Shown here: in pieces, positions 1 through 32,000 of the stretch
How positions within the stretch are numbered: the first letter of the stretch is position 1
How the letters are laid out: each line of letters begins with the position of its first letter
Assembly: GCA_021498095.1 (NCBI GenBank)
Contig: JAIZWK010000001.1
Coordinates: 2,130,001-2,162,000 of the forward strand
DNA length: 32,000 nucleotides
Direction of reading: 5' to 3'
From: Candidatus Harpocratesius repetitus
GTDB lineage: Archaea > Asgardarchaeota > Lokiarchaeia > Sigyniarchaeales > Promethearchaeaceae
The notes under the pieces: generated by a model
What the model was told of the DNA's origin: nothing
Databases searched by the model: none
The model's input: only the letters and a program-made list of their open reading frames with translations
Made by a program: the position numbers and the translations under genes

Positions 1-314
1 TGAAAGCGAATTCGATCAAATCGAGTGATTTTTGCATCTAATTCTTGCAACTTTGTATTCGAATCGTATCGAAGATTTCCTGTCATACCAAAATGAAATA
101 GAAGAATTTCTCCTGAACTCAAATGAATGAAGAGATATTTACCCCGCCGAGATATTTTTTTAAATTGAATTCTTACTAAGGATTTGGCGAATACTTCTGG
201 ATTTGGAACTCTAAGAATTTTTGCATCTCTAATTTCTATGTGGTGAATTGGTTGATTCAGTGATGTGTTTTCAAGATAACGCCTGTAAATTTCAACTTCA
301 GGTAATTCTGGCAT
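1..314 (-). CDS. mutM: Formamidopyrimidine-DNA glycosylase (Fpg/Nei family), N-terminal 104 aa; runs off the left edge
   Basis: Manual translation from ATG at 314: MPELPEVEIYRRYLE...ISRRGKYLFIHL...LFHFGMTGNL. This contains the hallmark PELPEVE N-terminus (catalytic Pro2/Glu3), RRGKYL and HxGMTG motifs. Not in the supplied ORF track. Confidence 0.93.
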   Translation of the reverse strand, partial: MPELPEVEIYRRYLENTSLNQPIHHIEIRDAKILRVPNPEVFAKSLVRIQFKKISRRGKYLFIHLSSGEILLFHFGMTGNLRYDSNTKLQELDAKITRFDRIRF

Positions 315-519
315 ATTTAAAAGATCCTATATTATGATATTATTTTACTATGTATTCTTAACAATATTTATTAAGTTTCAAAATAGATAATTTACATAGA
401 ACAATAGTAGTAGTTGATGGATTAAATCATGTTAATTTCTACTAAGTGTATTTTTTTCCTTATAATTAATAAATATGAACAATTACGATTTTTTCTACAA
501 TTTTGGAGATGAAGTTTTA

Positions 520-1071
520 ATGAGTGAACTATCAAAAAACAATGAAATGCATCTGAATGAATTTAATGAGGAAGGTTTAAGGAAAATTGCCAAAGAAATT
601 GTTCTTCATCGATTCTTTCTTATTTTGCATGTACTACTTTATATTTTTGTAAATCTTTTGCTGTTTATTATTAATTATTTGACAAATTGGGAATATCCTT
701 GGTTTCTCTGGGCACTTACTGGTTGGGCAGTCATACTCTTTACTCATATCTTTTATTATATTCTTTATAAAAAGGGGATTGTTCATATTGCTACACTCGC
801 TCTTCTTTACCATGTTTGGGCATTTATAGTTCTCAATTCATTTTTATTATTTATTAACTTCTTTACAAATCAATCTCGATGGAATTTTCAACCTTGGTTT
901 TGGTTTCCATTTGGAAGTTGGGGCTCAATTTTAATTATTCATACTGTTCTTTACTTCTATATTACTCCTGCTCGTGATGAATCTACCGAAAAAACTTGGA
1001 TAGAACGGAAAGTGGAACAAGAATTGAAAAAACTCAAAATGATCGAATCATCAAAAAATTTGAATAAATAG
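520..1071 (+). CDS. Membrane protein with two tandem 2TM-type domains
   Basis: Two copies of H-x4-I-x2-N-x2-L-x2-IN...PWF-x-W/F...W...H (LHVLLYIFVNLLLFIIN..PWFLWALTGW and YHVWAFIVLNSFLLFIN..PWFWFPFGSW), ending WIERKVEQELKK. Start moved from 475 to ATG 520, which follows a GGAGATGA SD-like motif. Confidence 0.7.
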   Translation: MSELSKNNEMHLNEFNEEGLRKIAKEIVLHRFFLILHVLLYIFVNLLLFIINYLTNWEYPWFLWALTGWAVILFTHIFYYILYKKGIVHIATLALLYHVWAFIVLNSFLLFINFFTNQSRWNFQPWFWFPFGSWGSILIIHTVLYFYITPARDESTEKTWIERKVEQELKKLKMIESSKNLNK

Positions 1072-1085
1072 GACCTCAAAAAAAA

Positions 1086-1715
1086 ATGTTTTGGCTAGGA
1101 AAATCTGTGGAAGTTGTGCCTTCAGAAGGCGGAAAAAGTGATAAAAAAAGGGAAAAAATAAATTTAAGCCCTTTGGAAGTGTTAATTTTAGCACAACTCC
1201 GATCTCGGGAATTACGCAATAATGGAGAACCTGTGGGACAATATGGATATGAAATGATTCAAGATCTAAATAAACTTTTTGCAGGTTCTTGGGAAGCCAA
1301 ATCTGGCACTATTTATCCCATTCTTTCAAAATTAGAAGGAAAAAAACAGATGATTGTGGGATCTCGAAAAAAATCACCTTTAGGACCTGTTAAAAAAGTA
1401 TATAATCTACTTGAACGGGGAAGAAAAGCCATTGATGAGATAATTTTGCATAATTTTGAAGGTGATTTAGATTTTATTTTGCAATATCTAAATCTTATTT
1501 CACCTTTTTTGATAAAAATTGATGAAAAAGACCAAAATGATGAAATCTTTTCAAAATTAACAACAATCCCTGCAAGAGTTGCAAATATTGGATTAGAAAA
1601 ACCTAAAACATTAATAGACCAAACTTTAAGACGAAAGAAATTGGAAGCTTTACAGGAAAGCTTTAAGTTAAGCTTGCAAAATATTGAAGAAGAAATCAAT
1701 AAATCAAATGTTTAA
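1086..1715 (+). CDS. PadR-family winged-helix transcriptional regulator
   Basis: YGYEMIQDL...SGTIYPILSKLE...KKVYNLLERGRKA matches the PadR consensus. C-terminal helical dimerisation region. Starts 14 bp after the 2TM gene. Confidence 0.85.
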   Translation: MFWLGKSVEVVPSEGGKSDKKREKINLSPLEVLILAQLRSRELRNNGEPVGQYGYEMIQDLNKLFAGSWEAKSGTIYPILSKLEGKKQMIVGSRKKSPLGPVKKVYNLLERGRKAIDEIILHNFEGDLDFILQYLNLISPFLIKIDEKDQNDEIFSKLTTIPARVANIGLEKPKTLIDQTLRRKKLEALQESFKLSLQNIEEEINKSNV

Positions 1716-1730
1716 TCGTTGCAAAATTGC

Positions 1731-2615
1731 TTAACACTCTTGATAATAAGAGAGAATGGATTCAATTATTTTTTTTGATAGATGTTTCGGAATACTATCC
1801 ACCGTTCCTTTTCCAAATGAAACTCCATCGATAATCTCATTATCATTTAAGATTTCAAGTAATTGCACTTCATTAATCCAAGAATAGGATATTCTTTCAT
1901 GATTTAATTTAGCCAATTCACATGCACAAGTTAAAGCAGCTAAATTTGAGGTGATTCCAACTAAAAAATCATTTGCGCTCTTTTCAACAGCAATTCCACC
2001 TCCACAACCACATACACATTTTTTTCCAAATGGAATTAAATGCTCAACCTTGGAATTCAGCATACCTAATCCTAATTCATTTCCCCCATCACCAATTCCC
2101 AGCCAAAATTCTGGTGGTTCGGCTTCTATTAAATATTCCAAATCATCAACTTGATCTGATATTGATTCTCCCCGCATATTATGACAAATTCCATAGTAAT
2201 TCTTTCCTGGTCTTTCAACACTAATCAAGATTGGTGGTAAATGTCTCAATTCAGAAATAGGCGTAAAGTGTATCTTTATTCTAGCTCGTGATGACCAAGG
2301 AAATTGTTCTAACACTGTAAGTAAAGGGGATTCTGTACTAATTATTACATTAATTCCTAGTTCTGCCAACAAATTTCCAAGAATAAATGTACCAATTGGG
2401 CCATCTGTCTCAAAAGTATTGTTTACTGGAAATCCTGTTGTAATTGCAACCCAAGATGATTTTAAAATTTGTTTTTGTAGGTGCACAGCAATTTCATTTA
2501 CTGATTGGATAATTATAGGTGGTGTTTTGACAAGTGTATATGCTCTTTTAGCTCCATTAGGTAATAATTCAAGGTATGGTTTTCCGAGGAGCAACGATTC
2601 AATAGAATGGTTCAT
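1731..2615 (-). CDS. D-glutamate cyclase-like protein (DUF4392 family)
   Basis: Motifs ITTGFP, ETDGPIG, ISVERPG, HNMRG, GIGDGGNELGLG, CxCGxGIA and SN in the family order. Confidence 0.8.
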   Translation of the reverse strand: MNHSIESLLLGKPYLELLPNGAKRAYTLVKTPPIIIQSVNEIAVHLQKQILKSSWVAITTGFPVNNTFETDGPIGTFILGNLLAELGINVIISTESPLLTVLEQFPWSSRARIKIHFTPISELRHLPPILISVERPGKNYYGICHNMRGESISDQVDDLEYLIEAEPPEFWLGIGDGGNELGLGMLNSKVEHLIPFGKKCVCGCGGGIAVEKSANDFLVGITSNLAALTCACELAKLNHERISYSWINEVQLLEILNDNEIIDGVSFGKGTVDSIPKHLSKKIIESILSYYQEC

Positions 2616-2787
2616 GATAATTCATAATTCCATTAAGTGAGGGCAAAATATTAAGGAATAATAACCTTCTCATTAATATAACTTTATTTTATTTGAATAA
2701 TGTTTTTGATATGACAGGTGAGGATGCATCCCGCGCAAATTAATACTTGTTAAACCAATATGGAAAAAATACACGAGATCAGAGCTC

Positions 2788-4971
2788 ATGGTCATGAATA
2801 TAGTCTTGCTCTTATTTTTAATCAGCACTGCCTCCTTGAATATGCTAATTCCTTCCTATTCTACTATTATTGACGAGTTCGCCATTTCAGAATCAGTAAT
2901 ATATCTCCCAGATTCTTTGTCTGTGTTAGTAACTGCATTTGTAATGGTATTATGGGGTTACTATACAGATAAAATTGATAGAAACAAAGTAATTAATTGG
3001 GGGGCAATTTTATCCGTGTTTGGGTTTGTTTTTACCGCTCTTTGTACCAATTTTCTTCAATTGCTTATCGCCCGCATCATCACAGGAGCAGGAATGGGAT
3101 TTGCCATACCCGTTGCTATATCTGTTTTAAGTGACATTGTTCTTCCTGAAGAACGCTCAGGTTTATTTGGATTTCTTGCAATTTTTTCTTCTGTTAGTAA
3201 TGGCATTGGTCAAGGCTTATCTGCATTTTTAGGACCATTGAATATTTTTGGTTTCGGATGGCAAATTACTCCACTAATTTTATCTTTTCTTGCTCTTATT
3301 GCAGTATTCCAACTTTTATTTGTCAATCTTCCCGATGTGGGTGCAAAGGAAGAAAGCTTAGCGAATATTCATGAATTTGAAGAAGTAGGATATGAATATA
3401 AGATTAATCAGCGCCAGCTAGTGAAACTTATTCAAAAGCCAACTAATAAATTCTTGATTTTAAATGGTTTTTTTTCCATAATTCCAGGAACTATCATTAT
3501 TTTTTCTCTTATTACAACATTTTCCCGAGAGATGCTGTATGTACTTCCTGAAAATATAAGAACGCAAGTTTCTACATTAATGGCAGGAGTAGCGAGTTTT
3601 GGTTATATTATTGGAAGTATTGTTCTCTCATGGTATGGAGATCTGCTTTACAAAAAAAATAGGAAAAATCGCGCTAGATTGGCTTTTATTTCTAACATTA
3701 TTGCAATTCCATTATGTATATTAATGATTTTTGAATTAAAGCCTATTTCTCTTGAAAATATGCCTGTTTATCCTGATCCTATTCCTACTGAAGAAATTAC
3801 CAAATTTATTTTACTTACCGTTTCTGCTATTTTTCAAAATTATCCAAATTATATTTTTTATATGATTTTTTCATTCTTTGGAACATTTTTCAGTGCAGGA
3901 ATGGTGATAAATAAAAATGCTGTTATGGTGGATGTGAATTTACCTGAGCATAGAGGAACAGCTTCTTCTTTCTTTCAATTAACCGAACAAGTCGGAAAAA
4001 GTGTTACATTAATGCTTACAAGCTTTTTACTGAGTATTGTAATTACTTATCAGAGACTTTTGTATATAAGTTTGATATTTTGGATTCCTTCTGCTCTATT
4101 ATGGTTATTGACTGTAAAAGCAATAACAAAAGATATTGATGAAAAAAATAGAATACTTAGAGAAAGACAGCAGATGACTCTAATTGATTACATTTTTGAA
4201 ATTAATATTGAAATTGATCGAGCCATACAAATAGTTCATGATGCTAAAAATAAAATTGTAAAAGAACCTCAAAATGCCTTAAAGATGATAGATAAAGCGA
4301 TATTACATTTAACACGAATTACAGAAAATGCCTCCAGACAAAAAATTGCAGATTTAGAAAGTCATTCACAAAATTTACTTGATCGTGCGAAACTTTTCCG
4401 GGATAATCTCAAAGAACTATTGGAGCTTCAAAAATTTGAAGATTTACCATATCTTTATCAGTTGATTGATGAAACTTGGGAAAAAAGTGATTTTGGAAAA
4501 ATTGAAGTATTATATGAAAGTGGTTATTTAAAAGTCGTTGAGGCGCGTTTGCATAGATATTATAATCCTATTGAATGCATCGAAATTTTACAAGATGCAA
4601 TTAGTATTTTTGATAAAGTAATTAGATTGGCTTCTGATAGAGTCGTAGAAGAAGGTATTAAGCGCTTAACAAAGGATGAAGAAGAATTGCAACAACGAAT
4701 TCATAATTTGATTATTTTGGCTCAAAAATCAAAATCAAACACAGAAGTATTAAAAGATAAATTAAACTCTATTATTCACTCGCTTCTAAGAGAAGATTTG
4801 ACCATGAAGCAATTACAAAGTGTTATTGCTTTAACTTCGGAATATGGATTAAAATTGGAAGATATAATTGAAGAAAGTTTTGATAAACGCATTTTAAGAA
4901 GATTCCAAAGAGCAATGAATCAAATAAATAATCTTTTCCGTGCTTATGATGAATGGCAAACACGTGAATAA
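2788..4971 (+). CDS. MFS transporter (about 12 TM) fused to a ~270-aa cytoplasmic all-helical tail with two MIT-like repeats
   Basis: MFS motif A WGYYTDKIDRNK, ARIITGAG, EERSG, and in the second half YGDLL and PEHRGTAS. Hydrophilic helical tail from about aa 455. Confidence 0.85.
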   Translation: MVMNIVLLLFLISTASLNMLIPSYSTIIDEFAISESVIYLPDSLSVLVTAFVMVLWGYYTDKIDRNKVINWGAILSVFGFVFTALCTNFLQLLIARIITGAGMGFAIPVAISVLSDIVLPEERSGLFGFLAIFSSVSNGIGQGLSAFLGPLNIFGFGWQITPLILSFLALIAVFQLLFVNLPDVGAKEESLANIHEFEEVGYEYKINQRQLVKLIQKPTNKFLILNGFFSIIPGTIIIFSLITTFSREMLYVLPENIRTQVSTLMAGVASFGYIIGSIVLSWYGDLLYKKNRKNRARLAFISNIIAIPLCILMIFELKPISLENMPVYPDPIPTEEITKFILLTVSAIFQNYPNYIFYMIFSFFGTFFSAGMVINKNAVMVDVNLPEHRGTASSFFQLTEQVGKSVTLMLTSFLLSIVITYQRLLYISLIFWIPSALLWLLTVKAITKDIDEKNRILRERQQMTLIDYIFEINIEIDRAIQIVHDAKNKIVKEPQNALKMIDKAILHLTRITENASRQKIADLESHSQNLLDRAKLFRDNLKELLELQKFEDLPYLYQLIDETWEKSDFGKIEVLYESGYLKVVEARLHRYYNPIECIEILQDAISIFDKVIRLASDRVVEEGIKRLTKDEEELQQRIHNLIILAQKSKSNTEVLKDKLNSIIHSLLREDLTMKQLQSVIALTSEYGLKLEDIIEESFDKRILRRFQRAMNQINNLFRAYDEWQTRE

Positions 4972-5068
4972 TTAAAAAAATGATCACCAAATCACATCTA
5001 AAAATCCAAATTTTATCTTAAATTAAAGAAATTGTTTGAAATAAAATAAAATTTTTAGAAGAAGTATT

Positions 5069-8000
5069 TTGAGTTCATTTAGAATGTTAAAAATTGAAAG
5101 ATGTCCGTTTTGTAATGCTTTACTTGAAGAATCATTACAAAATATACCAAAACAGTGTAGTAACAAGAAATGTAGAAGTTACACTTTCGTTCCTGGTAAT
5201 CGTGTTCAACACAGATTTAATCAAGACTTGGGAATTGGAATTATTTCAGAAATTCTCTATTATTTAAAAAAAAAAAAGAATGAAAAATATCGAGATTCAA
5301 ATAATCAATTCAGCTTAAGATATAAAAAAAGAATTAACAAGAACTTTATTCCTTCTCTTTCTTCCACTTCTGATTTTATTTTAGCACCAGAAATGGACAT
5401 TCACGAGTTAAATTCACCAAAATCCTTTTCAAAAGACCAATTTTTCGAAAAAATTGTTATCCAATTTGATGCATATTCTTCTCAATCTGTATATCCCCAA
5501 GATATTGTTCATTTTTTATGGCCAATTGGCCAAAAAATTCGATTTTACGAACAAATCTCCTTTGATGGTCCAATCAATTCTTCAAACATTAAAATTGGTA
5601 TAATTCAAAATAGGAATCTTCACCATGCAGATGGAATCATTCGTTATCAAGTTCAATTAACTAATGGTAAAAATATTTGGATAAAGGAACAAACAATAAA
5701 GGAATCAGTCAAAAATCCAATCGAAGAATTTTATGATAAACAACTTTCATTTTCGCTTACATTCCTTCTCCGGATTTGGAGTCTCCAATTTCTTGATTTA
5801 TACAGCAGTAATTATATTAAAATAGTAACCAACTCAAGATTGTCTCTTCTTCCACATCAAGTTTCAGTTGCCCACCATCTTTTACAACAAAACGAGGCGC
5901 GTATGATCTTAGCAGATGAAGTCGGATTGGGAAAAACAATTGAAGCTGGAATTTATATTAAAGAAATGATAGCGCGCCGACTTGCTAGAAGAATTTTAAT
6001 CATAACACCAGCCAGCCTTTCTTCTCAATGGGAATTTGAAATGGAGAATAAATTCAATTTATCATTTATTCGGCTTGATTCTCAAAGATTAAAGCAGACA
6101 GAAATAAATTTTTACACTGGGAACTTTATAAATAAGAAAACTGGAGAGGAATACACTTTATGCTCTGTTACACTTCAATTTGCACGATTGCCCCAATGTT
6201 CTTCAAAATTACTTCAAGTTGAATGGGATATCGTTATCTTTGATGAAGCACACCATCTCCGTAGATATTTAACGAATGTGAAGACAGAACTCTATCGAAC
6301 TACCTTAGCCTATGATTTAGCTGAACAACTTGCCCAAAAAAGTCACAATCTTTTACTCTTAACTGCTACTCCTATTCAGCTTCACTCATTTGATTTATAT
6401 TCACTAATCTGCTTGCTGAATCCATATCGATTTCCAACTTTTGATAGCTTTGAATCAGAACGAAAAAATTTGGTTATGCTGAATCTCATAATTTCTCAAT
6501 TACTTAATTTTTCCAGAATTAGTGCCTTTGAACGCAGATCTCTGATATATAATATTTTAAACTTCCTTCCTAACTATCAAGTTAAAGAATTAGATGAAAA
6601 TTTGAAAAAGAAATCATTTCGTACGACTTTAGTTCAAACTTTAGAAAAAAAACATTTCTTAAGTGATTTTGTTATTCGTAATAGAAGAAAAAGGGTATTT
6701 CCTCATCATAAAATCAAACGAATCCCAAAAATCATAGATGTTACATTAACACCAGAAGAACTAAAGATATACAACAAAATTCATTTGTATTTAGCTAAAA
6801 TCTATTCCCAGAATTTTGAAGGTGGGAATACTGGAATGGGTTTTATTATGGTCATTCTTCAAAAGCTCTTAACAAGCTCAGTTCCTGCAATTCTTAAAAG
6901 TTTACAAAGGCGAATTCATTATTTAGAAGAAAATAAAGAAATGCTTACAAAATTCCAAACTGAAATTGTAATTAATCAAGAATTTCAAGAAGAAGAAGTA
7001 GAATTAGATTTAGATTTGGGAATTGAAGAATTTGAATTGGAAGATCGGTTAATTTATTATCGACGTAAACACAAGATGAAACCTAAAAAAGAAAATGAAC
7101 TTAATATTAAAGATCACATCAAAATTCTTAAGGAATTTGTGGGTGATTTGAAATCTTTGACTATAGATTCAAAAGCAGAAAAATTACAAGAAATAATTGA
7201 AGAAATATTATCAAATAATCCAAAAGAAAAAATTATAATCTTTACTCAATTTAAAGCGACCTTATTTTATCTTTCTGAGATATTTCAGAATAAAAAAATA
7301 AATGTCGCTCATTTCCATGGAGATCTCAATGAAAATCAAAAAAATAGAGAAGTTCAAAAATTTAAAACCACTCATTCTATTCTTTTATCTACCGAAATAG
7401 GGGGTGAAGGTAGAAATTTTCAGTTCTGCCATATTATCATAAATTATGATCTTCCTTGGAATCCAATGCGCCTAGAACAACGAATTGGGAGATTGGATCG
7501 TATTGGTCAAACTAAAGATATTTTAATTTACAATTTTTATATTGCAGATACAGTTGAATCATCAATTGTAACAGCAATTATTGATCGTATCCATCTTTTT
7601 GAAGAATCTATCGGATCTTTAGAGCCTATTTTAGGTAGTATTGAAAAACAAATAACCGACTTAATTTTAAGAGAAGATGAAATACCATATAAATTCAGAT
7701 TAGAAGAAGTTATCTCAAAAACTACGGATAAAATTGAAGAAGTATACGCAAAGTTGGATGATTTTATTTTAGATAAAAAATCCTTTCAAACATCAATGCT
7801 ATCTCAAAATCTCCAAGATGATAATATTATTTCTCACGAAGATATTCTTCAATTCTTTCACACTATTAATGATCTTGCAGGAAAAAATTCTCTTATTACT
7901 ATAAATTCAAAAAAATCTACTAACTATAGTAATTCTCTATTTGTTGATGCGTTTAAATTGGTAAAAACAAAAAAATATGATTCAACAGAATTTTGGCAAA

Positions 8001-8941
8001 TATCCTTATCAGATCGCCTTCGTTCAGAATTGAAATGCACTTCCCGCAAATACGAAGGAACATTTTCGATGGAAGTTGCTCAGAGATTTGAGGAATTTGA
8101 TTTTTTCGCTTTAGGACATGAACTTGTAATGAATCTTGCAGATTTTTGTGCTCGTGATGATTTTTCGGGATATGCTACGCAATTACATTTTAATTCATCT
8201 AAGTTGATCAATTTGTGTTTAAAAAAAAAGATAAAACTTACATCTGAAGAGAATTTAGAACTTCAAAAAATTTTGAAAAACGGTGAAATGCTTCATCTTT
8301 TTTTTATAGAACTTAAATCAGTAGGAATTATCATTGAAAAAATCGTTTTTCCAGTTTTAGTTAGCAATTCAGGATTAATTTTTTCATCTTTTACAAAAGT
8401 ATTATATCATCCTTCAACTATTGTTAAAGTTCTTGATTTTCCAGGAGAAACTAAAAATAGAACATTTGATAAGAATTTATTCGAGCAAGGAAAAATACTC
8501 CAACTTTATGAAATAGCACTTCAAGGGTTGAAAAAAATCGCACAAGAGAGAATAAAATATTTAACACAAGTAAATAGAACAAAATATCATCGAGAAAGGG
8601 CAAAAATTATTACCACTGCGAAGCTAAAAAGAAAGTATCTTGAATTTCATATAGATAAATTACAAACTATGCTCCGAGTGAAAAAGGTAAAATTACCTAC
8701 AGAACGACAATTACAAAATGTTGCAAAAATTTCGGAATTAGAAAAAAAAAATCGACGAATGAAGCAATTTGAACAGTTAAAAAATGAAGTTCAATATTTA
8801 GAGCAAGAAATAAAGCATTGGGAAAAGGAACTTGAAGAATTAGAATTTGATATTCCAGCAAAACTGAAAAAGCTCGAATATAATAAAAAATTAAGAATTA
8901 ACGCAGAATTAAAAGGTTATGCTGGATGTTTGCTCCTTTAA
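5069..8941 (+). CDS. SNF2-family ATPase of the RapA/HepA-YqhH type, with N-terminal Zn ribbon and Tudor-like segments and a C-terminal coiled coil
   Basis: LPHQ (Q motif), LADEVGLGKTIEAG (Walker A), IFDEAHH (Walker B), LLLTATP, IIFTQF, STEIGGEGRNFQ, NYDLPWNPMRLEQRIGRLDRIGQ. TTG start; ATG alternative at 5084. Confidence 0.92.
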   Translation: MSSFRMLKIERCPFCNALLEESLQNIPKQCSNKKCRSYTFVPGNRVQHRFNQDLGIGIISEILYYLKKKKNEKYRDSNNQFSLRYKKRINKNFIPSLSSTSDFILAPEMDIHELNSPKSFSKDQFFEKIVIQFDAYSSQSVYPQDIVHFLWPIGQKIRFYEQISFDGPINSSNIKIGIIQNRNLHHADGIIRYQVQLTNGKNIWIKEQTIKESVKNPIEEFYDKQLSFSLTFLLRIWSLQFLDLYSSNYIKIVTNSRLSLLPHQVSVAHHLLQQNEARMILADEVGLGKTIEAGIYIKEMIARRLARRILIITPASLSSQWEFEMENKFNLSFIRLDSQRLKQTEINFYTGNFINKKTGEEYTLCSVTLQFARLPQCSSKLLQVEWDIVIFDEAHHLRRYLTNVKTELYRTTLAYDLAEQLAQKSHNLLLLTATPIQLHSFDLYSLICLLNPYRFPTFDSFESERKNLVMLNLIISQLLNFSRISAFERRSLIYNILNFLPNYQVKELDENLKKKSFRTTLVQTLEKKHFLSDFVIRNRRKRVFPHHKIKRIPKIIDVTLTPEELKIYNKIHLYLAKIYSQNFEGGNTGMGFIMVILQKLLTSSVPAILKSLQRRIHYLEENKEMLTKFQTEIVINQEFQEEEVELDLDLGIEEFELEDRLIYYRRKHKMKPKKENELNIKDHIKILKEFVGDLKSLTIDSKAEKLQEIIEEILSNNPKEKIIIFTQFKATLFYLSEIFQNKKINVAHFHGDLNENQKNREVQKFKTTHSILLSTEIGGEGRNFQFCHIIINYDLPWNPMRLEQRIGRLDRIGQTKDILIYNFYIADTVESSIVTAIIDRIHLFEESIGSLEPILGSIEKQITDLILREDEIPYKFRLEEVISKTTDKIEEVYAKLDDFILDKKSFQTSMLSQNLQDDNIISHEDILQFFHTINDLAGKNSLITINSKKSTNYSNSLFVDAFKLVKTKKYDSTEFWQISLSDRLRSELKCTSRKYEGTFSMEVAQRFEEFDFFALGHELVMNLADFCARDDFSGYATQLHFNSSKLINLCLKKKIKLTSEENLELQKILKNGEMLHLFFIELKSVGIIIEKIVFPVLVSNSGLIFSSFTKVLYHPSTIVKVLDFPGETKNRTFDKNLFEQGKILQLYEIALQGLKKIAQERIKYLTQVNRTKYHRERAKIITTAKLKRKYLEFHIDKLQTMLRVKKVKLPTERQLQNVAKISELEKKNRRMKQFEQLKNEVQYLEQEIKHWEKELEELEFDIPAKLKKLEYNKKLRINAELKGYAGCLLL

Positions 8942-8981
8942 TGATCTTTTTTTCAAAAATTTTATTTTTCTTCAGAAATGC

Positions 8982-10007
8982 TTATATAATTAACTCCAAT
9001 TGTTTCATAAGTTGTTCTAATGAGATTTCCTTGTTAAGATATCGTTTTTGAAGAATAGGAATTAAATATTTAGGCTTGAATGAATGAAATTGAATATCGC
9101 TGATAAGAAAAATTTTGTTATCTTGTGTTGTATCAATAATATCTGCTTCTTCTATCGCTATTAGAAGATTCTTTTTATCTTTCAATAATTCTAATCCTGC
9201 TGAATAAGAAATTCCTTTATCCTTATGTAATGTAATTAAATTAATTAATTGCAATGTTTCAATATGCTCAAACAATGGAACAAGTTGATGAACTTCTCTG
9301 TCAGAAAGAATTTGATCCTTTAAAAAAAATCTTTGAATTTTCTTTTCTATTACTTTATTCGCTGGTCTGAATGAAAGAGGTGTTCGATAAACAAAAAAAT
9401 CTGATAATAGAAAAATAGATTCTTCGTCACCAGGAATTTGCATCACTTTTATTAATCGAAGACGAATAAATGGAGTTAAAAGTAGATCCAAGTTTAATTG
9501 AATATAACCGAATTGTGATCTCAATTTTTCACGTAAAGCCGCTTTACTAATACATCCATTTCTTAATGTTTGCAAAATATGAATTCTTATGTTGTCTTCG
9601 AATAATCGAAAGTATAATTGTTTCTCATCCATTTCTGCATAATTCTTTATTGCTCGATATGTATCTGACAAAATATGTGTAAAATGAGGTTTATTGTAAT
9701 TGAAAATTAGTTCATTCCCTACGTTTTCAAGGATTTCTCTATATATATGCTCGTCACTTTCAATATCAAGTTCTAAAAGAATGAAGAAAGTTTCATTTTT
9801 TGATTGTGATTTTTTTAGAAGAGAACAATATTTTTTTTTATTTGATGTATCAAGAAAGGAAATGAAATTTGAATTTGGTGTTGTTTCATGTTTTGCCCAT
9901 ATTTTAAGTAAAAGCTCATTTGGAGGGAAATTTGGTTCAGGAGGAAATTGTACTAAAGCATTTGGCCCTAATCGAATATCCCATTGAACTAAAATTAATT
10001 TTCGCAC
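8982..10007 (-). CDS. uDENN/NPRL2-like longin domain followed by winged-helix-like domains
   Basis: N-terminal LVQWDIRLGPNALVQFP resembles the uDENN/Npr2 first-strand motif. The later IRIHILQTLRNGCISKAALREKL...LLLTPFIRLRLIKV is wHTH-like. GTG start preceded by GAGGT. Confidence 0.6.
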   Translation of the reverse strand: MRKLILVQWDIRLGPNALVQFPPEPNFPPNELLLKIWAKHETTPNSNFISFLDTSNKKKYCSLLKKSQSKNETFFILLELDIESDEHIYREILENVGNELIFNYNKPHFTHILSDTYRAIKNYAEMDEKQLYFRLFEDNIRIHILQTLRNGCISKAALREKLRSQFGYIQLNLDLLLTPFIRLRLIKVMQIPGDEESIFLLSDFFVYRTPLSFRPANKVIEKKIQRFFLKDQILSDREVHQLVPLFEHIETLQLINLITLHKDKGISYSAGLELLKDKKNLLIAIEEADIIDTTQDNKIFLISDIQFHSFKPKYLIPILQKRYLNKEISLEQLMKQLELII

Positions 10008-10166
10008 AGAAAAATACCTCTTTTATTCTATAGGATACAAATGATCAAAAAACCAAAAAGTATTTGGAATTTTAATGATCATCTTGAAAAGTTAGATCTA
10101 AAAAAATTTATTATACTCAAGAGTCAATGTAAAAATAGGATAAAAAAAGAGTGTTGACCTTAATCT

Positions 10167-10769
10167 ATGGAAGAAATTCAAAATGAAATGATTCAATTAG
10201 GCGTATATGCTCTAGTAGTTCGTGGAGAAGGACAAGATCTACTTATGAGCAAAAACGTACATGATTATATAGAAATTCCCGGATTAGAAACACTTTTACG
10301 AAATTTTATCATTGATTTAGACAAATTTTTTGAATATATCTATAAAAATGATATTCCTGCTTATTTGCATCAAATTGAGAGAAAATTTCGGTTAGATCTT
10401 TCATTTTTAGCCTCAAATCTTGTCCAGAATATCAATGAAATGAAAAAAACTGATAGCGAAGAAATAATGATCTATTACTTGGTAATCACTAAAACTTTAG
10501 AGCATATTCGCCAGATTGTATTTAATCAGTACGGAAAAGAAAAGATTAAATCTTTTTATGAAAAAGAATATGGAAAGAAATTGTCTAATAAAGGACTTCA
10601 AAAAATATCTCAATTGGATGATGAAGGTGATGCTGATTTATCTATATTATACAATCTTGTTTTTATCAAATTCTTAGCAGAAATATACCAAAAGAAAAAA
10701 ATATTCCAAAATATTGAAAAAATTATTGAGAAAAAATTAAAGCATTTTATCAAACAAAATTCACTATAA
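10167..10769 (+). CDS. Hypothetical all-helical protein
   Basis: 200-codon ORF with normal codon usage that fills the gap between neighbours. No motif recognised. Confidence 0.7.
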   Translation: MEEIQNEMIQLGVYALVVRGEGQDLLMSKNVHDYIEIPGLETLLRNFIIDLDKFFEYIYKNDIPAYLHQIERKFRLDLSFLASNLVQNINEMKKTDSEEIMIYYLVITKTLEHIRQIVFNQYGKEKIKSFYEKEYGKKLSNKGLQKISQLDDEGDADLSILYNLVFIKFLAEIYQKKKIFQNIEKIIEKKLKHFIKQNSL

Positions 10770-10816
10770 AATTGATAATTTTATTTTTTATACTGTATTA
10801 TGCTATTTTACTTATA

Positions 10817-11026
10817 CTAATGATAAATAGATAATAATACTACTGCCGAAAGACCTAAGATCATTATTATGCTCCATGCTCTAATAAGACCTTTTTTACG
10901 TTCTTTTAAAAAGCAATCTAAACAATAAAAATATTTACGCATATGATAAGCATGCTTAGAACATATCGGTTCTCCACAAATATGGCAAACTACAGTTGTT
11001 TCCTTATTGCAATTCTTACACTTCAT
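10817..11026 (-). CDS. Small B-box-like zinc-finger protein with C-terminal transmembrane helix (69 aa)
   Basis: CxxC-x7-CxxC-x4-CxxH-x8-CxxC, then basic KERKK and hydrophobic LIRAWSIIMILGLSAVVLLSIY. Start moved from 11086 to ATG 11026. Confidence 0.7.
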   Translation of the reverse strand: MKCKNCNKETTVVCHICGEPICSKHAYHMRKYFYCLDCFLKERKKGLIRAWSIIMILGLSAVVLLSIYH

Positions 11027-11542
11027 ATATAAAAAAGTAAAAAATAGCATTAAAATCATCCGATCTCTATAAAATTTCAAAATCATTTTTTCTTAAGAGT
11101 ATCCAATGTTATATGATCCTAATTACCATCTAATTATTGAATAATCAATTTAGAATATCCTAATTGAGGGTATTTTATTTTTTTTTATTTAAACGCTTTT
11201 TTGAATATCATTCATATATTTCCGACTTAAATCTGAAATATCGCAATTTTTTTTTTGTCGAACTCGATTTTTTCAAAGAATTTATTAAAAATTTACCATC
11301 ATGTTTATAAATTCTTCAATTTGATGTCGACTTTATCATAATTTTTGAATTACATATCTTGAATTTGGCACCTTGGTAAAATCGACAAAAAATAAGGAAG
11401 GATATTTTGGATTTGAGTCGTAAGAATTAAGATGATGAAATGAAAAACTTCGAATTTTTGAAATTTAAAATACCCTTAATTATTAATCACATTTATTTTT
11501 GTTAATACTCGAACCAAGGAAATAATAAATATACTTCTGAGC

Positions 11543-13072
11543 TTGATGTTATGTATGTATAATACCTTTGAAATTTCCAATCCACTCCTTCCAAATGTAT
11601 TAAAAAGAACGAAAGGAGCTTCAGATCAATATTGTAGTTTTGAGGGAACTTGGAAGATACAATCAAATTCAGGTTCTCCAAATTTAGTTGAACATATAAA
11701 AACAGTATTATTACAAGTAAGCTCACAATTCACCTATCAATGGAATTTAGAATCAACTCCTGAAAAATCCACATTAAATTTTCGTAATGATCTTGGTTAT
11801 TTCCAACCGAGAAATTCGCTTTATATATTAATTCATCCAGAGACACTTACGATAAATCCTCAATTAATAATGGGAAAAATAAAATGGCTTCATTTTTGGA
11901 ATATTCATGATTTTCGAGCAACGGATGAATACCATTTAATCATTGGAAAGTTTATTCAAATTAGCAGTCGTACTGAAAGAGGTTTATTTTATGGGTTAAA
12001 CTCTCTCTCTCAATTAATTAAGTTTACAAATAATGCAATTCCATTTCAAACAATTCATGATGTTCCCAAAATAGGTGTTAGAGCCATAGAAATAAATTGG
12101 ATGGGTCCAGAACTTCAACCAACGTTTATTATGCATATACTCAAACTTATCGGATTCTATAAAATTAACAGTATTATTATATCAGGTGAAAAGAATATAC
12201 CTAGTAGGCAATTTGAACTGGAGTTTGCAAATAATTACCTTTCATTTGGGAGTGAAATTGCTTCTGCTCAAGAATTTGAACGCAGTTCCTTTGATATTCA
12301 AAGTTTAGATCTTAAAGGGATATTTAATTGGATAAAAATTGGTTTTTTCCCGATTATTTCATATGATATCTTATTTAAAGCCGCATGTTTATGGGAAGGG
12401 AGAAAAATTCCTGAGGTTTCGTTTATTCCCCGATTTTGGAGAAATTTTTTCTTTGATCAGCTAAATGAAGCTCAATATAAATTCCTAAATGATTCTAAAT
12501 TACCCATTTGTTTCTCAAATGTAGTCACAATATTAGAAAAGATACCAATTACTGAAAATACCCTTCCTTTTGCAAGTTTTCTTGTAAATCAATATGATTC
12601 TCTCAAAGCAATTTTGAAAAAAAATCAAGATGATTTTAAACAACTACGAGAATCCTTAATAAGCTTTAAACAATCTAAAATCCATCACTTGGAATATTAT
12701 GAATTTTATATTCTAATGTTGGATGTGATTGAAAAAATTATCGAATTGATGGATATTCAGCAGCAATATCAATCCACTTTACATTTGATTTTTCAATCTG
12801 ATAATTATGATAATCTTCAATCATCCATTTTTGCAGATTTTTCTTTTATTGCGGATGATATTTTACGAATCTTGAAAAATCTTACAACTCCATTATCAAA
12901 TAAATGCCAGTGGTTTCTCATTCCAAATTCCAGTAAAATATATAAAAATCTCTTTGGATTGCAACAATTTCAAGAACAAATTAAGGAATTAAGCGTTTCT
13001 ATTCAAGGATTTCTTCAATATCAATCCAAATTATTTCAAAGTTTAAAAGAATTTCGTAATTTGTTAAAATAA
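11543..13072 (+). CDS. GH20 (beta-hexosaminidase)-derived protein; domain 2 intact, catalytic barrel apparently collapsed
   Basis: DEYHLII...ISSRTERGLFYGLNSLSQL...IHDVPKIGVRAIEIN...FYKINSII follow the GH20 domain-2 and barrel-start pattern. No H-x-G-x-DE catalytic motif. Confidence 0.65.
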   Translation: MMLCMYNTFEISNPLLPNVLKRTKGASDQYCSFEGTWKIQSNSGSPNLVEHIKTVLLQVSSQFTYQWNLESTPEKSTLNFRNDLGYFQPRNSLYILIHPETLTINPQLIMGKIKWLHFWNIHDFRATDEYHLIIGKFIQISSRTERGLFYGLNSLSQLIKFTNNAIPFQTIHDVPKIGVRAIEINWMGPELQPTFIMHILKLIGFYKINSIIISGEKNIPSRQFELEFANNYLSFGSEIASAQEFERSSFDIQSLDLKGIFNWIKIGFFPIISYDILFKAACLWEGRKIPEVSFIPRFWRNFFFDQLNEAQYKFLNDSKLPICFSNVVTILEKIPITENTLPFASFLVNQYDSLKAILKKNQDDFKQLRESLISFKQSKIHHLEYYEFYILMLDVIEKIIELMDIQQQYQSTLHLIFQSDNYDNLQSSIFADFSFIADDILRILKNLTTPLSNKCQWFLIPNSSKIYKNLFGLQQFQEQIKELSVSIQGFLQYQSKLFQSLKEFRNLLK

Positions 13073-13130
13073 GAAGTGAATTCTTTTTTCATTTTGTTTT
13101 ATTATAAGCATAATATCTTTTAGAAACATT

Positions 13131-13655
13131 ATGTTAATATACTTAGTTATGACAGTTTTAAATTCTTCAAAAAAGATAATATATTTTCGGAGGAAAATTG
13201 AGACCCAATCTATGAATATGGTTGAGTTATTGGAATTTTTTTCCCATTGCGAACAATGGGCAAATTCTTCTGAAGAATTTTTTGAAGAATTCGAGGATGT
13301 TGAATTAACGGTAATTATTAAATACGATAAATTAGAATCTGATAATTCTGATAATTCTAATAATTCTCAAAAATCAGATAATCTCTGCCGAATACTAGTT
13401 TTCGAAATTAATTACGGAAAATTAAAATTTCAAGAAATATCTCAGCAATTTGAATTGTTTTTAATAGAGAATAAATATTCCACTCCAAAAATTGAAATTC
13501 AGAGTTCAGAAAAAGATTTAATTGAAACTTTTAATGGAAATATTGACCCTTGGAAATCTATTTTGAGCGGAGATGTAAAACTTTCTGGAGATATTGAAGC
13601 TTTAATCATCTTTGAAAAGTTATTTTCTGTATTTTATGAATTTGTAGGTTTATAA
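13131..13655 (+). CDS. SCP2 sterol/lipid-binding domain protein
   Basis: C-terminal IEIQSSEKDLIETFNGNIDPWKSILSGDVKLSGDIEAL matches the SCP2 signature. True start may be ATG 13212. Confidence 0.75.
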   Translation: MLIYLVMTVLNSSKKIIYFRRKIETQSMNMVELLEFFSHCEQWANSSEEFFEEFEDVELTVIIKYDKLESDNSDNSNNSQKSDNLCRILVFEINYGKLKFQEISQQFELFLIENKYSTPKIEIQSSEKDLIETFNGNIDPWKSILSGDVKLSGDIEALIIFEKLFSVFYEFVGL

Positions 13656-13687
13656 CTGAAAAAAAAAAGATTATACAAGTTCTTGGT

Positions 13688-14632
13688 TTACAAATTCCCT
13701 ATATAATCACGAACTGAATAAGCCGCACTAACTGCTTGAGCTGCTGCTGTAATTACCTGCTTTTCTCGAATATCTGTTACATCTCCAGCCGCAAATATTC
13801 CAGGAACATTCGTTTGAGCAAATTTATCTACAAGAATTTCTCCTTTTTCGTTTAGGTTAACACCTAAATCTTTTACTAAATCGCTTTGTGGAATTTCTCC
13901 GATTTCAATAAAAACAGCGTCCGTTGGAAAAATAGTCCCATCATGAAATTCAACTGCTTCAACTTTGTCCTTTCCAATTATTCTCTTTAAGGTTGTATTG
14001 GTAATAATCTCGATCTTTTCATTTTCATTAACACGCTGTGTGTTAATGGGTTCAGAGCGAATTTTATCTCTACGATAAACAATATAGACATTCTTTCCAA
14101 ATTTTGAAAGAAAAAGTGCTTCAACAGCGGCGCTATCAGATCCTCCAACAACAATTATTGTTTTATCTCTAAAGAAAGGGCCATCACAAGTTGCGCAATA
14201 GCTTACTCCTCTTCCATGAAATTCTTCTTCACCTGGAATATTAAGCTTGCGATATTTGCCACCTGTTGCCACAATAACGGCACATGATTCGTATTTTTCT
14301 CCTCCAGATGCTGTAACCACAAATTTTCCTTCAGCTTCTTTTTCGATTTTAGTTACGGTTTCGAAAATATATGGAATATTAAAATGTTCATAATGTTTTT
14401 GAAAAGCATCCATTAAATCAAAACCAGAAACATCGAAAAAGCCTGGATAATTCTCAATTAAGTAAGTTCGGGATATGGCACCACCATATTCTTGACCAAT
14501 GATCAAAGTTTTAAAATCGAATCGGTGGGTGTATATTGCAGCGGAAACTGCCGCCGGACCCCCACCAATTATTATAACGTGATAACTATTCGGTTTAGAA
14601 ACATCACAAGATTTTGACATGATTGATTTCAA
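13688..14632 (-). CDS. trxB: Thioredoxin-disulfide reductase
   Basis: IIGGGPAA FAD motif, GRGVSYCATCDG redox CxxC, VVGGSDSA NADPH motif, TNVPGIFAAGDV. Confidence 0.92.
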   Translation of the reverse strand: MKSIMSKSCDVSKPNSYHVIIIGGGPAAVSAAIYTHRFDFKTLIIGQEYGGAISRTYLIENYPGFFDVSGFDLMDAFQKHYEHFNIPYIFETVTKIEKEAEGKFVVTASGGEKYESCAVIVATGGKYRKLNIPGEEEFHGRGVSYCATCDGPFFRDKTIIVVGGSDSAAVEALFLSKFGKNVYIVYRRDKIRSEPINTQRVNENEKIEIITNTTLKRIIGKDKVEAVEFHDGTIFPTDAVFIEIGEIPQSDLVKDLGVNLNEKGEILVDKFAQTNVPGIFAAGDVTDIREKQVITAAAQAVSAAYSVRDYIGNL

Positions 14633-14797
14633 CTCAAGATATTGAAGAATTCAAGGAATATAAAATTTGTGCAAAAATAATGCACAACTATTTACTTCTT
14701 CTTCCTTTGTTGAATAAGAGATCTTACTAAATAACTTAAATTTTTTTAGTTGATGTTAAAACAAAAATTTTATCGGTTCTTATGATTTATTAAATCT

Positions 14798-15748
14798 ATG
14801 GAAACAGAATCACTGATTGATAAAATTAAAGCTTTAAAACGTCAAAAGCAAGTCTCAATCTTTGCTCACTATTATCAACCTATTGAAATTCAAAAATTGG
14901 CAAATTATATCGGTGACTCTCTTGGATTGGCTAAAATTGCTCGGGAACAAAAAGATAGTAAGTATATTATTCTGGCTGGTGTTCATTTTATGGCAGAGAC
15001 TGCTTCAATTTTGAATCAAAACAAAGTCATTTTATCACCTAATTTTGAAGCGGGTTGCCCTTTAGCAAGTTTTATCGATCCTAAAATAATTAATGAATTT
15101 AAAATGAAATATCCTAATTCTCCATTAATTGTATATGTGAATACTACAGCAGAAACTAAAGCAAATTCTGATGTGTGTTGTACTTCATCCAATTCTCTTA
15201 AAGTAATAGAAAATGTGGCAAAAGATTGGAAAACGGATACCATTTTGTTTGGACCTGATAAGAATCTCGCAAATTTTGTCCGAAATCGAACTTCTTTAAA
15301 TATTATTACTGTTCCTGAAAAAGGTAATTGTCCAATCCATAATTTCTTATCAATAAAGGATATTGAAAGAGAAAAGAAAAATCATCCTGGAGCTTCCATC
15401 TTAGTTCATCCCGAATCACCTTTAGAAGTTCAGAATGAAGCAGATTTTATCGGTTCAACTTCACAAATGCTTCAATATACTAAAGATAATCCAAACCCAA
15501 ATGGTTTTATCGTAGGTACCGAAATTGGATTGATTGAACATTTACGATGGAAAAATCCAGAACAATCATACTACCCTCTTAATAAATATGCAATTTGTAA
15601 AAATATGAAGAAAATTAATTTAAAAAATCTCTTTGAGACTTTGGATGCATGTGGAACCCCTTCTCAATCAAAGTATGAAATAAGAGTATCAGAAGAAAGT
15701 GCGAATTTGGCAATTGTTCCATTAGAACGTATGCTTCAGTATTCTTAG
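14798..15748 (+). CDS. nadA: Quinolinate synthase A
   Basis: AHYYQ, GDSLGL, GVHFMAETA, AGCPLA, YVNT, CCTSSN, GPDKNL, CPIH, HPES, GST, GTE, CKNMKK, including the three Fe-S cysteines. Confidence 0.96.
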   Translation: METESLIDKIKALKRQKQVSIFAHYYQPIEIQKLANYIGDSLGLAKIAREQKDSKYIILAGVHFMAETASILNQNKVILSPNFEAGCPLASFIDPKIINEFKMKYPNSPLIVYVNTTAETKANSDVCCTSSNSLKVIENVAKDWKTDTILFGPDKNLANFVRNRTSLNIITVPEKGNCPIHNFLSIKDIEREKKNHPGASILVHPESPLEVQNEADFIGSTSQMLQYTKDNPNPNGFIVGTEIGLIEHLRWKNPEQSYYPLNKYAICKNMKKINLKNLFETLDACGTPSQSKYEIRVSEESANLAIVPLERMLQYS

Positions 15749-15766
15749 TATTTTCAGGAGAATATT

Positions 15767-16432
15767 TTGATGATCTCTTTTAGTATTAATTTTGAAATGG
15801 TATTTGTCATTCATAAGCAAAGTAATCAAATAATTTTTTATCGAAAAAATGAATCTTTTCCTTTAAATGTTAAATTGCTCGAAAAAGTTCAGAATATGAT
15901 TCAAAATAATCAAATACAAAAAGGTTCATCCTTAAATGAAATAAAACAATTCGAACTTGAAAATAAAAATGGGATTATTTGGACAGGAAAGTTCACATTA
16001 ATTGTTTTGATATTAAATCAAAACCCTAGTTCAATGGAAAAAGAAATGCTTCATACATATGGTATTAGATTGGAATCTAGATTTTCATCAGAGTTACAAA
16101 ACCTTTACTCTACATTTTTAGGAAATATTGATATATTTTTACAAGATTTACCTACAAGACCTAATTTAAAAAAAATAACGGATGAAATCTTTCATATTGA
16201 TTTCACTTATCCATATACTGTGAATTTAAACGAAGACATAAAACCAATTTCAAATATTGATAATGAAATATTGGCATTTGCAACAAAAAAAGTTCAAGAA
16301 CAGAAATATGTCTATCTTCACCAAATTATTTCATTTTTTGAGAAGAATCATCCATTATTGAAGTTACAAATTCAAGAATCAATCTATAGTTTAATTAATA
16401 TAGGTTTTCTAAAAAAAATTAGAAAAAAATGA
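15767..16432 (+). CDS. Longin-like domain with C-terminal winged-helix-like segment
   Basis: Beta-beta-alpha-beta-beta-beta-alpha pattern (VFVIHK..QIIFYR..GIIWTGKFTLIVLIL..EMLHTYGIRLESRF..FLGNIDIF), then IQESIYSLINIGFLKKI. GGAG lies 6 nt before the TTG start. Confidence 0.5.
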   Translation: MMISFSINFEMVFVIHKQSNQIIFYRKNESFPLNVKLLEKVQNMIQNNQIQKGSSLNEIKQFELENKNGIIWTGKFTLIVLILNQNPSSMEKEMLHTYGIRLESRFSSELQNLYSTFLGNIDIFLQDLPTRPNLKKITDEIFHIDFTYPYTVNLNEDIKPISNIDNEILAFATKKVQEQKYVYLHQIISFFEKNHPLLKLQIQESIYSLINIGFLKKIRKK

Positions 16433-16490
16433 TTTAATTGTAAATTAAGTTAATTTTATTGGAATTATGAAGATATTCTAAGATATTTCA

Positions 16491-16868
16491 CTAAACACGG
16501 GCAAGATCTTTATAAAGTTTAGGAATTATCTCTTTATACTTATTATTTTCTATATTTCCTAAGATATTGGCTGCAATTTTATTTAGAATTTTCCTATATT
16601 TAGATACTTGCTCATCTCTACGTAATAACAACGCAACAACATAATTCTCTACCTCTATATATTTTTCTCCCAAACCGGAAAAAAATGAGACAACTTTATG
16701 ATTTTTAAAGGTTAAGGACGAAAAACCCGGTGTTAACGATGAATAACGATGGGCAGAATAAATTTGAGTAAGTAAATTGTTCGTAACTTTCAAGTTTTCG
16801 GGAAAACTGGCCAATAAAACAGGTCCAACTTCATTATCCCATCTCAGAATCAAAATTCCTAACGGCAA
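16491..16868 (-). CDS. Stand-alone uDENN-type longin-like protein (125 aa)
   Basis: ILRWDNEVGPVLLASFP has the same WD-x3-GP-x5-FP spacing as ORF 8982-10007, and further matches along its length. TTG start preceded by AGGAG. Confidence 0.65.
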   Translation of the reverse strand: MPLGILILRWDNEVGPVLLASFPENLKVTNNLLTQIYSAHRYSSLTPGFSSLTFKNHKVVSFFSGLGEKYIEVENYVVALLLRRDEQVSKYRKILNKIAANILGNIENNKYKEIIPKLYKDLARV

Positions 16869-17013
16869 ATTTAATTATCTCCTTTTCAATAATAGTATTT
16901 GATATGAATCAAAAAATCATATCTATTGATCTAATTCAGTTATTGAAACATAAAAGCCTTATGTAATTTTATTTACCAATTTCAGAATATAAGATAGAAA
17001 AATAAAAAAGTAT

Positions 17014-18369
17014 TTAGAATGGATGAACTAATCGAACTTTCCCATTACCTAAATCTTCAAAAAGACCAACTTTTACAAATTGATCAATGTATTTCTTTAT
17101 TGTAACTGTTGGGAGACCTAAGGCACCTTTTAATAAATCTACATTCATTTCACCTACATCTTTAACCAATAAGAAGCATTTAAAAAGAGGTTCTTGTTCA
17201 AAAAGTGTTAATAACCCATCTAAATTTTGGATTTTTCCTAAATTTTTCTCACGAAATTCAATCATATCCTTATTTTCTGCTTCATATTTGGAAAGTTTTT
17301 CTTCTAATTTTTCTTTTTCAGCGACTACTTGTTCATATTTTTTTAATAATTCATCCTGCTTTATTTTTAGATCTGAAAAACGTTTTTCAGCTAATGAAGT
17401 TTTCTTTTCAAATTCTTTAAATTGGAGTTTATAATCGATGATTTCTGAATCTAGGTTATCTGCTTTTTCAAGAAGTTCAGATTTTTCTTTAAAATGCTCT
17501 TCTTTTAATTGTAAAATACGTTCTTCATTGCGTTTTTTAATCTCTTGAATTTCTTCTTGTAAATGATTTATTCTATTTTCATAATTTTTTTTCATATCAT
17601 CAATTTCAGAAAATTCTGATTGATATTTTGTAATTTTCATTTCAAGTTCATGATTTTTTTCTGTTAAAGAATGAATTTCATCTTGTAATTGTTTAGTTTC
17701 TTTTCGGAATTCTAATTCCATTTTTCCTATTCGTGCTTGATATTCATCTTTTGTTGAAAGTGTTTGACTCCTTAGTTCTTTGGTTCTCTCTTCAAAATCG
17801 CGCTCCATTTTTTCAATACGTGCTTTATATTCATCTTCAGTTTCCATAAATTGTCTTAAACGCGCTTGTACTCTTTGGGCGAATTCTTCTTCCATCTTTT
17901 GTAAATTTTCTTGAGTTCGGTCGTTAGCCATTTTTAATTCTTGTATTTCGCGATCTTTTGCACTAATTACACCTTTTTGCTCAATCAATTTGGATTTTAA
18001 CTCACCTACTTGTGTGATATATGTGTTTAAATGTTGATTAAATCCATCAATCTGCATTTGTGTATTTTTTAATTGAGCTTCTTGTTGTGCAATAGTAGCA
18101 TAAGCCATTTCTAATTGATTGTCTTTTTCATTTAACTCAGCTCGCATTTCGCCAACCATACGCTTTAAAGCTTCAACATCTGCAGGTAAATCATACATAT
18201 TGCTAATTCGGCTTTGTAATTCGTCAATTAACTTTTGCTGTTCTGCCATCTCATTTTTTTGTTTTACAATTAATTGCTTTAACCGATCAATTTGTGCTTG
18301 TTTTTGTGCAATTTCTAATTCTTCCTGCCCAATACTATCAATTATGTTCTCTAAATCCTTATCGCCCAT
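17014..18369 (-). CDS. Long coiled-coil protein with C-terminal winged helix-turn-helix
   Basis: About 380 aa of E/K/Q-rich helix with only one Pro, then MNVDLLKGALGLPTVTIKKYIDQFVKVGLFEDLGNGKVRL (HTH plus wing). Confidence 0.75.
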   Translation of the reverse strand: MGDKDLENIIDSIGQEELEIAQKQAQIDRLKQLIVKQKNEMAEQQKLIDELQSRISNMYDLPADVEALKRMVGEMRAELNEKDNQLEMAYATIAQQEAQLKNTQMQIDGFNQHLNTYITQVGELKSKLIEQKGVISAKDREIQELKMANDRTQENLQKMEEEFAQRVQARLRQFMETEDEYKARIEKMERDFEERTKELRSQTLSTKDEYQARIGKMELEFRKETKQLQDEIHSLTEKNHELEMKITKYQSEFSEIDDMKKNYENRINHLQEEIQEIKKRNEERILQLKEEHFKEKSELLEKADNLDSEIIDYKLQFKEFEKKTSLAEKRFSDLKIKQDELLKKYEQVVAEKEKLEEKLSKYEAENKDMIEFREKNLGKIQNLDGLLTLFEQEPLFKCFLLVKDVGEMNVDLLKGALGLPTVTIKKYIDQFVKVGLFEDLGNGKVRLVHPF

Positions 18370-18531
18370 ATTCGTTCCTCAACTAATATTTTTCTTCAAT
18401 TAAAGTCTTAAGAATCACAATATTTAATAGCTTATAAATGTGTGAATATCTATTATATATTATATATAACTGTCGATTACTAAATAATAATATTCATCTT
18501 ATTCCTTTAACTTAATTCATAAGAACATGGA

Positions 18532-19056
18532 TTGAAAAAAATGCCAGGTAAAACTGAAACAAGGAACGAATTTGATTGGGATGGTGTGGTGACCCAAATT
18601 CATGATATTATTGGTTCTAATACTGCAATATTTAACAAATACGGAATAATTTTAGCTTCAAAAATCGCTCAATTTCAAAAAGGAAGTCTTATATCTCCAA
18701 CAATTTTAGATTTCATTGATCGAAAACAGACTTTGATTAAAGAGCTTCAAGTTGAATACATTGATTGTATGGTATTAGAAGGAGATAAAGAGAATATTGT
18801 TTTTACTTTTGGTGAAAACTATAATTTAATGAGTAATATTCCAAAAAATGTCGATTTGGCAAAATATATGCCAAGTATTACAAGTTTCTTACGCACTCTT
18901 CATAAAACTGCTCCTAACAATGATTATCAGACTTCATTTAAACTACTTTCATTAGAAGATGAATTCGAAGAAATGAAGAATAGCACAGAAGAACAAGTTG
19001 GAAAAGAGAGATTTCCCATTTTTAAACATCTCATTAAATACTTAACAAAAAAGTGA
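18532..19056 (+). CDS. Roadblock/LAMTOR/MglB-like protein with C-terminal extension
   Basis: Helix, TAIFNKYGIILAS hairpin, helix, three strands (IDCMVLEG, NIVFTFG, YNLMSNI), helix: the roadblock secondary-structure order. Confidence 0.55.
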   Translation: MKKMPGKTETRNEFDWDGVVTQIHDIIGSNTAIFNKYGIILASKIAQFQKGSLISPTILDFIDRKQTLIKELQVEYIDCMVLEGDKENIVFTFGENYNLMSNIPKNVDLAKYMPSITSFLRTLHKTAPNNDYQTSFKLLSLEDEFEEMKNSTEEQVGKERFPIFKHLIKYLTKK

Positions 19057-19202
19057 TACTTCCTTTTTGTATTTTTTATTAATCGAATACATATAAATTT
19101 AGGAGAACTCTCATTATCTTATATCGAATTATATCTGTTAAACTCGTTTAAAAAAATTAATATAAAAATTATTTAAATAAAAATTTAACACGAGGATTAT
19201 AT

Positions 19203-21206
19203 ATGCTACGACAAGTTTTCATCACAAAAGATGGGGAAATTATCTTCAGGCGTGATTTTGGAAAAGCACTTGATCTAGAAGGTTTTAATCAAGCTTATAA
19301 GCAAATTATGAAAGAAGCATCTAAAATTGGGGCAGATAAAACTAAGTACCATGACTATTTTCAATATCGAATAGGATATCTTACAGAACCAGAGAAAAAT
19401 ATCATCTTCTTCTTCGTTTCAGATCTGTCTGATAAATTTGCAAATATTCAAAAAGAACTTGAAAGATGTCGAAAAGAATTTCTCGATATGTTTGGACCTA
19501 TCTTAGATGATCAAATAGATCAAGATACATTTGAGATTTTTGACCCAACCATTGAACTAATTCATAAAAATTTACGCCCAAAAATCTCTTTGGTCGGTTT
19601 TTCTGGTGTGGGTAAAACAACAATCACCCGTTTGATTACCGCACAAGATATCCCGATGGAACATGTACCTACCATAACAGGAGATATCGGGACAATCAAG
19701 ATCGGTAAACTTCATTTCCATCTATGGGATTTTGCCGGCCAAGAACAGTTTTCCTTTTTATGGAACAATTTTATTAAAGGTTCTGATGCAGTCTTGTTAA
19801 TTACGGACTCAACATTGGAGAACTGCGAGAAAAGTCGATATTTCACAGAATTGATAAAGAAGGAAGCACCTTATGCACACACTGCTTGTATTGGTAATAA
19901 GCAAGATCTTCCAGATGCGATGCCAATTGCAGATATTGAGCGGATTTTAGGTATGAAAGCTTATTCAATGATAGCAGTTGACCCCGATAATCGAGATAAA
20001 ATGATAACAATCATTGCTGATGTTTTAGAAATGTCTGGTGAAGTTTCTCCATTATTAAAACCTTTAATTCAGCGAGATAAAATAATGAAACAAGCTGAAG
20101 AAGCACTTGAAGAGGGGAATTTTCAGCAAGCATTACATTTGTTTGAAGAATTGGCGGATCTTAGTTTGGAATTAGGTGATGACCGGGTAAGTCAAGATTT
20201 TCATGAAAAAGCTATGAAAATTAAAGCAATCCTTCAGCAATTTGAATCAAAAAGTGAAGAAAAAAAGAAATCAGACTCTATTCAAAATAAAAAAGAAGAA
20301 AAAACTAATGGTAAAGAATTAATCTCTCCACCTGTACCTAAGACCTCTGTCACACCTCCACCTGCACCTAAGACCTCTGTCACACCTCCACCTGCACCTA
20401 AGACCTCTGTCACACCTCCACCTGCACCTAAGACCTCTGTCACACCTCCACCTGCACCTAAGACCTCTGTCACACCTCCACCTGCACCTAAGACCTCTGT
20501 CACACCTCCACCTGCACCTAAGACCTCTGTCACACCTCCACCTGCACCTAAGACCTCTGTCACACCTCCACCTGCACCTAAGACCTCTGTCACACCTCCA
20601 CCTGCACCTAAGTCCTCTGTCACACCTCCACCTGCACCTAAGTCCTTTATCACACCTCCACCTGCACCTAAGTCCTTTGTCACACCTCCACCTGCACCTA
20701 AACCAAAAACAATTCCGGTAGATCAATCAGATCTTAAAATATCAAAAGGAGTAAGTATTCCAAAATCCAAAACCACTTCATCTAATAAGGAAGATAAACT
20801 TGAGCAATTATTGGAGCAGGCAAAAGCTAAAAAGCTGAAAAAACAAGCTGCACAAAGCCAAACTAAATCCATTCAACAAGAAGTATCGAGTCAATCAATA
20901 AAACACTCTATTATTCCACCATTAGCAACTAATTCAACTTCAAGTACTTCGAATAGTGCTTCATCAATAGAAAACACATTACAACCTCAATTTTCAAGTG
21001 AACAATCATCCACAAATAGTGATATGAGAGCTCTAATTACAGATTTAAAGATTAAAGTAGCAAATGTAAATAAAACTTTACTCGATATGGAAATGCAGAA
21101 TATTACGGGAGAGCTTTCAGATGAAGATTTCGCCAATAAATCAAAGCGACTTGAATCAGTGAAAACTCGACTTGAACAACAAATTCAAGATTTAGAAAAA
21201 ATTTAG
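19203..21206 (+). CDS. Multidomain Arf-like small GTPase: longin - GTPase - TPR/MIT-like helices - Pro-rich repeat - Ser/Thr linker - SHOCT-like coiled coil
   Basis: G1 GFSGVGKT (aa132, nt 19596), switch I VPTIT, G3 WDFAGQE, G4 NKQD. N-terminal ~120 aa are longin-like (VFITKDGEIIFRRDF...IIFFFVSD...ELERCRKEF). Confidence 0.88.
   Translation: MLRQVFITKDGEIIFRRDFGKALDLEGFNQAYKQIMKEASKIGADKTKYHDYFQYRIGYLTEPEKNIIFFFVSDLSDKFANIQKELERCRKEFLDMFGPILDDQIDQDTFEIFDPTIELIHKNLRPKISLVGFSGVGKTTITRLITAQDIPMEHVPTITGDIGTIKIGKLHFHLWDFAGQEQFSFLWNNFIKGSDAVLLITDSTLENCEKSRYFTELIKKEAPYAHTACIGNKQDLPDAMPIADIERILGMKAYSMIAVDPDNRDKMITIIADVLEMSGEVSPLLKPLIQRDKIMKQAEEALEEGNFQQALHLFEELADLSLELGDDRVSQDFHEKAMKIKAILQQFESKSEEKKKSDSIQNKKEEKTNGKELISPPVPKTSVTPPPAPKTSVTPPPAPKTSVTPPPAPKTSVTPPPAPKTSVTPPPAPKTSVTPPPAPKTSVTPPPAPKTSVTPPPAPKTSVTPPPAPKSSVTPPPAPKSFITPPPAPKSFVTPPPAPKPKTIPVDQSDLKISKGVSIPKSKTTSSNKEDKLEQLLEQAKAKKLKKQAAQSQTKSIQQEVSSQSIKHSIIPPLATNSTSSTSNSASSIENTLQPQFSSEQSSTNSDMRALITDLKIKVANVNKTLLDMEMQNITGELSDEDFANKSKRLESVKTRLEQQIQDLEKI
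20326..20700 (+). repeat. Coding tandem repeat, 30-bp unit AGACCTCTGTCACACCTCCACCTGCACCTA, 12 full copies plus a partial copy
   Basis: Nine identical units at 20341-20610, three variant units at 20611-20700, partial unit at 20326-20340. Encodes (KTSVTPPPAP)n. No spacers. Confidence 0.98.
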
Positions 21207-21264
21207 TGATACTTTTTTACAATATATCTATAATTTTTTATCTTTTCTCTTTTCTCACATTTCG

Positions 21265-22311
21265 TTAAATTATTTGTTCAAAAATCTCATCAATGTTTAT
21301 ATTTTTAAAGATTTCCTCTGGTTTGATTTCCACATCATCAATATCGGATATTTGTTTGATTATTTCTAAATCGATTAATTTTTGAAAATTGATAATGTTA
21401 ACATCTGATTTATTTAAAGAATCTGAATCTTTTTGTTCTCGAATTGAAATTTCTTCATCTTCATTTGGAGAATTATCAGAGTCTAATGAATTGGCTGATT
21501 TCTTAAAAATATTTGATAAGAATCTCTTCTTTCTTTCCTTATTTTTTCCACTTTGATCTGGATTAGGAGCGTCTTCTAATTGCTCAAATCCATCTGGATC
21601 AATTAATTTTTTGTTATATAGATAACATTCCAGAAGATCATCATATAAAAGCATCGGAACAAAAGCTTTTTGAAATGTTTTCATTCGTTTTAAATCAAAA
21701 ATATCTGTCTGAATAATATCTGGAAAAATATAATCTCCTTTTTTTTTATAGAGATTTTTTAATATTTTTTTTTTTTTGTAATCAATTGAAATTTTATTTT
21801 CAGAGAATTTTGAATTACAGTATTCAATAATTTCATCAATATGACCAATTAATGCTTGTTTAAAATCTAAACCTTCTAAAGATCGAATATACGCATTTAA
21901 ATAAGAATCAAGAATAAATGACAAATCTTCACTATAAGAATGAATTCTTGATACTAAGTTTTTGGATTCATTCCACCAAATTTCAATAAGATCGAAGGAT
22001 AACTGCTTAAAAAATAGTGTTCTATATTTTTGTTCTGTATATTTAAGCAAATTTGTAATTAATAATGAATATAATCGTGTGTAATCATATGAAAAGTTTT
22101 TATTTTGAAAGGAAATTATACTTTTTTTATGTGGAAAAATGAATAATGTAGGTAGTTTTGATATAATTCGATCAATTCTAACAGGCATAGGTAGAATTGG
22201 AAAGGGAAAATTCGGACTTTCAATTTGATCTATAAAAAAAAACATGGGAGCTGCTTCATTTTTTCTATGAATTAGTTTTGGTTTTGATGTTGAGGCACTT
22301 CTATTGAACAT
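21265..22311 (-). CDS. Hypothetical protein with low-complexity acidic C-terminal insert
   Basis: 348-codon ORF downstream of dppF on the same strand. No family recognised; start uncertain. Confidence 0.65.
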   Translation of the reverse strand: MFNRSASTSKPKLIHRKNEAAPMFFFIDQIESPNFPFPILPMPVRIDRIISKLPTLFIFPHKKSIISFQNKNFSYDYTRLYSLLITNLLKYTEQKYRTLFFKQLSFDLIEIWWNESKNLVSRIHSYSEDLSFILDSYLNAYIRSLEGLDFKQALIGHIDEIIEYCNSKFSENKISIDYKKKKILKNLYKKKGDYIFPDIIQTDIFDLKRMKTFQKAFVPMLLYDDLLECYLYNKKLIDPDGFEQLEDAPNPDQSGKNKERKKRFLSNIFKKSANSLDSDNSPNEDEEISIREQKDSDSLNKSDVNIINFQKLIDLEIIKQISDIDDVEIKPEEIFKNINIDEIFEQII

Positions 22312-22371
22312 ATAAAATCATTCCAATTTAAAATTAAAACTAAGAAAAAGAATAATTGAAAAAAAAAAATT

Positions 22372-23397
22372 TTAAATTTCATCTCTACCAAATTGCCAGC
22401 ACCAGATGTGATGGCTTTCTGAAAGAGCTGTTTCTTCTGGTTCTTTTTTATTGCATTCTGGTAACATTTTAGCTTGACATCTTGGATGGAATGAACATCC
22501 ACTTGGTGGGTTTGATGGTGAAGGGATTTCTCCTTCTAAAATGATTTTTTCTTGTAATTCACTTTTACTCACTGCTGGTCTGGCAGATAAAAGTGCTTGT
22601 GTATAAGGATGTTGATTATTGTAGAAAATATCTTCTATATTACCAGTTTCTACAAATTTACCAAGATACATTACCCCAATTCTATGACCAATATGATGAA
22701 TTACTGAAAGATCATGTGTTATAAAGATATAAGCCAAGTGAAGTTTCTCTTGCAATTCTTGTAACAAATTCAAAATTTGGGCTTGAACTGAGACATCTAA
22801 TGCAGAAGTAGGTTCATCCAATACAATTACATCTGGATTACATGCTAGTGCTTTCGCAATGACAATCCTTTGTTTTTGACCACCTGAGAATTCGTGTGGA
22901 TAACGATCTAAGTGTTCTGCTTTAAGGGATACTTGAGTCATTAATTCAAGAACTCTCTGGCGTAATTCGACCTTATCTTTAATTCCTAAAAGGTTTTTCA
23001 GTGGTTCTCCAATAATATCAACAATTTTCATCCTTGGATTTAATGATGCATCAGGATCTTGAAATACCATTTGGATTTTTTGTCGAATTCTTCGTTTTTT
23101 AGATAATTGATTTTGGATTTCTTCATTTCTATATCTGATAGATCCACCACTTGTTTTAACTAAATTTAGAATTGCTTTAGCAATAGTCGTTTTTCCACAT
23201 CCACTTTCTCCTACAATTCCTAAGGTTTCATTTGGATACAATTCAAAGCTTACTCCACGAACTGCTCGTACAGTGCCTACTTTTCGCATGAATAAGCCAC
23301 CAATTATAGGATACTCAACTTCTAAATTTTCAACAGTTAATACTGGTTCGTTTGGATCTATTTCATCAATTTGTGGATTTGATATTGATTCTGTCAT
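22372..23397 (-). CDS. dppF: Oligopeptide/dipeptide ABC transporter ATP-binding subunit (DppF/OppF)
   Basis: GESGCGKT, VFQDP, FSGGQKQRI, LDEPTSALD, ITHDL, HPYT, C-terminal GCSFHPRC. Start overlaps the dppD stop (TAATG at 23395-23399). Confidence 0.93.
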   Translation of the reverse strand: MTESISNPQIDEIDPNEPVLTVENLEVEYPIIGGLFMRKVGTVRAVRGVSFELYPNETLGIVGESGCGKTTIAKAILNLVKTSGGSIRYRNEEIQNQLSKKRRIRQKIQMVFQDPDASLNPRMKIVDIIGEPLKNLLGIKDKVELRQRVLELMTQVSLKAEHLDRYPHEFSGGQKQRIVIAKALACNPDVIVLDEPTSALDVSVQAQILNLLQELQEKLHLAYIFITHDLSVIHHIGHRIGVMYLGKFVETGNIEDIFYNNQHPYTQALLSARPAVSKSELQEKIILEGEIPSPSNPPSGCSFHPRCQAKMLPECNKKEPEETALSESHHIWCWQFGRDEI

Positions 23398-24647
23398 TAT
23401 ATTGTAGCCTCCAATCTTTCTTCATTTGTAAGTGGTCTATAGAGATCAGGATCAGATTTGTCTTTATCATATAAATGACAAGCAACTTGAACTGCATTAT
23501 TTAATGGAATTAAATCTGGTCTGATTTCTTGGCATACTTTCATTGCATGAGGACATCTTGGATGAAATCGACATCCACTAGGTGGATAAATAAGGTTTGG
23601 AACCATTCCCTTAATGATTGCTAATTTATTCTTTCTTGATTCTGGTGTTACTTTTGGAATTGCAGCAAGAAGACCTTTGGTATAAGGATGTTGAGGATTT
23701 TCAAATATATCTTCAACAGTTCCGTATTCTACAATATTTCCAGAATACATAACTGCAACTCGATCACACAATTCAAAAATCACTCCTAATGAGTGAGTGA
23801 TAAACAAGACTGAATTATGAAGTCGATTTTTCAATTCTCGAATCATATCTAAAATTTGTGCTTGAATAGTAACATCTAGTGCAGTAGTGGGTTCATCACA
23901 AATTAACAACTTTGAATTACATGCCAAACCCATAGCAATCATGATTCGTTGCCGCATCCCTCCAGATAGTTCATGTGGGTATCGATTAATCAGAGAATCT
24001 GCATTTGGAAGACCGATTCGATCTAATAACTGTGAAGATTCACGATAAGCGATATCTTTCAATGTTATTCGGCCCTTAACTTTTCGTTTTAGTGCATTTA
24101 TCTGAACTTTAAGGGTTTCAGCGCCTTCTTCTGATGCATTTTTCAAGTCTGATTTCATTTGTTTAAGCTTTTCCTTTAAAATGCTATTTTCTTGGCGAGC
24201 TTTCGCTAATTCTTCTTTTAGGTATTCTTTTTGGTGAAGTAAGTAAACTTCCGCCAATTGATCGCCTACTTTCATTACTGGATTCAATGAATTCATAGGA
24301 TCTTGGAAAATCATAGTAATTGTGTTTCCTCTGTAGTGTAACATCTGATTTTCTGGTAAATCAATAAGATTAATACCTTCAAATTCGATTTGTCCAGATA
24401 TTATTTTTCCAGGAGATCGAACTAACCGCAATAATGAAAGTGCGGTTACAGATTTTCCACATCCTGTTTCACCTACTAAACCCAAAATTTCATTTTTATT
24501 AATGGTAAATGATACACCATCGACAGCTTTAACAACACCTTCTTCTGTGTAAAAGTATGTCTTTAAATCTTTTACTTTTAAAAGGAGTTCTTTTTCTTCG
24601 GTGTTTGAGTTATCTGAATTTGTTGTATTTTTTTGAACTTCTATCAT
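23397..24647 (-). CDS. dppD: Oligopeptide/dipeptide ABC transporter ATP-binding subunit (DppD/OppD) with coiled-coil insertion
   Basis: GETGCGKS, IFQDPM, LSGGMRQRIMIA, CDEPTTALD, ITHSL, GCRFHPRC. Confidence 0.93.
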   Translation of the reverse strand: MIEVQKNTTNSDNSNTEEKELLLKVKDLKTYFYTEEGVVKAVDGVSFTINKNEILGLVGETGCGKSVTALSLLRLVRSPGKIISGQIEFEGINLIDLPENQMLHYRGNTITMIFQDPMNSLNPVMKVGDQLAEVYLLHQKEYLKEELAKARQENSILKEKLKQMKSDLKNASEEGAETLKVQINALKRKVKGRITLKDIAYRESSQLLDRIGLPNADSLINRYPHELSGGMRQRIMIAMGLACNSKLLICDEPTTALDVTIQAQILDMIRELKNRLHNSVLFITHSLGVIFELCDRVAVMYSGNIVEYGTVEDIFENPQHPYTKGLLAAIPKVTPESRKNKLAIIKGMVPNLIYPPSGCRFHPRCPHAMKVCQEIRPDLIPLNNAVQVACHLYDKDKSDPDLYRPLTNEERLEATI

Positions 24648-24666
24648 TTATATCATCACTCTTTGT

Positions 24667-25680
24667 TTATTTTCTTCCTTGTAATCGAGGATCTAAAGCA
24701 TCCCTTAATCCATCACCTACTAACATAAAGGCTAACACAGTCAATAAAATTCCAAATCCTGGAGTAAATGCTGCCCAAGGTGCATCATAAATATGATTTC
24801 GAGCGTAATTAATATCCGTTCCCCATTCTACTAATGAACTATCAGAGAAGCCAAGAAATGATAGGCCGGCTAAGCTTAAGATAATTCCTCCAATATCAAA
24901 TGTAAATGCAACAATTATTGGTGCTAAACAATTTGGAAGAATGTGCTTAAACATAATTTTCAAGTCGTTAGCTCCTGCCACTTTTGCAGCTTCAACATAG
25001 GTTTTATTCTTTTCTTGAAGTGCAGTTCCTCGAATTAATCTTGTATATCCAGGAATACCTAAAATACCATAAGTCAGTAAGATGGTTTGCATACTGGTAC
25101 TTAAAATTGATATTAAGATGATTACAATAATCAATCCTGGAAATGCCATAATGATATCAACCATTCGCATGATCAAATTATCAATAATACCACCTTGATA
25201 AGAGGAGAAGATTCCAAGCAAAGTTCCTAATGTGACACTAATGATAATCGAGAATAAACCCATAGTAAGTGACGATCTCGCACCCCATATCAACCTTGCT
25301 AATACATCACGCCCAAATTTAGAGACTCCTAAGGGGTGTAAATAATTTGGTGCAGACCATGGAGTAATTCCCTCAGCAATACCGGTAATTTCTATATCAT
25401 AATCAAATACTGTGATTAAAGGGGCAAAAACAGCCCAAGTAACCACAATAAATATTATAAAGAACCCAAAAATTGTCAGAGGATTGTTTAATTTGGTAAT
25501 AAATCTTCGTTTACTTTTAAAACGTGTCAACATTTCATGTCGTCTTTCTAATTCTCGACTTTTCATTCCAGGAACAAACAAAAATCCTAAGTATTTTTTA
25601 GTTATTTCTGACATTTGTTTTCCAAAGGGTTCTGGTCTATATAATTTTGCTTCTAAATTAGTAATTTTTATATCTTCCAT
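24667..25680 (-). CDS. dppC: Peptide ABC transporter permease (DppC/OppC)
   Basis: HPLG..GRDVLARLIWGARSSL, DNLIMRMVDI, EAA motif YVEAAKVAGA, KHILPN, GDGLRDALDPR. Start moved from 25725 to ATG 25680, 8 nt downstream of a GGAGG that directly follows the dppB stop. Confidence 0.93.
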   Translation of the reverse strand: MEDIKITNLEAKLYRPEPFGKQMSEITKKYLGFLFVPGMKSRELERRHEMLTRFKSKRRFITKLNNPLTIFGFFIIFIVVTWAVFAPLITVFDYDIEITGIAEGITPWSAPNYLHPLGVSKFGRDVLARLIWGARSSLTMGLFSIIISVTLGTLLGIFSSYQGGIIDNLIMRMVDIIMAFPGLIIVIILISILSTSMQTILLTYGILGIPGYTRLIRGTALQEKNKTYVEAAKVAGANDLKIMFKHILPNCLAPIIVAFTFDIGGIILSLAGLSFLGFSDSSLVEWGTDINYARNHIYDAPWAAFTPGFGILLTVLAFMLVGDGLRDALDPRLQGRK

Positions 25681-25688
25681 TTTTAAAT

Positions 25689-25693
25689 CCTCC
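25689..25693 (-). promoter_or_regulatory. Shine-Dalgarno site for dppC
   Basis: Minus strand reads TAA GGAGG ATTTAAAA ATG. Confidence 0.75.
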
Positions 25694-26725
25694 TTAATAT
25701 CGGATTCGTGGATCCACGACTCCATATAATATATCTGTGATTAAATTAGCGAGTACGAAAATGATGGTCATTAAGAATACACTTGCATTAATTAAGAAAT
25801 AATCTTGTTTATTGATTGCATCGATTGTCATCATTCCCATCCCGTTTAAAGCAAAAGTTGTTTCTGTTAAAACTGCCCCTCCAAGTAGTCCTGCAAAACT
25901 TAAGGTAACAATTGTAATTGTTGTAATTTGTGCGTTTCTCCATGCATGTTTGTAGATAACTTGATGTTCTGAACATCCTTTTGCTCGGGCAGTTCGTATG
26001 TAATCCAATTCTAATACTTCAAGCATACTTGAACGGGTCTGTCGGGTAATACCTGCAACTGAAATGAAACTTAAAGCAAAAACAGGCATGATAAGGTGTA
26101 AAACTGTATCCTTGAAGACATCAAAATCACCTTTGATAAAGGAATCCAGCAAACGTAATCCTGTAATATCAGGCTTATATGTAATATATTGAATTCCTTG
26201 ATACCCAGTTGCATCCAACCAGCCTAATTTTACCGCAAATATAAATTGTAGAATCATTCCTAACCAAAATACAGGAATTGCAACTCCAACTAAGGCAAAG
26301 AATCTAATGATTGTGTCGGACCATTGATTTCGATGAACTGCAGAGAAAATTCCTGCAAAAATACCAACAACAGTTGCAATACTTACCGAAAGAATTGTTA
26401 TCTCAAATGTTTTTGGGAATTTTACTGAGATTATATCCCACACAGGAGTATCTTTTGGAAGAACTGCAATTGTATTACCCCAATCCCCCGAAAATAGATT
26501 TTTCATATAAATTAGAAATTGGGTTAAAATAGGATCATAATATCCCCATTTTTGCTTTTGATCTTCAATATATATTTTCCGAGCATCAGTCATATGTTCC
26601 CCTGCCATTAACGTCCAAGGATCAGAGGGCATTAATTGCGCTAACCAAAAAGTTAGAAACATTACTCCAAGTAATATTGGGATTAATGCAATTATCCTCC
26701 TAATTGTATATTTTATTAAACTCAT
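25694..26725 (-). CDS. dppB: Peptide ABC transporter permease (DppB/OppB)
   Basis: YTIRR..LIP, GDWG, FPKTFE, PVFWLG, TRSSMLEVLELDYIRTARAKG, HAWRNA, DILYGVVDPRIRY. Confidence 0.94.
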   Translation of the reverse strand: MSLIKYTIRRIIALIPILLGVMFLTFWLAQLMPSDPWTLMAGEHMTDARKIYIEDQKQKWGYYDPILTQFLIYMKNLFSGDWGNTIAVLPKDTPVWDIISVKFPKTFEITILSVSIATVVGIFAGIFSAVHRNQWSDTIIRFFALVGVAIPVFWLGMILQFIFAVKLGWLDATGYQGIQYITYKPDITGLRLLDSFIKGDFDVFKDTVLHLIMPVFALSFISVAGITRQTRSSMLEVLELDYIRTARAKGCSEHQVIYKHAWRNAQITTITIVTLSFAGLLGGAVLTETTFALNGMGMMTIDAINKQDYFLINASVFLMTIIFVLANLITDILYGVVDPRIRY

Positions 26726-26757
26726 TTTATGATTTCACCTTTTCCTTTTCTAAAAAA

Positions 26758-27414
26758 TTATTGTATTTCTGTAGATTCTGATTTGGACTTTTGAAGTAAT
26801 TGTTCTTGAAGTGATTCAATTGCTTTCAATTTTATCATAGATTCACGCTCTTGTACTAGTGATCTAATCCATCCCCCAATAACACCGGCAAATGTATAGA
26901 CAACTAAAAGAACTACAAGATTGACATACCCTTCCCATGATGAAAAGTATCTGCCGATGGTTGTAAAAATTAATTCCCGAGCATTAATTGCTGTCCAAAT
27001 CCATGAGATCATAATAATAAATGGAACTGTCCAGATATTATTCTTTATTGCAAAAACAACAAAATTTTCCCGATAGCTTTGATAAATCCCAATAAAAATT
27101 AAAATAAATAAGCTTGTTAAACCAACAGGTATATGATACACGAAATTCAAGAATGATGGGAGATTTAAAGACAACGGGTTAAAGTTATAATAGGGATCAA
27201 AGTTGAAAAAATTCGTGTATACGAACAGAATATGATCTGGTTTATAAAGTTGTGGGTTATTTTGAATATCAGGAATACCACAGTTTACAATCCAACCAAA
27301 AAATAAGAAATATATTAGAAATAATCCTATTATTATATTTACCATATTGTTAGTTAGATTTATTTTTAGCGAAAAAGATCGCTTTTTAACTAGACTTAAT
27401 TCTTCATTAGCCAT
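26758..27414 (-). CDS. Hypothetical integral membrane protein (about 4 TM) at the head of the dppBCDF operon
   Basis: Four hydrophobic stretches; ends 32 bp before dppB on the same strand. Confidence 0.7.
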   Translation of the reverse strand: MANEELSLVKKRSFSLKINLTNNMVNIIIGLFLIYFLFFGWIVNCGIPDIQNNPQLYKPDHILFVYTNFFNFDPYYNFNPLSLNLPSFLNFVYHIPVGLTSLFILIFIGIYQSYRENFVVFAIKNNIWTVPFIIMISWIWTAINARELIFTTIGRYFSSWEGYVNLVVLLVVYTFAGVIGGWIRSLVQERESMIKLKAIESLQEQLLQKSKSESTEIQ

Positions 27415-28284
27415 GATATCAACTCATTTTTATTAATTTAATTATAATCTCTCGTTAAGAAAGATTTTCAGTTGAAATATATTTGTGCTGAATTATAAAA
27501 AATTCCATTTTTCTTGGTTTTACCCAGTTTAACTAAAATGGAGGTATTACTTGTAAGCTATAAAAGAAATTCGATTATTTAAGTCTTTCAAAAATTGGAA
27601 ATTTTGATTTTCATTTATATCTCAATTTTATGATTTTAATAATTTAAGAAAGAAAACCTTTCCAATCCAAAATTTTTTGGATTTTCATTATATATCCTGA
27701 AATTAAGCTTTTGATTTATTATTATTTTCAAATACGAAAGATAGTAATATCCAAAAAAGTTTCAATAAAAATAATTTGTTATGATGTAATTTCTAAAGAT
27801 TTCAACGTATTCCAATAGAAATTTATTTATCTACTATTAATCAGAAAAAACATCAAATTTTGATTTAAAATTTTAAAAAATTGAAAACTTGTTTTCAAAA
27901 ATTTCTTTACTTATTTCTGGAAAAATTTTAAATAAGATTTATTTCTCAAATATTTATATTAAAATTTTTCAAGATATTTAAACCATTTCAATCAATATTA
28001 AATCTTTAATTTATTATTGGCCCGAATTTAGAGCGTATCTTTCTTAGTATTCTGGAATAATTTGTTATTTTAGAGATAAATACGTGGTAAATTATTAAAT
28101 ATAAAAAAAAAAGAATAATAAAATTTGAATTTTTCAGGTGAACCTTATTGTTTTTATTAAGATCTTAGATATAGATAAAACGAAATTTTTAAATAGGTTT
28201 AATACTAATTATTAAAATGTTCCTTGATTTTTTAATAAAAATTCTTTATTAAAAATTAAGGAAACGAAATTATATGTGATTGTT
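27415..28284. promoter_or_regulatory. Very AT-rich divergent intergenic region between the transporter operon and dppA
   Basis: About 870 bp with no ORF in the track, flanked by divergent genes. Contains short inverted repeats. Individual promoters were not resolved. Confidence 0.5.
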
Positions 28285-30096
28285 ATGAAAAAAGGAAGCA
28301 TTTATGTCTTATTAGCAGTCTTGATGATAAGCGCTTTTGCTACCGCCCCTGCCGCAGTATTTGCTGCAGAAGATACTGATACCATGAACTATGGTGTTGG
28401 TTCTTTGGTGGTCGATTTAGACCCCCAAATGGCATGGGACAGCGCTTCAATTGATGTTATTGATCAAGTCTGTGAAGGATTGTTTGGCTATAATTTAAGC
28501 GATCCTAACTTAGCCATTATTCCAGTTCTTGCTGAAAGTTTAGGAACTTGGAATGCTGACGCCACTGAATATACTGTCACCTTAAAAGAAGGTATTACCT
28601 TCCACGATGATACTGCTTTTGATGCAAATGATGTCAAATTCACTTTTGACCGATTGAACTATTTAATCGAAAATGAAATGACTCAGATTGCTGAATTATA
28701 TGAACCTTTAGCTTCTCTTTACCCAGGTACTCCACTACTTATCAACGAAACTGAAGTTGTTGATAGTAAGACCGTTAAATTCCACTTAAACTACCCATAT
28801 GTGCCTTTTGTGCCTTTATTATGTTTCAGTGGTTCTTACATTTTACCTGATGGTGGTTCTATTCCTGCTGAAGAATTATTAGATACTGCAACTGATACTT
28901 TAGTTGGAACCGGTCCATATAAATACATTGAAACAACTGATGAATACACTAAATTAACCTATTTTGCTGACTGGCATGGTGAACGTCCAGATCGATACAT
29001 GAAAAACATCGTGTTCTTATATTACAGCGATGGAACTGCAAAAAGTCAAGCTTTCCTTGCTGGAGACTTAGATTGGGTTGATGGTTCTTTACCAGAATTC
29101 TTACCTCAATTTGAAGCTTCCGACCAATTTGTTGTTGGTGAACAACGACGAAGCACTATTATCCTTTACATGGGTATGAACAACAAAGTTATCAACAAAA
29201 CAATGCGACAAGCTATCAGCTATGCCTTCGATTACGATTATGTTATCGATAACTTAGCATTAGGCAATGCCGCTCGATTAACCTCACCAGTACCAGAAGG
29301 TATCATGTATCACAATCCTGACATTGATTATCCTACCTATAATGTAACCCATGCTCGACAAATCTTGATCGATGCTGGTATCGTTAATGGTTCTGCTTAT
29401 GCACCAGACGATGATTTTGCCTGGTATACTTTAGCTACTGAGAGTCCAATTGCAACCTATAATTACACCTGGAACTCTGGAAATGAATTCCGAGCTGATT
29501 TAGGTGTTTTATGTGCTGATAACCTCAAGAAAATTGGTATTATTGTTACTTTTAATCCTATCACTTGGGGTGAATACTTACACTTATTATTTGTTGAACC
29601 TTGGAAATTAGAATTGTACATGTTAGGTTGGGGACCTGATTACAATGACCCAAGCAACTATATTAACCCATTGTTCTCACCAACTTCTTCATCAAATGGT
29701 GCTCAAGTAGACGATCCTACCTTGAATAATTTGATGAACGATGGTTTAACCGAAACAGATCCAGATGAACGACGTGATATCTATTACGAAATTCAACGAT
29801 ACATTGTTGAAGATTTAATGCCATGGGTATTCTTATATGTGCCTTTAAGCCGAGGTGTCCGAAGCATTTATGTTGATGGAATCCAACGCAACCCAATGGG
29901 TAAATTATACTTCGCAACAATGTACTGGACCGATGGTGTAGTTGCTACCGATGATACAACAAGTGATGATACAGCAAGTGACGATACAGCCACTGATGAT
30001 GATACATCAACTGGTGGTATTCCAGGATATTCCTTCCTTGGCTTACTCGGTGCTGCTGCTATTGCATTAGGTGTTATTTATAAAAAACGAAAGTAA
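28285..30096 (+). CDS. dppA: Peptide ABC transporter substrate-binding protein (family 5, DppA/OppA-like) with signal peptide, acidic linker and Loki-CTERM-like anchor
   Basis: MKK plus hydrophobic signal, DLDP, EGLFGY, LKEGITFHD, GTGPYK, RQAISYAFD, GWGPDYNDP. C-terminus GGIPGY + TM + KKRK. Start moved from GTG 28276 to ATG 28285. Confidence 0.92.
   Translation: MKKGSIYVLLAVLMISAFATAPAAVFAAEDTDTMNYGVGSLVVDLDPQMAWDSASIDVIDQVCEGLFGYNLSDPNLAIIPVLAESLGTWNADATEYTVTLKEGITFHDDTAFDANDVKFTFDRLNYLIENEMTQIAELYEPLASLYPGTPLLINETEVVDSKTVKFHLNYPYVPFVPLLCFSGSYILPDGGSIPAEELLDTATDTLVGTGPYKYIETTDEYTKLTYFADWHGERPDRYMKNIVFLYYSDGTAKSQAFLAGDLDWVDGSLPEFLPQFEASDQFVVGEQRRSTIILYMGMNNKVINKTMRQAISYAFDYDYVIDNLALGNAARLTSPVPEGIMYHNPDIDYPTYNVTHARQILIDAGIVNGSAYAPDDDFAWYTLATESPIATYNYTWNSGNEFRADLGVLCADNLKKIGIIVTFNPITWGEYLHLLFVEPWKLELYMLGWGPDYNDPSNYINPLFSPTSSSNGAQVDDPTLNNLMNDGLTETDPDERRDIYYEIQRYIVEDLMPWVFLYVPLSRGVRSIYVDGIQRNPMGKLYFATMYWTDGVVATDDTTSDDTASDDTATDDDTSTGGIPGYSFLGLLGAAAIALGVIYKKRK
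29950..30009 (+). repeat. Degenerate 15-bp coding repeat (DDTTS/DDTAS/DDTAT/DDDTS linker)
   Basis: GATGATACAACAAGT, GATGATACAGCAAGT, GACGATACAGCCACT, GATGATGATACATCA in tandem. Confidence 0.75.
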
Positions 30097-30132
30097 TTTA
30101 CGCTATTATAAATAAAAACTATTGCAAAAGTC

Positions 30133-30164
30133 GATGACTTTATGTCATCACATTTTTTTTTCTT
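30133..30164 (+). terminator. Hairpin plus T-tract terminator after dppA
   Basis: GATGAC-tttat-GTCATC (6-bp stem) followed by a long T run, 36 nt after the dppA stop. Confidence 0.6.
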
Positions 30165-31630
30165 CAGTCTTTAAGGTTATGTTCTAAACTTCAAAGAACA
30201 ACCTCCTTTTTTCTTTTTGTAAAAACCACACATTTTCTTTAGTATTTTCAAGCATCTCCCTCTCGATCACCTCAGTTATGCTTGATTGATAAACATTTAA
30301 ACTCGTTTCCCATAATTTAGTGTGACATTTGATTTGTTGTTTGCGGTAAAATTGCCAACAGTTAAAAATATATGCTCTCAGATATATCTGAGCTAATTGT
30401 GGGAAGGGATAGTGATTTCGGAATGATTCATGGATAGAATTAAGCATGCGAAATCCAGTTTCTTCGAACCATCTTTTTTTATAAGTTCTGGAGAGCCAGC
30501 GGCTCCATCGAGCTAAATTCTTTCGAGGATGAAGAGTGGTAAAAAAACCTTCAATTTCTTCAACCGCTTCATCAAGCGCAAGTTTTTTTCTGCGGAATTG
30601 CTCACGAACCTGCAAAGCTGATTTACTTCGATGTGCAGTTAATACTAAATTCACATAAACGGAGCTCGGCCAAGGTTTGGTCTTTGGACTCTGTGCGAAC
30701 AGATATTTTTCACATAATCCCTTTTTACCATACAAAAATTCCTTGAAAAGCCTCTTAACTTTATGGAATTTTTTAGCAGGAATTAAAACGGGAAGTTTTT
30801 GATCTTTTAATTCTTTGATAAGCGAAGCGCGGTAGAATTCGCGGTCCATTAGCGCATAACTGAGGTTAAATCCTTGAAATTTGAGCCATTTTGCGGAAAG
30901 TCCAATATGTTTTGCACGGTATTGTTTGTGGCGAAGGAGTCGGAATTCTGAAAACAGAGTCATACCACATCCTTGAATTGCTATGCCTTGAAACAAACGG
31001 GCTTTACGAGTTCCCGGTTGTTTATGAGTTCCAACTTCAAAAGGCGGTCTAGGTTTTCTATAGTACGGATACTCTGTGTTGTCGACCAGCAACCGCATTT
31101 TTGACCCACCAATCGAATGACTTCGAATTTTTTGATTCACATGGTTTAAAAGGTTTCCGAAGATAAAGTGAATATCTTTCTCAGATAATAGCCTAAAGAA
31201 TTTATCAACATCAGTCTGATGAGGGACTAACCGTCTCTTACGAACTCCATCGCGAAAGTCCTTCAATTTAAGATTAAATTTCTTTCGGTAGTGCTTAGAA
31301 AGTTTTTGTTAAGATAATTTGAAGCATATTCGATGGATTTCTTGCTGGCTAAAGCGTATAGTTTGACTAAAATGAAATCACAATAGGTATACAGTCTTGG
31401 ACGAAATTTCTGAGCGATTTCCGATCGACCCACCAACTTGTTAACATAAGATTTAAATTCTTCACGGAGAAATAAATTTATAGGGAAAGGTGGGAGGGAC
31501 GATTGGGGAATCGTCGTTTCTGTAAAAGAACTCATAATCTATCAAATAAATTTTCTCCTTTCCCTTCAAAACTGTTTCGGTCTTCGCTTATTGTCGTATT
31601 GATTCGTTTAGATTATAACCTTGAAGACTG
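30165..31630 (-). mobile_element. Insertion sequence, 1466 bp, DDE transposase of the IS4-like group (possibly ISH3-like)
   Basis: 25-bp imperfect TIRs with 22/25 matches: left CAGTCTTTAAGGTTATGTTCTAAAC (30165-30189), right reverse complement CAGTCTTCAAGGTTATAATCTAAAC (31606-31630). Flanked by direct repeat TTTCTT (30159-30164 and 31631-31636). Confidence 0.93.
30184..31535 (-). pseudogene. Transposase split into two ORFs by a one-base frameshift (about 450 aa if rejoined)
   Basis: Catalytic motifs LLVDNTE, LMDREF and YKKRWFEETGFR lie in ORF 30184-31266. The upstream 90-aa ORF overlaps it, and the downstream frame is open from 31308 (QKLSKHYRKKFNLKLKDF). Confidence 0.8.
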
Positions 31631-31711
31631 TTTCTTCTTAAAATAAAGAATTTTTCTGTTAACAAGAGGGTTTTTGTAGAGAGAAAGGAAAAAAATAAAA
31701 GAAACAAAAAA

Positions 31712-32000
31712 TCATTCATTAGGGATTTCAGTATCAATTTTATTTTTGATCTTATTAATCATTTCATCTATATTGTCTTTAGGTCCAAAAATATAAATTC
31801 TGACACCAGGACCGGTTCCTGACGGCCGAAAATAAATATCCGTTTTTGGATTATATAAATGAATTATTGCTGTTCGACCATTTACTTCAGAAAAACATGA
31901 AATTGTTAGTTTGTCTTCATCGATTTTATAGATTTGATCAATTTTTGAGTTGAAATTTTCAACAATTCGTAATTTACGCTGATCATTGGCTGATATCATG
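31712..32000 (-). CDS. Phosphoglucomutase/phosphomannomutase family protein, C-terminal domain only; gene starts beyond the window
   Basis: IYFRPSGTGPGVRIYI resembles the domain-4 RxSGTEPxxRxY motif. The ORF abuts the window edge. Confidence 0.7.
   Translation of the reverse strand, partial: MISANDQRKLRIVENFNSKIDQIYKIDEDKLTISCFSEVNGRTAIIHLYNPKTDIYFRPSGTGPGVRIYIFGPKDNIDEMINKIKNKIDTEIPNE

Follow-up and report, generated by a model that had tools for sequence, protein, structure and literature searches.

A lineage-specific duplicated helical domain on an MFS transporter of Lokiarchaeal Asgard archaea

One of the genes in the 32,000-nucleotide stretch of Candidatus Harpocratesius repetitus DNA analysed here (the window) encodes an MFS transporter that ends in an undescribed, lineage-specific and duplicated helical domain. 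The protein is best explained as a secondary transporter of the MFS that is specific to this lineage of Lokiarchaeal Asgard archaea and whose TM12 runs into a cytoplasmic domain, and we consider it probable (roughly 0.6) that this domain acts in cis as a latch or sensor coupled to TM12, perhaps with a groove for a partner helix. The original prediction had read the tail as a pair of MIT domains through which a solute transporter could dock on ESCRT-III; what stands after the analysis is a well-defined new domain family and not a shown link between a transporter and ESCRT.

Large soluble domains are rare on MFS transporters, and for this one neither the Pfam and NCBIfam models nor the sequences of solved proteins provide a match. 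In the literature searched, neither an MFS–MIT fusion nor this tail was found described, and no transporter is mentioned in the broad ESCRT survey by Makarova et al. (2024; PMC10936438). A tail that regulates transport would represent a new kind of latch or sensor built into the transporter; one that binds partner helices in the fashion of MIT domains would link the transporter to the membrane-remodelling machinery of Asgard archaea. To our knowledge, no close relatives of eukaryotes outside the Lokiarchaeal order have been cultured, and the fusion is encoded by the cultured MK-D1 and L. ossiferum.

Membrane core and layout of the tail

The open reading frame (Table 1) has a 97%-identical counterpart at NCBI, named MFS transporter of Ca. 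Harpocratesius sp., and a search of genome contigs returned 80 orthologous loci that span residues 5–727 of its 727. That it encodes an MFS transporter, as had been claimed, is borne out by the Pfam model MFS_1, which matches the protein with an E-value of 3.8e-40 (138 bits, cut-off 33.4), and by Foldseek. In the latter search, the whole-protein AlphaFold model retrieved MFS matches only, with E-values of ~1e-8 against solved MFS structures that include SPNS2, FLVCR1, OxlT and NorA, and with target TM-scores of 0.72–0.77 for the best of them. The profile match (PF07690), the two-lobe fold of 12 TM helices and a motif A read directly from the sequence (GYYTDKIDRNK, aa 57–67, between TM2 and TM3) together place the protein in the MFS.

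None of the NCBIfam models matched the transporter at its own cut-off. The closest PDB sequences to the MFS core have E-values of 1.5e-5 to 8e-4, and because even the best of these solved MFS proteins is only distant by sequence, the substrate cannot be read from the sequence. Hints of a Spinster-type transporter come from one orthologue that carries the JGI name 'Spinster family' and from SPNS2, which yields the top TM-scores (0.76–0.77) at 12% identity; a PDB sequence search with the transporter at E ≤0.001 returned no SPNS chain. DHA1/Spinster-like MFS proteins such as SPNS2, NorA, OxlT and MHAS2168 share with this protein the 12-TM core and motif A, whereas their identity to it is only 11–19% and none of them possesses a C-terminal domain of ~270 aa.

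The tail that follows the MFS core is all-helical and comprises 267 aa here and about 265–285 aa in the family. It had been described as cytoplasmic, and this location is supported by the 12-TM MFS topology in conjunction with the basic stretch after TM12, from which we infer that the C-terminal end faces the cytoplasm. Folded alone by AlphaFold from a 34-row alignment, the tail reaches a pLDDT of 87.3 and a pTM of 0.60, while in the whole-protein model (pLDDT 79.5) one continuous helix, aa 432–487, joins TM12 to the first helix of the tail. Given the pTM of 0.58–0.60 of the models and a pLDDT of 55 at the junction (aa 461–470), both the rigidity of the link to TM12 and the placement of the two units relative to each other are uncertain.

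Beyond the two three-helix units, the models predict with medium confidence that further helices stand behind each of them, a short one after unit 1 and three C-terminal ones after unit 2. The structures that fit aa 461–567 best are four-helix bundles of ~100 residues, which suggests that the short fourth helix closes unit 1, and VIA matches spanning model residues 106–267 suggest that the C-terminal helices pack with unit 2. The stretch inserted in unit 2 relative to unit 1 consists of a loop and the first part of the long third helix and is modelled with lower confidence (pLDDT 61, tail residues 161–170).

Table 1. Features of the transporter gene in the window, with helix boundaries of the tail as predicted
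Feature	Position in window	Strand	Residues (aa)	Basis
MFS transporter with C-terminal helical tail	2788–4971 (stop codon counted)	+	727 in total	ORF
MFS core, 12 TM helices	2788–4152	+	1 to ~455	Pfam MFS_1, Foldseek, helix pattern of the model
Unit 1, three helices	4180–4428	+	465–487, 494–517, 521–547	models, conservation in 75 tails, profile repeat
Short fourth helix after unit 1	4435–4476	+	550–563	model
Unit 2, three helices	4492–4794	+	569–589, 594–616, 629–669	hhalign, model
Insertion of 18 aa present in unit 2 but not in unit 1	4636–4689	+	617–634	hhalign gap
C-terminal helices	4804–4965	+	673–686, 690–697, 700–726	model, VIA matches

An all-helical tail of this kind, with a net charge of −7 and long amphipathic helices that include one of 41 residues (aa 629–669), could also be mainly an oligomerisation or scaffold domain that dimerises the transporter or anchors it to scaffolds of the cytoskeleton or the membrane, and Foldseek did return weak rows with F-BAR and designed oligomer bundles. 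However, the model of the monomer shows the helices folded back into compact bundles with high pLDDT, and significant matches to coiled coils or BAR domains are missing; we hold this alternative to be unlikely.

Conservation extends along the whole length of the tail in 15 + 22 database clusters and 80 genome loci at 26–97% identity. In the 75 tails aligned from genome loci, it peaks in the acidic/aromatic helix directly after TM12, i.e. helix 1 of unit 1, where I466, D467, Y468, F470, E471, L472, D477, Q481, D485 and K487 are conserved and several of the acidic and polar residues among them share one helical face. Further conserved positions lie in unit 2 (S567, G570, Y576, A579, Y580, L581, E585, A586, R587, L588, Y608, R610 and R618) and in the C-terminal helices (L682, E685, T697, I713, F717 and Y720).

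The internal repeat

The tail had been proposed to contain an ungapped internal repeat of two 41-aa strings, each followed by a third helix. Both strings are present, at aa 476–516 and aa 576–616, with the proposed third helices at aa 529 and aa 640. Within the single sequence, the repeat does not rise above chance: the ungapped pair is identical at 7 of 41 positions, with a BLOSUM62 score of 13, and an equally good pair was found in 298 of 300 shuffled tails. At the level of the family profile, however, it does emerge, and it does so in the claimed register.

The family set for this comparison consisted of 15 homologues from a word-index search and 22 clusters from an exhaustive HMMER search; its alignment was split into tail residues 1–90 and 104–212, and the profiles of the two parts were compared by hhalign. 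The profiles of unit 1 and unit 2 match over 82 columns with a probability of 87.6, an E-value of 3.5e-6 and a score of 35.7. Controls scored far lower, with a mean of 10.7 and a maximum of 18.2 in 150 column shuffles, a mean of 12.6 and a maximum of 23.8 in 150 shuffles of seven-column blocks, and 13.6 for the reversed profile. An independent alignment of the 75 tails from genome loci, which have a median identity of 29% to the protein of the window, gave the matching register (probability 69.5, E 4.3e-5); between them, the two comparisons align the units over 80–82 columns.

In this register, helices 1 and 2 of the two units are offset by 100 aa, and a single insertion of 18 aa precedes helix 3 of unit 2. 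The earlier pairing of the third helices did not survive: with an offset of 111 instead of 118, it lies 7 residues, or two turns, out of register. The existence of two tandem three-helix units was confirmed, the two being homologous by hhalign in both alignments. As drawn from the family profile alignment, the shuffle controls and the replication with 75 tails, the duplication is real, and the sequences indicate that the tail domain arose via internal duplication of a three-helix unit. A third copy of this unit in the last 58 aa was also considered and rejected, as hhalign comparisons with units 1 and 2 yielded E-values of only 0.34 and 0.057, respectively.

MIT-like shape and the ESCRT machinery

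Like Vps4-type MIT domains (PF04212), the tail units are modelled as up-down-up three-helix bundles with similar helix lengths, and the MIT domains of spastin, spartin, katanin and NRBF2 are among their natural structural matches. By contrast, neither the Pfam model of the MIT domain nor a 28-domain Asgard profile recognises the tail. Searched with PF04212, the protein and the tail gave no match at E ≤10. At the same threshold, 44 orthologous tails matched 143 Pfam families, with MIT absent from the 25 that were matched most often. Scanned in six frames with PF04212 at E ≤1, the 4.36-Mb genome yielded Vps4 (42 bits) plus some TPR-like noise, and the transporter gene stayed unmatched. The Asgard profile, built from 28 Vps4 MIT domains at genome loci after three wrongly framed rows (L011, L013 and L015) had been left out, was compared by hhalign with unit 1, unit 2 and the whole tail, with probabilities of at most 3.2% and E-values of at least 0.014; as a control, the halves of the Vps4 MIT set match each other at E 3.8e-37.

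MIT profiles thus did not recognise the tail in any of the four sequence-level tests. The 'RA..L' resemblance in helix 3 likewise lacks conservation in the family consensus, and the proposal that the units follow the Vps4-type MIT pattern had to be given up. Pfam, NCBIfam and PDB sequence searches with the tail, both alone and as profiles, produced chance matches only (SOG2, Macoilin and designed proteins), and an ESM Atlas search reached a best score of 0.84 with no family.

Structural comparison of the tail model, one of the checks suggested by the original prediction, gave a split answer. The three-helix shape of the model is MIT-like in general terms, and VIA-align placed MIT-type domains within the top 50 in both runs (Table 2), with matches that cover >90% of genuine MIT or tandem-MIT domains at an rmsd of 2.2–2.7 Å. 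Yet Foldseek found nothing below an E-value of 0.28 for the tail model, and many unrelated helical bundles match the units as well as or better than MIT domains do. The top Foldseek probability among the matches listed, 0.66, belongs to the tandem-MIT region of ULK1, and the tandem MIT of LIP5 is matched at noise level (E 1.3, TM 0.28).

Table 2. VIA-align matches between the tail units and MIT-type domains
Comparison	VIA-align	Rmsd (Å)	Extent
Unit 1 with Atg1 tMIT	9.3	2.5	86
Unit 1 with Katanin p60N	9.2	2.2	74 of 78
Unit 1 with NRBF2 MIT	9.2	4.0	83
Unit 2 with Spartin MIT	8.9	2.7	90 of 93
Unit 2 with Spastin MIT	8.4	2.5	83 of 89
Both units with ULK1 tMIT	11.0	8.5	147

Judged by the models, the units appear to be three-helix bundles of a generic MIT/TPR-like class, with which an MIT fold is compatible but not specific, and the tail would be a new domain family rather than a demonstrable MIT member. 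MIT-like domains such as those of Atg1, Vta1 and katanin are themselves undetectable by sequence, and this fact, taken with the structural matches to MIT domains, leaves room for an MIT-like peptide-binding role. The tandem MIT modules of Atg1/ULK1 (PDB 4p1n and 8soi) and Vta1/LIP5 (PDB 4txr) have no sequence or profile similarity to the tail. Unlike in these modules, the units here are fused to TM12, are demonstrable duplicates of each other and are followed by extra helices, and the two units are oriented to each other differently than in ULK1.

Highly diverged tandem MIT domains, comparable to those of Atg1/ULK1 and Vta1/LIP5, might nonetheless be what the units are, in which case they would bind helical MIM-like motifs, specifically those in the C-terminal tails of Lokiarchaeal ESCRT-III, and connect the transporter with turnover or the remodelling of membranes. 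Vps4 (MIT domain at C1:1848542–1848733) and 3–4 Snf7-family genes are indeed encoded in the genome, the candidate partner genes of the latter family being G000:C1:1676580–1677101, 1677445–1677939, 3205367–3205852 and 4310962–4311291, but all of them lie at least 0.29 Mb away from the transporter. No ESCRT gene is found near the transporter either in the window or among the clustered syntenic neighbours of 81 loci, where the 10 most frequent neighbour clusters were annotated with Pfam. Other points against this reading are the uniformly high Foldseek E-values (at least 0.28), the rmsd of 8.5 Å to the ULK1 tandem, the silence of MIT sequence and profile searches, the additional intramolecular helices behind both units, and the confinement of the tail family to one order as compared with MIT/Vps4, which was found in 53 of the 61 genomes sampled from the phylum.

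We consider such an arrangement improbable, and slightly more so the version in which the units form an ancient diverged tandem MIT module that docks ESCRT-III or another MIM-bearing protein onto a Lokiarchaeia solute transporter. Because an MIT sequence signal, conservation of 'RA..L' and a positional link to ESCRT genes are all lacking, nothing specific ties the tail to the ESCRT machinery, and docking on ESCRT-III is without specific support. Were an ESCRT-docking tandem MIT to prove true, the transporter would be the first prokaryotic membrane cargo protein with an ESCRT-binding domain of its own.

Distribution, candidate mode of action and gene neighbourhood

The proposed survey of the fusion across Asgard genomes found MFS plus tail as a single-copy gene and only in the order of the host. 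When 201 genomes of the phylum, sampled on the basis of GTDB, were scanned with the tail profile, matches came from 37 of the 40 genomes of the sister family in the host's order and from the window's genome, which contains the domain once. Across 160 genomes of 25 other families of the phylum there was none, barring one match of 18.7 bits at chance level. Each of the 38 genomes has one match, in a frame of ~750–785 aa that is shorter in four short matches. Three other genomes of the host's own family had no match to the tail; with a completeness of 87–92% and 12 of 15–22 candidates scored, absence from these genomes is not established.

The genome contig scan recovered MFS plus tail at 80 loci, those of Promethearchaeum syntrophicum MK-D1 and Lokiarchaeum ossiferum among them, and 22 tail clusters were present among 1.84 billion representatives, the long ones all being MFS plus tail and the short ones comprising tail parts only. 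A free-standing or differently fused tail was not seen among the matches, and the tail domain thus seems to occur always fused to this MFS and nowhere else. Some of the tail-bearing MAGs bear the submitter labels Thor-, Hod-, Hermod- or Odinarchaeota, which is at odds with the GTDB-based tally.

How the domain may work is suggested by its attachment: because it would be rigidly tied to TM12, action in cis on the transporter is the most likely. As a latch or sensor, the tail might then bias the rocker-switch cycle from the cytoplasmic side, possibly offering in addition a docking surface or groove for a partner helix, rather than act as a free-standing ESCRT adaptor. Fused helical regulatory domains are known from PhoU-fused Na/Pi cotransporter-like proteins (YjbB), from the SPX-MFS vacuolar phosphate transporters and from the intracellular helical (ICH) latch of sugar porters, and what the present protein would share with all three systems is a cytoplasmic helical bundle able to regulate or latch a secondary transporter. 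What is particular to this family is the C-terminal position in continuation of TM12 and the internal duplication; PhoU shows no homology to the tail by profile.

The similar outline, with two repeats of a three-helix unit behind a transporter, also raises the alternative of a PhoU-like pair of bundles that senses phosphate or metal, as PhoU domains are fused to a Na/Pi cotransporter-type protein in YjbB of E. coli. This alternative is very improbable. PhoU homology of the tail was rejected at the profile level, as 21 Asgard PhoU repeats, compared by hhalign with the units and the whole tail, gave a probability of at most 0.7% and E-values of 0.08–0.4. A PF01895 genome scan (E ≤1e-6) had two matches in the own genome among the matches listed, neither of them in the transporter gene, and the top fold matches included no PhoU structure.

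As to the cargo of the transporter, the gene neighbourhood offers a hint. In the window, the neighbouring genes encode a 2TM protein, a PadR regulator, a D-glutamate-cyclase-like protein and an SNF2 ATPase. Directly upstream of the transporter on the same strand, the large sister clade encodes an amino-acid racemase, and other syntenic neighbours in this clade comprise two unknown proteins, PAC2, a zinc-ribbon protein, a ThiS-like protein, DUF2070 and others. The neighbourhood search of the 81 loci did not find a conserved partner gene of the transporter. Together, the racemase gene and the gene of the D-glutamate-cyclase-like protein suggest that the cargo may be an acidic (D-)amino acid or one of its derivatives.

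Gene neighbourhood and possible cargo

The genes adjoining the transporter offer a hint as to its substrate. In 33 of the 80 orthologue loci (L090:5194-5877 and 32 others), the transporter gene is preceded, at a distance of about 127 bp and in the same orientation, by a gene for an amino-acid racemase that matches Pfam Asp_Glu_race (2e-30) and, above the family's cut-off, NCBIfam TIGR00035 (3.5e-52). In the window, the place of the racemase is taken by a divergently oriented gene for a D-glutamate-cyclase-like protein. In each of two clades the transporter thus adjoins an enzyme of acidic or D-amino-acid chemistry, a different one in each case, which gives a clue to its cargo.

Two proteins of unknown family, neither with a Pfam match, recur in 58-59 of the 80 loci, and a ThiS/ubiquitin-like protein in 24 loci; in the large sister clade all three are encoded downstream of the transporter, in synteny.

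Coordinates of neighbouring and ESCRT-related genes (L, orthologue loci; G000:C1, contig of the window's own genome)
Feature	Location	Strand	Remarks
D-glutamate-cyclase-like protein	window 1731-2615	-	PF14336, 1.9e-40
182-aa protein	L073:8761-9306	-	downstream, opposite strand to transporter
205-aa protein	L080:9764-10378	-	downstream, opposite strand to transporter
ThiS/ubiquitin-like protein, 92 aa	L104:8620-8895	-	syntenic, downstream, opposite strand to transporter
Third Snf7-family gene	G000:C1:3205367
Fourth Snf7-family gene	G000:C1:4310962		weaker match
Vps4 gene	G000:C1:1848542

ESCRT genes of the same genome

Besides the single genes tabulated, the genome has a head-to-head pair of Snf7-family (ESCRT-III) genes that together span no more than 1.4 kb (G000:C1:1676580-1677939). 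Together with Vps4, the Snf7-family genes encode natural candidate partners for the transporter tail.

Taxonomic labels, N-terminus and tandem copies

Orthologues with 37-40% identity occur in MAGs whose record titles read Thor-, Hod-, Hermod- or Odinarchaeota (loci L055, L064, L065, L070, L071, L084, L087, L095, L101, L103, L108 and L113) and in one labelled 'Nanopelagicaceae bacterium' (L068), whereas in the GTDB-based sample the tail domain turned up in the window's order alone; the submitter labels or the binning of these MAGs are probably coarse or wrong.

The orthologues are about 20 residues longer at the N-terminus than the window protein, and the frame (window 2722-2790) stays open for 22 codons upstream of the ATG at 2788, none of them ATG, GTG or TTG. 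This genus has either a shortened transporter N-terminus or a rare start codon in use.

Finally, two MFS-plus-tail genes follow one another on the same strand at three loci (L043:154-4260, L050:180-6140 and L057:59-4625), which looks like recent tandem duplication in some lineages.

Follow-up and report, generated by a model that had tools for sequence, protein, structure and literature searches.

An open reading frame (ORF) of 667 aa on the forward strand (19203..21206) of the window, a 32,000-nucleotide stretch of the genome of “Candidatus Harpocratesius repetitus,” raises the question of what a small GTPase might do with a longin domain at its N terminus and a long proline-rich tail at the other end. 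Longin-GTPase fusions are a eukaryote-like hallmark of the Asgard archaea, and we know of none that has a known partner or role. The gene is this organism's copy of a near-universal lokiarchaeial protein, whose ortholog in strain MK-D1 (WP_147664160.1) was catalogued by Tran et al. (2024) as “LGX,” with X standing for an unknown domain (PMC10933270). Neither the MK-D1 nor the L. ossiferum ortholog is mentioned by accession number in the main texts searched; both accessions are found only in the supplement to that paper. The reading favored here, with a probability of roughly 55%, is that LGX is a longin/Roadblock-regulated GTPase switch mounted on a flexible tether whose length varies. The strongest functional clue is a conserved Roadblock-like gene directly upstream, which had been missed in the initial annotation of this DNA. 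The two genes comprise the following features:

18541..19056, + strand: partner gene, 171 aa from the ATG at 18541, with an alternative TTG start at 18532 (synteny, profiles)
19203..19574, + strand: longin domain, residues 1-124 (AF2, Foldseek, VIA)
19575..20033, + strand: Arf-like small GTPase domain with a noncanonical G5, residues 125-277 (Pfam, AF2, VIA)
20034..20258, + strand: invariant connector (SPLLKPL..RD) and three-helix unit ending in LGDD, residues 278-352 (AF2, alignment)
20259..20783, + strand: proline-rich arm 1, residues 353-527, 31% Pro (composition)
20326..20701, + strand: in-frame 30-bp tandem repeat, 12.5 copies, encoding PPPAPK(T/S)S(V/F)(T/I) (TRF)
20784..20888, + strand: Pro-free K/Q/E island, residues 528-562, EDKLEQLLEQAKAKK... 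(0% Pro; alignment)
20889..21011, + strand: Ser/Thr-rich arm 2, residues 563-603, 34% Ser (composition)
21012..21206, + strand: family-specific C-terminal helix-turn-helix or short coiled coil, residues 604-667 and the stop codon (alignment)

The protein thus starts with the longin domain, the Arf-like G domain, and the connector with its three helices, and its second half consists of the Pro-rich arm, the Pro-free island, the Ser-rich stretch, and the helix-turn-helix end. The initial annotation had the ORF boundaries exactly and the domain parse essentially right, and its broader concept, in which one chain combines a GTPase switch with a multivalent arm, holds. However, it counted six parts: the parts that it named are there, but the protein has more than six, because a conserved island, overlooked at the time, sits inside the supposed disorder. 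Hydrophobic segments are absent from both the GTPase and the upstream protein (maximal KD19 values of 1.27 and 0.75, respectively), so both appear to be soluble.

The N-terminal domain gave no match in Pfam and was identified by structure. The AF2 model of residues 1-124, built from 52 orthologs, has a pLDDT of 89.7 and a five-stranded sheet in the topology bb-a-bbb-a-a and superposes on solved longins. The best Foldseek match in the PDB was the VAMP7 longin (TM score of 0.72 to 0.75, E value of 6e-5), followed by AP sigma subunits, Sec22b, and SRX; the fold matches include SRX (5ck3 and 1nrj) and LAMTOR subunits, and VIA aligned the domain with 4afi_B at a Z score of 14.3. These data bear out the longin assignment that had been made from the sequence.

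The second domain is a member of the Arf family by its HMM score and motifs, with 66.9 bits against the Pfam cut-off of 22.3 (PF00025; E value of 2.1e-18, residues 123 to 253); Roc and Ras are its other Pfam matches, and TIGR00231 exceeds its cut-off as well. Its closest solved relative in sequence is Arf1 (3.4e-15), with which it shares the NKQDLPDAM stretch; in VIA, Arf1 was matched with a Z score of 15.9 and the Asgard protein 8oul with a Z score of 13.3. As noted in the initial annotation, the G1 (GFSGVGKT, residues 132 to 139), G3 (WDFAGQ, with the catalytic Gln180), and G4 (NKQD, residues 232 to 235) motifs are intact; these motifs and Thr157 are unchanged across 76 orthologs. The G5 region, flagged there as atypical (AYSMIAV), indeed reads YSMIAV in place of the canonical [ST][CS]A[KLT]; nevertheless, Tyr254, Met256, and Ala258 are invariant, so this region is atypical but constrained. 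In the AF2 model, pLDDT falls below 50 at residues 136 to 139, 146 to 162, and 178 to 186, which represent the P-loop and the two switch regions. Since the 124-aa longin domain occupies the region before the G domain, the protein has no free N-terminal amphipathic helix of the Arf type. Tran et al. aligned the MK-D1 ortholog with their Rag-like/Arf-like class (PMC10933270). The match to the Rag/Gtr family (PF04670) covers only residues 127 to 184 and, at 21.6 bits, is below the cut-off of 22, and the AF2 model contains no Roadblock domain C-terminal to the G domain.

The three helices that were expected behind the G domain are present in the AF2 model (residues 286 to 303, 307 to 323, and 327 to 348) and, together with the connector, include the invariant residues Ser282, Leu284, Leu285, Pro287, Leu288, Arg291, Asp292, and Leu324 to Asp327. 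The spacing between the P-loop and the LGDD motif is 192 aa in nearly all of the 120 homologs listed and 193 aa in three. The “TPR/MIT-like” label given to this unit reflects sub-threshold resemblance: TPR_8 and TPR_2 were hit in 21 and 15 of the 53 orthologs, respectively (best E value of 0.0033), and MIT (PF04212) in 7 of the 53 at E ≤ 1 (best E value of 0.0079). The MIT score was 13.7 bits, where the cut-off is 30, and when the profile of the three helices was aligned by hhalign with the MIT domain of the same genome, the probability was 0.4%. An Atlas look-up with residues 283 to 352 yielded nothing usable. A VIA-wide search with the model of residues 1 to 352 retrieved only single-domain matches (GTPases and longins), with no solved multidomain analog of this region; the three helices were barely probed by it. 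Short paralogs of 345 to 346 aa end right after the three helices, which indicates that residues 1 to 350 form a unit. In one genome (G207), two of the three short paralogs that were read are located behind GTPases of the Gtr1/RagA family, an arrangement that again pairs a longin-GTPase with a family known for its Roadblock-type C-terminal domains.

The GTPase has more than 714 homologs, and 74 of the 76 sampled genomes of the window's order (counting that of the window) contain a full-length match. At ≥585 bits, such matches are present in 4 of 6 and 69 of 69 sampled genomes of its two families, and orthologs are encoded by both cultured lokiarchaea, P. syntrophicum and L. ossiferum. The full-length form is normally present in a single copy, and the N-terminal 352 residues show ∼70% mean column identity across the order. 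Both the GTPase and its partner are missing from the assemblies of two metagenome-assembled genomes (MAGs) of the same genus (92% and 87% complete) and one of the same family, so the pair is either dispensable or hard to assemble.

The region between the three helices and the C-terminal domain (residues 353 to 603) is of low complexity, as had been predicted, but is 251 aa long rather than ∼270 aa and comprises arm 1, the island, and the Ser stretch. The 30-bp repeat in arm 1 shows 98% matches and no indels in TRF, and direct reading found ∼9 of its copies to be identical in DNA. The closest ortholog (P0003, 93% identical) carries the same decapeptide repeat in ∼5 copies versus about 13 here. 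A Pro-rich linker is found in all 97 full-length orthologs analyzed, with a length of 97 to 382 aa and a mean Pro content of 21% (range, 8 to 37%); its absence from close orthologs, named in the initial annotation as a sign of neutral expansion, was not observed. The sequence of the linker and its repeats vary among these orthologs, of which 26 have tandem repeats of their own with periods of 4 to 27 aa. The island, in contrast, is the sole part of the linker in which column occupancy reaches ∼100%; it aligns with the LNPEDFMVK.RPK..VPKDAK.KL..SPF segment of the larger clade and is a candidate for a short docking helix. A MIM1-like reading of the island was considered and dropped: we take its lokiarchaeial form to be loosely similar to a MIM1-type helix, but the form found in the larger clade is different and not MIM-like.

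Among proline motifs, PPAP and PPPPP were over-represented in the orthologs relative to shuffled sequences (77 versus 18.8 and 51 versus 14, respectively), as was [VIL]xxPPxP (172 versus 40.8), a pattern that was picked after seeing the data. The Tsg101-type P[ST]AP motif was unconvincing, with 28 occurrences versus 12 expected but in 14 sequences versus 10.6. There were no occurrences of FPPPP or PPxY in the 97 orthologs, and the longest proline run in the protein encoded at 19203..21206 is 3 residues. Searches of the same genome with the Pfam profiles for profilin, WW, UEV, and SH3_1 gave no matches; the controls were equally silent for profilin, WW, and UEV and produced only sub-threshold matches for SH3_1, so these searches speak neither for nor against readers of the arm.

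The terminal hairpin proposed initially is real: the last 64 aa, among them the GELSDEDF turn, align as a conserved block in 81 orthologs, with Met631 and Gly636 invariant. This domain occurs once in the genome, and only 4 proteins shorter than 366 aa contain it, all of them likely fragments. Its description as SHOCT-like was not borne out, as the SHOCT domain (PF09851, cut-off of 27 bits) had no match in the protein encoded at 19203..21206 (E ≤ 0.01; control genomes do match) and reached 20 of the 81 orthologs at E ≤ 1 (best 3e-4), all below the cut-off. Sub-threshold matches were also obtained with the CdvA-like coiled coil (PF18822), which scored 22.2 to 22.5 bits against a cut-off of 30 (44 of 81 orthologs, best E value of 3.6e-6), and with GvpG (32 of 81 C termini). 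The hairpin shares with the SHOCT and CdvA-like domains the turn motif G-[ED]-[IL]-[ST]-x-[ED]-[ED]-[FL]-x-x-K between two helices but differs from them in that every match is below the curated cut-off.

The upstream gene encodes a protein of 163 to 174 aa and lies directly in front of the GTPase gene on the same strand in 28 of the 30 fetched loci. It also adjoins the GTPase gene in MK-D1, L. ossiferum, and a Hermod-labelled MAG, and by coordinates the two genes are adjacent in at least 60 genome pairs, although synteny this strong within a single order may be due in part to common descent instead of selection. None of the 493 homologs of the partner has a Pfam domain. Profile comparisons, by contrast, consistently point to Roadblock/LC7: the top two PDB matches of the family profile were Roadblock/LC7 proteins (E values of 0.0014 and 0.039), hhalign against seven bona fide Robl_LC7 proteins of the same genome gave a probability of 82.5% (E value of 9.9e-6, 73 columns) versus 0.35% for a longin control, and Atlas feature matches of the partner reached Robl_LC7-bearing clusters at 0.87 to 0.91. 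The Pfam Robl_LC7 model itself matched 1 of 32 family members (E value of 0.085), and no match was obtained in hhalign with a single Rag-like protein of 300 aa, a comparison that is uninformative because the template was a single sequence. At the profile level, the partner therefore belongs to a diverged, unannotated Roadblock/LC7-like family that Pfam does not recognize. The two genes are separated by 146 bp, so their co-transcription is only presumed.

In the reading favored here, the first ∼350 residues of LGX would constitute a self-contained nucleotide switch, for which a longin:Roadblock platform probably serves as regulator or assembly site. The longin half of this platform would be present in cis, and its Roadblock-like half would come from the protein encoded directly upstream. 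The C-terminal half may serve as a flexible proline-rich tether, whose length and repeats would drift freely via replication slippage; it would carry one short conserved docking island and end in the hairpin. The hairpin would most likely self-associate or dock to a partner; self-association is suggested by its weak resemblance to coiled-coil and SHOCT-type domains. Such an arrangement could couple the GTP/GDP state at one end to an attachment or oligomerization point tens of nanometers away.

Alternatively, the arm may be low-complexity sequence that expanded without selection; function would then reside in the N-terminal 350 aa alone, perhaps together with the hairpin, and the linker would be tolerated as slippage-prone filler. 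The unconserved sequence of the linker and its length of 97 to 382 aa fit this explanation, which nonetheless has to accommodate the fact that every full-length ortholog analyzed keeps at least 97 aa of linker with a mean of 21% Pro. The repeat copies are near-perfect even at synonymous sites, which indicates a very recent expansion, and their number differs between orthologs that are 93% identical, but the repeat units of different orthologs, despite independent origins, have converged on PP.P-type cores. Likewise, there are functional-looking short paralogs without the tail, yet in the full-length proteins the linker surrounds a conserved island and is followed by a conserved domain, which requires it to stay in frame and retain its flexibility at the least. 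An expansion free of selection appears rather unlikely. In the proposal of the initial annotation, a polyproline arm gated by the GTPase would recruit profilin-actin in the manner of formins, VASP, or WASP or otherwise feed the Asgard actin machinery; the attraction of this proposal lies in the 13 PPPAP units, the over-represented proline motifs (PPAP, PPPPP, and [VIL]xxPPxP), and the terminal coiled coil, which is also part of the VASP design, VASP being multimerized by such a coiled coil. However, no FH2, WH2, EVH1, or other actin-binding domain was detected next to the arm (Pfam, E ≤ 1), proline runs do not exceed 3 residues, FPPPP occurs in none of the 97 orthologs, and none of the five gene contexts inspected contains an actin, profilin, or gelsolin gene. 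Moreover, although the VASP peptide PPPAPPLPAAQ is weakly bound by Thor and Heimdall profilins (PMC8410842), Loki profilin-1 and -2 are described in the same article, which cites Akil and Robinson (2018), as not binding VASP polyproline. An actin connection has no direct support and is quite improbable.

The suggested ESCRT link, whereby an MIT-like three-helix unit and a CdvA-like C terminus would connect the GTPase to ESCRT-III/Vps4, found no direct support and is the least credible of these alternatives. The MIT and CdvA-like matches that speak for it (7 of 53 and 44 of 81 orthologs, with best E values of 0.0079 and 3.6e-6) remain under the curated cut-offs (13.7 and 22 versus 30 bits); the three helices showed a probability of just 0.4% with the organism's own MIT domain. 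The island, presumably loosely MIM1-like in its lokiarchaeial form, is unlike MIM in the larger clade (LNPEDFMVK.RPK...), and the conserved synteny includes no ESCRT genes. One further version of the tether, a long shot, is a prokaryotic GTPase-gated multivalent unit formed by the two genes. With the GTPase in its GTP state on a longin:Roadblock platform, the arm and the island would attract a partner that reads PPII helices, be it profilin-actin or an unknown reader, and the assembly would be multimerized by the hairpin. If true, this unit would be, in function, a forerunner of eukaryotic scaffolds of the formin/VASP or Rag/SR type within the lineage that includes the cultured Lokiarchaeia.

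Given its high conservation and its nearly constant pairing with the Roadblock-like gene, LGX is a good testable candidate for a core cell-organizing switch, although none of these results connects it with actin or ESCRT. The dedicated Roadblock-like neighbor offers a concrete pair in which to look for GAP/GEF or platform activity, and the long form and its arm-less paralogs provide a natural comparison of what a Pro-rich tether adds to a GTPase switch.

Several known systems resemble parts of this architecture. For the G domain, the best matches in both sequence and structure come from Arf1/Arl and the Asgard ArfR (HodArfR1, PDB 8oul), which share with it the WD..GQ and NKQDLP.AM motifs. They differ in the canonical G5 and in the free N-terminal amphipathic helix, a defining Arf feature (Vargova et al., bioRxiv 2024.02.28.582541) that is replaced here by the longin domain. 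In formin FH1 regions and Ena-VASP proteins, too, multivalent Pro-rich repeats separate a regulatory end from a coiled-coil end, and the VASP peptide that binds profilin contains a stretch similar to PPPAP; the arm of LGX, in contrast, has Pro runs of ≤3 residues and an unconserved sequence and is not accompanied by FH2, EVH1, or WH2 domains. MglB-MglA, the Ragulator and Rag C-terminal domains, and SRX-SRβ combine a small GTPase with a longin-fold and Roadblock-like module, and SRX-SRβ similarly pairs a longin fold with an Arf-like GTPase; longin/Roadblock dimers are the usual GTPase platforms (PMC10933270). In the present system, the longin domain is fused upstream in cis, the Roadblock-like component is encoded by a gene of its own in a presumed operon with the GTPase, and neither protein has a transmembrane segment. 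The closest counterparts are the Asgard longin-GTPase fusions, which include the LG/LGX architectures of P. syntrophicum MK-D1 (PMC10933270) and five longin-ArfL proteins from Lokiarchaeum (Klinger et al. 2016, as cited in PMC4917890) and in which the N-terminal longin is followed by an Arf-like/Rag-like G domain in the same order. In MK-D1, 26 GTPases carry a fused Roadblock or longin domain (PMC10933270). Unlike in the published catalogue, X is resolved here into the connector with three helices, the Pro-rich tether with its island, and the C-terminal hairpin. Finally, whereas the GTPase genes of MK-D1 are generally not found in operons with Roadblock or longin genes (PMC10933270), LGX has a conserved Roadblock-like gene directly upstream, which tempers the published impression of MK-D1 GTPases as lacking operon-encoded regulators.

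The long GTPase is a 667-aa protein encoded on the + strand at 19203-21206, exactly the frame and length of the initial annotation, in a window with a G+C content of ∼30% that its genes and their best database matches assign to the Lokiarchaeia among the Asgard archaea. Its closest relative is a protein of "Candidatus Harpocratesius sp." (93% identity), and its start codon can be regarded as settled, since the orthologues have the same MLRQV N terminus. The protein consists of the following segments:

Residues 1-124, + strand: longin domain
Residues 125-277, + strand: Arf-like G domain (Pfam Arf, TIGR00231, Arf1 match, invariant motifs)
Residues 278-352, + strand: connector and three helices (conservation, AF2 model)
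Residues 353-527, + strand: proline-rich arm (31% proline)
Residues 528-562, + strand: proline-free, K/Q/E-rich island
Residues 563-603, + strand: serine-rich stretch (34% serine)
Residues 604-667, + strand: helix-turn-helix end, or hairpin (conservation in 81 orthologues)

Fusions of longin domains with lokiarchaeal Arf-like GTPases have been on record since 2016, according to PMC4917890, which cites Klinger et al. The GTPase architectures of strain MK-D1 were catalogued with AF2 by Tran et al. 2024, in whose supplement WP_147664160.1, the MK-D1 orthologue, appears as an "LGX" protein of the Rag-like/Arf-like class (PMC10933270). Vargova et al. and PMC11914678 set "ArfL" apart from true Arf relatives and described some Asgard Arfs with longin N termini. 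Relative to the literature searched, and as far as that search extended, the new elements are the resolution of the "X" of LGX into parts, the proline tether that runs through the whole family together with the island and hairpin, the paralogues lacking the arm, and the conserved, probably Roadblock-like partner.

The longin assignment made in the initial annotation is borne out by the fold. Pfam gave no match over residues 1-124; in the AF2 model, based on 52 orthologues, this region has a pLDDT of 89.7 and the topology ββ-α-βββ-α-α, and its best match among solved structures is the VAMP7 longin domain (TM 0.72-0.75; VIA Z score for the longin domain, 14.3), with AP sigma subunits, Sec22b, SRX, and LAMTOR subunits among the other fold matches. 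The G domain is Arf-like, as initially proposed: it scores 66.9 bits against Pfam Arf, matches TIGR00231 above its cut-off, and has Arf1 as its best solved relative (E value, 3.4e-15; VIA Z score of 15.9, versus 13.3 for the Asgard HodArfR1), sharing with Arf the NKQDLPDAM motif. The P-loop, T157, the WDFAGQ motif with the catalytic Q180, and NKQD do not vary among 76 orthologues. The G5 position, YSMIAV, is indeed non-canonical, although Y254, M256, and A258 are invariant. In the AF2 model of the G domain, the P-loop and switch regions are the only stretches with a pLDDT under 50. Transmembrane-like segments are absent from the long GTPase and from its upstream partner alike.

Residues 278-352 open with the invariant connector SPLLKPL..RD, followed by helices at 286-303, 307-323, and 327-348 and an invariant LGDD around their end. 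Among the 120 homologues listed, nearly all have a spacing of 192 aa from the P-loop to LGDD, and three have 193 aa. The three helices had been described as TPR/MIT-like; the helices are there, but no family match rises above threshold (TPR_8 in 21, TPR_2 in 15, and MIT in 7 of 53 orthologues), and comparison of their profile with the MIT domain of the same genome gave a probability of 0.4%.

The arm contains 12.5 copies of a 30-bp unit (98% matches, zero indels) encoding PPPAPK(T/S)S(V/F)(T/I); some nine copies do not differ from one another in DNA sequence, and those that have diverged are found toward the 3' end. This decapeptide also occurs in the 93%-identical orthologue, with about five copies there against thirteen in the window protein. 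Two overlapping ORFs on the − strand at 20282-20726 (133 and 135 aa, with repeats of GAGGGVTEVL and RCRWRCD) arise from reading this repeat in the reverse frame and were rejected as genes. In the 97 orthologues for which the two linker anchors were identified, the linker spans 97 to 382 aa with a mean of 21% Pro (range, 8 to 37%) and an unconserved sequence; 26 of them carry tandem repeats of their own, whose periods range from 4 to 27 residues, so that arm expansions were recurrent and independent. The only linker block that aligns across all 97 is the island (LNPEDFMVK.RPK..VPKDAK.KL..SPF in the larger clade), which the initial description of the linker as disordered had not separated out. 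Beyond the linker, M631 and G636 of the hairpin are invariant among 81 orthologues. This domain occurs once in the window genome; among other short proteins, only four probable fragments were found to carry it. It had been called SHOCT-like: a conserved helix-turn-helix is present, but the window protein has no SHOCT match at E ≤ 0.01, and the only Pfam matches, all sub-threshold, are to a CdvA-like coiled coil (44/81 orthologues; 22 bits in the window protein against a cut-off of 30), GvpG (32/81), and SHOCT (20/81).

Neutral expansion would account for the repeat and for the variation in linker length. However, close orthologues without the arm, which the initial annotation would have taken as a sign of such expansion, did not turn up, all 97 carrying a Pro-rich linker, and neither this universality nor the island nor the conserved domain beyond the linker is explained by it. 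The case for a formin/VASP-like role in actin regulation, also proposed initially, comes only from the proline motifs: PP.P-type cores exceed composition-preserving shuffles (observed versus expected, 77 versus 18.8 for PPAP and 51 versus 14 for PPPPP), as does [VIL]xxPPxP (172 versus 40.8 counts; 57 versus 30.8 sequences), a pattern picked after the data were seen and whose excess is inflated by relatedness and repeats. None of the 97 orthologues has FPPPP or PPxY, the classical eukaryotic ligands, and enrichment of P[ST]AP was not convincing against shuffles. Against an actin link, the long GTPase has no actin-handling domain, its proline runs are short, and Loki profilin-1 and -2 did not bind VASP polyproline; Thor and Heimdall profilins bind it weakly (PMC8410842). 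The MIT and CdvA resemblances behind the suggested ESCRT connection are sub-threshold, and the one direct profile test, against the genome's own MIT domain, failed.

More than 714 homologues were found, under source-given lineage names that include Lokiarchaeota, Promethearchaeota, Thorarchaeota, and Hermodarchaeota. Of the 301 genomes sampled from the phylum, those of a single order gave full-length matches, taken as at least 585 bits over positions 1-350: 69/69 genomes in one of its families and 4/6 in the other, the window's own. Matches were weaker in two more families of the class (1e-134 and 1e-91), and the rest of the phylum has only distant longin-GTPase matches (≤1e-65). The two Lokiarchaeia in culture encode orthologues, of 569 aa in P. 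syntrophicum MK-D1 and 653 aa in L. ossiferum. The window genome has one full copy. The long GTPase and its partner are both missing from two assemblies of the same genus (G089 and G094; completeness, 92% and 87%) and one of the same family (G311; 80%), where the genes may truly be gone or may have dropped out near the repeat during assembly or binning; a 292-kb Harpocratesius sp. contig carries the 93%-identical orthologue.

Many genomes of the order also encode paralogues scoring ∼470 to 545 bits, with reading frames of ∼345 to 390 aa. The three that were read (345-346 aa) end right behind the three-helix unit, making residues 1-350 a unit that exists with or without the tail. Two of these three, both in genome G207, lie immediately 3' of Gtr1/RagA-family GTPases of 300-305 aa, in a tandemly duplicated two-gene unit (gap of 16-21 bp; paralogue of 345 aa):

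L045 (G207:C28:438500-445500), ORFs 965-1867, 1884-2921, 3100-4017, and 4039-5076: Gtr1/RagA-family GTPase, then arm-less longin-Arf-like GTPase, twice

This arrangement suggests a Rag-like/longin-GTPase pairing parallel to that of the Roadblock-like protein with the long form. Another paralogue of the longin-GTPase-three-helix module, now decayed, lies ∼1.4 kb past the window end (L006, G000:C1:2163433-2164443, − strand; 164 bits to the family profile; 4 TGA and 3 TAA internal stops); in two genomes of the same genus, the sequences that match it best are intact frames of ∼300 aa (G089:C21:782-1588 and G094:C367:2257-3081).

The gene pair and its neighbors are arranged as follows:

17014-18369, − strand: 451-aa coiled-coil protein, divergent to the pair; no Pfam family above cut-off
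18541-19056, + strand: partner, 171 aa
19203-21206, + strand: long GTPase
21265-22311, − strand: 348-aa protein, convergent with the pair; no Pfam match

The partner (163-174 aa across the family) is encoded directly upstream of the long GTPase on the same strand, and proteins 34-49% identical to it occupy this position in MK-D1, L. ossiferum, and a Hermod-labelled MAG. The listed start is TTG 18532 (18532-19056); orthologue N termini suggest that the real one is ATG 18541. In 28 of 30 loci fetched with the partner as the query, the GTPase follows immediately, one of the two others lying at a contig end, and the adjacency agrees by coordinates in at least 60 genomes. All 493 family members are named "hypothetical," with zero Pfam domains. 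Judged from sequence profiles, the partner is probably Roadblock-like: its top two PDB matches are Roadblock/LC7 proteins (E values, 0.0014 and 0.039), comparison with the seven bona fide Robl_LC7 proteins of the window genome gave a probability of 82.5% (E value, 9.9e-6; 73-column core; 0.35% for the longin control profile), and its language-model features point to Robl_LC7 and MAPKK1_Int clusters. Its C-terminal 16-18 residues form a conserved, basic, moderately amphipathic helix (mean μH, 0.43; net charge, ∼+3).

The 451-aa protein is 50-52% identical to same-position genes in L. ossiferum and MK-D1, with the first ∼180 residues nearly identical; the 348-aa protein, 41% identical over 237 aa to its L. 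ossiferum counterpart, accompanies the pair there. Neither is conserved beside the pair at the inspected loci of the other clade. On both larger-clade contigs inspected, the region 1.5 to 4 kb downstream of the long GTPase encodes an aspartate kinase and a stand-alone Arf/Ras-like GTPase of ∼175 aa:

L003, 8481-9008, and L004, 5902-6426, − strand: larger-clade downstream positions

In the mechanism favored here, the partner would bind the first 350 residues, which would act as a switch regulated through longin:Roadblock contacts. The tail would serve as a flexible Pro-rich spacer, free to drift in length, bearing one conserved island that may dock on a cellular target, and the terminal hairpin could mediate self-association (oligomerization) or anchoring. 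SRX-SRβ is one small-GTPase platform of the kind envisaged. The dimeric platforms on which small GTPases are regulated are typically of longin and Roadblock fold, as in MglB-MglA, Ragulator-Rag, and TRAPP (PMC10933270). The long GTPase family shows the features of such platforms, with a longin domain in cis, a Roadblock-like protein in an operon-like pair, and arm-less paralogues accompanied, where read, by Rag-family GTPases, so that a longin:Roadblock-regulated switch is the simplest reading.
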